A stretch of DNA of 64,000 nt from an uncultured Verrucomicrobiae bacterium. Its GTDB lineage: Bacteria > Verrucomicrobiota > Verrucomicrobiia > Chthoniobacterales > JAFAMB01. Both the position numbers and the translations under genes were made by a program. Positions within the stretch are counted from its first letter, which is position 1. Each line of letters starts with the position of its first letter. The stretch is from positions 43,082 through 107,081 of the forward strand of contig CAWEXO010000016.1 of NCBI GenBank assembly GCA_963813025.1, read 5' to 3'. Of the stretch, positions 1 through 64,000 are shown one piece after another. A model generated the notes under the pieces. That model searched no databases. It saw only the letters and a list, made by a program, of their open reading frames with translations, and was not told the origin of the DNA.

Positions 1-269
1 CAAACCGCCTTCTTCTCTGCGTGTCCTAGGTCCGTGATATCCGCTGTTTTGCGAAGAGTCAGGTTCGTGCCAGATGAATTCGAGTAATAGTAGAACCCCC
101 GCCACCAAACCACCCACGGGTCAGGCCCGGTCTGCAGCAGTGGGTTAGTAAAAGTATCGCCCGGGGCTGCCGAGGCACTCTGGGGCGTAAGAGTCACTTG
201 GGCTACGCTGTCCGACGCTGCCCACGTCAGTACCGAGGTGGCAACGGTCACAATTATTGGCGTCCTCAT
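1..269 (-). CDS. GH43 glycoside hydrolase (arabinofuranosidase/xylosidase-like), 5' part; runs off the window
   Basis: Not in the ORF track. Manual translation from ATG 269: MRTPIIVTVATSVLTWAASDSVAQ...FTNPLLQTGPDPWVVWWRGFYYYSNSSGTNLTLRKT; signal-peptide-like start plus the GH43 NP..GxDPW...YY motif. Confidence 0.8.
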   Translation of the reverse strand, partial: MRTPIIVTVATSVLTWAASDSVAQVTLTPQSASAAPGDTFTNPLLQTGPDPWVVWWRGFYYYSNSSGTNLTLRKTADITDLGHAEKKAV

Positions 270-540
270 CAGTGTTAAGATACGTCCCCTTGACAGGGAT
301 CCTTATTCCAAAATGCTGGTTTTTCAGCAGGATCAACCTTCGACATTCAATGCTCCCGCCTCATCTGAACTGCCAAGCAAGGCAAGCGCAAGCGAGAAGG
401 GATCGCAATCCATGACGCTTTTCTGGCCGCCTCCCGAAATCCTCGCCACCTTTCTTTTTGGTTTCCAAATGTTTCCTGATAGCCTATCGGTAGGGCGGAG
501 CGTAGGCTGACGCACGCTTGACCCCGGGAGATAATAATCG

Positions 541-1110
541 ATGCCACAGCGAATTGACCGGTGCCGCACAGGAATGCTTTTGCTCTGTTGCGCCTGGAAC
601 TTGGGCGCAGCTCACGCCGATGATCTGACCACAGCCTCGGGCAACACGTTCCACAATATCGAAGTGCTCAGCCGCACTACGACAGCGCTTCTGATCCGGA
701 GTAACGAGGGCGAGGCGCAGGTTCCCTTGAGCGACCTCAAGGAAGCGGACCGCAAGAAGTATGAGAAAAACCTGATTCACACGATTGATATGCCGGCGAT
801 CACGGTCATCGGCGAAAGAAAACCGGATTTCAGTGCGGAGCCGGAGCAGACAAAAGCTTTTACCGCTTTCGAAAAAGACATCCGCCGTCAGGATCTTGAG
901 CGCGAGCAAGCGGCCAAGGACAAGGCGGAGCACCCAACCTACAAGCCGTTCCAGATTACACGGAGCATCAGCATCTCTTTGAGCAACACGTCGCTAAAAG
1001 ATGATCGAGCGACCACACCGGACTACCTCAATCCTTCCTACGAAAGGCTTTCTCCGGACATCGTGGAAAAAGACCTGAAGGTTTACAAGATGTCGCTTTC
1101 CAACCAGTAA
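541..1110 (+). CDS. hypothetical secreted protein
   Basis: 189-aa ORF with signal-peptide-like N-terminus (LLLCCAWNLGAAHA); no family recognised. Confidence 0.65.
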   Translation: MPQRIDRCRTGMLLLCCAWNLGAAHADDLTTASGNTFHNIEVLSRTTTALLIRSNEGEAQVPLSDLKEADRKKYEKNLIHTIDMPAITVIGERKPDFSAEPEQTKAFTAFEKDIRRQDLEREQAAKDKAEHPTYKPFQITRSISISLSNTSLKDDRATTPDYLNPSYERLSPDIVEKDLKVYKMSLSNQ

Positions 1111-1159
1111 ACAGGCTTTTTTTTAAAATACGGCTTTTCTCCTCGCTCCACGCGCCATC

Positions 1160-1708
1160 TTGGGACTGCTCTGGATCGGCTGGGCCATCTACTGGATTAT
1201 CTCGGCCAGCACTAGCGCGCCGACATGCGAAAACGCGGCACGAACGACCGAGATTCTCCACCGAATTCCTCTGATGCTCGGAATCTTGGCGTTCGCGATC
1301 GGCGGAGTTCCCGCGAGGCCCAGAGCCGTCGCTGCGGTGGCTAGCTACAACGGGCGCAACATCGTCGGACTGCTTCTGCTGGCTGGCGGGCTTGCCTTCG
1401 CGATTTGGGCGCGATGCCACCTCGGAAAACTCTGGAGTGCGCGGATTACTTTGAAGACGGATCACCGAGTGATTCAGACGGGGCCGTACGCGATTGTTCG
1501 CCATCCGATTTACAGCGGCTTGATCCTCGCTTTGCTGGGAACGGCCATCATGCTGAACTCGTGGTCGACTTATCTGGGCTTTGCCCTCATCTGTTTGTCT
1601 TTGGTGTGGAAACTCGCTCTGGAAGAACGCTGGCTCATCATTCATCTGGGCGACGCTTATCGGGAGTATCGGCGGCAGGTGAAAGCTCTGATTCCCTTTG
1701 TCTTGTGA
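1160..1708 (+). CDS. isoprenylcysteine carboxyl methyltransferase (ICMT/Ste14) family membrane protein
   Basis: LG..WS...H.VIQTGPYAIVRHPIY.G and EERWL...GDAY.EY motifs; TTG start uncertain. Confidence 0.85.
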   Translation: MGLLWIGWAIYWIISASTSAPTCENAARTTEILHRIPLMLGILAFAIGGVPARPRAVAAVASYNGRNIVGLLLLAGGLAFAIWARCHLGKLWSARITLKTDHRVIQTGPYAIVRHPIYSGLILALLGTAIMLNSWSTYLGFALICLSLVWKLALEERWLIIHLGDAYREYRRQVKALIPFVL

Positions 1709-1732
1709 TCTGCCTCGGCCAATCATCTTATA

Positions 1733-2752
1733 ATGAGAGCAATCCTGGCGGGCTGTGGCTCGATGAGCAGAGAGTGGATTCGATGTGCAGAGAAACTCGG
1801 GGTCGAACTCGTCGCGTTCGTTGATATTCATCGCCTGGCGGCGGAAGAATGCGCGGCCGCCGTTGGGTTGAAACCGAGGATTTACACCGATCTGGGCGCG
1901 GCCCTGCAAGATTCGCAGGCTGAGATGCTCTTCGATTGCACAGTTCCCGTGGCGCACTACGACGTTTGCACCCAAGCTCTGGAGGCTGGTTTAGCAGTAC
2001 TGGAAGAGAAACCGCTGGCCTTAAACATCAAGGAAGGGACCAGCCTGGTTCACCTCGCGGCAGCGAAAAACTCTTTACACGCCGTAATGCAGAACCGCCG
2101 CTTCAATCGTGGCGTCCGGCTTCTCCGGCAGGAAATAACGGCGGGCACAATTGGAGAGGTGACCGAGGTGCATGCCGACTTTTTCATCGGCCCACATTTT
2201 GGCGGTTTTCGGGAGGATATGCTTCATGTACTGCTGGCTGACATGGCGATCCACACATTTGATGCCGCCCGGTTCCTTATCGGCTCGAATCCGGCCAGTG
2301 TCTATTGTGAGGAATGGAACCCGGCAAACTCCTGGTATCGCCACGGCGCTTCCGCTCTCGCTCTTTTCAACATGGCAAACGGTGTCCGCTTCTCGTATCG
2401 AGGCAGCTGGTGCGCGGACGGGTTCGCGACTGCGTGGGACGCAAGTTGGCGAGTGATCGGTGTACGGGGCACCTTGCTTTGGGACGGGCAGAACGATGTC
2501 CGTGCCGCCGTCATTCGATCGACCGGAAAATTCCTGAATGATGCGGAAATAGTCAAACCGGCGCACGAGCCTGCTCCGGAAGTAACTGCCGGCCATGAGA
2601 GTGTCATGCTGCAATTCATCAAGGCGGTAAAAGGCGGTCCGGCGCCGGAGACCGTGAGTTCCGATAATATTTACTCTTTGGCGATGGTCGTTGCGGCTAT
2701 CGAAAGCGCGCAGCAGGGCCAGAAAGTGAGCGTTCAAACGGGGGACAGTTAG
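1733..2752 (+). CDS. Gfo/Idh/MocA family oxidoreductase
   Basis: N-terminal GCGSM Rossmann motif, EKPLA, QNRRF, DMAIHTFD. Confidence 0.9.
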   Translation: MRAILAGCGSMSREWIRCAEKLGVELVAFVDIHRLAAEECAAAVGLKPRIYTDLGAALQDSQAEMLFDCTVPVAHYDVCTQALEAGLAVLEEKPLALNIKEGTSLVHLAAAKNSLHAVMQNRRFNRGVRLLRQEITAGTIGEVTEVHADFFIGPHFGGFREDMLHVLLADMAIHTFDAARFLIGSNPASVYCEEWNPANSWYRHGASALALFNMANGVRFSYRGSWCADGFATAWDASWRVIGVRGTLLWDGQNDVRAAVIRSTGKFLNDAEIVKPAHEPAPEVTAGHESVMLQFIKAVKGGPAPETVSSDNIYSLAMVVAAIESAQQGQKVSVQTGDS

Positions 2753-2767
2753 TGCCGGTGCTAGTGC

Positions 2768-3895
2768 TAGTACTTAGTTGCTTTAGTTCTTTATATTTAT
2801 GAAAAATTATGATTTGTTGGATGGATGGCAACGGGTTGCATCAAACTTTCTGTGGAAAACCGCAAGCTCTTGGAGGGTTGGAGTCGAGCGCAACGGGTCG
2901 AACACCGGCTCAAGGTCAGGAGTCAGATTATCTTGAAGGCGGCAGCGGGCTTGAGTGGACGTGCGATTGCCAAGAGCCTGCGCATTCCCGAGGTGACGGT
3001 GAGTAAATGGCGGCGGCGCTTTGTGCGCCAAGGCCTGGCTGGCTTGGAAGACGCGCCACGCAGTGGAAAGCCGGCCAAGTATGATCAAATGACGGTCAAG
3101 CGGGTCTTGGCGCTGCTGGATGAAGATCCACCGGCGGGCTACGGGCGCTGGAATGGGCGACTGCTGGCGCAGAGTCTGGCCGATGTTTCCTCCGATCAAG
3201 TCTGGCGCATTTTGCGCCAACAAGGCATTGAATTGGAACGGCGCCGCAGCTGGTGCATTTCCACCGATCCGGAGTTTGTGCGCAAGGCCGCTGACATTGT
3301 CGGTCTTTATCTCAATCCGCCCCAGAATGCGCTCATCTTGGCCATTGATGAAAAACCAGCCATTCAAGCCCTGGAAAGAGCCCAAGGTTGGATTCGCTTG
3401 CCCAATGGCAGGGCGCTGACGGGTTTTAGCCACGAGTACAAGCGCCATGGCACCTCCACTCTCTTTGCCGCCCTCAACATTGCCAGCGGCCAAGTGCAGG
3501 CTGGTCATTACCGGCGCCAGCGCCGACGGGAATTCCTGGAGTTTATGAACCAGGTAGTTGCCGGAAATCTCGACAAAGAAATTCATGTGGTCTTAGACAA
3601 CCTTGCGACCCATAAGCCAAAGCAAGATCGCTGGTTGAAGGCTCACCCCAATGTGCATTTTCATTTCACTCCAACCCACGCTTCTTGGCTCAACCAGATT
3701 GAGATCTGGTTTAGTATCTTGAGCCGCCAAGCCCTCCAGGGGGCAAACTTCACCAGCGTGGCAGAGCTGCGCAACGCCATCGACACCTTCATCAAGAACT
3801 ACAATAACAATGCGGCTCCCTTCGAATGGACCAAATCCCAGGTACATCAGGGGAAAGTCGCCATACATATAACTAACTTACGCAATTAGGCACTA
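2768..3895 (+). mobile_element. IS630-family insertion sequence, complete
   Basis: Imperfect ~29-bp terminal inverted repeats (TAGTACTTAGTTGCTTTAGTTCTTTATAT vs reverse complement of right end TAGTGCCTAATTGCGTAAGTTAGTTATAT); TA within CTAG at both ends. Confidence 0.9.
2825..3889 (+). CDS. IS630 family transposase
   Basis: HTH region (KWRRRF..QGLAGLEDAPRSGKP), DDE triad AIDEK / VLDN / WLNQIE, YKRHGT motif. Confidence 0.95.
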   Translation: MATGCIKLSVENRKLLEGWSRAQRVEHRLKVRSQIILKAAAGLSGRAIAKSLRIPEVTVSKWRRRFVRQGLAGLEDAPRSGKPAKYDQMTVKRVLALLDEDPPAGYGRWNGRLLAQSLADVSSDQVWRILRQQGIELERRRSWCISTDPEFVRKAADIVGLYLNPPQNALILAIDEKPAIQALERAQGWIRLPNGRALTGFSHEYKRHGTSTLFAALNIASGQVQAGHYRRQRRREFLEFMNQVVAGNLDKEIHVVLDNLATHKPKQDRWLKAHPNVHFHFTPTHASWLNQIEIWFSILSRQALQGANFTSVAELRNAIDTFIKNYNNNAAPFEWTKSQVHQGKVAIHITNLRN

Positions 3896-3942
3896 GTGTC
3901 AGTGCTAGTGCTAGTTAGGATAGGCGGTGCTTCGGCGATTTT

Positions 3943-4013
3943 TCACAAAAGCCGTTTCGCGCAAAAACCGGCTCAGTACTTCGTTGAAACCGTGGGCGGC
4001 GTCAATGTTCCCA
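3943..4013 (-). pseudogene. diverged duplicate of the 3' end of the adjacent alpha/beta hydrolase gene
   Basis: 3953-3988 is identical to 4154-4189 (36 bp); the adjoining part encodes GNIDAAHGF vs GNVEAAHAF in the intact gene. Confidence 0.8.
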
Positions 4014-4026
4014 AAGAGCACTCCGG

Positions 4027-4050
4027 GTAGCGCGGACGGCCTCGTCCGTA
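4027..4050 (+). repeat. GTAG-type REP hairpin (family A)
   Basis: GTAG-CGCGGACG-GCCT-CGTCCGTA; related to the copies at 38612-38967. Confidence 0.65.
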
Positions 4051-4144
4051 CTCCCGCTGATGACCAGTGGCTAATCGCCGATGACCTTATGACACGGGTA
4101 ACGCGGAACTTGTCGCGCTGTAGTGCCGCGAAGCAGGCACGAAG

Positions 4145-4948
4145 TCACAAAAGCGTTTCGCGCAAAAACCGGCTCAGTACTTCGTTGAAGGCATGGGCCG
4201 CCTCAACATTACCCAGATGAGCTGCTTCCGGAATAGGAGAGAGTTTTGCTCCCGGAATCCTGCTTTGCATTTGGGCCGACACTTCCGGAGGAAAGCCCTG
4301 GTCGCGAGTGCCAGGAAGCAGAAGTACGGGAACCCTGATCTGATCCAGATGATCGAGTGTGTCGAGCGATTGAAGAGCCCGGCTGCAACTGATAAATCCC
4401 TCAACCGAGGTGGAACGAATCATGCCGCCGATCCAATCCATGATCTGCCGATTTCCCGCCTGGAACGCCGGCGTAAACCAGCGCTGGAGGGTCGCATCGA
4501 CAAGTGGCCCCATGCCAAGCCGTCGCGCGGTTTCGATCCGCTGTTCAATAGTTTCCTTTGCCTCCACGCGAGTACGAGCGCCGGTACTGCACAGTACCAG
4601 CGCGCTGGTGCGCTGCGGATACTCCAGGGCGAACACTTGTCCGACCATTCCGCCAATCGACAAACCAACGAAAGCGACCTCGTCGACTCCGAGGTGATCG
4701 AGCAACGAAACGACGTCGCCAGCCAATTCGGAAAGAGTGCAGCGGTCGTTGAGAGCTTCGCTCTCTCCGTGACCGCGCAAATCGTAAATCAGAACCCGAA
4801 AATATTCCTCAAGCAAAGGAAGCTGATAACCCCAGACCTCCAGCCGAGTGGCCAAAGCGTGGCTCAGGAGGATGTTCGGGGCCTCTTCCCGGCCGATGAT
4901 CGCATACGCCATTGCCCGTCCGTGATTCGAAAAAAACTGCCGATCCAT
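4145..4948 (-). CDS. alpha/beta hydrolase, 3-oxoadipate enol-lactonase (PcaD)-like
   Basis: YDLRGHGES, nucleophile elbow GLSIGG, catalytic D (GTRD) and H (AAHLGN). Confidence 0.85.
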   Translation of the reverse strand: MDRQFFSNHGRAMAYAIIGREEAPNILLSHALATRLEVWGYQLPLLEEYFRVLIYDLRGHGESEALNDRCTLSELAGDVVSLLDHLGVDEVAFVGLSIGGMVGQVFALEYPQRTSALVLCSTGARTRVEAKETIEQRIETARRLGMGPLVDATLQRWFTPAFQAGNRQIMDWIGGMIRSTSVEGFISCSRALQSLDTLDHLDQIRVPVLLLPGTRDQGFPPEVSAQMQSRIPGAKLSPIPEAAHLGNVEAAHAFNEVLSRFLRETLL

Positions 4949-4963
4949 TGGGGTGCAGCCTCG

Positions 4964-6103
4964 TTAAGCGTCTCTGACGTCATTCTGCCCACTCACCAGC
5001 TGTCTTGCGGCCGTCTCGCAGTAAACCGGATCGCCACCTCTTGGTCGGAGATAAAACTCGCTGATAATGATTTTCGTGAGTGCCGCTGCCGGCACTACGA
5101 GAATGACGCCGATCAGTCCGAACAGGGTGGTCATCGATACAACAAAAAACATAATGGTCACTGGATGCAGGTTCATTTGTTTGCCCATGACAAACGGGAT
5201 CAGAACGTTGGATTCGACCTGTTGGATAAAGAGGATTGCGGCGAGGGCTAACCCAAATTTCTCCAGACCCAAGCTGGCGGCCACGAATAAAGCGGGTATT
5301 GCGGCAATCACCGCGCCGACGATGGGGAGAAGCTCGCCAAAAAAGGCGAATACGCCGAAGGCAAAGGCAGGTTGCACGCCGACCAGTGCCAGGAGAACGC
5401 CGGTGGAGATCCCGGTCACCAGACCCATGATCAACGTGCCGCGCGCCCAGGCGCTCATCTGGTGCATCATCCGGGCCAGGGTGCGCCGAGCCGGTTCTCT
5501 GGCTTCAATTGGAACCAGTTCGAGAGCAGCTGCCACTACCGGAACCGGGTCGCCCAAAGTAAAAACGAGCAACAAAAAAAAGAGCAGCAGATCGATCAGG
5601 CCGCCGAACGCACCGAGCGTTGAACGAACGACGAATTGGGCAGCGCCGCCGGCGTGTGCCCCGGCGGCGCTCAGCAGCTCGTTCGACTGCGTGTTGAGAT
5701 AATCTTGCAACGCAGGATTGATCTGTAGCCAACCTCTCACCTGGCTGTAGATTTGGGCGCCATAGTCCGGGGCGCGCTGAACCAGTTGTTGGATTTGGTC
5801 GAGGAACCGAGGCAACAACAGCGCGACGATCAGCCCGACGATGATGAGGATGACCAGGCCCAGCAACAGGAGCCCCAGCGAACGGTTCACGCGGCGTCTT
5901 TCCAGCATCGCGACAACCGGGTTGAAGACCATCGCCACGATAAAAACAACCGCAAAAAGAAGGAGCTGCCGCCGGAGGGTATAGGTCGCGATTGCTCCCA
6001 AGACGACGACAATGGCCAGGATTAGCCATCGGCGCAGATCATGGTAGGTAAGGCCTCCCGTCCTCTTTTCTTGTTTTTCAACAGATTCTTTCTCGATCAA
6101 CAT
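4964..6103 (-). CDS. AI-2E (PerM/UPF0118) family transporter
   Basis: Multi-TM protein with ELLPIVG, IQQVESNVLIP.VMG, LHPV motifs; start placed at ATG 6103. Confidence 0.9.
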   Translation of the reverse strand: MLIEKESVEKQEKRTGGLTYHDLRRWLILAIVVVLGAIATYTLRRQLLLFAVVFIVAMVFNPVVAMLERRRVNRSLGLLLLGLVILIIVGLIVALLLPRFLDQIQQLVQRAPDYGAQIYSQVRGWLQINPALQDYLNTQSNELLSAAGAHAGGAAQFVVRSTLGAFGGLIDLLLFFLLLVFTLGDPVPVVAAALELVPIEAREPARRTLARMMHQMSAWARGTLIMGLVTGISTGVLLALVGVQPAFAFGVFAFFGELLPIVGAVIAAIPALFVAASLGLEKFGLALAAILFIQQVESNVLIPFVMGKQMNLHPVTIMFFVVSMTTLFGLIGVILVVPAAALTKIIISEFYLRPRGGDPVYCETAARQLVSGQNDVRDA

Positions 6104-6140
6104 GGAATTTTCTTTGAGTTTTGCCCGGCCTGTAGTGTGG

Positions 6141-6277
6141 AAACCACCGATTTCACCGATTTGCACAGATTTTCAAAGAACGGGATTCCTGGAACGGGAA
6201 TAGAGCCGAATGTGCGACCAATGCGTCGATAAGTGATTTAGAACTTGATCTGTGCAAATCTATGAAATCGGTAGTTT
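6141..6277. repeat. inverted-repeat (MITE-like) element with arms of short (C)ACCGATTT/CACAGATT units
   Basis: Arms 6141-6170 and 6248-6277 are 27/30 complementary; related element at 35480-35603. Confidence 0.8.
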
Positions 6278-6303
6278 TAATCTTTTGCTGAAATCTGCGT
6301 GGG

Positions 6304-6999
6304 ATGAAAGCCATTGTTTTCGACACGTTCGGCACATTGGTTGACTGGCGAGCAAGCATTATTCGCCAGCTGGCAGAATTCGGTCGTAACCGCGGGGTGT
6401 CGGCGGACTGGGCCGGACTGGCCGACAAGTGGCGTCGGGCGTATGAACCGTCCCTTGAGTCGGTCCGGAGCGGCGCTCGGCCATGGGTAGTGCTGGACGA
6501 GTTGCATCGGGAGTCGCTGACCCGGCTCAACGAAGAAATGGGTCTCGGTCTCACCCAGAATGATCTTACTGATTTAACCTTCGTCTGGTATCGGCTTGAC
6601 CCGTGGCCCGACGTTGTTCCCGGACTTAACCGGCTGCATCGCGACTACATCCTGGGGCCGCTTTCCAATGGCGGATACGCCATGTTAGTGAACCTCGCGC
6701 GGTTTGCCGCGCTGCCTTGGGACGCCGTTCTTTCGGTCGAATTGTTTGAGCACTATAAACCGGATCCGGCAGTTTATCTGGGAGCCTGTCGCCTCCTGCG
6801 TTTGCCGCCGGAAGAGGTCATGCTCGTGGCCGCGCATAACTACGATCTGCGCGCCGCACAAAACTTAGGGCTAAAGACCGCTTTTGTCCCGCGCCCGACC
6901 GAGTACGGCTCGAGCCAGGACAAAGATCTTGCGCCAGACGGCGATTGGGATTTTGTGGCGCGGGACTTGATGGATTTGGCGGTCCGGCTTGGGGCGTGA
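6304..6999 (+). CDS. haloacid dehalogenase type II (HAD superfamily)
   Basis: FDTFGTLVDW motif I, LSNG, YKPDP, VAAHNYDL. Confidence 0.92.
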   Translation: MKAIVFDTFGTLVDWRASIIRQLAEFGRNRGVSADWAGLADKWRRAYEPSLESVRSGARPWVVLDELHRESLTRLNEEMGLGLTQNDLTDLTFVWYRLDPWPDVVPGLNRLHRDYILGPLSNGGYAMLVNLARFAALPWDAVLSVELFEHYKPDPAVYLGACRLLRLPPEEVMLVAAHNYDLRAAQNLGLKTAFVPRPTEYGSSQDKDLAPDGDWDFVARDLMDLAVRLGA

Positions 7000-7002
7000 A
7001 AG

Positions 7003-7157
7003 CTCGCCTTTGGAGTGCGTGCGACTTGTCGCCGCTTTGGGTCCGCGCGGAGCGCGACCGCCAACAAAGCGAATCTTTTCGGCAGAGTCTGCACGTCGTG
7101 GTTCCGTTCGCGAGCGAGGCCGCGCTCTGCGCAGGTCGCACGCACTCCAAAGGCGAG
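7003..7157. repeat. REP/MITE-like inverted element (family B: TTGGAGTGCGTGCGACTTGTCGCCGCTTT)
   Basis: Arms 7003-7028 and 7132-7157 are 25/26 complementary; homologues at 19851-20045 and 31560-31605. Confidence 0.85.
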
Positions 7158-7243
7158 ACAGGACTGTCTGCGCAGTTTCGGTTCCTTTGGGTTGTCGCGG
7201 TGCGCTGCAACATCGGACCCGTGACTCGCGACTCGGGACTCCT

Positions 7244-8002
7244 TCATTTGTCCAGACGTACTACCAGAACTGGTAAACGCGTGGCCAATACTTCCCCGTC
7301 GGTGGAATACTCGATTGCCAAAGCAGCGCGCGTCTCCAGGCTGGCGTCGCCGGCATGGGCTCGCAATTCGGCCTTCCGCTCCGGCGAACAATTCGCTTGC
7401 CTCGTCCACCAGTCGAACTCCAGCCGGTAATGAACGATCTCCGCGCTGCTCCAACGGAATCCAGCGCTCTCGGCCAGTCGTTGCCACTCCTCCGGTGTCC
7501 GCTGGTCGTAGTGGGACGGGTCGCGGATTTGCTCCCAACGATTGATCCAGTCTTTTGATTCAGCCGTGGGAGAGATCTGATCCGCCACAACCATTCTGCC
7601 GCCAGCTTTCAGCACTCGCCGGCTCTCCTCGAGAAAGCGTTCGAGGCGGTGGAAATGATGCGGAGCATGGCGCGATGTTACCAGGGTGAAGCTTTGATCG
7701 GAAAATGGCAAAGCATCCGCCGCTGCCCTGTGAAACATGACGTTCTGGACCGCCCGTTCCGCGCTGAGTTTGCGCGCCTCCGCCAACATGCCATCGGCGA
7801 TATCGATGCCAACGACCGACTGCACCAACGGCGCCAGGGCGAGGGCGGTATGGCCTGTCCCGGTGGCGATATCGAGCACGATGTCGTTGGTCATGGGTTT
7901 CGTCAACCCCACAAGCGCATCGAGGCTGGGACCTTCCCGATGGACCGGGCTCGCCGCGTAATTCGCGGCGATCGGGTTGAATTGTTCCGCACTGTTCTTC
8001 AT
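7244..8002 (-). CDS. class I SAM-dependent methyltransferase
   Basis: VLDIATGTG motif I, LPFSDQSF, RHAPHHF, RVLKAGG, RDPSH. Confidence 0.9.
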   Translation of the reverse strand: MKNSAEQFNPIAANYAASPVHREGPSLDALVGLTKPMTNDIVLDIATGTGHTALALAPLVQSVVGIDIADGMLAEARKLSAERAVQNVMFHRAAADALPFSDQSFTLVTSRHAPHHFHRLERFLEESRRVLKAGGRMVVADQISPTAESKDWINRWEQIRDPSHYDQRTPEEWQRLAESAGFRWSSAEIVHYRLEFDWWTRQANCSPERKAELRAHAGDASLETRAALAIEYSTDGEVLATRLPVLVVRLDK

Positions 8003-8267
8003 GCGTGTGTTTTTTCTCCGAGGATCTCCGTCAGGCTGGTGCTGAACGCCTTCTCAAAAATTGCACTCGGACGATTTGAGGACAAGGGTAGACGCTGGAT
8101 TTCGGGCGGTGAGCCAAGAGGTGCGAGCATGGCGCACCTGACGAATGAGCGGTTCTTTGTGGCTATCTCGCCTCTCGCGGCGACAATACAAGCTTTAAAG
8201 GACTGACCTCCGACACGTCCTGGCTCGCCTGTCTTGCAGGCGGCTGGACCTGCCCTTAGGTTAGTCG

Positions 8268-9857
8268 ATGCCCGAAAACCCATTTCCGTCCCCGGAGGAA
8301 CTCCAGAAAAAGATCCAGGAGTTCATGAAAACGAATTTTGGGGACAAAGTCTCGGTGGCGACCTTTACCCAACCGGCGGCGACCGATGAACCCCCCGAAG
8401 AGCCCCGAGAAACGTTTGACCCCTTTGAGTTCAATCTCACGCCCAAAAAAATCAAGGCGTACCTAGACCGGTTCGTGATTCGGCAGGACGAAGCGAAGAG
8501 GACCCTGGCCATCGCGGTCTGCGATCACTACAACCACGTGAACTTTGTCCGGCGTCTGGCAAAGGAAAAACCAGAAAACGCCGAGGCGATTGAATACAGC
8601 AAAGCCAATGTGCTTCTGCTCGGACCCACGGGAGTTGGCAAGACCTACCTGGTGAAACACATTGCGGAACTGATTGGGGTTCCGTTTGTCAAGGCAGATG
8701 CCACCAAGTTCAGTGAGACTGGCTACGTCGGAGGTGACGTCGAGGATTTGGTGCGAGATCTCCTGCAGCGCGCCGACGGTAATCCTGACGTTGCGCAATA
8801 CGGCATCATCTACGTCGACGAGATTGATAAGATTGCCGCGAGCACAAATCTGGCCGGACGAGACGTCAGCGGTCGCGGGGTGCAAACCACCTTGTTGAAG
8901 TTGATGGAGGAAACCGAAGTGCCGTTGCGCAACCCGATGGATATTCAATCGCAGATCCAGTCCGCGATGGAGTTCCAGCGCAAGGGTAAGGTGAAGAAAG
9001 AGACTATTAATACCCGCCATATTCTTTTCATCTGCAGTGGCGCTTTTGACCGGCTGAAGGAACAGGTCAGCCGCCGTCTGCGACAATCCAGCTTCGGCTT
9101 TCAACCGCACGCGACGCCAGTTGAGGGTCCGGCCGTGCTCGCTGCCGCCACAACCCGCGATTTCATCGAGTACGGGTTCGAGCCGGAATTTATCGGGCGG
9201 CTACCGGTACGGGTCGTCTGCGAAGAACTCACGGCTGAAGATTTCTTTGCCATTTTGAAGACATCTGAGGGGAGCATCATTCGCCAATACACTCGCGCTT
9301 TTGAGGCATTCGGAATCGACATTGAGTTTTCCGATGAGGCGCTCCGGGAAATCGCGCACTTGGCGGAATACGAGAGAACCGGCGCGCGCGGCCTGTTGAC
9401 CGTGTGCGACCGGGTACTCCGTGACTTTAAGTTTGAGTTGCCGGGCTCGGGCGTGCGCCAATTGCATGTCGGAATCGACCTCGTCCGAGACGCAGCAGGC
9501 ACTCTGGCCCGCGTCCTCGACTCTGCCAGAGCCGAGGCGCAGTCCAACAGAGCGGAAATGGTGCGCCAGTTTGCCGAGGTTTTTTCGCAAAAGCATGGCG
9601 TCAAATTTGAGATCGAGGAACCGGCAATTGACGCGATTGTGCGCCGAGCAACGGACCAGCAGCGTGAGGTGGTAGATTACTGCACCGAACTCTTCAAGGA
9701 TTACCCTTACGGACTCAAGCTGCTCCGAGATCGTAGTGCGGATCTGTCTTTTCATTTTCCAGTCAGTGCCCTGGAGGATCCCGATAAATTCCTGAGCGAA
9801 AGGGTGGTCGAATTTTATCGTCAGGAGGGAGGGGCCGGCCGCAGCCGGTCCGAATAA
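8268..9857 (+). CDS. ClpX-like AAA+ ATPase lacking the N-terminal zinc-binding domain
   Basis: Walker A GPTGVGKT, DATKFSETGYVGGDVE pore loop, Walker B IIYVDEIDKI, RDVSGRGVQ, PEFIGRLP, TGARGL. Confidence 0.85.
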   Translation: MPENPFPSPEELQKKIQEFMKTNFGDKVSVATFTQPAATDEPPEEPRETFDPFEFNLTPKKIKAYLDRFVIRQDEAKRTLAIAVCDHYNHVNFVRRLAKEKPENAEAIEYSKANVLLLGPTGVGKTYLVKHIAELIGVPFVKADATKFSETGYVGGDVEDLVRDLLQRADGNPDVAQYGIIYVDEIDKIAASTNLAGRDVSGRGVQTTLLKLMEETEVPLRNPMDIQSQIQSAMEFQRKGKVKKETINTRHILFICSGAFDRLKEQVSRRLRQSSFGFQPHATPVEGPAVLAAATTRDFIEYGFEPEFIGRLPVRVVCEELTAEDFFAILKTSEGSIIRQYTRAFEAFGIDIEFSDEALREIAHLAEYERTGARGLLTVCDRVLRDFKFELPGSGVRQLHVGIDLVRDAAGTLARVLDSARAEAQSNRAEMVRQFAEVFSQKHGVKFEIEEPAIDAIVRRATDQQREVVDYCTELFKDYPYGLKLLRDRSADLSFHFPVSALEDPDKFLSERVVEFYRQEGGAGRSRSE

Positions 9858-10499
9858 TTGCAGCGCGTCGATTATCCGCCTCTTTTTCAAGAGCTTATTC
9901 GGGAACTTCGGCGAATGCCCGGAATCGGCCCACGCAGCGCCGAACGGATCGCGCTATGGATGGTGCAGGCGCGCGACGCGCGTTCGCCGGAAATTGCACA
10001 GGCCATTGCGCGGTGTGCCACTGGGATCAGGAACTGCGTAAAGTGCGGTTTTTTTTCGGAGCAGGAACTCTGTGTCATTTGTTCCGATACCGCCCGGGAC
10101 AGTGGGATGCTGTGTGTAGTGGAACAGCCAACCGATATTCTGCCGTTGGAGCGGACAGCGACTTATCGAGGGCTTTATCACTCCCTAGGCGGAAAATTAT
10201 CTCCGCTCGACCATATCGGAGCCGGCGACCTGCGAATCGATGAATTGATCCGGCGAGTTGCGCAGGAGCAACCGCGCGAAGTAATTCTGGCAACCGGCGC
10301 GGATGTCGAGGGCGAAGCAACGGCGAACTATCTGGCGGACTTGTTGAGTGAACGCGAACTCAGGCTTACCCGGATTGCCCAAGGTCTTCCGGCCGGTCTT
10401 GGGCTGGAGAGCGTCGATGAACTCACGATCGCCCGGGCTTTCAACGGACGGGTGACGATCACTGGCACTGGCACTGACACTGACATTGACACTAGCTGA
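9858..10499 (+). CDS. recR: recombination mediator RecR
   Basis: LRRMPGIGPRSAERIA HhH, C4 zinc finger, Toprim region CVVEQ...YHSLGG.LSP...EGEATA. Confidence 0.95.
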   Translation: MQRVDYPPLFQELIRELRRMPGIGPRSAERIALWMVQARDARSPEIAQAIARCATGIRNCVKCGFFSEQELCVICSDTARDSGMLCVVEQPTDILPLERTATYRGLYHSLGGKLSPLDHIGAGDLRIDELIRRVAQEQPREVILATGADVEGEATANYLADLLSERELRLTRIAQGLPAGLGLESVDELTIARAFNGRVTITGTGTDTDIDTS

Positions 10500-10506
10500 C
10501 AGGACA

Positions 10507-11598
10507 ATGAATGCGTCCAACAAAATCCTGGTCGCCATGTCAGGCGGAGTGGACAGTAGCGTTGCCGCTCTTCTCCTGAATCGCGCCGACGCTTGCGTCG
10601 AGGGGGTTTACATGAAGAACTGGATCAACGAGGAAAAGATCCTCGGTGATTGCCCTTGGCAGCAGGATATCGAGGATGCTCGGGCCGTGGCTGAGACAAT
10701 CGGAATTCCGTTTCGGGTGATGAATCTCATGCAGGAATACCGGCTACGCGTGGTGAACTATCTGATCCAGGGTTACCAGGGAGGGATTACACCCAATCCC
10801 GACGTGATGTGCAACCGGGAGATGAAGTTTGGGGTTTTGCTGGAACTCGCCCGGGCCGCGGGATTCCGCGCGGTTGCGACCGGTCATTATGCGCGGCGCG
10901 TTCAAGCAGCGGATGGTTCATGGAACATTCTGGAGGGAGTGGATAAGCAAAAAGATCAAAGCTATTTTCTCGCGCTTCTTCGACAGGACCAGATCGCCGC
11001 GGCCAGATTCCCGGTCGGCGAGCTATTAAAAAAGGAGGTCCGCCAATCGGCGGAAAATAGCCGGCTGGTCACCGCCAAAAAGAAAGACAGCCAAGGCATT
11101 TGTTTCATTGGCAACGTGCGGATGCGGGATTTTCTGCGCTCGTTTGTCGAGGACAAACCTGGCCTGATTCGGAATCAGTCTGGCGCGGTGATTGGCCAGC
11201 ACAATGGTCTGCATCTTTATACTCTCGGCCAGAAACGGGGGGTAGGTGTTCCTTCCAACACTCGTTATGAATCTTACGCGGTAGTGGAGAAGCGCGCGGC
11301 GAGCAACGAGCTGATTGTTGCTTTTGATCGGCCGGACACCGCGGGTTTGTACGCCAGCAGATGCGGTTTGGCGTCGGTCTCCTTTACAAATCGAGAAATC
11401 CATGACACTGCCCGGCTTTTGGTAAAACCGCGGTATCGAGCCAAAGCGAGTGCAGCGCGTTTTGCCTGGTGCGGGAACGGCCGCGTGGAATTGGAATTTT
11501 CTGAGCCGCAACGCGCTTTGACGCCCGGCCAAATCTGCGCACTGTACGACGGCGAGTTGCTGTTGGGTGGCGGTGTCCTCGAAGAAATCTACGGGTAA
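10507..11598 (+). CDS. mnmA: tRNA-specific 2-thiouridylase MnmA
   Basis: AMSGGVDSSV, TPNPDVMCN.EMKF, ATGHYAR, KDQSYFL, KKDSQGICFIG, TPGQ. Confidence 0.97.
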   Translation: MNASNKILVAMSGGVDSSVAALLLNRADACVEGVYMKNWINEEKILGDCPWQQDIEDARAVAETIGIPFRVMNLMQEYRLRVVNYLIQGYQGGITPNPDVMCNREMKFGVLLELARAAGFRAVATGHYARRVQAADGSWNILEGVDKQKDQSYFLALLRQDQIAAARFPVGELLKKEVRQSAENSRLVTAKKKDSQGICFIGNVRMRDFLRSFVEDKPGLIRNQSGAVIGQHNGLHLYTLGQKRGVGVPSNTRYESYAVVEKRAASNELIVAFDRPDTAGLYASRCGLASVSFTNREIHDTARLLVKPRYRAKASAARFAWCGNGRVELEFSEPQRALTPGQICALYDGELLLGGGVLEEIYG

Positions 11599-11613
11599 GC
11601 CTGCAGCGCTGGC

Positions 11614-11686
11614 AGGACGAGCCGGCGCTCATCCCTACCACGCGCTGATCGCCCCCTGAGCGGTAGGGACCGGCTCCTGTCGGTCC
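11614..11686. repeat. pair of GTAG-type REP-like hairpins between convergent genes
   Basis: ...CCCTACC (inverted GGTAGGG) followed by a GGTAGGGACCG..CGGTCC hairpin. Confidence 0.55.
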
Positions 11687-11753
11687 TTTCCTACTTGGTG
11701 TTGTGAGACAATCTCTAGATTTTCGCCCTGTCGGCGCGGGCCCTAGCGCCAGT

Positions 11754-12629
11754 TTAATATTCCCTTGCCAGCAGGTGATCGGCTAAGCCGTCCAATATTT
11801 CCGCTCGGCGGCCCAGAGGTTTCAAAGCTTTCCGAGCGCTTTCGGTGAGTTCACGCGCAATGAGGCGTGAACGTTCCAGGCCAACCACAGCCGGAAAGGT
11901 CGCTTTCTCCGCAGTCACATCCTTTCCGGCGCTCTTTCCGAGCCGTTCCGACGTCTGCGTAACGTCCAGAATGTCATCGATGACCTGGAAAGCGATGCCG
12001 AGAGCTCTGCCGAAGTCTGAGAGATGGTTGAGTTGACGTAGAGTCGCGTTGGCGCTCATCGCGCCAAGCCGGATCGAGGCCTGGAGAAGAGATGCCGTCT
12101 TTGATTCATGGATAAAGCGGAGCATGGGAAGCGACGTTTTTCGGCCTTCATTTTCCAGGTCGAGCACCTGGCCGGCAATCAGGTGACGGCTACCAGCGGC
12201 GATCGCGAGTTCCTGTACAACTTGGCGCAGCCCATACCTGGGCCAGCCCGGCGCCTGCGCGGCCAGTTCGAATGCGAACGTCAAGAGGGCATCTCCCGCC
12301 AGAACCGCGATGGCTTCACCAAAGACTTTGTGAGAAGTCGGCCGGCCCCGCCGGAAATCATCATCGTCCATGCACGGGAGATCGTCATGGATAAGCGAGT
12401 AGGTGTGAATACACTCAACCCCGCAAGCCAGTGGAAGTGCTTCCTCCGAACGGCCGCCGCACGCTTCGGCTGCGGCCAGACAGAGAATTGGGCGCAAGCG
12501 CTTGCCTCCGGCAAAGATACTGTAGCGCATCGCTTTATGGATCGTTTTTGGTTTGGTGGTGCCGCTCGGGAGAAAGCGGTCCAAGGCTTTGTCCACCAGC
12601 TTCTGGCGGGAATCTAAGTAATCTTTCAT
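11754..12629 (-). CDS. ispA: polyprenyl (farnesyl/geranylgeranyl) diphosphate synthase
   Basis: GGKRLRP, LIHDDLPCMDDDDFRRG, FQVIDDILD, GKSAGKD. Confidence 0.92.
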   Translation of the reverse strand: MKDYLDSRQKLVDKALDRFLPSGTTKPKTIHKAMRYSIFAGGKRLRPILCLAAAEACGGRSEEALPLACGVECIHTYSLIHDDLPCMDDDDFRRGRPTSHKVFGEAIAVLAGDALLTFAFELAAQAPGWPRYGLRQVVQELAIAAGSRHLIAGQVLDLENEGRKTSLPMLRFIHESKTASLLQASIRLGAMSANATLRQLNHLSDFGRALGIAFQVIDDILDVTQTSERLGKSAGKDVTAEKATFPAVVGLERSRLIARELTESARKALKPLGRRAEILDGLADHLLAREY

Positions 12630-12637
12630 GCCTGCAA

Positions 12638-14266
12638 CTATCGGAGATAGCGCTGGGCAATGGGCATGCGCCAGCCTATTCCGAAGGCCAGACTGGTCAC
12701 TTTTAAACCGGGGGCGGCTTGACGACGTTTATACTCGTTGGCATCCACCCGCCGCTGGACCCATCGCACGGTTTCTGGGTCGAATCCTTGCTGGACGATA
12801 TCGTCCGGGCTGAGTTGTTCTTCGACATAGCGTTGCAAGATGGCATCCAGTACCTCATAAGGCGGCAAAGTATCCTGATCAGACTGGTCGAATTTAAGTT
12901 CAGCGCTCGGGGGCTTGCGGATTGAATTTTCCGGGATGATCTCCCGGTCGCGATTTATCCAGTTGGCCAACCTATAGATCATCGTCTTGGGCACGTCACT
13001 GACCACTGCCAGCCCGCCTGCCATGTCCCCATAGATCGTGCAATAACCCACCGCCAATTCGCTTTTATTTCCGGTCGTCAAGAGAAGATGGCCAAACTTG
13101 TTGGACAACGCCATGAGGGTAAGGCCGCGCAACCTCGACTGCATATTTTCCTCGGTAGCGTCCTCCATGAGACCGGCAAAGATCTTCTTGAATTGCCCTT
13201 TAAACACTTCGAAAGGCTCCTTTATTGAGATCACAGAGCGGCTGATCCCGAGGTTGCGCGCGAGTTGCTCGGCATCAATCAGGCTGCCTGGGGAAGAGTA
13301 CTGACTAGGCATGGAGACACCGGTGACGTTTTGTCGACTCAAAGCATCAGCTGCCAGAACCGCGGTGACGGCCGAATCAATGCCGCCGCTCAATCCGAGT
13401 ACCGCGCTGCGGAAGCCGCACTTGGAAAAATAATCCCGAATGCCCAGGAGCAGCGCATGGTAGATCTCCTCTTCAGCCTGCCGAGAAAATGTGTCCTCAC
13501 TTTGTGCGTCCTCCGAAAGCACCGCGACCTCTTCGCGGAATGCGCTCAGCGCGCCCGACGCGATACCGTCCGGCCTGGCTGCAAAGGAATTTCCGTCGAA
13601 GATCAGTTCGTCATTTCCCCCTACCGAATTACAGTAGAAAATAGGGACTTTATATTGCCGGGCGAGCTCACTGACCATCCGAAACCGAAGAGCTGGTTTC
13701 CCCGCGTGGAATGGAGAAGAGCTCAGATTAACGATGAGGTCAGCGCCATGGGACAAGAGTGACGTGACCGGATCCTGCGCATAGAGATCTCGCTTCAGGT
13801 AGGCGTCAGTCCAGATATCTTCGCAAATGGTAACCCCGACGAGGCGGCCGGCCAGGCGAATAGGCACCTGCTCCCGGGCAGGTTCAAAGTACCGAGCCTC
13901 ATCGAAAACGTCATAGGTCGGCAGAAGTGTCTTCCAGGTCTTCGTAATCGGACGTGCCTTCTCCAGCACGGCGCAAGCATTGATAAAGGGCTTTCCGATC
14001 TTTGCTGGATTGAAATCCACGTAGCCTACGAGCAGCGGAACGGGACCGACGACCTGGTGCAAAGCATCCAGCTCAGCCAGCGTCTCTGGGACAAATCGGG
14101 ATTTAAAAACTAGGTCCTGCGGCGGGTAACCGGTCAACGCAAGCTCCGGGGTAAGGACAAGTTCTGCACCGGCGCCGACCGCCCGATCATAGGCGTTTTT
14201 GATCTTGGCGGCATTGCCTCGGAGATCGCCAACTGTCGTATTTATCTGGGCAAAACCAACACGCAT
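12638..14266 (-). CDS. nadE: glutamine-dependent NAD+ synthetase
   Basis: CN-hydrolase domain (PEL.LTGYP, ICEDIW) fused to a synthetase domain (GLSGGIDS, TGNKSE, PPSAEL). Confidence 0.96.
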   Translation of the reverse strand: MRVGFAQINTTVGDLRGNAAKIKNAYDRAVGAGAELVLTPELALTGYPPQDLVFKSRFVPETLAELDALHQVVGPVPLLVGYVDFNPAKIGKPFINACAVLEKARPITKTWKTLLPTYDVFDEARYFEPAREQVPIRLAGRLVGVTICEDIWTDAYLKRDLYAQDPVTSLLSHGADLIVNLSSSPFHAGKPALRFRMVSELARQYKVPIFYCNSVGGNDELIFDGNSFAARPDGIASGALSAFREEVAVLSEDAQSEDTFSRQAEEEIYHALLLGIRDYFSKCGFRSAVLGLSGGIDSAVTAVLAADALSRQNVTGVSMPSQYSSPGSLIDAEQLARNLGISRSVISIKEPFEVFKGQFKKIFAGLMEDATEENMQSRLRGLTLMALSNKFGHLLLTTGNKSELAVGYCTIYGDMAGGLAVVSDVPKTMIYRLANWINRDREIIPENSIRKPPSAELKFDQSDQDTLPPYEVLDAILQRYVEEQLSPDDIVQQGFDPETVRWVQRRVDANEYKRRQAAPGLKVTSLAFGIGWRMPIAQRYLR

Positions 14267-14348
14267 GAGATGACAAAACCTAAATATTGCGAAACTCAGC
14301 GGTAAAGCGAGCGAGGCAGCTAAAAAATTGAGCAGATGGTAGTCAACC

Positions 14349-14530
14349 GAGCGATGGGAGCGGCGGGAGCGGGTCAGCGGAGGGAGAATAGCTTGAAAGT
14401 TGTAGAACTCCCAGGCCGTTGGTTTTCAGGCCTTTGAATACCTCGGCGATGATTGGAGTCGCTCAAGCCGCTCAGGCCGTTCGGTCTGATCTGCTGCACC
14501 TGGCACTGACACTTGGCACTGACACTGATA
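14349..14530. repeat. inverted nonamer tracts (GAGCGG.. / ..CCGCTC) plus GGCACT/GACACT hexamers
   Basis: GAGCG-containing 9-mers at 14349-14380, complementary CGCTC units at 14460-14485, hexamers at 14501-14528. Confidence 0.6.
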
Positions 14531-14532
14531 AT

Positions 14533-15852
14533 TCAGCTTGGCCGGAAGATGAAGTGCAACAAGAACAGCGCGGCTAATGCGATCGAGACTGGAGTGAGTT
14601 CCTTCCAACGACCCAACCCCGCCGTAATGAGTACCTGACTAAAGATGCCGACCGCGATTCCCTCGCTGATACTGAAGGCCAAAGGCATAATGAGCATGGT
14701 CAGCACCGCTGGACAGGCTTTCACAAAGTCCGGCAGGTCCAGTTCAGCGGCGGTTTGCATCATAAAGACCCCGACAATCACCAGCGCGGGCGCCGTAGCC
14801 ACCGCCGGGATCGCGAGGATCAACGGGCTAAAGAACAAGGAGAGCAGAAAACAGACCGCAACCGTGAGCCCGGTGATACCGGTGCGCCCGCCCGCCTCCA
14901 CTCCAGCAGCTGACTCGATATAGCTAGTCGTGCTGGAAGTACCGAGCAGGGAGCTGATAATTGCCGCGCCGGCATCCGCGGCAAGCGCGCGTCCAATCCG
15001 GGGCAGGTTGCCGTTTTCATCAAGAAGACCCGCCCGGCGGCATACGCCGAGCAGTGTGCCCATGTTGTCGAACAGTTCCGTGAAGAGCAGAGCGAGGACG
15101 AGCACGATGCCGGTAAGAAAATGGGTCCAAAGAAATCCCAAATCGAGCTTCAGAAAGGTCGGCGCGAGAGAGGCCGGCGGCGCAACCAGCGAGGAGGGCC
15201 AAGCTGTGATTGCTGCATGATCCGGCCGCTGCGTTCGTATGAACAACCCAGCAACGCTGAGGATGAGAATAGAACAAATGATCGCTCCCGGAACTCGGCG
15301 GCCCACGAGAACAGCGGTCAGCAAAATCCCGGCAAGGGTCAGCACGGGCTCCGGCTGCGAAAACGATCCAAGTTTAACCAGGGTCGTTTGGTCCGCGACA
15401 ATGACGCCTCCGTTTTTCAACCCGATGAAAGCGATGAACAGCCCAATCCCGCAGGTGATCGCCATCTTGAGGTGGTTCGGGATCGCATCGATTATGAGAC
15501 GGCGCAGCCCGGAGATCGAGAGAAGCAAGAACAAAACACCATTGTAGAAGACAAGACCTAGTGCAGCCTCCCAGGGAACCTTCAGCTGGAGGCAGATCGT
15601 AAATGCGAAAAACGCATTTAGCCCCATGCCGGGAGCAAGCGCGATCGGGTAGTCGGTGAGCAGCGCCATTAGCATGGTCGTGATCGCAGCGGAAAGCGCT
15701 GTGGCGGTAAAAACCGCGCCCTTGTCCATACCCGCAAAACCAAGGATCTGGGGATTCACCGCCAGGATGTAGGCCATGGCCGCGAAGGTCGTCAGACCAG
15801 CAACAATTTCCCGGCTATAGAGAGCGGGCCGGGTATCGGAGGTTTTGGGCAT
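14533..15852 (-). CDS. NCS2/AzgA-type guanine-hypoxanthine permease
   Basis: EIVAGLTTF.AMAYIL.VNP, APGMGLNAFF, YIESAAGV.AGGRTG, FSISEGI. Confidence 0.92.
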   Translation of the reverse strand: MPKTSDTRPALYSREIVAGLTTFAAMAYILAVNPQILGFAGMDKGAVFTATALSAAITTMLMALLTDYPIALAPGMGLNAFFAFTICLQLKVPWEAALGLVFYNGVLFLLLSISGLRRLIIDAIPNHLKMAITCGIGLFIAFIGLKNGGVIVADQTTLVKLGSFSQPEPVLTLAGILLTAVLVGRRVPGAIICSILILSVAGLFIRTQRPDHAAITAWPSSLVAPPASLAPTFLKLDLGFLWTHFLTGIVLVLALLFTELFDNMGTLLGVCRRAGLLDENGNLPRIGRALAADAGAAIISSLLGTSSTTSYIESAAGVEAGGRTGITGLTVAVCFLLSLFFSPLILAIPAVATAPALVIVGVFMMQTAAELDLPDFVKACPAVLTMLIMPLAFSISEGIAVGIFSQVLITAGLGRWKELTPVSIALAALFLLHFIFRPS

Positions 15853-15905
15853 GCGCGATCAGGCAATCGGGCGCGAGTGTGCCCATTCTCCAGGACAAAT
15901 GCAAT

Positions 15906-15952
15906 AGCCTGCATCGCTCGAAAATCCCAGGGATTTGCGAGCGATGCAGGCT
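15906..15952. repeat. 47-bp palindromic element AGCCTGCATCGCT...AGCGATGCAGGCT (family D)
   Basis: Near-perfect palindrome; second copy at 52495-52542. Confidence 0.8.
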
Positions 15953-16278
15953 TGCCTCTGCGGCGCGATTGCGCCGCAGAGGTCAAAAGAAGTCGCTAAG
16001 CAGCAGCGCCGGCGCGCTTGGTAAGCGTTGCTCGCCTCCGCGGGCGTCCAGCAGATTCCGTCTGCCAATCCCGTCGGAGCAGCGCGTAGTCGATTTCCGG
16101 AAGCGGCGGCTCGCTCCTCGAAGGTTGTGGTCTGGCCGACGCCAGCAGCTTGCCCTGGCTAGCCAGAGCTAATAATGCGCAGAATTCAATCATTTTATCC
16201 TCCCGTTGGTTTTCCGTCGAACAGTCCCAGTATCCTGGGGGAGGGGGAACAAGGGTGTTCCTTTTGGCGTTATTCGTT

Positions 16279-16545
16279 TCAATGCTGACCGGCCTCGATC
16301 GGTTCTTGCGATTCGTCCATTTGGACCTGCAGCCGGGTATTCAATGCGAGCAGCGAGATAAGGAGGCCGAGAATCATCCCGATTCCAAACAGACTCGCCA
16401 GAGGTTCGAGCGAACTTTGATCCGCTCCCGCAATGAAGACGCGGGCAATTGCCGATAGCGCGAAGACGACAGCACTGGCCACCGCTATAGCGGTCAGGCT
16501 GCTTTTCGTGTCTTCAACATGTCGTTTTGTGATTTCGTGTTCCAT
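16279..16545 (-). CDS. small hypothetical membrane protein (2 TM)
   Basis: SD-like AAGGTGA before ATG 16545; two hydrophobic stretches. Confidence 0.6.
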   Translation of the reverse strand: MEHEITKRHVEDTKSSLTAIAVASAVVFALSAIARVFIAGADQSSLEPLASLFGIGMILGLLISLLALNTRLQVQMDESQEPIEAGQH

Positions 16546-16748
16546 AAGGGTTTCACCTTTCACTTGTGCTCACCACGAAGCGTTTGCTCCGGGTGAAACC
16601 CTCATCAGCAACACTAATTGTCCCCGAACCATTCCCTAATCGGACCAAAAGTCAAACGCTTGCCTTTTTTAGCCGGGCTTGAGCCGCCGGAGGGTCGCGG
16701 CTCGCCTCAGGCCAAAGAAGTTTATAAGTCTTCGGATCATTCTGCGCG

Positions 16749-16784
16749 ATTGGCAGGGCGAGAATTTCATTCGAGCCGCTTTCG
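16749..16784 (+). repeat. REP-like element (family C: GG(T/C)AGGGCGAGAATTTCATTCGAGCC)
   Basis: 35/36 identical to 53643-53678; related to the arms at 42308-42432. Confidence 0.8.
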
Positions 16785-16975
16785 GAGATCCAGGGTCAAG
16801 CGCTTCCGGGCACGAAAACACTTGAGCAATTTCCCGGTTTCCGCATCCATGAGAGAATGAGATGCTTCGGACGAAGCGTCGTCCGTTGGGGGACTATTGA
16901 ACGATCTTGGAACGCAGCGGTCAAGCCCCGCGCGCATCCCCAGAGAACCCGTCGAGGTACGGCCTCGCCAGAACC

Positions 16976-18082
16976 ATGAAATACCTTCTCGCGCCGGACA
17001 AGTTCAAAGGCACGCTGAGCGCACCCGAGGTAAGCGCGGCGATCGCGCAAGTTATTCGCGACGACGATCCCCGGGCAGAAGTGGAAGAAATACCAATCGC
17101 CGATGGCGGCGAAGGCACCGCTGCACTGTTGGCCTTGGAGCTGGGGGCGGAGCGGTTTGTGCGTCCGACTCTCGATCCTCTTGGACATGATATTGAAGCC
17201 GAATTTTTTCTCAAAGATGGCGAAGGCTACGTCGATATGAGCGCCGCTTCCGGTCTGTGGTTGATCGATCCGGCGGACCGGGATCCGTTGGGCGCCTCGA
17301 CTTACGGTACCGGAATCCTGCTTCGCCATCTCATTGAGCTCGGCGCAACCCGGATCAATATCGGGTTAGGCGGCAGCGCCACGATTGATGCCGGTCTAGG
17401 CATGGCCGCCGCCTTGGGTTATGAATTTAGCAATAGTTCAGGTCGGAGGATCGAACCGCTCCCTCGGAACTTCGACTCGATCCAGACCGTACGGTCGCCC
17501 GTCTTTGCTCATCTGCCCAAGGTGGTCGGATTAGCGGATGTAACCAACCGCCTGCTTGGTTCCGCAGGAGCGACCTGTACCTTTGGCCGTCAGAAAGGTC
17601 TTCGTGAGAATCAACTCGCCGAATTTGATAGCGTTTTAAGCCGCTTGGTTACCCGGATAGCAAAATCGCTCGGCACGGATTATTCCGATGTCTCGAGAGC
17701 GGGGGCTGCCGGAGGGTTCGGCTACGGGATCCTGACTTTTCTCCATGGAAGCCTCGTCGGAGGCTTTGATGCCGTTGCGGAGAAACTACGGTTGCCGGAT
17801 CGAATAGCAGAGGCTGATGTTGTCATTACCGGGGAAGGGCGGCTCGATTCGCAGTCGCTGCAAGGCAAAGGCCCGTTCGGCGTCGCTTCGCTGGCCAGAG
17901 CACAAGGTAAACCTGTCTGGGCGGTGGCGGGAATCATTGAGGATGCGGCCGAGGTCAGGGCGGCTTTTGATCGTCTGATCTCGTTTGTCGACGAACACAT
18001 CTCCACACAGGAAGCGCTCGCGAAACCGGCCGAGATCCTTCGGCGCCGCACGCGCGAACTGCTTGCGATGGGAGAAAATTAA
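16976..18082 (+). CDS. glycerate kinase (GlxK/GarK family)
   Basis: APDKFKGTL, PIADGGEGT, GLGGSAT.DAG.GM, GAAGG.G, ITGEGRLDSQS..GK. Confidence 0.93.
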   Translation: MKYLLAPDKFKGTLSAPEVSAAIAQVIRDDDPRAEVEEIPIADGGEGTAALLALELGAERFVRPTLDPLGHDIEAEFFLKDGEGYVDMSAASGLWLIDPADRDPLGASTYGTGILLRHLIELGATRINIGLGGSATIDAGLGMAAALGYEFSNSSGRRIEPLPRNFDSIQTVRSPVFAHLPKVVGLADVTNRLLGSAGATCTFGRQKGLRENQLAEFDSVLSRLVTRIAKSLGTDYSDVSRAGAAGGFGYGILTFLHGSLVGGFDAVAEKLRLPDRIAEADVVITGEGRLDSQSLQGKGPFGVASLARAQGKPVWAVAGIIEDAAEVRAAFDRLISFVDEHISTQEALAKPAEILRRRTRELLAMGEN

Positions 18083-18123
18083 AGCGCTTGGTCGCGTGCC
18101 TTCTCTTTTCTCCGGCACGGCGA

Positions 18124-18618
18124 TCAGCCGATAGCGAAGTTTAAGCCAACCGCGCTCTCCAACGTCGCGCTAGCGGCATGCAGTGAAACCGCCCACGTCT
18201 GATCCCCAACGACTCCGTCCACAGCGACCCCACCCCAAGACTGGAATGCTTCAACTGCTGCTCGCGTGTCCGCCCCGTAGAGTCCGTCGATCCCCTGCGG
18301 AGTTGTGTTCCACTGGCCAGGTGCCCCGTTCGTCAGCACCGTTTGGAGACTGCGGACAACATCGCCGGATGAACCCTCCTGCAGGGTCGGCATCGGACCG
18401 CCATCCGGCAAGGCGTTCCACGTCAGCGGACCGACAATACCATCGACGACCAGGCCAGCCGAATCCTGAAATTGTTTCACCGCCGTCTCGGTTTGAGAAT
18501 CAAACGTGCCAGTGACCGTGAGTCCGAGGTTCGGGGTGCGACGCAGAGCCCGTTGCAAACGCCGAACTGCTTGGCCGGTAGCACCCGGACTTATGGTAGG
18601 CTGACCTGGATTTGGCAG
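18124..18618 (-). CDS. peptidoglycan-binding domain protein (tandem PG_binding_1 repeats)
   Basis: Two repeats ending DGIVGPLTW / DGVVGDQTW; frame stays open upstream to a CTG at 18618 preceded by SD-like AAGGA. Confidence 0.85.
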   Translation of the reverse strand: MPNPGQPTISPGATGQAVRRLQRALRRTPNLGLTVTGTFDSQTETAVKQFQDSAGLVVDGIVGPLTWNALPDGGPMPTLQEGSSGDVVRSLQTVLTNGAPGQWNTTPQGIDGLYGADTRAAVEAFQSWGGVAVDGVVGDQTWAVSLHAASATLESAVGLNFAIG

Positions 18619-18781
18619 AATCTGTCCTTTTGTTGGGGCGGTTAGGGAAAACCGGCATCATGAGCAGTAACTATTTCAAAAATCAACGCTTTCCTGTTAA
18701 AGCTGGTTTTTACCGCAGAAATTCATGGGACTATAGGACCTATGGGACCTATGCGTCTCATAAGTCCTCTATCCTAGGCTA

Positions 18782-19330
18782 ATGGCGAGTGGTTCCCTCA
18801 TCGATCCGCTTTTGCGGCAAGCTTTTTCTGCTCCTCTCCTGCTCCTGTGGCTGAGCGGTGGTCTGGTCCTCTGCGGCGTCCTGTTGTTTCTGATCCGGCA
18901 GATGCATCGACTGTTGCCGGCAAAGGTCTATGTGGAATCGGTCGCCAGCATTTTGACTCCTGCCGAAAGACTCTTTATGCAGAGCCTCGAGATCGCGACC
19001 GATGGGAGGTGGCGGATCTCCTTCAAGGTCCGGGTCGCGGATGTCATTGAGGTAACGAGTACGAATGGCCGGGAACGGCAGCGCCTGTTCCGACGGATCG
19101 CCGCCAAGCATATCGATTTTCTGCTTACCGACCCGGAAACATTCGAGCCAGTATTGGCCCTCGAGCTCGATGATTCTTCGCACGACCGAATCGAACGACG
19201 CCAACGTGACGAATTTCTCGATGAACTCTTCGCCGTCGCTCAGTTGCCGCTCGTGCGGGTCGATGCCGCCAGCCGGTATTCGCCAGACAAGATTTCCCGA
19301 GCTTTGAAGGCGGCACTCGTTGATCGCTAA
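18782..19330 (+). CDS. DUF2726 domain-containing protein
   Basis: N-terminal TM; LTPAE..F, KVRVADV, KHIDFLL, ELDDSSH..R..RDEF. Confidence 0.88.
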   Translation: MASGSLIDPLLRQAFSAPLLLLWLSGGLVLCGVLLFLIRQMHRLLPAKVYVESVASILTPAERLFMQSLEIATDGRWRISFKVRVADVIEVTSTNGRERQRLFRRIAAKHIDFLLTDPETFEPVLALELDDSSHDRIERRQRDEFLDELFAVAQLPLVRVDAASRYSPDKISRALKAALVDR

Positions 19331-19389
19331 TTAAGAGTGCAGGTACTTGGCGCCTTCCTGGTGTGAGATCATGACCTCCTCGGTAAGAC

Positions 19390-19770
19390 TCACCGCCATT
19401 CGGCAAACTTGGAGACCCACGTAAGTTTCGAAGCGTGCGCTTCGTTTTCTGCCACGAGCTCCGAGATTTTTCGGCGAAATTCCGCGACCGACCGGTCATT
19501 CCTCTTTGCGGCATTCGCGATCAAATTGCTGATCATGAATTCCAGGAACACGTTTGATAGCTTCTCCAGGAAAACCACCTCAGGGGCATTTTGTTGGCGT
19601 AAAATCTCGAGATACCGATTCAGTTCGGCCCACAAATTGCTGAGAGCCGCTTGCCGCGAAATCTCGGCCGCTGCCCGAGTCGTTCGCCATAATTGGATTG
19701 AGTAGAACGTGTAGATGATGGTCGAGATCGAGACAGCCGTAGCGAGAATCAAAGAGATATTGGCATTCAT
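19390..19770 (-). CDS. hypothetical protein with N-terminal TM helix
   Basis: ATG 19770 preceded by GAAAGG; hydrophobic N-terminus then helical region. Confidence 0.55.
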   Translation of the reverse strand: MNANISLILATAVSISTIIYTFYSIQLWRTTRAAAEISRQAALSNLWAELNRYLEILRQQNAPEVVFLEKLSNVFLEFMISNLIANAAKRNDRSVAEFRRKISELVAENEAHASKLTWVSKFAEWR

Positions 19771-19850
19771 GTGCGCCTTTCGAAGGGACAGAGGAAATAG
19801 TGTTAAGCAGACGCCGCGTGTGCAAGATGAACAGCAACGCGATAGTAGTC

Positions 19851-20045
19851 TTGGAGTGCGTGCGACTTGTCGCCGCTTTGAGATCGCGCGGAGCGCGCCG
19901 TAGCCGAGTCCGCGAAAGCGAAGGAGGGAACACCCCGCCACAAGTCGGCTCTTCGTTGGAACGCCGGACTCCATGGTACGGTCCTCGATTTGGCTAGCTC
20001 GCGCTCCGCACGAATCCTAAAGCGGCGACCCGCTCGCTGCCGGTC
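19851..20045. repeat. REP/MITE-like inverted element (family B)
   Basis: 19851-19897 closely matches 7010-7056; complementary arm at ~20000-20029. Confidence 0.8.
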
Positions 20046-20117
20046 AAGCAGGAGCTTGCCCATACCGACGCAGAGCATATCCCATGGCGGAACTGGCATC
20101 CTGCCGATTCCGAGTAC

Positions 20118-20948
20118 TCACTTTAATCCGGCGGCGGCCATCACACCTTGTGTGACTTTCTTTTGAAAGAGCAGGTAAGCCGCCGCGGTCGGCAACGATG
20201 CGAGTACGGCGATCGCTGAGGTCTTGGCGAAAGCTATTCCATAAGCCGACTGGACCTGAGTCATGCCGACCGGAATCGTGAGCATCGGAGTAGAATTGGT
20301 AATGATGAACGGCCAGAAAAAGTTGTTCCAGGTCCCGATGAAAGTCACGATGCTCATCGCCCACACCACACTCCAGTTCAGAGGTAAATAGAGGTTGAAT
20401 AGAATGCGGAGCTCAGCCGCGCCGTCCATCACTGCCGCGTCTCGAAAGTCCCGCGGCACCTCATCAAAGAACTGCTTGAATACGACTACCGAAAGAGGCG
20501 TCGCAATTTGCGGAATGATGATGCCCGCGTAGGTGTTGACCAGGTTGAGCCGATTCATCGTCAGGAAGAGTGGAATCGCCATCGCGCTGAACGGAAGCAT
20601 AAATCCCAACAGCAACAGCCAGTAAACGAACCGTTTCCCGGCAAATTCAAGCCGGGAAAGTGCATAGCCGCACATCAAGGAAAGCACGACGGAGCACACG
20701 GTAACGATTGCCGAAACCAGAACGGTATTCAGATACCATCGAAAAATCGGGCTATTTTGAATGACATACCAGAAAGCTCCGAAATCCGGCGGCCAGGGGA
20801 TCAAGCTGGGCGGACTAGCGATCGTGTCCGTCTCTGTTTTCAAGGCGGTAACGACGATCCAATAGACCGGCGACAGCCAGATTAATCCCAGAACGACGGT
20901 CAATAGAGTACATACGAGACCCAGAGGAGAAAGCGCCTGTTTTTTCAT
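20118..20948 (-). CDS. carbohydrate ABC transporter permease (MalG-like)
   Basis: EAA-like loop DAAVMDGA, WNNFFWP; start MKKQ overlaps the upstream stop. Confidence 0.92.
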   Translation of the reverse strand: MKKQALSPLGLVCTLLTVVLGLIWLSPVYWIVVTALKTETDTIASPPSLIPWPPDFGAFWYVIQNSPIFRWYLNTVLVSAIVTVCSVVLSLMCGYALSRLEFAGKRFVYWLLLLGFMLPFSAMAIPLFLTMNRLNLVNTYAGIIIPQIATPLSVVVFKQFFDEVPRDFRDAAVMDGAAELRILFNLYLPLNWSVVWAMSIVTFIGTWNNFFWPFIITNSTPMLTIPVGMTQVQSAYGIAFAKTSAIAVLASLPTAAAYLLFQKKVTQGVMAAAGLK

Positions 20949-21856
20949 TTGGCGCTCCTCACCCGCAACAAGCGGAACTGGAGGGCGGCGGCGAGTAAGA
21001 TGATGACCACCAAAAAGACCGCGATCGCCGAACCGTAGCCGCCGCGATTTTGCTGGAATGCCTCCCGATACATATAAAACAGCACAACGGTCGTCGAGTT
21101 GTATGGCCCTCCGCCGGTGAGCAGGTAAACCTGATCGAAGATTTTGAACTGGGCGATCAATTGTAAGATCAAAACCAGGCTGGCTATCGGCCAGATCAAC
21201 GGGCAGGTAATAAACAGAAAGCGGTGCAGCCCGTTGGCTCCATCCAAGGCGGCCGCCTCGTAGTATTCCGTCGGAATATTCTGCAAGCCGGCAACAAACA
21301 AGAGCATATTGAAGCCGACGGTCCACCAAATGGTCACAGCGGCGACTCCAATCATCGCCCAGACTGGATCCTGGAACCATGCAAGATTGGTGCCAAAGAG
21401 ATAGTTAATTATCCCAAAATTAGCATCCAACATCCAGAGCGCCGTAGTAGTGACGACACTGACCGGAAGAATGTAAGGCAGAAAAAAAGCGGACAATACA
21501 GCCAGCCGTAGTCGTCGCAGCCGAACGACGAGCAAAGCTAGAGCAAACCCGATCGCGGTATTTGGAACAACCGTCAAAAAAACAAAATACAGAGTATGCC
21601 AGACCGAAGCCCAGAAATCCTGGTCCCGCAGTAATTCCGCATAATTACGTAAACCAACGAAGCCGCCCTGGCCGGCGATATCGGAATTGGTCAGACTAAG
21701 ATAACAAACCTCGATCGCCGGAAAGAGCAGGAACCCGCCATAGAAGATCAGGAAAGGAAGCAAAAAGACCCAGGCGACCCGCCAGCCTTGCCGGCCAGAG
21801 CGCCGATGGTGCACCACCCGTTCGGCCGGCGGCACGCGAATCTGAGCGACGCGCAC
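20945..21856 (-). CDS. carbohydrate ABC transporter permease (MalF-like)
   Basis: FVGLRNY, LQNIP.EYYEAAALDGA, FDQVYLLTGGGP. Confidence 0.92.
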   Translation of the reverse strand: MRVAQIRVPPAERVVHHRRSGRQGWRVAWVFLLPFLIFYGGFLLFPAIEVCYLSLTNSDIAGQGGFVGLRNYAELLRDQDFWASVWHTLYFVFLTVVPNTAIGFALALLVVRLRRLRLAVLSAFFLPYILPVSVVTTTALWMLDANFGIINYLFGTNLAWFQDPVWAMIGVAAVTIWWTVGFNMLLFVAGLQNIPTEYYEAAALDGANGLHRFLFITCPLIWPIASLVLILQLIAQFKIFDQVYLLTGGGPYNSTTVVLFYMYREAFQQNRGGYGSAIAVFLVVIILLAAALQFRLLRVRSAK

Positions 21857-21874
21857 AACAAGAAAAGTAGCAAA

Positions 21875-23182
21875 CTAAGGCTGTTGTTGCTTAACGAATT
21901 TTTGTAGCTCGTCAACGAACTTTTTCAGGCCCTGTGCCGGCGGAATCTCCCCGTTCACCACCGGTATGAGGAAATTGCTGATCGGAACAAAGGTCGGTCC
22001 TCCTACGCCAAAGATGGGAAGGGGCGGTTCGAAGGTAATGTTCTTGGCTGCCTCGGCACTATACTGGTTATTGGGCGACATATTCTTATAAGCTTCGCTT
22101 TCCTGTACGGGGAGGTAAGCTGGGATATGTCCGCCCCCGGCCCAAGTCACTTGCCTAACCACGTAGGCGATGAACGTCAGAGCAGCTTTCAGTTTATCGG
22201 GCGATAACGGGGACTTCGCATTGTTGGGTATGGCTAATTGATGAGAGTCAGCCCAGGTCTTTTGATTCTCATAAAGCTTGGGAAATGCCATGATACCGTA
22301 CTCAAACCCGAGCTTGCTCTGCTTTTGCAGATCAACCAGGGTCGGTACCTCCCAGTTGCCGTTAACCATGAAAGTGGAACGGCCGGCAGTGAACAATGCG
22401 ACCATGGCGGGATAGGTCGTATTCTTCGGGACCAGACCTTGCTTGCTCCAATCCGCAACGAGCTGGAGAGCCTTTAGTCCTTGGTTGTCGACATCCGCAA
22501 AAGTTAGCTGGCCGTTCTTCACGAAATCGCCTCCCTGCTGGCTGAACAAGGTGTACCAGACACGCCAGATCGAAGCCGGGTCCGCCGAGTTGGTTGACAT
22601 TGCCATCGGGATGAGGTGGTTCTTCTGTTTGGCCGTCGACAAAAGCTTGGTGAAGGCGTCGCTGCTGTCCAGGTTTGCCGGTTTACCGTCTGCGCCCAGG
22701 AGCCCGGCTTTTTGCAAGGCAGTCTTGTTATAATAGAGAACAAGGGTATGGATATCGAGTGGCACGCCAAAGAGTTGGTCAGTTTGGCCATACTTTTGGC
22801 TGATCTCCTGCGAACGCTGAACGAGCGATGCTTGAAAATCGGACGGTTTCAGGCCGACCATGGCGAGTTCGTCATTGCTAATCGGACGCAGATCTTTGGC
22901 CGAAATACCGGCTGGAAAATGCGACAGATGATAGGTCATGACATCGGGCGTCTGACCCGCGACGACCGCGGTGTGTACCTTGGTGTAAAATGGTTCGCCC
23001 CAAGTGAGGGTCGATTCATTGACATGAATGTCGCTTTGCGACTGATTAAACTGGGCAACAATCTGCTTCATTCGCACGCCGTCTCCGCCTCCCAGGAAGT
23101 CCCAGTAGGTGAGTTCGGTCGGTGCAGCATGGGCGATCAGTGGGCTCAGAGCCGTCACGAGGGCAAGTAGGGGAAGTCTCAT
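21875..23182 (-). CDS. extracellular solute-binding protein of the carbohydrate ABC transporter
   Basis: Signal peptide MRLPLLALV...AHA; GGGDG, PLDIH.LVLYYNK, WADSH. Confidence 0.9.
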   Translation of the reverse strand: MRLPLLALVTALSPLIAHAAPTELTYWDFLGGGDGVRMKQIVAQFNQSQSDIHVNESTLTWGEPFYTKVHTAVVAGQTPDVMTYHLSHFPAGISAKDLRPISNDELAMVGLKPSDFQASLVQRSQEISQKYGQTDQLFGVPLDIHTLVLYYNKTALQKAGLLGADGKPANLDSSDAFTKLLSTAKQKNHLIPMAMSTNSADPASIWRVWYTLFSQQGGDFVKNGQLTFADVDNQGLKALQLVADWSKQGLVPKNTTYPAMVALFTAGRSTFMVNGNWEVPTLVDLQKQSKLGFEYGIMAFPKLYENQKTWADSHQLAIPNNAKSPLSPDKLKAALTFIAYVVRQVTWAGGGHIPAYLPVQESEAYKNMSPNNQYSAEAAKNITFEPPLPIFGVGGPTFVPISNFLIPVVNGEIPPAQGLKKFVDELQKFVKQQQP

Positions 23183-23247
23183 TTTTGTGGGGGAATACGC
23201 TCTACTATTAAAGGACCATTCGTAGCCGGCAGCAACCCTGAATAGCA

Positions 23248-24753
23248 TTAGTAGCTCAGCGCAACCAGGCTCCAGGAGAAGGGGGGCAGTTTCGCGGTAA
23301 TCCGGTCCGAGGTAACAGTGTATTCCGATGATCGGCCAGGCGATACGCGGTCGGGTTGCTCAGCCGAGTTCGTCTCCTTCAGATTCGGTCCGCAGATCTG
23401 GGTCAGTTCGCAGCTGCCGATCGCGGGAAACCCGCGGAGCTCGATCGTTAGCTCGTCGGTTTCCTCCGATCTTCGATTGAGCAGGAAAACGACAATTTTT
23501 CTGTGAGCGTAGTCGTGCAATGGAGCAGCCAGAAGCGCAGGAACGAAACCGGCGGTTTTCGTCGTCAGCTGATCGGTGACGACACTCGATCGCATCACTG
23601 CGCCGTTCGCATGCTGTGCGGTCAATTGGAAAGGGTGAAAAATCGTTTGGCGCCAGGCTCGTCCGCCGGGCTCGGTGAAGATGGGTCCAATGATATTCAC
23701 TAATTGGGCGAGACAAGCAGCCTGCACTCGATCAGCATTATTGATCAGCGTGATCAACGCGCCCCCGACTAACAACGCGTCTTGGAGATCATAGATTTCC
23801 TCGATCAACCGCGGGGCGGTTGGCCAACCGGGTTTTTTGTGTTCCGCATCGGTTCGCGCTTTGTACCAGACATTCCACTCATCGAACGAGAGCGCGATGC
23901 GCTTTGACGAACGCCGTTTGGCTGCTACCGCGTCACATACCGAAACCGCTTCCTTGACGAAACGGTCCATCACATCCGCGTTGCTCAAGAACTCGACAGC
24001 ATTATCGAGCGGATTCTCGAAATACATGTGGAGCGACAGGAAATCGATCTGCTCAAAGCATTCATCGAGAGATTCATATTCCCAGCTTCCAAAAGTCGGC
24101 ATGGTGCGGGCGGACGAGCCGCAGGCCGCCACTTGAACAGTGGGATCGACCCACTTCATCACTTTTGCCGTCTCTTTAGCGGCGCGCCCATATTCATAAG
24201 CCGTCTTCTGGCAAATCTGCCACGGACCATCCATTTCATTGCCTAAGCACCAGAACTTGACGCCGTGCGGCTCGGGATATCCGTGCCGGGCGCGCAAGTC
24301 GCTCCAATGCGTGCCGCCGGAATGATTGCAGTATTCCAGGAAAGCACGCGCTTGGTCCGGGCCGCGTGTTCCGAGATTTACGCCGAGCATCGGTTCGCAG
24401 TTCGCGGCGCGACACCAAGCGATGAATTCGTTCGGGCCAAACTGGTTAGTTTCCGTGCTGGCCCAAGCGAGATCGAGGCGAACGGGACGTTGCTCTCGGG
24501 GGCCGACGCCGTCCTCCCAGTTGTATCCGGAAAGAAAATTACCGCCGGGATAGCGAACAATGGTTGGCCCGAGTTCTCGGACCAGAGCCAGCACATCGCC
24601 GCGAAACCCGTTCGCGTCGGCGGTTGGATGTCCGGGTTCGAAAATGCCGGTGTAGACGCACCGGCCCATGTGTTCAACGAATGCCCCAAAGATTCGGCGG
24701 TCCAAGGAGGCAAGGACGAAGTCAGCATCGAGCAAAATACGAGAGGAAGGCAT
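23248..24753 (-). CDS. abfA: alpha-L-arabinofuranosidase, GH51
   Basis: FVEHMGRCVY.GI, RYPGGNF.SGYNWEDGVGP, WCLGNEMDG (acid/base), SFDEWNVW (nucleophile). Confidence 0.95.
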   Translation of the reverse strand: MPSSRILLDADFVLASLDRRIFGAFVEHMGRCVYTGIFEPGHPTADANGFRGDVLALVRELGPTIVRYPGGNFLSGYNWEDGVGPREQRPVRLDLAWASTETNQFGPNEFIAWCRAANCEPMLGVNLGTRGPDQARAFLEYCNHSGGTHWSDLRARHGYPEPHGVKFWCLGNEMDGPWQICQKTAYEYGRAAKETAKVMKWVDPTVQVAACGSSARTMPTFGSWEYESLDECFEQIDFLSLHMYFENPLDNAVEFLSNADVMDRFVKEAVSVCDAVAAKRRSSKRIALSFDEWNVWYKARTDAEHKKPGWPTAPRLIEEIYDLQDALLVGGALITLINNADRVQAACLAQLVNIIGPIFTEPGGRAWRQTIFHPFQLTAQHANGAVMRSSVVTDQLTTKTAGFVPALLAAPLHDYAHRKIVVFLLNRRSEETDELTIELRGFPAIGSCELTQICGPNLKETNSAEQPDRVSPGRSSEYTVTSDRITAKLPPFSWSLVALSY

Positions 24754-24910
24754 AACGGGTGCCGTTGCTATTTTTAGAAGAGAGGAATGCCACGTGTCTC
24801 ACAAGGAAAAATGTTCGCAGATTTTGAACAGAAGCTCTCAAAGCTCACAGCGCAGTGCAGCCGCAACCAAAGCATCCGCGCGGATGCAGCCCCAGGGAAG
24901 AAAAGGAGTT

Positions 24911-25143
24911 CGAGGAAGTTCAAGGAAGTTCGAGGAAGTTCGAGGAAGTTCGAGGAAGGTCGAGGAAGGTCGAGGAAGGTCATGGAGCGACCATCCGTGA
25001 TGTGCGACCTGGATGGTCCCGCCTTCAGGTTGCCCAGTTCTGAACCGGGTTGAGGGTGCCCTCCAATCAGAGTACGGCCCAGGAGGACCGAACATGCCGC
25101 CGTCGAAATCCTTGAACTTCCTTGAACTTCCCTGAACTTCCCT
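24911..25143. repeat. inverted 10-mer tandem arrays, (CGAGGAAGTT)7 ... (CTTGAACTTC)3, around a unique spacer
   Basis: Seven units at 24911-24980; three complementary units at 25111-25140. Confidence 0.9.
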
Positions 25144-25161
25144 TTCACACCGGCCCCGCTG

Positions 25162-26214
25162 ATGCATGCGCGTAAAATTATCCATCTGGACATGGATTGC
25201 TTTTATGCCGCGATCGAAGTGCGCGACCATCCGGAGCTCGCCGGAAAGCCAGTCGCTGTCGGTGGCGCACGTGATCAGCGCGGTGTCCTGACAACCTGCA
25301 ATTACGAGGCGCGCGAGTTCGGAGCGCGCTCAGCGATGCCGACCTATCAAGCCTTACAGCGATGTCCTCAACTGATCATCATGCCAAGCCGGTTCGACGT
25401 CTATCGCCGGGAATCGGCTAAGATCCGTTCGATTCTGCGGCCGTTCACCGATTTGGTCGAACCGCTCTCGCTCGACGAAGCGTTTCTCGACGTGTCCCAG
25501 CGGGACGGCGACCCCGCGGCCGTCGCGACCATGATCCGCGAGCTGATCTTCCAGCAAACAAAGCTGACCGCGTCCGCCGGCATCGCTCCGAACAAGATGC
25601 TGGCCAAAATCGCGAGCGACTGGCGCAAGCCAAACGGCCAATTTGAAATCAAGCCAGACGAAGTCGGTGCTTTTCTCCGCGAACTACCGGTCCGGAAACT
25701 CTGGGGAATTGGCCAAAAATCAGCGGAGAAGCTCTACCGGTCTGGGATAAGCACTTGCGGACAATTGCAACAGCGGTCCCGGATCGAGTTGGTAGAGCTC
25801 TTCGGCCGTTTCGGTTTGGAGCTCTACGATCTGTGCCGAGGAATTGACCTCCGGGAAGTTGTGCCGGATCGCATCAGAAAATCTCTCAGTAATGAACGGA
25901 CTTTTACCCACGACCTGACTTCGCTCGTCCAATGTGAGGCGCGAATCCCAGAACTTTTCGAAGAGCTCGTGGCAGATCTGCAGCATTCGGGCGAGATCAA
26001 TCGGGTAAAGACCATCTTCGTCAAAATTCGGTTCTCGGATTTCTCCCGGACTACCGTCGAAAGAGCGGGTCTGGAGATGGTTCTTTCCAACTACCTGCAA
26101 CTGCTGCGGGAAGGGCTGGGTCGGAAGGACCTGCACGTCCGGCTTCTCGGGCTGGGTGTGCGTTTTGCGGAACCGCAAGCCCCCGGGCCAGAGCAGTTGA
26201 AGCTTCAGCTCTAG
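25162..26214 (+). CDS. dinB: DNA polymerase IV
   Basis: IIHLDMDCFYAAIE, CNYEAR.FG.RSAM, EPLSLDEAFLD, KIASDWRKPNG, VRLLGLG. Confidence 0.96.
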   Translation: MHARKIIHLDMDCFYAAIEVRDHPELAGKPVAVGGARDQRGVLTTCNYEAREFGARSAMPTYQALQRCPQLIIMPSRFDVYRRESAKIRSILRPFTDLVEPLSLDEAFLDVSQRDGDPAAVATMIRELIFQQTKLTASAGIAPNKMLAKIASDWRKPNGQFEIKPDEVGAFLRELPVRKLWGIGQKSAEKLYRSGISTCGQLQQRSRIELVELFGRFGLELYDLCRGIDLREVVPDRIRKSLSNERTFTHDLTSLVQCEARIPELFEELVADLQHSGEINRVKTIFVKIRFSDFSRTTVERAGLEMVLSNYLQLLREGLGRKDLHVRLLGLGVRFAEPQAPGPEQLKLQL

Positions 26215-26218
26215 AGGT

Positions 26219-26404
26219 AGTGCCAGTATCAGTGCCAGTGCTAGTGCCAGTGCCAGTGCCAGTGCCAGTGCCAGTGCTAGTGCTGCTAGTTGTCGGCCAT
26301 CGTTCATCGTTCATCGCTCATCAGTCATCGGCCATCAGTCATCGGCCATTGGCCATCGGCCAACGGTCATTGGTCACTGGCTATCGGCCATTGGCCATTG
26401 TTTA
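26219..26404. repeat. composite short tandem repeat: 11 x AGTGC(C/T) followed by 16 x T(C/T)GG(C/T)CA-type heptamers
   Basis: Hexamers 26219-26284 and heptamers 26293-26404, counted directly. Confidence 0.92.
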
Positions 26405-26412
26405 CTAACCCG

Positions 26413-27573
26413 ATGATCGCCCCTTACCGGTTTACCCCTCGTACGCGTTTGCTGGATGTGATGCGCCAAGCCGCCGATCCGCTGCTAATCAATTTGGCGG
26501 CCGGACTGCCCTCCTCCGATTGCGTCCCAAAAGTCGAACTGAAAACGGCTTTTGACCTGGCACTGGGCGCTTTTGCGGACGAAGCATTGGGCTACCACAC
26601 TCCGGACGGGGATTATGGACTTCGCGAAATCCTCACCGAACGATTCGCCCGGCGCGGGATCCGAACCACCGCCGAGAGAATGGTCCTCACCACAGGTTGC
26701 ACCCAGGCCCTCAACGGGATGATCCGCCTGCTGGCCTCGTGGGGCGACATCGTCGCTTGTGAAGCACCCGCCTATTACGCCACGCTGGAGATCCTCGGGG
26801 ATATTGGCTGCCGAATCCTCCCCGTAACTGTGAAAGGCAATGAAGGTCTCGATCTGGAATTGGCCGCGACCCTCTTTGATCGCTATCGGCCAAAGGTCTT
26901 GGTGTTGTGCTCCACGTTATCCAATCCTTCGGGTGCGACGCTTTCCAACGAAGCGCGAGCAGCTCTGCTCGACATTTGCCGGCGCACCGAAACCAAGATC
27001 GTTGAAGACGAAATCTACGGCGACCTCTCGGAGCAAACTGATTTAAGACCGATTCGCGCCCTGGACGACGGTTCGACGGTTTCCTATGTCACGAGCTTCT
27101 CTAAGACGGTAGCGCCGGGGATCAGGGTAGGCGCCTGCCTGCCTGCGGGTGATGTTGACCGTTTTGCGCGGCTCAAATGTCAGCAGGATATGCATTCTTC
27201 GACGCTCTGCGAAGTCGCTTTCCGCAAGTACCTGGAAATGGAAACCTTTGATCACCATCTCCAGCACGTGCGAACCTTAAACGCCGGCCGCCGGCAATTG
27301 GCTTTGAACCTCATCCGCGAGAATTTCCCCGCCGGCACCCAGGTGATTCCGCCGGACGGAGGGTTCCTGCTTTGGGCGGAGTTGCCGAGGACTGGTTTGA
27401 TCGAAGATCTTTACTCGGCCAGTCTGCGAAATGGCGTCGCCTTCTGTCCGGGGACGGCATTTTATTCTGCGCACACTGAGACTTGTGCCATGCGCATCAA
27501 TTGTTCTCGGCCCACCGAACGGCAGCTGATCAAAGGAATAAGAACGCTCGGACGTCTGGCCAGACAGGCGTAG
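26413..27573 (+). CDS. PLP-dependent aminotransferase (class I/II, MocR/ARO8-like, no HTH)
   Basis: LAAGLP, SNPSG.T, EDEIY, SFSKTVAPGIRVG (PLP lysine), GGFLLW. Confidence 0.88.
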   Translation: MIAPYRFTPRTRLLDVMRQAADPLLINLAAGLPSSDCVPKVELKTAFDLALGAFADEALGYHTPDGDYGLREILTERFARRGIRTTAERMVLTTGCTQALNGMIRLLASWGDIVACEAPAYYATLEILGDIGCRILPVTVKGNEGLDLELAATLFDRYRPKVLVLCSTLSNPSGATLSNEARAALLDICRRTETKIVEDEIYGDLSEQTDLRPIRALDDGSTVSYVTSFSKTVAPGIRVGACLPAGDVDRFARLKCQQDMHSSTLCEVAFRKYLEMETFDHHLQHVRTLNAGRRQLALNLIRENFPAGTQVIPPDGGFLLWAELPRTGLIEDLYSASLRNGVAFCPGTAFYSAHTETCAMRINCSRPTERQLIKGIRTLGRLARQA

Positions 27574-27627
27574 CGGGGACGGCCTTCCAATTTGCCATCG
27601 AGCGTTTTTGCGTCACTATTTGCGGCC

Positions 27628-30600
27628 ATGTTTAGCTCGCTGAGGTCTGTCGCCCGGAATCTTATCCTTTTTGGTTGCTCGTTTTTTCTCTTCGCCAACA
27701 CCTCCGCTTGGGCCCAACAGGCCGAAGCGCTGGGACCGGTTTCCGAGCCGCTCTGGATGCGCTATCCCCAGATCTCTCCAGATGGACAAACCATCGCCTT
27801 CAGCTTCCAAGGCCATATTTTCTCGGTTCCCAGCTCCGGCGGTCTCGCTCGAGCGCTAACGGCCGGACCGGCTCACGATACCAGCCCGGTTTGGTCGCCG
27901 GACGGCAAGATGATCGCGTTCGCCTCGGACCGTTACGGCCATTACGATGTGTACCTGATCAGCGCCGAAGGCGGCCCAGCTCGAAGGTTGACTACCTATT
28001 CCACCGACCAGATCCCTACGAGTTTTACGCCCGATAGCCAGTTTGTCCTCTTTTCCGCTCACCGGATGAACACGGCCACGGCTTCGAAATTTCCGCTCGG
28101 GAACTGGTTGCCCGAGCTGTACAAAGTTTCGATTGAGGAAGGCCGAGCCTCGCAACTGATTCTCACCACCCCTGCGCTGCACGCACGTCACGACCGGGCG
28201 GCCCGGCGAATCCTCTACGAAAATCAGAAAGGATATGAGGATCCCTGGCGTAAACACGAAACGTTCTCGATCGCTCACGACATTTTTCTCTACAACGCCG
28301 ATACCGGCGATCACACGAAACTTACTACCTTCGTCGGGGAAGACCGCGATCCGGTCTGGGCGCCGGACGAGCAGTCTTTCTATTACCTGAGCGAAATGAG
28401 TGGGTCGTTCAACATTTGGCGGCTGCCAATCACCGGGGCCCAAGATCAGGCGCCGGAGCAGATTACGAATTTTTCGAGAAATCCTGTCCGCTTCCTTTCC
28501 ATCGCGGAAAATGGGACTCTGGCGTTCGGATTCAACGGGGAAATTTACGTGCTGCCACCGGGCTCGCGCGATCCGCGGAAAGTCTCGATCCAGATCGCAA
28601 CGGCGCCGAGCGCTCCCCGGATGCAAGAGGCCAATCTGGCCGATCAAGCCACTGAGATCTCGCTCAGCCCCAACGGGAAGGAAATCGCCTTTGTCGTACG
28701 CGGCGATATCTACGTCGCTTCCATCGAGACTGGCGCGACCAAACGGATTACGAACACGCCGGGACAGGAACGCACCGTGTCCTTCAGTCCTGACGGCCGG
28801 AAGCTCGTCTTCGCCGCGGAGTACGATAAGCCGTGGGCTCTTTACGAAGCCTCCATCGTGCAGCCGAAGGAAAAGGAACCCTATTTCTTCGACGCTACGG
28901 CGATCGATATTCATCCACTGCTGGAAAATGGGAAAGAAAACTTCCAGCCAAAATATTCGCCAGACGGTAAAGAGGTCGCCTATCTGGAAGATCGTGCGAC
29001 CATTAAGATCCTCAATTTGGAGACGAAACAGACCCGCGTCATTCTTCCGTCAACTTTCAACTATTCCTACGAGGATGGCGATCGCTGGTTTGATTGGTCA
29101 CCGGATGGCAAGTGGCTCCTGGTCGACTTTGTGGATACCAATCGATTCTCGGAAGAGGCCGGACTGGTTGACACAGCCGGCCGGCAGGAATTAACGAACC
29201 TCACGAAAAGCGGTTACGAGGATATCCAACCCGAATGGGCGATGGATGGAAAAACGATGTTCTGGCTGACGAACCGTTACGGACTCCACGGAGACGGCTA
29301 TAGTGAACATCCGCAGCTGGACGTGTACGAAATGTTTTTCACTCAGGCCGCGCTCGACCGATTCAAATTGTCCAAGGCGGAATACAGCATCATCAAAGCG
29401 CAGGAAGACGAAGCGAAAAAGAAGCAGGAGCAGGCGGAAAATAAAGGCAAACCGGGCCCGACGCCGACTCCTGCTCCCAAGCTCGCCGAACCGGTTCCGC
29501 TGGAACTCAAAGACATTGAGGACCGGACGGCCCGGTTGACCCTTGGTTCCGCCCAGATTGCCCAAGCCAAGTTGACCAGTGATGGCGAAACTCTGGTGTA
29601 TCTGGCCAAGAGCGATAAAGGCTACGCTCTCTGGTCCGAGAAAATCCGGGACAAGGAAATCAAGCAACTCGGCGAGTTCGATGCTCCTCCACCTCATCGG
29701 CCAGGCGCACGGTTGCCGCAGCAAATCGAACTGAACAAGGAAGGCAACACCGCTTTTGTGCTGGTAAATGGCCGGATCAATAAGGTGAACCTGGCCGACG
29801 GCAAGTCTGAAGCGGTGAAACTAACCGCAGAAAAGGAAATCGATGGGCCGGCTGAAAGGCACTATCTCTTCGAGCATATGTGCCGCCAGATGAAAGAGAA
29901 ATTTTATGCGGCCGATATGGGAGGCGTTGACTGGGATTATTACAAACAGGTTTACGCCCGGTTCTTGCCTTTCATCACCGACAACCGTGATTTTTCCGAG
30001 ATGATGAGTGAGCTGCTTGGCGAGCTGAACGCCAGCCATACTGGGTGCCGTTTTTTTCCGCAAAGCGCCGACGAGACGGCCGCGCTGGGTGCATTCTACG
30101 ACCAATCTTATACCGGTCCCGGGCTGAAGATTCAGGAGGTGATCGAAAGTGGACCGCTGGTGACGGCCAGCGCCCAAGTCGCCGCGGGAATGATCATCGA
30201 GAAAATCGATGAAACTGTCATTACACCGGGTATGGAGGTCAGCCCCCTGCTCAACCACAAAGTTGGTCAGCCGGTTCTGCTCTCGATTTTTGATCCGGCA
30301 AAGAACAGTCGGTTCGATGTGCGCATCAAACCGATCGGGCTGGGCGAACAGGAAAACCTGCTGTATGAACGATGGGTCAAACAGCGTCGTGAACTAGTCG
30401 ATCGTCTCAGCCACGGCACGATCGGGTATGTCCACGTTCGGTCAATGTCCGATGAAAGTTACCGCGACACCTTTGCCGAGGCGCTCGGCCGGGACAGCGG
30501 AAAAAAGGCCTTGATTATCGATACCCGCTACAACGGCGGCGGCAATCTTCATGATCAACTGGCAACTCTCCTTTCCGGTAAACGTTACCTGGAGATTGTT

Positions 30601-30960
30601 CCCCGAAGTCAGAGTCTTGGCTGGGAACCCTTCAACAAATGGGATAAGCCAACGGCGGTTATTGCCGGAGAAAGCAATTACTCCGATGCGTACCTCTTCC
30701 CGTGGGTCTACCAGCATCTAAAGATCGGCAAGATTATCGGGATGCCGATCCCGGGGACCGGCACATTTGTCTGGTGGGAAACGCAGCAGGATCCCTCGCT
30801 GGTGTTTGGGATCCCGGAAGGCCCCTTCGTTGACTCGCAAGGACACCTCATGGAGAAAACTCAAGTCGAACCCGATATCCAGGTTGAGAACGACCCAAAA
30901 AGCGTGGTGGAAGGTGCCGATCGTCAACTCGAGGCCGCGGTTCGCGAATTGTCGAAGTAG
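27628..30960 (+). CDS. tricorn-like S41 family peptidase, secreted
   Basis: Signal peptide; PD40 beta-propeller repeats (SPDG); ELNASH, PDZ-like region, DTRYNGGG, NYSDA catalytic Ser. Confidence 0.92.
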   Translation: MFSSLRSVARNLILFGCSFFLFANTSAWAQQAEALGPVSEPLWMRYPQISPDGQTIAFSFQGHIFSVPSSGGLARALTAGPAHDTSPVWSPDGKMIAFASDRYGHYDVYLISAEGGPARRLTTYSTDQIPTSFTPDSQFVLFSAHRMNTATASKFPLGNWLPELYKVSIEEGRASQLILTTPALHARHDRAARRILYENQKGYEDPWRKHETFSIAHDIFLYNADTGDHTKLTTFVGEDRDPVWAPDEQSFYYLSEMSGSFNIWRLPITGAQDQAPEQITNFSRNPVRFLSIAENGTLAFGFNGEIYVLPPGSRDPRKVSIQIATAPSAPRMQEANLADQATEISLSPNGKEIAFVVRGDIYVASIETGATKRITNTPGQERTVSFSPDGRKLVFAAEYDKPWALYEASIVQPKEKEPYFFDATAIDIHPLLENGKENFQPKYSPDGKEVAYLEDRATIKILNLETKQTRVILPSTFNYSYEDGDRWFDWSPDGKWLLVDFVDTNRFSEEAGLVDTAGRQELTNLTKSGYEDIQPEWAMDGKTMFWLTNRYGLHGDGYSEHPQLDVYEMFFTQAALDRFKLSKAEYSIIKAQEDEAKKKQEQAENKGKPGPTPTPAPKLAEPVPLELKDIEDRTARLTLGSAQIAQAKLTSDGETLVYLAKSDKGYALWSEKIRDKEIKQLGEFDAPPPHRPGARLPQQIELNKEGNTAFVLVNGRINKVNLADGKSEAVKLTAEKEIDGPAERHYLFEHMCRQMKEKFYAADMGGVDWDYYKQVYARFLPFITDNRDFSEMMSELLGELNASHTGCRFFPQSADETAALGAFYDQSYTGPGLKIQEVIESGPLVTASAQVAAGMIIEKIDETVITPGMEVSPLLNHKVGQPVLLSIFDPAKNSRFDVRIKPIGLGEQENLLYERWVKQRRELVDRLSHGTIGYVHVRSMSDESYRDTFAEALGRDSGKKALIIDTRYNGGGNLHDQLATLLSGKRYLEIVPRSQSLGWEPFNKWDKPTAVIAGESNYSDAYLFPWVYQHLKIGKIIGMPIPGTGTFVWWETQQDPSLVFGIPEGPFVDSQGHLMEKTQVEPDIQVENDPKSVVEGADRQLEAAVRELSK

Positions 30961-31010
30961 AAATCGGTTGCCGGACCTGGTGATCAGTTCTAATTTCGGC
31001 TCCGTTTTTC

Positions 31011-31084
31011 GGAGACATAGCTCAACTGGTTAGAGCGCTGCCCTGTCACGGCAGAGGTTGCGGGTTCGAGCCCCGTTGTCTCCG
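31011..31084 (+). tRNA. tRNA-Asp(GTC), CCA not encoded
   Basis: Acceptor stem GGAGACA/TGTCTCC, anticodon arm CTGCC-CTGTCAC-GGCAG, T-loop GTTCGAG. Confidence 0.95.
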
Positions 31085-31109
31085 CATTGTCATTTCCGGG
31101 AGTACCGCT

Positions 31110-31496
31110 ATGGACATTATCCAGAAAATTGAGAAAGAGCAGATGAAGTCAGATCTCGCCCCTTTTAAGGTTGGCGACACGGTCCGCGTACACACCAGGG
31201 TCGTTGAGGGTGATAAGGAACGTATTCAGATTTTTTCCGGCATTGTTATCGGTCGACGTGGGACTGGGCTGAACTCCTTCTTTACTGTCCGCCGCATTTC
31301 CTACGGGGAAGGCGTTGAGCGTGTTTTTCCATTGCATTCGCCGCGAATCGCCAAGATCGAAATCGAACGTTCTGGAGATGTCCGCCGAGCAAAGCTGAAT
31401 TACTTACGGAATCGCAAGGGTAAACAGGCGATGACCGTCAAAGAGCGCGCCCAAGCGATTCAAAGTCCCGCGAAGTCAACGCCCAAGGCGGCATAG
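31110..31496 (+). CDS. rplS: 50S ribosomal protein L19
   Basis: FKVGDTVRV...[30 protein letters not shown]. Confidence 0.97.
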
Positions 31497-31559
31497 CCGT
31501 CGTGGAGACGCGCCGGACCCTGTTTTTCGCTCTCGCGACTCGGGCGGCGGCGCGACAGG

Positions 31560-31605
31560 CCTTGTCGTCGCTTTAGACGGCGAAGCGCGACCGCCATCCA
31601 AAGGG
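31560..31605 (+). repeat. degenerate family B repeat
   Basis: CTTGTCGTCGCTTT...AGCGCGACCGCCA resembles 7025-7065. Confidence 0.55.
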
Positions 31606-31822
31606 GTCTTTTCGCCATGGACCCGGAGCTTCGTTCTTCGGTATTCTCGTTACACTCCATAATCCTGAAGAGTTTGAACGGAAGCTCGCCAAGATCCCGA
31701 AGAAGAGGAGATCGAGATTGGGGTAAAGCAAAGCAAAGTTCTGTACTGCTATCCTGGAAATTCGATCAAAAAATCGGCGCAAAGCGGTTGCGCCAAATCA
31801 GGCGATTCGACATCATGCGTTT

Positions 31823-32488
31823 ATGCGGCACAGCCAGGAGCCGAGACGGCGCTTCTCCTGTTCTTTCCGATTCGAGAAACAGCTTCGCCAACAAGGTTAC
31901 GAGTGTATTGCCGGGATCGACGAAGCCGGTCGCGGACCTCTGGCTGGACCGGTGGTCGCCGCAGCCGTAGTGTTGCCCCGGCGCATCTCTTTAACCGGCC
32001 TCAATGACTCAAAGCAGCTTTGCCCCGCGTTACGCGAAGAGTTTTATGAAAAGCTTACCGTCAACCCGGCTGTACTGATCGGCGTCGGGAGCGCGACCTC
32101 CGCCGAGATCGATCACATCAATATTTTACGAGCAACCTATGTCGCGATGCAGCGGGCAATCGCCGCCTTACCTGTCGCGCCGGAACATTTTTTAATCGAC
32201 GGGTTACCCGTGCCCTTCTTTCAAACGCGGCAAACCGCAATCATCGACGGAGACGCCAAATCACTGAGCATCGCAGCCGCGAGCGTGATTGCCAAAGTGA
32301 CTCGTGACCGTATGATGCAGACTTGGCATGAGCGATATCCGCACTACCAGTTCCAGACGAACAAAGGGTATGCTACGCCGGAACATCGGGAGCTTCTCCG
32401 CATCCATGGACCATGCGAAATCCATCGTCGTTCGTTTGAGCCGGTCGCCCAGATGTATCTTCCACTCGGTCTTTCGGCGCTTTGCTAA
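31823..32488 (+). CDS. rnhB: ribonuclease HII
   Basis: AGIDEAGRGPLAGPVVAAA, NDSKQL, SIAAASVIAKV.RD, KGY. Confidence 0.96.
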   Translation: MRHSQEPRRRFSCSFRFEKQLRQQGYECIAGIDEAGRGPLAGPVVAAAVVLPRRISLTGLNDSKQLCPALREEFYEKLTVNPAVLIGVGSATSAEIDHINILRATYVAMQRAIAALPVAPEHFLIDGLPVPFFQTRQTAIIDGDAKSLSIAAASVIAKVTRDRMMQTWHERYPHYQFQTNKGYATPEHRELLRIHGPCEIHRRSFEPVAQMYLPLGLSALC

Positions 32489-32549
32489 GTGGTTTCCGCG
32501 GAGGGTCCGAGCCGGACTGGCGCTAAAAGGAAAGCCGACCCATCTGCGC

Positions 32550-32915
32550 TTGGGGCAGGCCGGCGAGAAAATTGCCGCCGGTTTTCTACGCAAACAGGGT
32601 TACAAAATCCTTTACCGAAACTTCCGTTCTCGCCGAGGGGGCGAGATCGACTTAGTTTGCCGGGATCGCAAGGACGGCAATCTGGTCTTTGTGGAGGTGA
32701 AAACCCGGGGAACGAGTCTGTTCGCTCCGCCCCGTTCGGCCGTGAATTGGACGAAACGAATTCACTTGATCCGAGCCGCTAAAGAATGGCTTCGGCTTTT
32801 GGATCGACCCGACATTTGTTACCGCTTTGATATCGTGGAGGTTGTCACCTACCCGAGGGAATCCTGTAACCTGATCCGCAACGCGTTTGGTGTGCCGGAT
32901 GATGTCTATTCGTAG
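32550..32915 (+). CDS. yraN: YraN (UPF0102) family endonuclease-like protein
   Basis: G..GE..A..FL..QGY.IL.RN, GEIDLV, LVFVEVKTR, RFDIV; start codon uncertain. Confidence 0.88.
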   Translation: MGQAGEKIAAGFLRKQGYKILYRNFRSRRGGEIDLVCRDRKDGNLVFVEVKTRGTSLFAPPRSAVNWTKRIHLIRAAKEWLRLLDRPDICYRFDIVEVVTYPRESCNLIRNAFGVPDDVYS

Positions 32916-32985
32916 CCAAGCCACCGGAAACTGTTGATCGCCAAAAGCGAAGAGGGAAGTTATGATGTCGTCCGGAGTTTGATGT

Positions 32986-33579
32986 ATGCCGGAATTCCGC
33001 TTGGAGTCGTCGACCACGCGTTTGAGTACAATCGCCACCGTCTTTCTGGATGCCGTGCTGTTCGACGGTGCGCTGGCCATCGACGGAACTGTCGGCAATG
33101 GGTATGACACCCTTTATCTCGCTCACCGGGTAGGCCCGCGCGGGCACGTGCTCGGTTTCGATGTTCAAAAAGGAGCTTTGACAGGAGCTGGAGAGCTACT
33201 TCGCTTTACCGGCGTTTTCAATCGGGTCCGCCTGGTCTTGGACGATCACGCCCACATTGGGCGTTACCTGGCGCTGGAGCAGAACGTCCAGGCCGCGATG
33301 TTCAATCTTGGGTTTTTGCCGCGGAGCAATCGGCAGGTCATTACCCATCCGGAAACGACTGTGAAAGCGCTTGACGAAGTTTTGATTCGCCTGGCCAGGA
33401 GTGGACGGGCGACGGTTCTGTCTTATCGGGGTCACGCCGGCGGCCCCGAGGAGCACCGCGCCCTCGTTGGATATTTGCGAGCGCTTACGAACTCGTTCGA
33501 GGTTCGGGAATTCACCGGGGCAAGAGATGCGGCGGATACGCCGCGGCTTTTCACGATAGAACGGTGCGGGGACCGGTGA
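32986..33579 (+). CDS. class I SAM-dependent methyltransferase, YtqB/MnmM-like
   Basis: IDGTVGNGYDT..LA, FDVQ, MFNLGFLP, YRGHAGG.EE. Confidence 0.82.
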   Translation: MPEFRLESSTTRLSTIATVFLDAVLFDGALAIDGTVGNGYDTLYLAHRVGPRGHVLGFDVQKGALTGAGELLRFTGVFNRVRLVLDDHAHIGRYLALEQNVQAAMFNLGFLPRSNRQVITHPETTVKALDEVLIRLARSGRATVLSYRGHAGGPEEHRALVGYLRALTNSFEVREFTGARDAADTPRLFTIERCGDR

Positions 33580-33788
33580 GGAGTTACAGGAGTCGCGGCG
33601 AATTCGTAGGTCGGTAGGCCGCGTATCGACTTGAGCTGATTGGCGTCAATATCAGCCTTCTGTTTCCGCGACGCGTATCTGCGCCAAGTGGATCGAAACG
33701 AGGTGGCCGATGGCAAAGTGGCACCGACACTGACACTGCTCCTGAACGCCGGGCTCCCGACTGCCAGATGCCGACTCCTGTAACTCCT
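33579..33788. repeat. inverted element with perfect 17-bp arms AGGAGTTACAGGAGTCG
   Basis: 33579-33595 is complementary to 33772-33788; the spacer includes GACACT hexamers. Confidence 0.8.
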
Positions 33789-33804
33789 GCCTCCCGACCG
33801 CTGA

Positions 33805-35433
33805 CTATCGCGGATTGACGATCCTTCCGGTGATCAGCATAAAACGATAGATCGCCGCCTCCTGCCCGGAGTTAAGTTGCAGAACACGGTTCTGTATCTC
33901 GCGTTCGGTTTTGGTTAGCCGGCCCAGCATAAGCACGTGCTCGCGCCAGGTCGTCGTCACCGCCTCCATCCGGAACACTGCCCGATCGGCAAGGTTCTCG
34001 TAAAGCCGAACGCTGGACGCCCCGTTGCGCAGATACACCAGCCGAAGTTCTTGCATCAATTCCAGAAACTCTTGCCGGTTTTTCTCATCGATTCTCAGCT
34101 CCGCAACGACGGCCACCGGACCTTCGTCCGGAGCTGGTGCGTCGGCGAACTCGGGAATCTGCGGTGCCGGCGACAGGTCCGTATCGAGCGACTTGATAAA
34201 ATCGATCGAGAGCGGACCCGCCACAGAGAGGTTGAAGCAGACCAGCAGAGCGGCAAGCACCAACGTATATTCGAAGCCGGTGAATGCCGCCGCGGCACCC
34301 CAGGCCACGCCGCCAAGGGCGATGCCACCCTGCGAGACCATGATTTGCGCCGCGTTCAACCGGCCACGGGTCCAGCCAGGCATTGCTTGCTGAGCCACCA
34401 CCCAAAGTTCCGATGCGGCCAGCGTCCAGCCCAGGCCCGCAAGGGCCGCAACAACCATAAAAGCTTCGAGCTGACGAACCGCCGCCATCAAGACATACAC
34501 CAACGCAAGCAAGACGCTCGCGAGTATGGTGACCTGGTTGGAGCTGAAGCGATCTCGTGCCCATGGTATGACAAACACCGCGCCTAGAAGCGAACCGATC
34601 GCGATGCTGGTGAAAAGGATCCCGAGGTGCGCCGAATCCAGGTGGAGCGCTTTCAACCCCACTACCGGCAGCAGCGCTGGAATAACCGAAATCAACAGCG
34701 AGAACAGGAAGGCGCGCAGCAGGACGATCTGAATTCCACGAGAATATCGGACGTAGCGCAAGGCGCCAACAAAGGACTCAAATACGCTTTCGGTCGGCGC
34801 CCGCAAACGCCGGTGCTTCTTCCGCCATCGCATGATCACGGTCAACACAACGAGGAAGCCGACGGCGTTCAGCGCGAAAATCGCATTCGCGCCGATCAGG
34901 GGAAGGAGTAACCCGCCGAGGGCTGGCCCGATAACCCCGGAAATATTCATCTGCACTCCTCCGAGGGTGACTGCTGAAGGCAGTTCTTCCTTGGATACGA
35001 GATCCGGGATCACCGAGCTCCAGGCCGGTGCGTTGCATGCAAACCCGACTCCCAGGAGAAACACCGCGACAAGGACCACCAAGGGATTCAGCAACTTTAG
35101 CCCTCCCAGAACTGCCAATCCGGCTGCGGCCAGAGCAAGCCAGATGTGCATAACGCTGAGAATTTTCTTCCGGTCTACCGTGTCGGCCAGCGCGCCGGCT
35201 GGAAACGTCAGTAGAAAAAAAGGCAATGAGGCCGCCGTGGACAAAAGCGACAGGAGGAACCGCGACGGCGTCAGGGTGTTCATGACCCAGGTGGCCGCCA
35301 TATCGTGAGCCGAGACGCAACACCCGGAGAGGACGCTGGCCAACCACAGACTGCGAAAAGCGGGGTTCCGTAAGGACAGCCAAACGGAAGTGGCGCTTAG
35401 CGGCCTCGAAAATCTCGCGAATAGCCTCACCAT
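33805..35433 (-). CDS. MFS transporter (MFS_3/DUF894 type with C-terminal soluble domain)
   Basis: LR.PAFR.LW, AGALAD.VDRK, GPALGG, C-terminal GPV...R.GA. Confidence 0.88.
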   Translation of the reverse strand: MVRLFARFSRPLSATSVWLSLRNPAFRSLWLASVLSGCCVSAHDMAATWVMNTLTPSRFLLSLLSTAASLPFFLLTFPAGALADTVDRKKILSVMHIWLALAAAGLAVLGGLKLLNPLVVLVAVFLLGVGFACNAPAWSSVIPDLVSKEELPSAVTLGGVQMNISGVIGPALGGLLLPLIGANAIFALNAVGFLVVLTVIMRWRKKHRRLRAPTESVFESFVGALRYVRYSRGIQIVLLRAFLFSLLISVIPALLPVVGLKALHLDSAHLGILFTSIAIGSLLGAVFVIPWARDRFSSNQVTILASVLLALVYVLMAAVRQLEAFMVVAALAGLGWTLAASELWVVAQQAMPGWTRGRLNAAQIMVSQGGIALGGVAWGAAAAFTGFEYTLVLAALLVCFNLSVAGPLSIDFIKSLDTDLSPAPQIPEFADAPAPDEGPVAVVAELRIDEKNRQEFLELMQELRLVYLRNGASSVRLYENLADRAVFRMEAVTTTWREHVLMLGRLTKTEREIQNRVLQLNSGQEAAIYRFMLITGRIVNPR

Positions 35434-35479
35434 CCTGAACCCCCGGCTCCTGTCTCCGGCGACTCAATTGAAGCGCAGA

Positions 35480-35603
35480 TTGGAACCACAGATTGCACCG
35501 GTTAGCACAGATTAATCGAAAACACGTTGATTATTCGATAATCAAAACGCTGATGTATTTCGTCGTCTGAATCTGTGCTGATCGGTGGAATCTGTGGTTC
35601 CAA
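35480..35603. repeat. inverted-repeat (MITE-like) element with CACAGATT-unit arms
   Basis: Arms 35480-35513 and 35570-35603 are 31/34 complementary; related to 6141-6277. Confidence 0.82.
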
Positions 35604-35642
35604 TTTTGCTTCATCCTGAACTCCTGACTCCCGACTCCTCAG

Positions 35643-36968
35643 TTAATAGCGGCGACGAGCGACCAAAGGGGGTCCCTCGATATTGGAGAGATCGATGCCG
35701 TTTTCTTCCAACACATGAAAAATGTTTTCGAGAAGGAGCGGAACGCCGTCTGCCCGATTGTCTGGATTGACCGTCTTGTGCTTGGCAAGTTCATCGCGAA
35801 GCTGTGCCTGGAGGTAGGACTTGAACCGGGCAACGGGATCGGAGACCGGCGAGTTGGTATCAGCTTCCCGGCTGACCGCTTCCGTGAAGCGTTCCTCCGC
35901 CAGCTCGTTCAGCGTTCGCCTGAGTTGCGCAATATTTTCGGTCAACATTGCGTTCTGCTCACGCAGAGCCTGAGCCTCGTCGTGCGAAGCAGGCGAGGGG
36001 TGTCGAACAACCGGTTTGGTGCGAGCTTCCGGGAGGCGCTGTTTCTGGAGACGGTCCCGGCTTTGCGTCAGCTCACGCTTCAGTTCGCCGAAAAGCCTTT
36101 CGATTGCTCGAAGCAGAGGAGTGAGCTCCGCACCTTCGACCGATTTGCGCGGACGGTTCGCTTCCGGGGCGGGCCGTCCACTCGATAGAGAGCCCGGAGA
36201 TCCTTCCGGTCTGAGCCCGGGCAAAGGAGGTTTCGCGATGTGGGACTTCTCCAGCTTTTCTCGGACAACTTCGCTGATTTTTGGGGGCAGCTCTTCGCTC
36301 GCCGTAAGTTCCTTCAACCAGCGCGCGCTCCAACGGCGAAAGGTCTCGGCAACTTCAGCCTGGCTGTTTTCGGGTAGACGGGCCAATCCCGAGGTGCTTC
36401 TGGCCCATTGAAGAATCGACAGGGCCGCTGGCGGATTCAGAATTCCGCCAATAGCGCACAGGGCATGAACGGCGAGCAGCTGGGCATCGACCGGTCGAAG
36501 AGTCTTCAGGTCGATCTGGAGCAACCAAGGCTTGTTTTTTCCCAAGAGGACACTCGAAAACGCTTGGCGATCCTTGGCGGTCCAAGTCCCTGGCTCGCCG
36601 ATGAGTCGCAGCGTGCTCAGCAGCAACTTTGTGGCGGAATCGGGGTCGAGCTTGTAAAGCCCGCGCGCCAAACTCAAACGGATTCGCTTACCCGCTTCAG
36701 ACTCATTGCCCCGGATCGCTGTCAAGAAGGCTTTCCGCCGACTCGGCGAGAGCTGTGGCCACGCTTCGCTTGTACCGGTCACGGGAATGAACCAGGGCAG
36801 GTCCGGCACCTTTTCCATTGCGAGAGTAGTCGCTTTTCCGCCCGCGAGAAGAAGATCCCGAAACAACGCCGCTCCACGCTGCTCGTCGGCCGCGGTCAAC
36901 CGGCGGGTCCGCGATTCGCCGGCGATTTTGTTCAGCTCATCGGCAATGGAATCGACGTCTTTGGACAT
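35643..36968 (-). CDS. hypothetical protein (helical N-terminus, Pro-rich linker, coiled-coil C-terminus)
   Basis: 441-aa ORF whose ATG lies 1 nt after the upstream stop; no family recognised. Confidence 0.7.
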   Translation of the reverse strand: MSKDVDSIADELNKIAGESRTRRLTAADEQRGAALFRDLLLAGGKATTLAMEKVPDLPWFIPVTGTSEAWPQLSPSRRKAFLTAIRGNESEAGKRIRLSLARGLYKLDPDSATKLLLSTLRLIGEPGTWTAKDRQAFSSVLLGKNKPWLLQIDLKTLRPVDAQLLAVHALCAIGGILNPPAALSILQWARSTSGLARLPENSQAEVAETFRRWSARWLKELTASEELPPKISEVVREKLEKSHIAKPPLPGLRPEGSPGSLSSGRPAPEANRPRKSVEGAELTPLLRAIERLFGELKRELTQSRDRLQKQRLPEARTKPVVRHPSPASHDEAQALREQNAMLTENIAQLRRTLNELAEERFTEAVSREADTNSPVSDPVARFKSYLQAQLRDELAKHKTVNPDNRADGVPLLLENIFHVLEENGIDLSNIEGPPLVARRRY

Positions 36969-36969
36969 C

Positions 36970-38502
36970 TCAGAAACGCGCGGCACAGGCGGGTAGAATC
37001 GGCGGTGATCCGCTCGGCGGTTTCGGCAGAAACAGACTTTGCCATTCCAAGGCGAGCCATTGACGTACTCCGCGAAGCATCAGGGGCACCGAGGAGCGGT
37101 CAGGACTGAACCCCGGGAGCAACAGACGCCGATCGCGATTGTTCTTACCGTAGATACCGGCTCCCAGCCGTTTCTTGGCAAGGACGGCCAAGCGACGGTT
37201 ATAGAGTCGCATGAATCGGCCGAATGTCTGCCCGATCGGGCCGGCGTAGGGCAAGGCGGAGTAGCGGTCGGGCGCATTACCATACGCTTGTCGAACCGGC
37301 CCAATAAAATAGGCCCCAACATCAAGCAGAAAGGCGACCTGCATCAGCTCAGCGTCGCCCATGTAATAGTATTTGTCTTTGTAGACGCCGTTGAACCAGG
37401 TGTGAAACTGCTGCTGATACAGATCATTGTATCTTTTCGTCCGGCCGGAAACATCCTCTCCGTTCAAGGCGTCTCCAACAACTTCAGTTATCGCTGACAC
37501 CGTATAAGAGACAAAATCCAGTCCGGGACTGTAGAGCGGGTCAAGAAATCCAGCGGCATCGCCGGCCAGCGCCCAGCCATCACCGATTGTCTGCGTGCTG
37601 TAAAAAGGAAGGGAGGAATAGGTGCGGACATCGTTCTGGATATACTCAGCGGCCGCGAAAAGACGGCGTCCAAGCGGATGCTGGAGCAGATGGGCCTTCA
37701 GACGCTCTCCCAGATTTGGACCTTCCGGCAGAGCATAAAGTCGACTGTCGTAAACCAGGCCGACGCTGAAATCGCCTCCTTTCAATGGAATGATCCAGCA
37801 CCACCAGCCGAAGCCCATCAGATGATTGGTCGCCCACTGGCGCGTCACCCGGCAAGCCTCGGTGAATTGCGGCGCTTCGGCCCAAATTTCGGCGCCGTCC
37901 AGGTCAGCGGTCTTGCGAAAACGAGCCCAGACGGCATTTGTCGGATGATCGGAGAGAGGACGAAACAGCTTCAGTTTTCGGGCAATGACGGCGGCTCGGC
38001 CGCTAGCGTCAACGACCCACTTGCCGGTCACGGATCGGACTTCGTCGCCCAGCTTGACCGTGACCTCGTTTCGGCCGGCTCCGCCAAATTGGAGTTCCTG
38101 GATCTTGGCCGGCCGCCAGAGATCGCATCCGCTGGCTACGGCTTTGTCCAGAATGACTTGGTCCAGTTTTGACCGGTCTAGCTGAAAGGTTGGTAGGCGC
38201 GTTTGGTATAAAGGACCGATCTCCGCGCAGCTGGTGAAAGGATCGTCGCTTTGGCCGTAAAACCAAAAGCGCAGGCCGGACTTGCTGAGTTGTTCATGAC
38301 CGAGATGATGAGCCAGGTTCAAAACGCGCGTGAGAAAGCAGGCGCTGACCTCACTAGTGGATTCGCCAACCTTGCGATCGAATTCCGGGGATTTTTCAAT
38401 AATTAGAACGCGCCGTTGGGGTTGCCGATGCTTGAGCAGATAAGCGGTCGACGCTCCGGCAATCGCCCCTCCGATGACCACTAAGTCGTAGTCGGATCGC
38501 AT
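36970..38502 (-). CDS. flavin-dependent halogenase-like FAD oxidoreductase
   Basis: VIGGAIAG FAD motif, KVGEST, K-x-G-x-x-F (SKSGLRF), WCWIIP, GDAAGFLDPLYS.G. Confidence 0.82.
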   Translation of the reverse strand: MRSDYDLVVIGGAIAGASTAYLLKHRQPQRRVLIIEKSPEFDRKVGESTSEVSACFLTRVLNLAHHLGHEQLSKSGLRFWFYGQSDDPFTSCAEIGPLYQTRLPTFQLDRSKLDQVILDKAVASGCDLWRPAKIQELQFGGAGRNEVTVKLGDEVRSVTGKWVVDASGRAAVIARKLKLFRPLSDHPTNAVWARFRKTADLDGAEIWAEAPQFTEACRVTRQWATNHLMGFGWWCWIIPLKGGDFSVGLVYDSRLYALPEGPNLGERLKAHLLQHPLGRRLFAAAEYIQNDVRTYSSLPFYSTQTIGDGWALAGDAAGFLDPLYSPGLDFVSYTVSAITEVVGDALNGEDVSGRTKRYNDLYQQQFHTWFNGVYKDKYYYMGDAELMQVAFLLDVGAYFIGPVRQAYGNAPDRYSALPYAGPIGQTFGRFMRLYNRRLAVLAKKRLGAGIYGKNNRDRRLLLPGFSPDRSSVPLMLRGVRQWLALEWQSLFLPKPPSGSPPILPACAARF

Positions 38503-38611
38503 TTTAAATTTGCTTTCATCAAACCCGCTTCGCTTTATCGCTCCACTCGGACGGAAGGTCAATGCGAACAGAAGTCTGCGATGAACTCGTGCACTGTGGC
38601 TTGCGCGTTGT

Positions 38612-38967
38612 GTAGCGCCGACGGCCGCGTCGGTACTCCACACTTGGCGTTTCCGGCACGTCGCACGATCCCTCGACCTCGAATGACGCAGCAAAGGCGT
38701 GCGCGTCGCGTAGCGCCGACGGCCGCGTCGGTACTCCACACTTGGCGTTTCCGGCACGTCGCACGATCCCTCGACCTCGAATGACGCAGCAAGGGCGTGC
38801 GCGTCGCGTAGCGCCGACGGCCGCGTCGGTACTCCACACTTGGCGTTTCCGGCACGTCGCGTAATCTTCTCGATTTCAGGATGCTCGAGGCCCGTCCACT
38901 AAATTCGGTGAATCCCGCAATGTACTGGCACCGCCAGCAAAAATACCGACGAGGCCGTCGGCGCTAC
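38612..38967. repeat. 98-bp tandem repeat (2.5 copies), each starting with a GTAG REP, closed by an inverted REP
   Basis: Units start at 38612, 38710 and 38808 (one substitution between the two full units); inverted REP at 38944-38967. Confidence 0.9.
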
Positions 38968-39018
38968 GTCATCGGCAGGGGCTCGCGCGTCTGCCTTTGA
39001 TCCTGCCCGAGGCCCTTT

Positions 39019-39381
39019 TTATTCGTGCGGCGGCTTGAACGACAGCAGGGCCAGCCAGCCGAAGATCATGCCCAGACCGCCCAGTGGAGTGATCAGGGCG
39101 AGCCACTTCGCGTTGCTGAGGGCAAGCAGGTAGAGCGAGCCGCTGAAGAGGATCATGCCGAAGAAGATGAGGTAAAAAGCGAGCCTCGGCGCGGTGCGCC
39201 AGCCGGATAAGACCAGAAGAACTACGCTGTGCACCAGATGATAAAGGGCACCGGTCTGCCAGAATTGCATGGTGCCGAGCTCGCCCAACTTCGCGCGTAA
39301 AGCATGAGAGCCAAGCGCACCAAATAAAACAGCAAGAAAACCGGAAAGGCTCGCAACGTTTCGTTCCAGACGGTTATCCAT
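39019..39381 (-). CDS. DUF423 (YgdD/TMEM256) family membrane protein
   Basis: GALGSHAL, WQTG.LYHL.H, GMILFSGSLY, ITPLGG. Confidence 0.92.
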   Translation of the reverse strand: MDNRLERNVASLSGFLAVLFGALGSHALRAKLGELGTMQFWQTGALYHLVHSVVLLVLSGWRTAPRLAFYLIFFGMILFSGSLYLLALSNAKWLALITPLGGLGMIFGWLALLSFKPPHE

Positions 39382-39507
39382 AAAACAGGAAGCAGAATTT
39401 CTCGTGAGGATGGCACAGCATGCCGGAGCAGCAAACAGCGTACGCTCGAGACGGAGCGTGTTTGGTTTCCGGCTCGGAGGGGGATGGTTTTCACCGGCGT
39501 CAAGAGA

Positions 39508-40263
39508 TCATTTCGATCGGAGTTGGCGCGCGGACTCTTGCTGGTAAGCGCGATCGCCTTGATCGTCCGGTCTTAGTTGTAACACCTTGCGCCACTGCGC
39601 CTTTGCCTCATTCTGCCGCCCAAGCTGATCGAGGGCCTTGGCGTACTCCGCGTGATGGATAATGCGATCGGGCGCCAGCGCGATCGCCTTTCGGAAATAC
39701 TCGAGGGCGCGCTCTTTTGAGGCTGGCGGCAACTCGCCGTAAAACAGCTGGGCGAACCCTCGCTCAACGACGTTCAAGTTGGCCATTTCAAAATTCCAGC
39801 GGGCCAGGATCTCATAGGCGTCGTCGAGTTTCGGGTTCAAAGAGATTGCCTTTTCGGCTTCCGCCTTCAGGTATTTCGAATACTGGATCTTGGTCTTGTT
39901 ATCGACGAAGTCCGCCATTTTGCCGTAAGCGATCGCGAGAGCCAGATGGGCGTCGCCGTCGCCCGGCGCCTTTTGTACAGCTTCTTGAGCGGTTTTCAGA
40001 GCGAGCTGAGCCAACTGCTTTTTTCCGCTTTCCGGAGAAGTTTCCACCAAATCCGAGTAGACCGTGGAAAGCCGCCGGAGGATCGCCGGATTGCCCGGAC
40101 TGGCTTTGTCCGCGGTTTTCAGCAGATCGAGCGCTTCCTGGTCACGGTTTACATTTTCCAGCTGATCCGCTTTCTGCAGGGTTACGGTGAGATCCTGACC
40201 GTGTGCGAGCGAAACCATGCCGCAACACCAGAGAACAGGACAGATCCAGAGCCGAACGCGCAT
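39508..40263 (-). CDS. secreted tetratricopeptide repeat protein
   Basis: Signal peptide; TPR-like helices (AEKAISLNP, FRKAIALAP). Confidence 0.8.
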   Translation of the reverse strand: MRVRLWICPVLWCCGMVSLAHGQDLTVTLQKADQLENVNRDQEALDLLKTADKASPGNPAILRRLSTVYSDLVETSPESGKKQLAQLALKTAQEAVQKAPGDGDAHLALAIAYGKMADFVDNKTKIQYSKYLKAEAEKAISLNPKLDDAYEILARWNFEMANLNVVERGFAQLFYGELPPASKERALEYFRKAIALAPDRIIHHAEYAKALDQLGRQNEAKAQWRKVLQLRPDDQGDRAYQQESARQLRSK

Positions 40264-40301
40264 ACCGAGATTAGAAGCTGAATGAGGGAACAGTCAACGG
40301 T

Positions 40302-40420
40302 TGAGCGGCCTAAGCGGCTTGAGCGGGCTGAGCGGCCTGAGACCGGCACTGGCACTGGCACTTGACACTGACACTGGCACTGGCACTTGACACTGACACT
40401 GGCACTAACGCTGGCACTGC
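40302..40420. repeat. composite short tandem repeat: TGAGCGGC(C/T) nonamers followed by GGCACT/GACACT hexamers
   Basis: About four nonamers at 40302-40340, then about 12 hexamer/heptamer units. Confidence 0.85.
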
Positions 40421-40618
40421 CAAGGGGAATCGCTAGCGTTGCGCGAGTGCGCCGAACAATTTTGACAAGGGTTCGGACGATGCCGGGCGTGTCGGACTTT
40501 GGAAATCGGTAGCACGCCACCAAGCGATTGGTCGCCCGAGCGGTTAGAGATCGTCTCAGATTGCCGCACTGTCCTGTGGCGGTAGGGCAGTATCGAGCAG
40601 GTCTGGCAAGGGAAAAAG

Positions 40619-41893
40619 TTAAAGTTTTTCACCGATTGGTGAGTGGCGTTTTTTGAGGACTTGGAGGTAGCGCTCTTCGTCATAAGGGGTGCGGTCCTGC
40701 CAGAGCCGGAAGATGACGCGGATCCATTTAAAGGCCAAGGCGCGCACGGCAGTGTGGTGGGACTTACCGCGGGCCATTTGCTCTTGATAATAGAGCTTGG
40801 CCCATTGGGAATAAGGAATGGAATGAGCCGCGAATTCGTGGAAGCTCTGGCACAGGAATTTGGAGCGAAAGCGCCGCCGCTGGACGCTTTTGGTTTGGCC
40901 GCTGCGCACTTGGACCGGAGCGATTCCGCTTTTTTTCTGTACCTCCAGGGCTTGGGCAAAAGCCTGCCGATTGGAGCCAAAAGCCACCAACAAGCGCGGG
41001 GCTAATTGCGGGCCGGCTCCGGGCAGACTTTCAAAAATGTGCCGATCGGGATGTTTGGCAAACAGAGTGTGGATGGCTTTGTCAAAAGCCTTGATGGAAT
41101 CTCGCAGCGGCAACAATTGACTGACCAAACACTTGCAACTCAGCACGGAGGGCTCCAGCAGAGAACGATCCTCGGTGACGGTTTGGGCCCGAGCAATCTT
41201 TTCCAAGCGCTCCTCGATCAAGCTCTGGCTGCGGCTGTGGTGCTGATAAAAAAAAGAGCGCAGGGTCTGGGGCTTGGCTTTTTTTAAACTCTGCAGGGTC
41301 GGCCAGCGTTTCAAAAAATGCAGCGCCAGAGTGGTGCCCAAATCATCGAGGAGCTCGAGGGCCAGCGGATAGTAGACTTTGAGTAAGCTGGTGAGTTGGT
41401 TTTCGCACACCACGGAGGCCTCGACGGCTTTGCGTCGGTGCTGACCGAGCAAATCCAGTTCCCGCACTACCGGCTCCGGGGGTTGATAAAGCCGGAGCCG
41501 ATCCCGATGGTGATCAACGAGCTCTTCGATCAATTGGCTGTCGCGAGGGTCATCCTTGGCGCCACTAGTAAAGAAGACCTTGCGGTATTCGCTTAAACTC
41601 AAAGGATTGAGCGGATAGAGGTCGATCCAGTCTCCCTGGGTGCGGAGCATTTCAAAGAGTGCTCCCCGATTTTGTTCAAAACCAATGGCCACCCGCCCCT
41701 GCGGACCAGCCAAGCTTTTGAGCTCTTCGAGCCAGGTCCGAACCGAAACGGGATCGGCGCCCAGCTGGAATGTCCGGCATCCTCCCTCCGGACCAGAGCG
41801 TTGACAGACAGCGTGTTCTTTATCAGCCCAATCGATTCCCACGCTGACCATATAATGGGGATCTGGGACCGGAAACGGATTTGATCGGTTCAT
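40619..41893 (-). CDS. IS110 family transposase/recombinase
   Basis: DEDD RuvC-like domain (GIDWA, GFEQ, KDDPRDS), SLPGAG, GIAPV..RSG catalytic Ser, RALAFKW.R. Confidence 0.95.
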   Translation of the reverse strand: MNRSNPFPVPDPHYMVSVGIDWADKEHAVCQRSGPEGGCRTFQLGADPVSVRTWLEELKSLAGPQGRVAIGFEQNRGALFEMLRTQGDWIDLYPLNPLSLSEYRKVFFTSGAKDDPRDSQLIEELVDHHRDRLRLYQPPEPVVRELDLLGQHRRKAVEASVVCENQLTSLLKVYYPLALELLDDLGTTLALHFLKRWPTLQSLKKAKPQTLRSFFYQHHSRSQSLIEERLEKIARAQTVTEDRSLLEPSVLSCKCLVSQLLPLRDSIKAFDKAIHTLFAKHPDRHIFESLPGAGPQLAPRLLVAFGSNRQAFAQALEVQKKSGIAPVQVRSGQTKSVQRRRFRSKFLCQSFHEFAAHSIPYSQWAKLYYQEQMARGKSHHTAVRALAFKWIRVIFRLWQDRTPYDEERYLQVLKKRHSPIGEKL

Positions 41894-41899
41894 GCTTGC

Positions 41900-42260
41900 T
41901 CCTTTTTTCTGGTTTTACCCAGCGCGAAAAAAGCCGCTTGGCTTTGGCCGTCCGAAATCCGTATAGTTAAGTCGTCGAAGTGTGAAGTGCTCGACCTCAA
42001 CTAGAGTATTCGTTGTGACGAATCAAAGCGCGACCGGCTGGCTCGAAACTCTGCCCTAAAGATCTCGCGGACCCGAAAATCCTATTCGTAGCCAGCCGGC
42101 GCGTCCTTCTTCGCGTGGGCAGCGCGGGATTTTGCCCGACTGCCCTTGGCAAAGAAAACCCTTTCTTTTTTCCAAAGCTTTCTTTTCTCCGGGCGGAGTT
42201 ATTCACAAGCTGGAGCTCCGACCGGTAGGGCCTCCGACCACAGCTTGCTGAATAACTCCG
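41900..42260 (-). ncRNA. candidate IS110 bridge RNA in the 5' non-coding end
   Basis: Multiple stem-loops; the internal loop at 42034-42099 carries segments matching both target flanks. Boundaries approximate. Confidence 0.65.
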
Positions 42261-42307
42261 GACTTGCTATACGAAAATTTAGAGAAGGTTTCGCAACATC
42301 CCAAAAT

Positions 42308-42432
42308 CGGTAGGGCGAGAATTCATCTGAGCCTTCGGCGAAGACTCGTTCGAGCCGGGCGCTGCGGCAGGTCACACTGAAGACGGCTCAAACAAGTTCT
42401 CGCTAAGGCTCGAATAAATTTTCGCCTTACCG
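42308..42432. repeat. REP doublet (family C, inverted arms)
   Basis: CGGTAGGGCGAGAATTCATCTGAGCC ... GGCTCGAATAAATTTTCGCCTTACCG. Confidence 0.75.
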
Positions 42433-42612
42433 GCGCAGGACCAAAGACGCTTTGGGACATGTCTCGAACCTTAGCTCGATTGCGCGAGCTACAGATTGGC
42501 CAAAGTCCGACAGACCCGAGGCCGTCCGCGCTACGAAGCCGCTCCCTCCGCTTCCTCTTGACAGTTCTCGGCTGACGCAATACTTTCCCCGCTCTTTTTG
42601 GGGTCAGGATCT

Positions 42613-43038
42613 ATGAAGACGTTTTCTGCCAAAGCCAGCGAGATAAACCGTAAATGGTATCTCATTGACGCAAAAGACCAGCCGCTTGGAAGGGTAGCTG
42701 TCAAAGCTGCCAACTTGCTCCGCGGCAAAGGCAAAAGCGTTTTCACGCCGCACGTCGATACTGGCGATTTCGTCATTGTGATCAACGCGGGGAAAGTGCG
42801 GCTGACCGGAAAGAAGGAGGTTCAGAAGGAATTCATGAGCTTCTCCGGGTTTGTCGGTGGGCACAAATCCGAATCGGTCCAACAGCGACGTCGACGCCGG
42901 CCGGAGCTTTTGGTGGAGCATGCTGTGAAAGGTATGATACCGCACAATCGGCTCGGCCGGTCGATTTTTACCAAGCTCAAGGTCTACGCAAGCGAGGAGC
43001 ATCCGCATTCCGCCCAGCAACCGCTCCACATTAGCTAG
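42613..43038 (+). CDS. rplM: 50S ribosomal protein L13
   Basis: KWYLIDA...[32 protein letters not shown]. Confidence 0.97.
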
Positions 43039-43074
43039 AGTCCTTGAATACTTAAATTCGCCCCGCCAACTGTT

Positions 43075-43464
43075 ATGCCTGAAACCTTTGCTGCTACCGG
43101 TCGCCGTAAGTCTGCGGTTGCTCAAGTCCGTCTCGCTCGCGGAACCGGCAAGATCGACGTCAACGGCCGCCCGCTGGAAGAGTATTTTCCTAACCCTTCG
43201 CTGCAGTTGACGGTGCTCAAGCCTTTTGAAGTAACCAAAACCACCAACAACTTTGATGTGTTCGTCATCGCCCGGGGTGGTGGTCCTGACGGTCAGGCGG
43301 GCGCGGCTCGGCTCGGGATCGCTCGCGCCCTGCTGGAGTACGATTCTGCGATGCGTCCGGTATTGAAGGAACAAGGCTTGCTGACCCGGGATCCTCGGAT
43401 GAAAGAACGCAAAAAGTCGGGCCAGCCCGGAGCGCGGAAGCGTTTCCAGTTTTCGAAGCGTTAG
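43075..43464 (+). CDS. rpsI: 30S ribosomal protein S9
   Basis: [40 protein letters not shown]. Confidence 0.98.
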
Positions 43465-43601
43465 CCTGTGTCACACCATGCAGGCTGTGGCACCAGACTT
43501 CTCCGGCTAATTGCTCATTGGTCATCGATCATCGCTCATCATTCCAGCCGTCGATTTGCTATTTGCGATCGCTACGTGCTATCGCGAGCATAGCCAGCGT
43601 G

Positions 43602-44113
43602 ATGATGAGTCCGGTTATCTCTGTTGTCGTGCCGTCCCTGAACCAGGGGCGATTCCTGGCCAACTGCCTTGATAGCGCGATAGCCCAGGCCGACGAGGTG
43701 TTGCTGCTGGATGCCGGCAGCACCGACGAGAGCCTGCATTACGCCTTTGATTGGGACTGGTTTCTGCGTGCCGCCAAGATTTGCCGGTTCATCCGCATCG
43801 ATACAACGGTTCCCGGTATCGGCTCCGCCTGACGCATAAATCCGGGACGGGCGGTAAAAAGCGATGGCAAGAACTGCTCACAGTCGTCAGACGCCATTCT
43901 CCGGAAAATGTGATTCGTCATTACGAGTTTCTCGACAAACATCCGGCCGCTCGATGGTGGTTGAACAAACGGATGCGGCTCGATCAACATCTTCGTCGGG
44001 TATTGCCTGGACTTGTCGCCGGGAAAGTGGCGACCGCCTTATCACCGCCCAGCTGGTCGCTGCCTGACTACATCGAACGCGAGATCCTTTGGAAGATCTT
44101 CGGTATCCGGTAG
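43602..44113 (+). pseudogene. glycosyltransferase family 2 remnant (internal deletion plus frameshift)
   Basis: ISVVVPSLNQGRFL...DAGSTDES joined directly to LHYAFDWDWFLR; C-terminus (YR...KSGTGG) in another frame. Confidence 0.75.
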
Positions 44114-44207
44114 GCGATGGCCGATGACCGATGACAACCCGCCGCACTGACACTGACACTGACACTGGCACTGGCACTGACACTCATAGCCGATGGCCGA
44201 TGACCGA
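44114..44207. repeat. composite STR: CCGATG(A/G) heptamers flanking GACACT/GGCACT hexamers
   Basis: Same units as 26219-26404 but in the opposite orientation. Confidence 0.85.
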
Positions 44208-44273
44208 TTCGCGCGCCAAGCGGCGCGCGCGCGAGATCGCTCGCTAATCCTCGCTTTAGTGCGATGGGTAGCC

Positions 44274-44639
44274 ATGAAGAAACGTCTCATGCTGCGGCGC
44301 GGCGGTCCGGATATCCTCACGGAGGAGTTGATAAATGCGTTTTCCGGCGACGCGTCCTTTGAATTCAAAGCGCTCTTTTTGGCAGTGCACGCCAATCTCC
44401 GCGCCCGCAACGCTGCGCATGGTGGCGAAGAGATGCTGCGGTTGCGATTGTACGAAAAGCTGCAAAACCTGGTGCGTTTCGGCGGCGTTCAGAAGACCGG
44501 CAAGATTTATCGCGGCGATCTGGCAGGGTTAAGCGCGTTCACGGAGCAGATGGCCGCAAACCACTGCCGCGATCTCATGACGGTGGTCGCGGGCTCGACT
44601 CAAGAGCCGCAATTAGGGAATCCCGATGCCGCAGCATAA
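44274..44639 (+). CDS. hypothetical protein
   Basis: 121-aa basic ORF (…GGEEMLRLRLYEKLQNLV…); function unknown. Confidence 0.65.
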   Translation: MKKRLMLRRGGPDILTEELINAFSGDASFEFKALFLAVHANLRARNAAHGGEEMLRLRLYEKLQNLVRFGGVQKTGKIYRGDLAGLSAFTEQMAANHCRDLMTVVAGSTQEPQLGNPDAAA

Positions 44640-44673
44640 CCTTCCCGGGGCGTGTGGGACTGCTATCTGTGGT

Positions 44674-45981
44674 TCAAACTCTCCGCAGATTTTCCGGAAT
44701 CCATTCGCCGTGTTCACGCAACAGGTCGTCCACGAGGGACCAGATCTGGTCCAGGTCAAGTTCGGCGCCCGTGTGCGGATCGAGCATTGCTGCTTGGCAG
44801 AGCCGTTCGCGCTTGTCGGTCAGAACGCCTTCAACCGTTAACTGCTGCACGTTTATGTTCGTCTGCATTAAGGCGGCTAGCTGGCTCGGGAGTCGGCCGA
44901 CCTGGGTGGGTTGAATTCCGTTCCGGTCGACCAGGCACGGTACCTCGACGCAGCAACCAGCCGGCAGATTTTCAATCAGTCCTGTATTCGGCACATTCCC
45001 GTAGATTACACATGGTTGTCCCGTCTCAACGCTCCGGATGATGGAAGAAGCGTATTCAATGCTGCGTTGAAATTCGAGAGGGTGTTCCGGATTCGAGAGC
45101 TGCTCCCGCAGCTGGGTCCAGTCCGCGATCTGTCCTTCGCAACGCCGGATATATTCATCAAGCGGTACGTTAAACTTTTCGATCAGATCATGGCGATCAC
45201 GCTTGATATACCAAGGCACATACTCGGAGAGGTGCTCACTCGATTCTGTAACGAAATACCCGAGGCGCTCGAACAGATCGAACCGGACGCGATTATGTGC
45301 TGGCACCCGGCCTTCCGCGACGACTTCATGAAGTTTCGGGTAAAGATTTTCGCCCCGGTGCTCGAATTTCAGATAAAAGGCCATGTGGTTAATGCCGGCG
45401 CACAGGTAATCGATTTCATTGGCGGGAAGATGCAGGACGCCGGCCAGCTCTGCCGCCGTGCCCTGCACGCTGTGACAAAGCCCCACTGTCCGGATCTTGC
45501 AGGCTTCGGCCAATGCCCAGCAGTTCATCGCCATCGGATTGACATAGTTCAGATGCAATACCTCCGGGCAGAGCTGTTCCATGGCGTTACTGATCTCGAG
45601 GAGCACTGGAATCGTGCGCACCGCCCGCATGATCCCTCCGATCCCGAGCGTGTCGGCGATGGTCTGGCGCAGCCCGTAACGTTTCGGAATCTCAAAGTCC
45701 GTGACTGTGCAAGGCCGGTAACCGCCTACCTGGATCATGCTGATCGCGTAATCAGCCCCGGCTAACGCCTGGTCCCGGGTCGTCGTCGCCTCAATTGTCG
45801 GATGAACCGAAAGTTTTTCGGCCAGCCGATGAGCGACAATCTCCGAGGTGTGCAGTCGTTTCGGATTTATATCAAAAAGGGCGATCGTGGAGTCCGCCAG
45901 CTCCGGATACGATAGAATGTCGCCCAGAAGATGCTGCGCAAACACCGTACTTCCCGCGCCGATAAAGGTGATTTTTCTCAT
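44674..45981 (-). CDS. melA: NAD+-dependent alpha-galactosidase/alpha-glucosidase, GH4
   Basis: KITFIGAGST.F, QTIADTLGIGG, NYVNPM, GLCHSVQ, AGINH, TESSEH. Confidence 0.9.
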   Translation of the reverse strand: MRKITFIGAGSTVFAQHLLGDILSYPELADSTIALFDINPKRLHTSEIVAHRLAEKLSVHPTIEATTTRDQALAGADYAISMIQVGGYRPCTVTDFEIPKRYGLRQTIADTLGIGGIMRAVRTIPVLLEISNAMEQLCPEVLHLNYVNPMAMNCWALAEACKIRTVGLCHSVQGTAAELAGVLHLPANEIDYLCAGINHMAFYLKFEHRGENLYPKLHEVVAEGRVPAHNRVRFDLFERLGYFVTESSEHLSEYVPWYIKRDRHDLIEKFNVPLDEYIRRCEGQIADWTQLREQLSNPEHPLEFQRSIEYASSIIRSVETGQPCVIYGNVPNTGLIENLPAGCCVEVPCLVDRNGIQPTQVGRLPSQLAALMQTNINVQQLTVEGVLTDKRERLCQAAMLDPHTGAELDLDQIWSLVDDLLREHGEWIPENLRRV

Positions 45982-46080
45982 CGAATTTATGCCACCCGCG
46001 CAACCCGGGTACCAATCCTTTGTCGATTGATCTGTGCCAGTCAGTGCAAGCGCAAATTTTCGTCCTTGTGTGACATCTGC

Positions 46081-46355
46081 TCAGCTGCCAGCGACGAGTC
46101 GTAATCCCTCGGCTTTAAAACGTCGGAAATCTCTCAGATTTTAAGGTGAATAGCTCGGCCCCTTTCATTATGCAAGTCGCCGCGATGAGACAATCAGAGG
46201 TCGAGCCGCGCCGTCGCCCAGTGATGTTAAAGAGAGCGGGAGCGTGCTCGGCGACTTGACGATCCGCCGACGGTTCAGCGGATTTCTCGGCGAGCTGGAC
46301 TACCCGTCGAATGACCTCGGCTTGGCAGACGTGCCATTTTTTGGCAAGGGTGGTG
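46081..46355 (-). pseudogene. vapBC-like toxin-antitoxin remnant (RHH antitoxin fragment plus PIN toxin C-terminus)
   Basis: LAKKWHVCQAEVIRR (RHH-like), then LFNITGRRRGSTSDCLIAATC...FTL; removing one A restores N.RDFRRF. Confidence 0.6.
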
Positions 46356-46462
46356 CGGCGTAAGATCCGCTGGCTCGCCTGCTTGCCAGATCGGCACAAC
46401 CTTCGATAGTGCATGGGTAGTTCCGCCAGGTCCGTCGCCAGGAGGCACATACCTTTTTTGCT

Positions 46463-47569
46463 ATGACAGATCATAAGCCGGCGAAGGTCGGCATTGTAGG
46501 TTGCGGTACCATTGCGCCCGCTTACTTGAAAGCCGGCAAGTTTTTCACCCAGACCGAAATTGTGGCCTGCTCCGACGTCATTCCCGAGGCCGCCCAAAAG
46601 CGGGCCGGCGAATTCGGAATCAAGGCGCTCCCGATCGATGCGGTCTTCGCGGATGCTGAGATCGAGATTGTCTTGAATCTGACTCCGCCGCAACAGCACG
46701 CGCCGATCATTCGCCGCTCTTTAGAGAATGGAAAACATGCGTATTCGGAAAAGCCGTTGGCCGTCTCCACGGAGGAAGCTGGACCGGTACTCCAGTTGGC
46801 TCGGGAAAAGAATCTCCGAATCGGTTGCGCGCCGGACACGGTTCTCGGGAGCGGCATCCAGACTGCTCGCAAGATTATTGATGACGGCCAGATCGGAATC
46901 CCGATCGGTGGCACCGCCTTCATGTACTCGGGCGGACCTGAGTCGTGGCACCCGAATCCGGAACTCTTTTATCGCAAAGGGGGCGGACCACTCTTCGATA
47001 TGGGACCATATTATCTGACCACGTTAGTTTCTTTACTTGGCCCCATCGAAAGAGTGTTTGCTGCTGGCCAGACCACTCGCGCCCAACGTTCGATCGGGTT
47101 CGGACCGAGAAAGGGGCAGCATTTCCCGGTGGAAGTACCGACCTATATTGCTTCGCTTCTCCGGTTTCGATCAGGAGCGGCTGTTCATTTTGGGATCAGC
47201 TTCGACGTGATCGCCCACAGTCATCCGCCGATCGAAATTTATGGTTCGGAAGGATGCGTCGTAGTGCCGGATCCGAACACCTTTTCGGGAAATGTGCGGC
47301 TGGTGCGCAGGGGCGTTTGGTGGCAAGACGTGCCGCACACGCATAGCTTCGGCGGCCGCGATTGGCGTGGGGTCGGGCTCGCAGAGATGGTGGAAGCGAT
47401 CCGCGCGGGCCGCCCGCACCGGGCATCGGCGGAAGTGGCGTTTCATGTCCTCGAGGCGATGGAAGCGATCTCCAGTGTTGTTCTAGCCGGCGGCGATCGT
47501 CTAATGCAATCAACCTGCGACCGGCCGCGCCCCCTCGTGCCGATTACACCGGTGTATAATTTGGAGTAA
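46463..47569 (+). CDS. Gfo/Idh/MocA family oxidoreductase
   Basis: VGIVGCG.I, KHAYSEKPLA, GCAPDT.LG, WHPNP..FY..GGGPLFDMGPYY. Confidence 0.92.
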   Translation: MTDHKPAKVGIVGCGTIAPAYLKAGKFFTQTEIVACSDVIPEAAQKRAGEFGIKALPIDAVFADAEIEIVLNLTPPQQHAPIIRRSLENGKHAYSEKPLAVSTEEAGPVLQLAREKNLRIGCAPDTVLGSGIQTARKIIDDGQIGIPIGGTAFMYSGGPESWHPNPELFYRKGGGPLFDMGPYYLTTLVSLLGPIERVFAAGQTTRAQRSIGFGPRKGQHFPVEVPTYIASLLRFRSGAAVHFGISFDVIAHSHPPIEIYGSEGCVVVPDPNTFSGNVRLVRRGVWWQDVPHTHSFGGRDWRGVGLAEMVEAIRAGRPHRASAEVAFHVLEAMEAISSVVLAGGDRLMQSTCDRPRPLVPITPVYNLE

Positions 47570-47572
47570 GGG

Positions 47573-47692
47573 CCGGTGGCTGATGACTGATAACCGATGA
47601 CTGATGGCGGATGACTGATGACTGATGACTGATGTCCGATGACCGATGACGATTACTGATGGCCGATTACCAATGACCGATGACCGATGACC
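47573..47692. repeat. heptamer tandem array, about 17 x C(C/T)GATG(A/G)
   Basis: Counted directly; starts 3 bp after the stop codon at 47569. Confidence 0.92.
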
Positions 47693-48001
47693 AGGCGCGC
47701 GAGAACTACCGCAATGGGAGGAGCGCGGCGTAGCTGCAACCAAAGCGTCCGCGCAGGTTTCCCCTGACTGGCTGGAAGCCTTTGCAGCGTCCGGGCCGTG
47801 ACACCGGCATCTCGGCCGTGTCGGACTCTCCGCGGGCCCGATATCTACATCTGTTTTGATCTTGAATTTGTCAGACGAGACCCGATGCTGTTTGTCGCGA
47901 GCAAACCCCAGTTCGCCCAAGAAACAATCTTCCCTCGGTCGGCGGCTCAGAATGGAGAACTAAGCTCCGGCCATAGGCTCATAAAATAAAAAAAGAAGTC
48001 T

Positions 48002-49030
48002 ATGTTGAAAAGACTCTCTGTTACAGTCCTCCCTGCGTTAGTCCTCTGCTGCTCCTTTGTGGAAGCAGCCTTCGGTCAAGTCGATCATTATCGTTTCGTG
48101 ATGGTTTCTCACATTGGATCCAACGACCCGAACATGAATTGGCTCACCACATCGCTCAAAACCTTCGAACAGAAGTATCCTGATGCGAAGACTGAGTACC
48201 TGTCGACGAATGAGTATAGCCTCCAAAATTTTATCACAATCCTGAACCAGGCGATAGCCACGCACCCGGATGGCATTGCCGTTCCGATTCTGAATAGCGA
48301 GGCGCTGCAACCGATTCTAGATAAAGCCGTCCAGGACGGAATCCCGGTGGTGGCCTTTAATATTTCCGACCCACGTCCACCGGAACAGCGAATTCACTAT
48401 CTCACTTATGTCGGTGGGGACGAATATCTCACTGGCCTGAAACTCGGGCAATACGTGATCGAGCAAGTCAATGCCGGCAACGTGCCGAAGCCAACTAGGG
48501 TGATGTGTGCCAATCATGATGCCACTCATCAGGGCCTCAAGGCCCGCAGCAGAGGGATGACTGACGCGATGAAGAAAATCGGGGTACCTGTTGAGGATCT
48601 GATTATCGGAGCAGATCCCGCGAAGGCACGCAACATCATGCAGTCCTATCTCAGCACGCACAAGGACGTGAATTACATCTTTTGCTTGGGCACGCTATCC
48701 GTTCCTTGGGCCTACAGCGTTGCCGATGAAATGGGATTGAAGCCGAAACTTTCCGAGAAAGGTCTGACGATTGTCGGGGTTGATGATAGTCCAAACTCAC
48801 TGGAAGGGATCAAAGATGGTAAGGTCCTCGCTTCCCATAGTCAGGGCTTCTGGCTCCAGGGTTATCTCCCGATGGAAGTTCTTTACTTCTACAAAAAAAT
48901 GGGAATGGCTCCCCTCGACGACATCATTACCGGACCGATTGTGATCAATCAGAGTAACGTGGATCAGTGGATAAAGATCGTCAAAGGGATCATTGGGGAG
49001 GAAGCCTACAAAAAGCAAATCACCTGGTGA
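48002..49030 (+). CDS. sugar ABC transporter substrate-binding protein (RbsB-like)
   Basis: Signal peptide; PDGIAV, GIPVVAFN, YVGGDEY..G, QGYLP. Confidence 0.88.
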   Translation: MLKRLSVTVLPALVLCCSFVEAAFGQVDHYRFVMVSHIGSNDPNMNWLTTSLKTFEQKYPDAKTEYLSTNEYSLQNFITILNQAIATHPDGIAVPILNSEALQPILDKAVQDGIPVVAFNISDPRPPEQRIHYLTYVGGDEYLTGLKLGQYVIEQVNAGNVPKPTRVMCANHDATHQGLKARSRGMTDAMKKIGVPVEDLIIGADPAKARNIMQSYLSTHKDVNYIFCLGTLSVPWAYSVADEMGLKPKLSEKGLTIVGVDDSPNSLEGIKDGKVLASHSQGFWLQGYLPMEVLYFYKKMGMAPLDDIITGPIVINQSNVDQWIKIVKGIIGEEAYKKQITW

Positions 49031-49101
49031 GCAACGCTTTGTGGCCGGTTCGGACTTCCTGACTGATCCGTTCCGGCCTGGAAGAATGCCTGGAAGTATC
49101 C

Positions 49102-50052
49102 ATGCGTCGTTTCCTCAGACGACCCGATATCGGCATCCTGATCGGCTGTTCTTTTATCACTGCTTTATTCAGCTTTTGGAACCATGACCAGTGGTTCAAT
49201 TGGTATACGTTTACCAGCATCAGCCGGTACACGGCTATCCTTGGTCTCGTAGCAATCGGACAAACCTTTGTCGTTCTGATCCGGGAGATTGATCTCTCCG
49301 TCGGCTCAGTCTACGGAGTGGTCGGGATTTTATTCATTACGCTGGAACATCAGCTTAGCGCGCCATTATCGGCTTTGCTTGCCCTGTTGTTTGCGCTGGC
49401 CATCGGCTTGATGAACGCACTGATCGTGATCCGTGGCCGGCTCTCTTCGATGATCGTGACCCTGGGCGGTCTCTTTTTTTATCGTGGTCTTGTTTATGTA
49501 TCGACTCACGGCGGCGTTAGCGGGCCGCCTCGTGAGGCGCGTCTGAATTGGTTTAACCAACTCCTGGGAGGGCACACGAGGGGGGTTGAGAATGGTCTTC
49601 TGCTCTTGGTCGTCTTCGCGTTTCTGAGCGGGGTACTGCTTTATCATACGACGTTCGGCAATCATTTGTTGGCCGTCGGCGGAAATGCGGCCAGTGCCGA
49701 ATCCCAAGGCGTTCCGGTCAAACGGATCAGAACTTGGGCATTTATCCTTTGCTCCTTTTTCGCGGGACTTTCGGCGGTGGTCACTTTGGCCAACGACCCA
49801 CAGACAAGTGTCTCGTTAGGTACCGGACTCGAACTGGAGTCGATTGCGGCTGTGGTGATTGGCGGAACACTTTTGACCGGCGGAAGAGGAACGATTCTTG
49901 GTACCGTCCTGGGCGCGTTTTTCTTTACTGCGGTGCGCTCTGAAATGATCGCCCTCGGGGCGCCGCCTTCCTGGTACACATCGTTTGTCGGAGTCGCGCT
50001 CCTTCTAGTCGTGACTCTGAATACGCTCTTAGCAAAGAAACTACGAATCTAA
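49102..50052 (+). CDS. sugar ABC transporter permease (RbsC-like)
   Basis: EIDLSVGS, IVTLG, AVGGN..SA..QG, LESIAAVVIGGT.LTGG.G. Confidence 0.92.
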   Translation: MRRFLRRPDIGILIGCSFITALFSFWNHDQWFNWYTFTSISRYTAILGLVAIGQTFVVLIREIDLSVGSVYGVVGILFITLEHQLSAPLSALLALLFALAIGLMNALIVIRGRLSSMIVTLGGLFFYRGLVYVSTHGGVSGPPREARLNWFNQLLGGHTRGVENGLLLLVVFAFLSGVLLYHTTFGNHLLAVGGNAASAESQGVPVKRIRTWAFILCSFFAGLSAVVTLANDPQTSVSLGTGLELESIAAVVIGGTLLTGGRGTILGTVLGAFFFTAVRSEMIALGAPPSWYTSFVGVALLLVVTLNTLLAKKLRI

Positions 50053-50132
50053 TGGATCGTCTGATAGGTAAGGACACTCACCTTGGTACAGGACCGGCGG
50101 TGCACTAACCATTGAACATGGGACGAAGCGCA

Positions 50133-50924
50133 ATGGTCACTCCAAGCGACGACCGAGGCACTAGCCGCCAACCGCTCATTCGTGTCAATGACGTTTGCCT
50201 TGCTTATGGTAACTTTCAGGCTCTCACGAAAGTCAGCGTTGATTTCTTTCCCGGTGAATTGGTCGGACTGGTGGGGGACAATGGAGCGGGCAAGACCACT
50301 TTAATTCGCATTCTTTCGGGTATTATTGCTCCGGATTCCGGCGAGGTTTACTTCGATGGCCAGAGGATTACGAAGTTCTATCCGAAACGCGCCATCGCGC
50401 TGGGCGTGGAGTCCATCCAGCAGACAATCGGTTTATGCGATAACCTGTCGGTTACCCGGAATTACTTTTTGGGGCGCGAATTGGTACGACGAGTCTTGGG
50501 ACTTCGTTTTCTCGCCAAGAAAGAGATGCGCGCTGCCTGTGCGAAGGTAGTGCACGATTTCGGACTGCGCACGAGCATTGATGTTGACGATGAGATCTCG
50601 TTGTTGTCGGGAGGCGAGAAGCAAACATTCAAAATCGCGCGCGCAGTCAGTTTTCGTAACCGCGTGATCATCATGGATGAACCAACCAACCACCTTTCCG
50701 TACGAGAACGGGCACGAGTGAACGACTTGGCTCTGCAACTCAAACAACAGGGACTGCTGGTGATTTATATTACGCATGACATCTTCCAAATTCATCGGAT
50801 CGCCGATCGGATCGTTATTCTGGAAAATGGTCGCAAGGTGGCAGATGTCCGACGAGACGCGATGAGTGCCGAAGAATTGGAAGAAGTCATCCGTACCGGA
50901 GGAATGGAAGCTGGAGGCTCATGA
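50133..50924 (+). CDS. sugar ABC transporter ATP-binding protein (single domain)
   Basis: GDNGAGKT, LSGGEKQ, IMDEPT, ITH; start could also be 50112 or 50118. Confidence 0.92.
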   Translation: MVTPSDDRGTSRQPLIRVNDVCLAYGNFQALTKVSVDFFPGELVGLVGDNGAGKTTLIRILSGIIAPDSGEVYFDGQRITKFYPKRAIALGVESIQQTIGLCDNLSVTRNYFLGRELVRRVLGLRFLAKKEMRAACAKVVHDFGLRTSIDVDDEISLLSGGEKQTFKIARAVSFRNRVIIMDEPTNHLSVRERARVNDLALQLKQQGLLVIYITHDIFQIHRIADRIVILENGRKVADVRRDAMSAEELEEVIRTGGMEAGGS

Positions 50925-51895
50925 GCTTGGCAGTGCTGCGATTGATCAGGCGACACCCGGAAACTGGCACGATTGCTCTGGTTGGGATGCTCTCTCTTCT
51001 TTTTGCGGCACTGACCCATGGATTGTGGATTTCGCTTGGTAACCTTCAATCGTTGCTTCGACTGACGGCGGTGCTGGCAATCATGTCGTTTGGCGAGGCG
51101 ACCGTTATCAGTACCGGAGAGATTGATATCTCAGTTGGTTCGACGTTTGGGATCGGCGCATTAACGTTTCTGGGATTGGCTCCGATTGGCGGAAGTCTCA
51201 TCGCTGCCGCAGCGGCGCTTGCATCCGGAATATTGATCGGCGCGGTCAATGGGTCTTTTGCTTCCCTCCTCGGACTTCCCTCTTTGATCGTTACCTTGGG
51301 AACGTTGTTTCTCTTTCAGGGCGTTGCCTATGCCGTAACCTTTGGCTTTGCCTTTGCCGCCACGGATAAAGTCAAGCATCAACTGATTTACCAAGCAGTG
51401 GGCGGCGGAACGCTCAGCGGCCTGAATTCTGCCATCCTTTGGGCGGTGATCATTCTCATAGTATTGCAACTCACGATGTTTGAGACACCCCTGGGCAACC
51501 GAATCATGGCGGTCGGCGGCGATGTTGTATCAAGCTACTCGCGCGGAATAAGCGTAAAGAAAATAAAGTTCGGTGTATTTCTTTTGAGTGGTTTTTTGGC
51601 CGCGCTCGCTGGCATGTTAGAAGCGGCTTATATTGGTTACGCCGACGGTAGTTTTGGCGCGTTGATGGAACTGTCGGCGATCGCCGCGGCGGTATTAGGT
51701 GGCTGTCATTTAGCCGGCGGACGGATATCGCTTATCGGCACACTCCTCGGTGCATTTCTGCTTTGCGGAATACAGAGTTTTTTGATTATCCTCGGCTTTC
51801 AACCTCAATGGTATATTCTCACGCTCGGGATCATCGTTGTTTTCGCTAGTCTGCTCGATCGTCTCCTGAGCCGCTTGATTACCAGAAGCCAGTGA
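50921..51895 (+). CDS. sugar ABC transporter permease (RbsC-like)
   Basis: GEIDISVGS, PSLIVTLG, ELSAIAAAVLGG. Confidence 0.92.
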   Translation: MSLAVLRLIRRHPETGTIALVGMLSLLFAALTHGLWISLGNLQSLLRLTAVLAIMSFGEATVISTGEIDISVGSTFGIGALTFLGLAPIGGSLIAAAAALASGILIGAVNGSFASLLGLPSLIVTLGTLFLFQGVAYAVTFGFAFAATDKVKHQLIYQAVGGGTLSGLNSAILWAVIILIVLQLTMFETPLGNRIMAVGGDVVSSYSRGISVKKIKFGVFLLSGFLAALAGMLEAAYIGYADGSFGALMELSAIAAAVLGGCHLAGGRISLIGTLLGAFLLCGIQSFLIILGFQPQWYILTLGIIVVFASLLDRLLSRLITRSQ

Positions 51896-52072
51896 AAGGC
51901 AGTAATCGGCCGGCGCAAATGATTCACTGTTTTTGGAAACCGCAGCGAAGTCGTGATTATCCTCTTGTCGAATTTCCAGGTTGACGAAAGATCTTCCCGA
52001 CGAAGGGTATTGGCGCGGTATCGTCAGATAGTCATTAACTTAACCCTAAAACCCGAAACTAAAGGAGACAGC

Positions 52073-52438
52073 ATGGGAAACCCGTTCGTACATGTCGAAC
52101 TCAACACAACTGATGTCAGCAAAGCAAAGGCCTTTTACGGGAAATTGTTCGATTGGGAGCTGGAAGATATACCGATGGGAGAAGGAGCCTCCTACACCAT
52201 GATCAGCGTGGGCAAAGGCACCGGCGGAGGGCTAATGAAACATCCCACGCCTGGCGAGCCTTCGGTCTGGTTAGCCTACGTCCAGGTCGATGGCATCGCC
52301 GCGGTGACCCAAAAGGCCAAATCGCTCGGCGCTACGATCGTGAAAGACGTGACAGAAGTGATGGACTACGGGTGGCTAAGCATTATCGTCGATCCGACTG
52401 GCGCCACGCTGGGTCTCTGGAAGCCAAAAGCAGCTTGA
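52073..52438 (+). CDS. VOC (glyoxalase/bleomycin resistance) family protein
   Basis: SD AAGGAG; NPFVHVEL.T.D..KAK.FY..LF.W, DPTGA.LGLW. Confidence 0.92.
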   Translation: MGNPFVHVELNTTDVSKAKAFYGKLFDWELEDIPMGEGASYTMISVGKGTGGGLMKHPTPGEPSVWLAYVQVDGIAAVTQKAKSLGATIVKDVTEVMDYGWLSIIVDPTGATLGLWKPKAA

Positions 52439-52494
52439 TCGCCTTTTCTTTATGCAGCCGAACTCTCCGGCGTAGCCGGGAGTTCGGCTGTCAC

Positions 52495-52542
52495 AGCCTG
52501 CATCGCTTGAAAATCCCTAAGGATTTTCAAGCGATGCAGGCT
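52495..52542. repeat. palindromic element (family D), second copy
   Basis: AGCCTGCATCGCTTGAAAATCC-CTAA-GGATTTTCAAGCGATGCAGGCT, perfect 22-bp arms, between convergent genes. Confidence 0.85.
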
Positions 52543-53321
52543 TAGCCGAAACTTCCGATCAAGATACCGGTCAGAAAAACCAGGATGCCGCCGAGCACGA
52601 CCTGGAACAGAGCCATCAGCAGGGGAGTGTCCATGTAACGTTTTCTGATCCACGCGATCGCACCTAACTCGATCGCGACGACGACCATCGCTACCCAAAT
52701 TGCTAAATTGAAATCAGGCGACAGAAACGGCAGGGTATGGCCGATACCACCCAGAGTGGTCATCCCGCCGCAAACGCCGCCACGCACCCAGGGACGGCCG
52801 CGGCCGCTGATGATCCCGTCGTCGGAAAGAGCTTCGGCAAAGCCCATGCTGATTCCCGCGCCCAAAGAAGCGGCCAACCCGACGAGAAAGGCGGTGAATG
52901 AGTTGTGCGTGGCAAACGCCGCGGCAAAAACCGGTGCTAAGGTTGACACTGAACCGTCCATCAAGCCGGCCAGACCTGGCTGGACGACCTGCAGTACAAA
53001 CAGTTTTCGTTTGACGTTCGGGTCATCAGCCGACCGATTCATTGAACTGCTTTCTCCCGCCGGTTCGTCTCTCACCAGCCGCGAGTCTGAAACTGGCGGG
53101 CTTATGGGGCTCCTCCGCGCAGAGAAGCCATAGACGCACATTAATTGACGGAGCTGTGCCGCTTGGCGCTGGCGGAGAGTTAAGAGAATCGAGGCAGCTT
53201 CCGGACTCTCCGCTCGAATCTGATCCGCTAGCTCGGCGTAAGCCCGTCCATGCTCTTCTTGCAGCGCCAAGGCAGCGGCAAAAGAGCTTGCCTGGGCTGT
53301 CGTTGCGGAAGGATTGGCCAT
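52542..53321 (-). CDS. MbfA-like VIT1/CCC1 iron exporter with degenerate N-terminal ferritin-like domain
   Basis: [50 protein letters not shown]. Confidence 0.85.
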
Positions 53322-53642
53322 AGAATTACGTTTCGTAGAGGCCGATGCAATCGAGGTTAAATGCCGGCCGGGGTTTCCCTGAATATTTAACCCTATTCCA
53401 GGGAGTTGGCCATTCCCGCATACGCTAACTTCGAAAATGAGAAGAGACTCAGTCACAACAGCAAAGTCAGACAGGCTTCCAGCCCGTTGAGCGACGGATT
53501 CACTATTCGACGTATGCGCCTTAGCGTAGCGACGGAGGAGCGCCAGGCGAGAACTTGTTCCATTACGATTTCAAATGCCCCTTCAGCATCTCCAACCCGC
53601 TGTGCGGGTGTTTTCGTAGTGGGCATCGAGATCGTAGCGGCA

Positions 53643-53678
53643 ATTGGTAGGGCGAGAATTTCATTCGAGCCGCTTTCG
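53643..53678 (+). repeat. REP-like element (family C)
   Basis: 35/36 identical to 16749-16784. Confidence 0.8.
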
Positions 53679-53821
53679 AAGTGGTAGAACGAAGACGACG
53701 CCTCGACCTCTGGAGTCTTCTAGACCAATGTTACATACTGCGGCTTGTAGACGTGCTGCCGGATTGGAAAGAGCAAAGATGATTGGACGAGGATTAAGCC
53801 GCGACATCGTCTCGACGACTT

Positions 53822-53929
53822 GGCGATACTGAAGTGCTCAAGAGAGCGTTGGGTTTGAGCGCCCCATAGTTTGTCAGCGGGAACCTTGACCTCGCCAAGG
53901 CTGTCGGTTTCGGTGCGGTATTCAGGCAT
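53822..53929 (-). pseudogene. class II fumarate hydratase (FumC)-like 5' fragment
   Basis: [35 protein letters not shown]; similarity stops after ~35 aa. Confidence 0.8.
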
Positions 53930-54173
53930 AGTAATAACTGGCGTTAGCGTTAAGAGTGGTACTTTGATCGTGGATGACAATCTTAGGTCTGCGTTATGTG
54001 GCATGTGCAGACATCTGCTACCGGCTGGCATTGGCCATCGGGCGAGTCCCCAGACCGAGCGACGCTCAAGAACAACAGCGTCGGGGGCAAAGGAAATCGG
54101 ACGACCAAAGTTCGTACGATTCAGGAACCTACCATTTGGCAGTATTCTTCTCCAGACCGAACCAAGGCAACCC

Positions 54174-55117
54174 ATGAACATTAAGATTATTGAACCCATC
54201 GGCCAACCAGAAACAGCGATCAGGTCTCGGCTCAGAGATCTCCTTGAAAAGGGCGGTCATCGCCTCTTCATCTGTGATTCGCGTGGCCTGACTGACGCCG
54301 AAGTGATCAAAGAGGTTAGTGATGCCGACATCATATTGCTCAGCAACCGGCCGCTTTCAAGGGAGGTGATCGAGGCTTGCCCAAAGCTCAGGCTGATCTG
54401 CGTTGCATTTACCGGTATCGATCACGTGGATCAGGACGCGTGCAAGGCTCACAATATCATCGTTCATAACGCGGTAGGTTACGCTGTTCATGCGGTAAGT
54501 GAGTTAGCCTTTGGTTTGATGATTGCCCTGTTGCGACGAATCGTCTCGGCGGACGCGGTTGTCCGTTCTGGCGGTGGTAATCGTGATCTGGTTGGCAATG
54601 AATTATTCGGCAAGACCCTGGGTATTGTCGGATGTGGCATATCGGGTTGCAGGTTGCTCGGATGGGCAACGCCTTTGGCTGTCATGTCCTCGGTTTCGAG
54701 GAGCATGTGCTTCGGATTGATCACGTGACGATCGAGCAGATCGAGCTCGATGAGTTGTTGCGACGAAGCGACATCGTCAGTCTACATCTGCCGCTGGCCC
54801 CCGAGACGCGCGGCTTTATTGGACGGGAGCAGTTAGCCAGAATGAAGGCTTCGGCCATCCTGATCAATACGGCGCGCGGACCGGTGGTTAACCAGTCGGC
54901 GCTGGTGGAAGCTTTGGATCAAAAACGACTGGCCGGTGCAGGCCTCGATGTGTTCGATATGGAGCCTCCCCTGCCCGCTGACCATCCGATTTTGAGTGCG
55001 CCGAACACTGTGCTGGTACCGCACATTGGTTTCGAGACTTTCGAAGCCATGTCGGCTAAGGCGGACATCGCGCTGGGTCATCTGGAGAATTTTCTGAGCT
55101 CGCGTGGCCCGACTTGA
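54174..55117 (+). pseudogene. D-2-hydroxyacid dehydrogenase (SerA-like), frameshifted at ~54640
   Basis: N-half (AFTGIDHVD, AVSEL, ELFGKTLGIVGCG) and C-half (HIG..VA, SLHLPL, INTARG, LDVF..EP, PHIG) lie in different frames. Confidence 0.8.
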
Positions 55118-55267
55118 TCAAAATAACCTTAGGCTCCATTGAATTATTGAAATAAGGGAGAGGTCGATATCTGGTGCACCAGTGATTGGCAGCTTGGAAG
55201 ATTTTAAACCGCTCGATAAGATTTCTTGACCTCGTTCCAGGTAAACCGCTTTACTAAAACGCTTTAC

Positions 55268-55764
55268 ATGAAGAGTCCAAAGATCACGATCAAAGATGTT
55301 GCCAGCCGTCAACTCGATGGGATCGTGTTACTAACCTGTCAGGCTGACAATCCCGATCTAGTGTCTCTGCTTAGTAAGAATCAGCGCGTAGTGCTGGTCG
55401 ACGAGGATGTTGAAGGGGTAATAGCCCCGCGGGTTTTCAGTGAAAATCGAACCGGAGGCTTTCTTGCCACAAAACAGCCACGGATTTGGGGATCCCAGTG
55501 CCCCGGAGTCTCTCTCTCATTAGTTTTGATGACATGCCTTTTGCGGCCTTTCTGTCGCCAGCCTTGACCACGATTCGGCAACCAATCCGTGAGCTCGGGG
55601 AATCGGGAGCCAACCTCCTCTTCGGGTTAATTGATGGGATGGATCCGGACACCGCTACCCGGCGGTTGCCGGTGGAGTTGGTCAACCGCGGTTCTGTCCG
55701 TCTCGTGGCGAAGAGCCGGAGAGCAAAGACCCTGAGGTCAACGGAATCCATCGCTGCCAAGTGA
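55268..55764 (+). pseudogene. LacI-family regulator remnant (internal deletions plus frameshift)
   Basis: ITIKDVA joined directly to RQLDGIVL; later FDDMPFA..LSPALTTIRQP..ELG in another frame. Confidence 0.8.
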
Positions 55765-55852
55765 ATACGCTCTTCGATCTGAGCCCGTCCAATGCAATAC
55801 CAACACTTTCCTGAATGAATTATCGCCTCGTTCAGGCGGGTTGACGAAAAAA

Positions 55853-56629
55853 ATGCACGCGACCTCGGGCATCTGGTTACGCGCCGCCAACCTCTCCAAA
55901 CATTTTGGCGCAGTGGTCGCATTGGAGAATTTCGACGCAAGCTTTTTTCTAGGTGAAGTAGTTGCGTTGGTCGGTGATAACGGCGCAGGGAAATCGACAC
56001 TGGTGAAACTGTTGTCCGGAGCGCATTTGCCGTCCGCCGGAGAAATAACCGTCAGGGGTAAGCTCGTTAGTATCGAAAGTCCTGGCAAAGCAAAGCAGCT
56101 GGGAATCGCGACCATCTTCCAGGAGCTGGCGTTGGTCGAAAACCTAACTGTTTACGAGAACATCTTTCTGGGCCGAGAAATTGTGCGGCCGGTCTTTGGG
56201 TTGCCTATTCTCGATAAGAAAAGAATGCGTGACCGAGTAGTGCAGCTGATCGATGAACTCGGCTCCCATATCCCGTCGCCAGCCGCCGCGGTCGCCGAAT
56301 TGTCGGGCGGCCAACGACAGGCGGTTGCTATCGCTCGGGCCATCGAGCTCGAAACGAGGTTAGTGATCATGGATGAACCGACGGCCGCGCTCGCTGTGGC
56401 CGAAACTCGCAAAGTGCTGAGATTAATTGAGCAGCTCCGTGGCAACGGAAAAGCCGTGCTGCTTGTCAGTCACAATCTGAACGACGTTTTCGAAGTCGCA
56501 GACCGAATCATGGTACTCAGGCGTGGCCGGAAAGTGGCCGACTGTAAGAGATCTGAGACCAATGTGGAAGAGGTTGTCAGTTGGATTACTGGAGCAAAGC
56601 CCGGCTCGCAATTGAAAGAGCCGAGCTAA
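55853..56629 (+). CDS. sugar ABC transporter ATP-binding protein (single domain)
   Basis: GDNGAGKST, LSGGQRQAVAIARA, IMDEPTAAL, VSH. Confidence 0.93.
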   Translation: MHATSGIWLRAANLSKHFGAVVALENFDASFFLGEVVALVGDNGAGKSTLVKLLSGAHLPSAGEITVRGKLVSIESPGKAKQLGIATIFQELALVENLTVYENIFLGREIVRPVFGLPILDKKRMRDRVVQLIDELGSHIPSPAAAVAELSGGQRQAVAIARAIELETRLVIMDEPTAALAVAETRKVLRLIEQLRGNGKAVLLVSHNLNDVFEVADRIMVLRRGRKVADCKRSETNVEEVVSWITGAKPGSQLKEPS

Positions 56630-56665
56630 AGATCCCATGGAGGGAACCAAAATGGAGAAAGTAAG

Positions 56666-57655
56666 ATGCGCATACAAAATCAATGTTCAGCCTGCTTAGC
56701 CGCGGGTCTGATCCTGTTTACTGCAGTATTCGGACTTGCCCAGCCCAAGCCGCAGGTTGCCTTTGTGCCGCAAATCGTCGGCATACCTTATTTCAACGCG
56801 ATGGAGGAGGGTGGCAAGGACGCCGCGCAGAAGTTCGGGGTAGAGTTCATTTACACCGGACCGACTGATACAAATCCAGCGGAACAATTACGGATTGTGA
56901 ATGGGCTTATCGATCAAAGCGTTTCGGCGATCGCTCTTTCGGTGCTCGACGCGAGTTCGATCGACTCAATCATAAAGAAGGCAAAAGAGAAAGGGGTGAA
57001 AATCTTCACGTCAGACTCTGATGCGCCGAAGAGCGAACGGGAAGTTTATGTTGCACAAGCTCTCGATCGGGATCTTGGGTTCATTATCATCGACGAACTG
57101 GCGGGCCGGATCGGCGGACAAGGGACAGTCGGCATCGTCTCGGGCGAAGCTACCGCTACAAATCTGAACACCTGGATCGGTTTTATGCAGCAGCGAGTGA
57201 AGGAGAAATATCCTAAGATCAATCTCTTGCCGCCGCAATTTGCCGGCGGCACCGCACAGATGGCATTTCAGCTTGCAACAGACCTGATGACCGCCCATCC
57301 CGATCTGAAGGGGTTGATTGCGGTTGCTTCGACCACTTGTCCGGGCGTCGGCCAGGCAATCGAATCGGCCGGGAAAACTGGCCAAGTTATCGGAACCGGT
57401 TATGGTTCGCCTAACACGGTTCGCTCCTACCTGAAGAGTGGTGCGTTCGGTTTCAGTGTCCTCTGGAATCCGCGTGACCTCGGATACCTGACGGTCTGGG
57501 CCGGCAAACAATTGATCGATGGCAAGCCATTTGCTGAAAGCAACATAGTTCCAGGGCTCTCACAACCGATTAAATACGATTCCGCTACCAAGGTATTACT
57601 ACTTGGCCCTCCCACGGTGTTCACGGAGGAGAATGTCGATCAATACAAATTCTGA
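56666..57655 (+). CDS. LsrB/RhaS-like sugar ABC substrate-binding protein
   Basis: Signal peptide; VPQIVGIPYF, DSDA, ATNLNTW, LWNP.DLGY. Confidence 0.85.
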   Translation: MRIQNQCSACLAAGLILFTAVFGLAQPKPQVAFVPQIVGIPYFNAMEEGGKDAAQKFGVEFIYTGPTDTNPAEQLRIVNGLIDQSVSAIALSVLDASSIDSIIKKAKEKGVKIFTSDSDAPKSEREVYVAQALDRDLGFIIIDELAGRIGGQGTVGIVSGEATATNLNTWIGFMQQRVKEKYPKINLLPPQFAGGTAQMAFQLATDLMTAHPDLKGLIAVASTTCPGVGQAIESAGKTGQVIGTGYGSPNTVRSYLKSGAFGFSVLWNPRDLGYLTVWAGKQLIDGKPFAESNIVPGLSQPIKYDSATKVLLLGPPTVFTEENVDQYKF

Positions 57656-57755
57656 ATAGGCTGATAGCCTCACTCCGAAGCTCGCGGTATCTGCAGTCTG
57701 ACTCTTTAATGGCAAAGTGTTTGGAGTGTTTACTGGCGAAAGCCGCTAGGTAAAA

Positions 57756-58727
57756 GTGAACTGGAAACGGTGGTTGCTCGGTCGGCGCGAAGTGACGCTG
57801 GCACTGGTTTGCGTGATCGTTGCCGTCGTCTTCCAGTTCTTGTCGCCTTATTTCCTCACCGCGCAAAACTCGATAACAATCCTTCGAAATAGCGTCGAAC
57901 TGTTACTCGTAAGCTTGGGAATGTCGTTCATCCTTGCGACGGGCGGGATTGATATAGCGGTCGGCGGAGCGTTAGGAATCTGTTCAATTTTTGTCGGTTG
58001 GAGTATTCAGAGCGGGTTCCCGATAATGGCGATATTGTTGATTGGACCCGTCCTCGGGACAGCTCTCGGGCTTATTTCGGCGGTCCTGATTGTCTGGGGA
58101 AAAATACCTCCTATCATCGCTACCCTCGGCCTGTTTGGCGTTTATCGAGCGGCTATCTTCCTCCTACTCGGTGGAAGCTGGATTTCCGGCTTGCCCGACG
58201 CGCTTGGTCCCGTGGTAAACGAAGCGATCAGTGGGTTTCCTCTCGTTGGCATCTATGTCCTGTTGGTTTATTCAATCGGTTGGCTGGTTTTGCGATGGCT
58301 GCCGCTTGGAATCGCTATTCTCGCGACCGGTGGCAATGAGCGGGCAGCGAGGCTCTCTGGTGTGGCGATCGGCAGAACAAAGTTTTTCGTTTATGGCTTC
58401 ACCGGCCTACTGGTCGGATTTGCGGCATTATTTTATGTCGCGCGCTATCGAAACGTCGAGACATCGACCGGCGGTCTTGTTGCACTGGATGCTATTGTTG
58501 CTTCCGTCTTGGGCGGTGCTTCTGTCCTTGGTGGAAAAGCGAACCTTCTCGGTACGATCCTAGGGGTCTTGCTTGTGCGCCTCCTGCAGAACGGCTTCGT
58601 CCTGGTCGGGGTTCCGTCACTCTGGGAACAAGTTATAACCGGGATTCTTCTGATTGTGGTCTTGGTCGTAGACACCTTGGCCGAGGGTGGAGCCCGGAAT
58701 TTCCCGCGCATAGTGCCAAACCAATGA
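57756..58727 (+). CDS. sugar ABC permease (LsrC/RbsC-like)
   Basis: GGIDIAVG, IPPIIATLG, ATGGNERAARLSG. Confidence 0.9.
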   Translation: MNWKRWLLGRREVTLALVCVIVAVVFQFLSPYFLTAQNSITILRNSVELLLVSLGMSFILATGGIDIAVGGALGICSIFVGWSIQSGFPIMAILLIGPVLGTALGLISAVLIVWGKIPPIIATLGLFGVYRAAIFLLLGGSWISGLPDALGPVVNEAISGFPLVGIYVLLVYSIGWLVLRWLPLGIAILATGGNERAARLSGVAIGRTKFFVYGFTGLLVGFAALFYVARYRNVETSTGGLVALDAIVASVLGGASVLGGKANLLGTILGVLLVRLLQNGFVLVGVPSLWEQVITGILLIVVLVVDTLAEGGARNFPRIVPNQ

Positions 58728-59674
58728 CCACGGCACGACAACACGCCCGGTTTGGCGGGCTTCTTCTGCTCTGGTTTGTTACTCTTACCATCTTTGCCAT
58801 CGGAGCACCTGCTTTCTTCAGTCTGGCCAACGTCACGTCAATTTTGCAGTTCTCGACTCTGTTGGCGTTAGTAACTCTTGGCCAGACTCTCGTGATTCTG
58901 GCGGGAGGCGGTGGCATCGATCTTTCGGTGGGAGGAATCGTTAGCCTGTCTGGATTGGCGATCGCTTTTCTAATCAAACAAGGCACGCCCGCATTCCTCT
59001 CCGGGATTGTCGGAGTTTTGTTGGGTGGGGTCCTGGGCAGCATCAACGGCTTGATCATTACTCAATTGAGATTGTTACCGTTGATCGTGACGTTGGGGAC
59101 CTTTTATACGTACAATGGCCTCGCGCTGGCTCTGACCGGCGGTGCACCGCTTTCAGGACTGCCGCCTTCTTTTGGTATGCTTGGGCAAACCCAGTTCTTG
59201 GCGATCCCCTTACACACCCTGCTGTTTGTTTTACCCATTTTTGTCGTAATAATGTTCATTCTCGCGCAAACGCCTTTGGGGCGGTGGATCTACGCGATCG
59301 GCGGCAACGAAAGAGCGTCCCGGCTTGTTGGGCTGCCGGTCGATGCGATTCGGCTAGGAGCATATACGCTCAGCGGGATTCTTGCGGCTCTGGCCGGTTT
59401 GGTGGCGGATTCTTGGCTGTTAAGTGCCCGTCCAAATATCGGCGAGAATCTCGAATTGTTATCTCTGACTGCGACTCTGTTCGGCGGAACGAGTATCTTT
59501 GGCGGATCAGGCGGTTTGGCTGGTTCTCTCGTGGCGGTCTTATTCTTCACCTCGCTGCAAGTTGGGCTTCAAATGTTAAACGTTAACAACATCTGGCAGC
59601 TTGGAATTGTCGGACTTTTGCTCATTGGCAGCGTTCTTTTGGACAGAATCATTCGAACCGCGGAGGCAAAATGA
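58724..59674 (+). CDS. sugar ABC permease (LsrD/RbsC-like)
   Basis: GGGIDLSVG, IYAIGGNE.ASRL.G, GGTSIFGGSG. Confidence 0.9.
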   Translation: MTTARQHARFGGLLLLWFVTLTIFAIGAPAFFSLANVTSILQFSTLLALVTLGQTLVILAGGGGIDLSVGGIVSLSGLAIAFLIKQGTPAFLSGIVGVLLGGVLGSINGLIITQLRLLPLIVTLGTFYTYNGLALALTGGAPLSGLPPSFGMLGQTQFLAIPLHTLLFVLPIFVVIMFILAQTPLGRWIYAIGGNERASRLVGLPVDAIRLGAYTLSGILAALAGLVADSWLLSARPNIGENLELLSLTATLFGGTSIFGGSGGLAGSLVAVLFFTSLQVGLQMLNVNNIWQLGIVGLLLIGSVLLDRIIRTAEAK

Positions 59675-60990
59675 AACACCAAGTGGAGAGACAAATCCTC
59701 GAGATCATTCACCAGCGCCGGGAACGGATCGCCCAAACGCTGCTAGAGTTAATTCGTTTTGAGAGTATTGTTATGGTGGACCCAACCAAAGCGGGTCCGG
59801 GTGAACGAGAATGTCAGAAATACCTGGAAAGCAGACTCATCGCCGCAGGATTCGAAACGGATCTTTGGGAGCCGGACGCGAACAGCCTGCTCGAGAAATA
59901 CCGGGGAAAACCGGGAGCACAGTACGGCCGAAACTTCCATGGACGCCCTAATCTCGCGGGAAGGTTACCTGGTTCTGGGGCCGGTAGATCGATCCTTTTA
60001 ACCGGTCACATTGACGTTGTTCCACCCGGTGAACTGACGCACTGGCGCCATGGCCCATTCATTGGCGCAAGGGAAGGCGACATTATCTACGGTAGAGGCG
60101 CGGTGGATATGAAGGGTGGAGTCGCGTCGATGCTGCTGGCTGCTGAAATTCTTCGCGAACTGAATGTTCAGCTCTCCGGCGATGTTCTTTTCGCGACGGT
60201 AGTGGATGAAGAGATTGGCGGGATGGGAGCCTTGGCCATGGCAGATCGTGGCTATCGAGCGGACGCCGGGATCCTGACAGAACCCACCGCCAATCGGATA
60301 TCGCCACTCTGCCACGGGATTCTCTGGGGCAAAATTGTCGTCGACGGCATTGGCGGCCATGCTGAGTTGAAGGCACGGCACTGGAACGCAGGGGGACCCG
60401 TCGATGCTATAGGTTTGATGAGATTCATTTTGGAAGGGATCGACGTCTTGAACGAGCGCTGGCGCACTGATCCGCAAAAGAATCATCCACTAATGGAGCT
60501 CTCGAACCAGATCATTGTAACCCAGGTGCGTGCGGGTGAACATCCGAGCTCTATCGCAGGACGAGCCGAGATCACCATCGACGTACAATATCTCCCTTCG
60601 GAGAAAGACGCTGACGGTGTCGGAGGTACCGTCAAGCGCGAGGTCGAAGCGTATGTTGCGACCTTGGCGCAGGTCGATCCCTGGTTAGCTAAGCATCCCC
60701 CGAGAGTTGAATGGCTTCTGGACGCGGACTGCGCGGAAGTGAAACCGAATCATCCCTTCATCAATACCCTGGCTGACGCATGCGCGGCAGCATCCCGTCC
60801 ATTTCAGCTCTGGGGGATGGGAGCGCATACCGACATGGGCATTCCAACCGACCTGGCGAAAACGCCAACCATAAACTTCGGACCAGGTGATCCGAGTCAG
60901 GCACACCAACCCAATGAACACGTGTCGATCGATGACCTCGTAACTTGCACCGCCGTGATAGCGTTAACCGTGGCGCGCTGGTGCCATTAA
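59671..60990 (+). CDS. ArgE/DapE-like M20 family deacylase/peptidase
   Basis: GHIDVVP, GRGAVDMKGG, DEEIGG, EPT, FGPG...AHQPNE. Confidence 0.92.
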   Translation: MKHQVERQILEIIHQRRERIAQTLLELIRFESIVMVDPTKAGPGERECQKYLESRLIAAGFETDLWEPDANSLLEKYRGKPGAQYGRNFHGRPNLAGRLPGSGAGRSILLTGHIDVVPPGELTHWRHGPFIGAREGDIIYGRGAVDMKGGVASMLLAAEILRELNVQLSGDVLFATVVDEEIGGMGALAMADRGYRADAGILTEPTANRISPLCHGILWGKIVVDGIGGHAELKARHWNAGGPVDAIGLMRFILEGIDVLNERWRTDPQKNHPLMELSNQIIVTQVRAGEHPSSIAGRAEITIDVQYLPSEKDADGVGGTVKREVEAYVATLAQVDPWLAKHPPRVEWLLDADCAEVKPNHPFINTLADACAAASRPFQLWGMGAHTDMGIPTDLAKTPTINFGPGDPSQAHQPNEHVSIDDLVTCTAVIALTVARWCH

Positions 60991-61001
60991 GAATCGTTGC
61001 T

Positions 61002-61754
61002 ATGGAAACAAAAGTATTATTAGTCGGAGAAAGCTGGGTCAGTACCTCGACTCACTTGAAGGGATTCGATTTCTTTTCCTCGACCTATTATGCAACTGGC
61101 GGCGACTTCTTAATTGGGGCACTGAGTTCGGTCGGCGTCCAAGTCACTCATCAGCCAAGTCATGAAGCTTCGAAATCGTTCCCACTGGATCTTGATAAGC
61201 TAAAAGTGTACGACGTCATCATCCTCAGCGACGTCGGAGCCAACACTTTATTACTTCCACCGGAAGTCTTCCTGGAAGGTAAACGCGTTACGAATCGCCT
61301 CGAGTTAATTAAACAATATGTCGGGGATGGGGGTGGGCTAGTTATGGCGGGTGGTTACCTCAGTTTTCAAGGAATCTATGGTTCGGCGCGTTACCACCGC
61401 ACACCAATCGAGGAAGTTTTGCCGGTATCGCTTTTGCCAGTCGATGATCGGGTCGAGAAACCCGAGGGTGTAAATCCTTGCGTGACGAGAAACGACCATC
61501 CGATAACGCGAGGCATCGACGGTGTGTGGCCTTATCTCCTCGGATTCAACGAAGTTAACGTAAAAGAATCCGCAGAAGTTTTGGCGACGATTGGCGAATA
61601 CCCACTTTTGGTGACAGGATTATTCGGCAAAGGTCGATCGGTGGCTTGGACATCCGACATCGGTCCTCACTGGTGTCCTAAAGAATTTGTCGATTGGCCA
61701 GGTTACAACCGACTCTGGCAACAAATTATCGCTTGGGCGGGGAGAGAGGAATAG
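61002..61754 (+). CDS. class I glutamine amidotransferase-like protein (DUF1355/GATase1_like)
   Basis: VLLVGESW...H.KGFD, YDVIILSD.GANTLLL, GGYLSFQG, DDRVE.PEG, SDIGPHW. Confidence 0.85.
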   Translation: METKVLLVGESWVSTSTHLKGFDFFSSTYYATGGDFLIGALSSVGVQVTHQPSHEASKSFPLDLDKLKVYDVIILSDVGANTLLLPPEVFLEGKRVTNRLELIKQYVGDGGGLVMAGGYLSFQGIYGSARYHRTPIEEVLPVSLLPVDDRVEKPEGVNPCVTRNDHPITRGIDGVWPYLLGFNEVNVKESAEVLATIGEYPLLVTGLFGKGRSVAWTSDIGPHWCPKEFVDWPGYNRLWQQIIAWAGREE

Positions 61755-62217
61755 CGTCGCTAGTGCACGGTCTCCCATGTAATGGTGCCATCGCCGCTGA
61801 AAGCCTGGGCCGCCACCAAGTTCCAAGTCGCTCCGTTCGCGCAAGGTTCCCGTTAGCGACGGAGAGTTAGGAAGGAAGTGCCGCGTATAAGTAAGATTAC
61901 AATACCGCAGGGGGCAGGGGCCCTATAGTTGATTAACACACCGGCGTTTTTTCGGCGTCCGGCAATACGAGGCTTTCTCAAATGCATTTCCAGCCGGACC
62001 AGCGCCCGGGAGATACAGTTTATGGCGGATTGCCAGCTTGGCCACGGTTGCAAGGTTCTGCTTGCCCCTAACCACACACTGAGTTGGTGAGTTAACAATT
62101 TTTCGTGTCCCTTTTTCGGGGCAAGTACAATCTGGAAATGCTGGATTGACACCTCAGCTACGCGATCATAGCATTGGTGAGTTAGGCCACCCCCTGAACC
62201 CGGCGGAAACATTGTTC

Positions 62218-63456
62218 ATGAAAAAGCTGAAGCTACGAGCCTCATTTACGGCTGCCGCACTTGTCGCGCTATTAACGCAATCGGTCCTCGCGGAAGATAA
62301 GGAATTGAAGATCGGCGTCGTCGCGGCCGAATCGGGATCGTTTGTCTCCGCGGGCAACACTATTGTCGCCGCGGCTAAATTGGCGGCAAAGCAGATCAAC
62401 GACGCAGGCGGCATCAAGATCGGAGGCGACACCTATAAGATCAAGCTTTACATCCGAGACAACCGCACCGACGTCAACGTGACTATCGCGGCCGCTCGCG
62501 AACTGGTCGATGACATCGAGGTCAAAGCAATCTGGGGTACCGAGACGCACGATTTTTCGGTCTCGATGGCAAAGATAACTGGAGCGGCGAAAGTTCTCCA
62601 ATTCTCCGGCAACAGTTCCCTCGGCGCTGTGCTTGACGACAAATCGGTAGCCCCGGGAGGCTGGCTGCACTACACGTTCCAAACGGAGCCTCAGGAATGG
62701 CAGCGCAGCGGCAGTACCGCAAAGGGGGTTCTGGCCCTTTTGACGCCTCTAATGCCCCAACCTCCGAAGCATTCGGTTGTATTTGTCGGGAACGACGCTA
62801 CCGGCCAATATCTATCCTCGCACTACGTGAAGGCGTTAGAGGGAGAAGGGCAGCAGGTGGACTTAATCAAGTACCCGCCCGATACCACCGATTTTTCACC
62901 GCTGCTTACGCGGATCAAGGGAATGAACCCGGACATCGTCCATTTTTGGTATAACGGAGACTCCACATTGACCGCCTTTCCTCAAGCCTTAAAATTGGCG
63001 GTGGCACCCGCTTATTTCTTGTTCGGCGTGGACCCAGGCATCTACGCGGAGCGGCACTTGAAATCCGACAAGCCGGTCACTCTGAGCTGCGTCCCGGTCT
63101 GCTGGGGGGCATCGCCCTATCCAGCGGTGCAAAACTATTTCAAGAGTTACTTTGACCTGGGTGCAGCCAAGGGACCCCAGTCCTCGGTTTCATTGCTCTA
63201 CTACGATTACTTCTTCATGTACGCCAAGGCGCTGGAAGAGGTCGGTTCGATCGACAATCCGGATGCTATTGTGGATGCGATGCTTAAAATGAAGTATCAG
63301 GGCGTGGTATCGCCAGTGCCCCTTAGTTTTAATCCACATCATCAGGTGACCTTTGCGACCGAGGTTTGTCTGGTCCAGCCGGGCACCTCCGACCAGTTCA
63401 AGACAGCCGTTGAACAGCCTCCGCCTGCACCGCCGCCTGGCGATCCCGGCGGCTAA
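62218..63456 (+). CDS. branched-chain amino acid-type ABC transporter substrate-binding protein (LivJ/K fold)
   Basis: Signal peptide; LKIGV, QINDAGGI, TTDFSPLLTRIK..NPD. Confidence 0.85.
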   Translation: MKKLKLRASFTAAALVALLTQSVLAEDKELKIGVVAAESGSFVSAGNTIVAAAKLAAKQINDAGGIKIGGDTYKIKLYIRDNRTDVNVTIAAARELVDDIEVKAIWGTETHDFSVSMAKITGAAKVLQFSGNSSLGAVLDDKSVAPGGWLHYTFQTEPQEWQRSGSTAKGVLALLTPLMPQPPKHSVVFVGNDATGQYLSSHYVKALEGEGQQVDLIKYPPDTTDFSPLLTRIKGMNPDIVHFWYNGDSTLTAFPQALKLAVAPAYFLFGVDPGIYAERHLKSDKPVTLSCVPVCWGASPYPAVQNYFKSYFDLGAAKGPQSSVSLLYYDYFFMYAKALEEVGSIDNPDAIVDAMLKMKYQGVVSPVPLSFNPHHQVTFATEVCLVQPGTSDQFKTAVEQPPPAPPPGDPGG

Positions 63457-63509
63457 GGTCGACATGCTTTTTGTCGGTTGCAGCCTTTCCAAGGTTGCAC
63501 GCAGCGATA

Positions 63510-64000
63510 ATGCAGATTCTCATTCAACAGCTGGTTAACAGCCTGTCAGTGGCCAGCGTTACCATCTTGATTGGGATCGGAATCACCTTGATCTTTGGCT
63601 TGGCTGGGATTGTCAATTTCGCGCATGGCGAATTTCTGATGGTTGGTGGGATGGTCACTTGGTTTTTAGTCACATCCGGTTGGAACTTCTTCGTGGCGGC
63701 GGCAGGAGCGATGATCTTCGGCGGTCTGCTGGGATTTATCGCGGAACGAGGGTTATTTCGGTTCACGTTGGACCGGCCAATGAACGGATTCATCATGTCG
63801 ATTGGTCTAAGCGTAATCCTTCAGCACGTCGTTATTCGCCTGTTTAATGAGGTCCAGAAAACCATTCCAGACCCGATCGGCGGCGTCTGGATAGTAGGAG
63901 GCGTTGATATCATTGCCATGCGCGCCGTGGTGGTGGGAATAACCCTGGTCGTAGTCGCGATTACCTATTTCGGCATTTCGCGCAGCCGTTACGGGATGGC
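63510..64000 (+). CDS. branched-chain amino acid ABC permease (LivH-like), 5' part; runs off the window
   Basis: Not in the ORF track; MQILIQQLVNSL...GITLIFGLAGIVNFAHGEFLM. Confidence 0.88.
   Translation, partial: MQILIQQLVNSLSVASVTILIGIGITLIFGLAGIVNFAHGEFLMVGGMVTWFLVTSGWNFFVAAAGAMIFGGLLGFIAERGLFRFTLDRPMNGFIMSIGLSVILQHVVIRLFNEVQKTIPDPIGGVWIVGGVDIIAMRAVVVGITLVVVAITYFGISRSRYGM

Follow-up and report, generated by a model that had tools for sequence, protein, structure and literature searches.

The question raised by this locus is how an insertion sequence that sits in one of many copies of a repeat of its host, a soil bacterium, is guided to its site, and how much sequence element and site share where they are joined. 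The window (the whole stretch of DNA that was analysed, 64,000 nucleotides long) carries an IS110 element on its minus strand, and an earlier note, made from the letters alone, had proposed that the leader of this element encodes a bridge RNA. That main idea was borne out, as the leader holds a predicted bridge RNA with the guide polarity of IS621, a target loop in the stem that had been named and a guide for the right target; the element is real and its leader very probably encodes such an RNA. What the note missed is the unusual feature, a core of one base. The system itself is a known one, an IS110-group bridge recombinase in which only the identical CT core specific to IS621 fails. The reading favoured here, at a probability of about 0.7, is that of a recently active IS110-group insertion sequence in which recombination would be guided by the bridge RNA, target and donor would share a single base, and position 8 would serve as an extra handshake.

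The recombinase was described earlier as intact and on the minus strand, which it is:

40619..41893, minus strand: IS110 recombinase of 424 aa (41893-40619 in reading order; Pfam PF01548 and PF02371, NCBIfam NF033542)

Its place in the IS110 family is given by these Pfam and NCBIfam matches (148.4 bits to NF033542, for which the cut-off is 140), by the catalytic residues and by the fold. D21, E73, D115, D118 and S331 are invariant across 12 aligned proteins, and an AlphaFold model with a mean pLDDT of 86.7 finds its closest fold matches in IS621 and ISCro4 (E about 1e-13, 16-17% identity), with an extra helical insert predicted at about residues 176-241 between two long helices. The "GIDWA" subgroup to which the protein had been assigned exists as a motif cluster but is not new, as the clade is already catalogued: ISEsa2, ISCfr13, ISCps4 and ISCps5 stand together in the tree table of PMC11208160 (Supplementary Table 1, row 373). 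In the loop that follows the catalytic glutamate (recombinase residues 73-77) there is a conserved glycine four residues past that glutamate, a distance that is three in IS621 (E60 to G63, where G63 reads T9), and this spacing may be related to a tolerance of non-T cores.

The ends of the element were set by the comparison of its copies, of which the genome holds 10 in full, with protein identities of 98.8-100% and each at a different copy of the host repeat:

40589..42271, minus strand: IS110 element proper (common boundaries of the 10 full copies, empty paralogues, contigs of run X1)
42272, minus strand: core base G (position 9), left junction (G at 10/10 left junctions)
40588, minus strand: core base G (position 9), right junction (G at 9/10 right junctions, A in the copy on contig C4)
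42281..42304, unstranded: host repeat sequence earlier mistaken for left end and core (present in empty paralogues)

The flanks of all 10 copies diverge at the same two points, 42271 and 40589, and one shared G stands at each edge of the element, at 42272 on the left and 40588 on the right. Between these two core bases lie 1683 bp, and the other nine copies are one base longer. The base that the window copy lacks in its right end is present in those nine and in three X1 contigs at full depth, so that its absence is either an error of assembly or a defect private to this copy. The reconstructed empty site has an unoccupied counterpart on contig C5, with 95.9% identity over 121 nt, and all 12 paralogues that span the insertion site have a single G at the junction. 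In the X1 contigs the element gives way to host repeat at 40588, with the reservation that X1 is possibly the source population and hence not independent.

The earlier note had placed the left end at 42297 and read a 3-nt GAT core. The 10 full copies have common sequence only from 42271 inward, the stretch 42297-42273 taken for element is host repeat that the empty C5 paralogue also carries, and the two junctions have in common one base, the G at 42272 and 40588. The 26 nt by which the proposed left end overshoots belong to the host. Comparison of the termini of other copies, which the note had itself proposed, thus goes against its left end, its GAT core and its left guide, and the circle junction that it predicted is wrong because the ends and the core are wrong. 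With the ends corrected, the features are those of an IS110-family element: several copies, neither terminal inverted repeats nor target duplication, and a short shared core, here of 1 nt. The IS110 group is distinguished from the IS1111 group by a long left end that carries the RNA and a short right end (PMC11208160), and the left end here measures 378 nt and the right end 30 nt.

Some variation among the copies may be recorded. Contig C1 of the genome (G000) holds one truncated left end, which with the 10 full copies gives 11 left junctions; this remnant (C1:207997-207767) consists of about 215 nt of leader only and stops within the target loop. The first 13 nt of the element are tandemly duplicated in 3 of the 11 left ends (G000 C1:207997, C11:77976 and C13:92658), and the duplication travels with the element, since it is present at different insertion sites. 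Three copies have in common a cluster of about 20 substitutions midway along the gene (both on G000 C11 and C13:131627), in a stretch over which run X1 also varies; this represents either two sublineages or a recombinant patch. The genome also contains further, distant IS110 recombinases (24-40% identity), some of them broken, at G000 C3:83269, C11:73278, C13:19819 and elsewhere, and the one at C11:73278 adjoins a copy of the same host palindromic repeat.

The site itself lies at the outer end of this repeat, with positions numbered as for IS621 (core at 8-9) and the register taken from relatives with a CT core:

42273..42280, minus strand: left target, positions 1-8 (position 8 is C), in the host repeat (copy comparison)
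40583..40587, minus strand: right target, positions 10-14, in the host repeat (copy comparison)
42305..42436, unstranded: host palindromic repeat unit beside the insertion (DNA fold z = -4.99, repeat census)

The repeat is palindromic, about 130 bp long and extended in a modular way, and is found in about 143 clusters across the genome. The junction 10-mer occurs at 231 genome sites where 12.6 are expected, in 143 clusters, and the exact 12-mer target at 136 sites where 0.38 are expected. Variants of the repeat differ at positions 3-6. The left guide equals target positions 3-9 exactly at 11/11 left junctions, and the same match is found at 127 of at least 216 comparable empty sites (p about 0.004, by hand calculation). 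The neighbouring repeat unit at 42305-42436 has its own target-like site, which differs at position 6 and is unoccupied, so that within the window the element occupies the guide-matching site and the mismatched one beside it is empty. Short tandem repeats with a 6-nt unit also lie between genes at 40340-40420 and near 43890-44180, and read as Cys-Gln runs in spurious open reading frames.

The leader had been described as structured, and for the 404 nt originally chosen it is (z = -5.08, more structured than 100/100 shuffles); the stem at 42034-42099, with its internal loop and inner hairpin, was likewise recovered by folding. The parts of the predicted bridge RNA are as follows:

42194..42260, minus strand: 5' stem-loop (fold z = -4.29; similar stem in relatives by eye)
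42034..42099, minus strand: target-binding loop (fold, covariation)
42074..42081, minus strand: left target guide, in the sense of target positions 2-9 (guide-flank match and covariation)
42053..42058, minus strand: right target guide, complement of positions 14-9 (guide-flank match and covariation)
42050..42052, minus strand: target-loop bases facing positions 8, 7 and 6 (the base facing 8 pairs with donor T, not target C)
41949..42020, minus strand: donor-binding loop (leader alignment; fold z = -2.54, 6/200 shuffles as good)
41998..42006, minus strand: left donor guide (degenerate in this subclade, with one inserted base and an imperfect match)
41961..41966, minus strand: right donor guide, complement of donor positions 14-9 (matches 6/6)
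41958..41960, minus strand: donor-loop bases facing positions 8, 7 and 6 (the base facing 8 forms a Watson-Crick pair with target C and a wobble pair with donor T)

Once the ends are corrected, all four guides can be assigned from the sequence. The left guide proposed before, 42084-42079 with a 5/6 match, pairs with host repeat beyond the true junction, and the real guide at 42081-42074 adjoins and partly overlaps it. For the 3' loop strand at 42058-42051 an 8/8 complement to the right junction had been noted; the match exists, but only six of the bases pair with the target and the last two with the element's own end. A donor loop had been held not to be assignable with confidence, and with the true junction a putative one can be placed at 42020-41949. 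A candidate left donor guide at 42009-42005, with a 5-nt donor match, was discarded, as the stretch is conserved in relatives with differing donors. At the tip of the 5' stem-loop (42232-42222) about 10 nt of the right target recur, and these might base-pair with the right target guide; the recurrence is perhaps due to chance, being absent in the relatives L012 and L032.

Across 26 aligned leaders, 93.8% of cells in the target-loop stem are paired, with two-sided changes at 9 of 14 pairs and 0/500 shuffles as good, and the inner stem is 46% paired in what is there a gappy alignment. RNAalifold run on the aligned leaders recovered neither the donor loop nor the inner stems as consensus structure, and an Rfam search returned three matches at chance level, all far under the gathering score.

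Covariation of loop guides with target flanks, another check that the earlier note had named, was found after the ends had been corrected. The clade is rare in genome searches (8/401, 9/401, 7/351 and 2/351). In all, 148 relative loci were fetched, of which 104 have at least 37.5% identity; 77 of these could be parsed, the other 27, whose leaders were missing or unparsed, were left out, and a few more rows were removed by hand as mis-parsed or off-register (four in the right-end tests, three in the left-end test). One row was kept per distinct guide, a shift of one base was allowed for all target pairs, and the permutations ignore kinship. Under these rules the left target guide matches its cognate flank at 6.17 of 7 positions and non-cognate flanks at 3.15 (18 guides from 63 rows, 0/100,000 permutations), the right target guide at 4.39 versus 1.99 of 5 (18 guides from 59 rows, 0/100,000) and the left donor guide at 2.3 versus 1.2 of 3 (10 guides from 58 rows, 4/100,000). 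The position-9 base of the right donor guide follows the core in relatives. Misfits occur: the left guide of L094, in a longer loop, matches 2/7, the left flank of L080 does not fit its own guide, 4 of the 18 right guides match 2-3 of 5, and the left donor guide of the window element matches 1/3.

Two observations on the relatives lie to one side of this. The upstream region of L163 has two tandem target loops with slightly different guides ahead of one donor loop. By eye, several relatives appear to target attC-like integron sites (the right flanks of L094, L034/L159, L090, L167 and L150, and the junctions of L153 and L155), and their insertions lie beside a GTTRRRY-type box, which is taken here to be the attC motif, or at the other end of the site. 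Targeting of attC is known for the IS1111 group; the relatives in question carry their RNA in the left end.

The corrected ends also bring together, on joining, the two donor arms and the boxes of a predicted promoter:

42266..42271, minus strand: right donor arm, which doubles as the -10-like box of the promoter predicted at the circle junction (4/6 to consensus)
40604..40609, minus strand: -35-like box in the right end (5/6 to consensus)
40589..40598, minus strand: left donor arm, ending C-T at positions 7-8 (without one base present in the other nine copies)

The boxes were scored against the sigma70 consensus hexamers. Their spacing across the predicted junction is 17 nt in nine copies and 16 in the window copy, and 14 of 24 distinct junctions have, at the 17-nt spacing, a -35 box with 5/6 or more matches; the -10 box served to locate left ends, so that only the -35 box is an independent test of the promoter. 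The predicted circle junction itself has 0 occurrences in the genome, and no circle joint was seen in the contigs of four runs, assembled contigs being a form of data from which rare forms drop out. Among the sequencing runs listed as containing this stretch none was of RNA. The joined ends would rebuild a sigma70-like promoter, as for IS621 (PMC11208158).

With ends, target, donor and guides in place, the core can be read. Target positions 8-9 are CG and donor positions 8-9 are TG, so that position 9 alone is in common, and the identical dinucleotide of the IS621 type, with T at position 9, is absent. Within the clade at more than 60% identity, position 8 is C at 25/25 left junctions and T at 23/23 right junctions, kin and duplicates included. 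The predicted Watson-Crick pairs between the RNA and positions 6-9 number four before strand exchange and six after it, which is what is looked for in a handshake; positions 6-7 contribute two pairs before and two after, and position 8 none before and two after.

A wider parse covered 170 loci, of which 83 were dropped, leaving 87 rows and 40 distinct junction types. Among these types 25 share CT, nine differ at position 8 and share position 9, one (the C4 copy) differs at both, and five are off-register or mis-parsed. In this clade, in L003 (shared A), in L010 (shared G) and in L094 (shared T) the position-8 base of each loop pairs with the DNA of the partner; in L153 and L155 position 8 differs without clean partner pairing, by eye. 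Empty sites were verified in this genome only; those of L003 and L010 are derived from the partner arm of the palindrome. In a protein tree with a midpoint root L003 joins this clade (100/99), the sister of L094 is an element with a CT core (100/100), a third group consists of L153 and L155 (100/100), and L010 has no firm placement. If CT is ancestral, the position-8 mismatch would have arisen at least three times.

The favoured reading can be set out as a series of events modelled on IS621, where cleavage of the top strands follows position 9, the cut strands change partners and the handshake pairs form at positions 6-7 (PMC11208158). The element would circularise and so rebuild the promoter, and an RNA of about 320 nt from the left end would then be bound by the recombinase. 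Its first loop would pair with both strands of a repeat site of 13-14 nt and its second with the circle junction; the binding is presumed, and the complementarity and covariation of the loops with target and donor are features of the sequences themselves. Cleavage of the top strands would follow position 9, exchange would come next, and the overlap with its mismatch would be resolved in the top strand's favour, the outcome seen at all junctions. For IS621 the expected product has a mismatched, unligated bottom strand beside the core, a core described as invariant, and in the structural model positions 8-9 are invariant and positions 6-7 set direction (PMC13626964). Here position 8 (target C, donor T) would have no Watson-Crick RNA pair before exchange and two after it, with no net gain at the usual 6-7 handshake. 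The mismatch would fall within the overlap, need no new cutting geometry and add forward drive. A new 1-nt cutting stagger was considered for the position-8 mismatch and dropped, the overlap of IS621 already spanning mismatched positions; its bottom-strand cut would appear to lie at top positions 5|6.

One datum stands against a cut after position 9, namely the C4 copy, with G at the left junction and A at the right, which the favoured reading explains only by mutation. An A at position 9 is found at 3/134 comparable genome sites (two of them within the repeat), and private differences among the seven closest copies amount to about 3 in 11,700 sites, and this higher rate favours a target origin of the A and a crossover at 8|9. 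The crossover would then lie one base to the left, after C-T (7-8) in the donor and T-C in the target, the left G of C4 being of donor type, the shared G outside the overlap and the number of shared core bases zero. The target loop agrees with this in that it keeps the bases facing the C-T core of relatives at the same distance from the closing stem, and its right guide is longer by one base. The proposal nevertheless depends on the single C4 copy, where a mutation or an assembly error may lie, and donor spacing, promoter spacer and donor-loop length are all in register with CT-core relatives. Of the 10 in-register types with a difference at position 8, 9 (all but C4) have position 9 in common, which on this proposal would be a coincidence, and L094 lacks C-T at donor positions 7-8. 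A crossover that needs no core is on this balance unlikely.

Somewhat less likely still is that the mechanism is the ordinary one and the position-8 mismatch a drift tolerated after retargeting, with no role in direction or efficiency. Such drift would suit the 25 of 40 junction types that retain a shared CT, the L153 and L155 junctions, and the fact that IS621 already resolves overlap mismatches at positions 6-7 (PMC13626964, PMC11208158). It does not account for the finding that in 4/4 groups differing at position 8 the base in the target loop tracks the donor and that in the donor loop the target, nor for positions 6-7 showing no net gain in pairs here, which leaves position 8 as the source of the gain. 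That the protein chooses the target by recognising the host hairpin, with loop matches that are chance or vestigial, is very improbable: the target does lie within a strong palindrome, and a target stem-loop contributes to recognition by ISPpu10 (10.64898/2026.03.19.712850), yet the guides track 18 different targets and guide-mismatched sites at the same hairpin position are unoccupied. Hairpin recognition may supplement RNA guidance, not substitute for it. Least credible, and refuted by the comparison of copies, is the original model, in which the element ends at 42297 and 40595, the core is GAT and 42084-42079 is the left guide. The trinucleotide does stand at both places in the window copy, and the 5/6 match exists, but 42297-42281 is absent from the left end of the other nine copies and found in empty repeats, and the right trinucleotide is inside the element, as all 10 copies are alike up to 40589.

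The significance of the favoured reading lies in the engineering of bridge recombinases as genome editors. Bridge RNAs are predicted in 85.7% of the IS110-group elements of ISfinder, and the non-CT cores tried for IS621 (AT, GT and TT) were matched in both DNAs (PMC11208160); design rules demand identical core dinucleotides, CT or GT, in both sites (10.1101/2025.05.14.653916). The available text of PMC13626964 gives no natural case of a core mismatch, and the literature, covered in part, describes no natural one-base core for IS110 elements, nor one for Verrucomicrobia, prior notice of short cores in this clade being possible. Sharing of one crossover base instead of the usual two may loosen the design rule for enzymes of this family. 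A natural, recently active element with G9 and a position-8 mismatch suggests that a single base may suffice as core, and the handshake at position 8 suggests that direction may be tunable at a third position, which would widen the choice of site pairs. If the core-free crossover were true instead, the whole overlap would be read as handshake, the shared G would be incidental and no matching core base needed, and the recombinase could join almost any two sites with a strong bias to insertion. The element also provides an annotated orthologue, with ends, target, donor and four guides, from a clade of long recombinases without a close solved structure. The gain is incremental, because the bridge system as such is known.

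Set beside IS621 and ISCro4 (IS622), the element is alike in its DEDD residues and catalytic serine, its fold, and its long left and short right ends (PMC11208160, PMC11208158, 10.1101/2025.05.14.653916). The predicted RNA has the same 5' stem-loop and target loop and a putative donor loop, with left guides of the same sense and right guides complementary, and junction promoter, REP-like target and handshake pairing, here also predicted, are common to all three. It differs from them in a protein of 424 aa against about 326 aa, with 16-17% structural identity and the helical insert, in a predicted RNA of about 320 nt against 177 nt, and in one shared G where they have a CT dinucleotide with a near-invariant T9, position 8 here being handshake-like. 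The left donor guide lies about 3 nt further from the crossover than that of IS621 and is degenerate.

ISEsa2, named in papers that appear to be genome surveys, is closer, with 40.6% identity over 98% of the protein, the same N-terminal motif and, by eye, the same two-loop leader layout; its target is different and, by eye, it appears to share a 2-nt core, GA. Insertion at a fixed position of an abundant palindromic repeat is a trait in common with ISPpu10, ISPpu9 and IS621 (PMC11208160, PMC12288879, 10.64898/2026.03.19.712850), although, unlike ISPpu10 with its CT core, the element described here uses a palindromic repeat some 130 bp long, in the genome of a member of the Verrucomicrobiota. 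As a multi-copy element it is also like CazIS110-1 (10.1101/2025.10.25.684509) and the half-match excision of IS621 (10.64898/2026.08.31.748434), and copy-out with top-strand insertion would fit the constant retention of the top-strand base seen here, with no close kinship implied.
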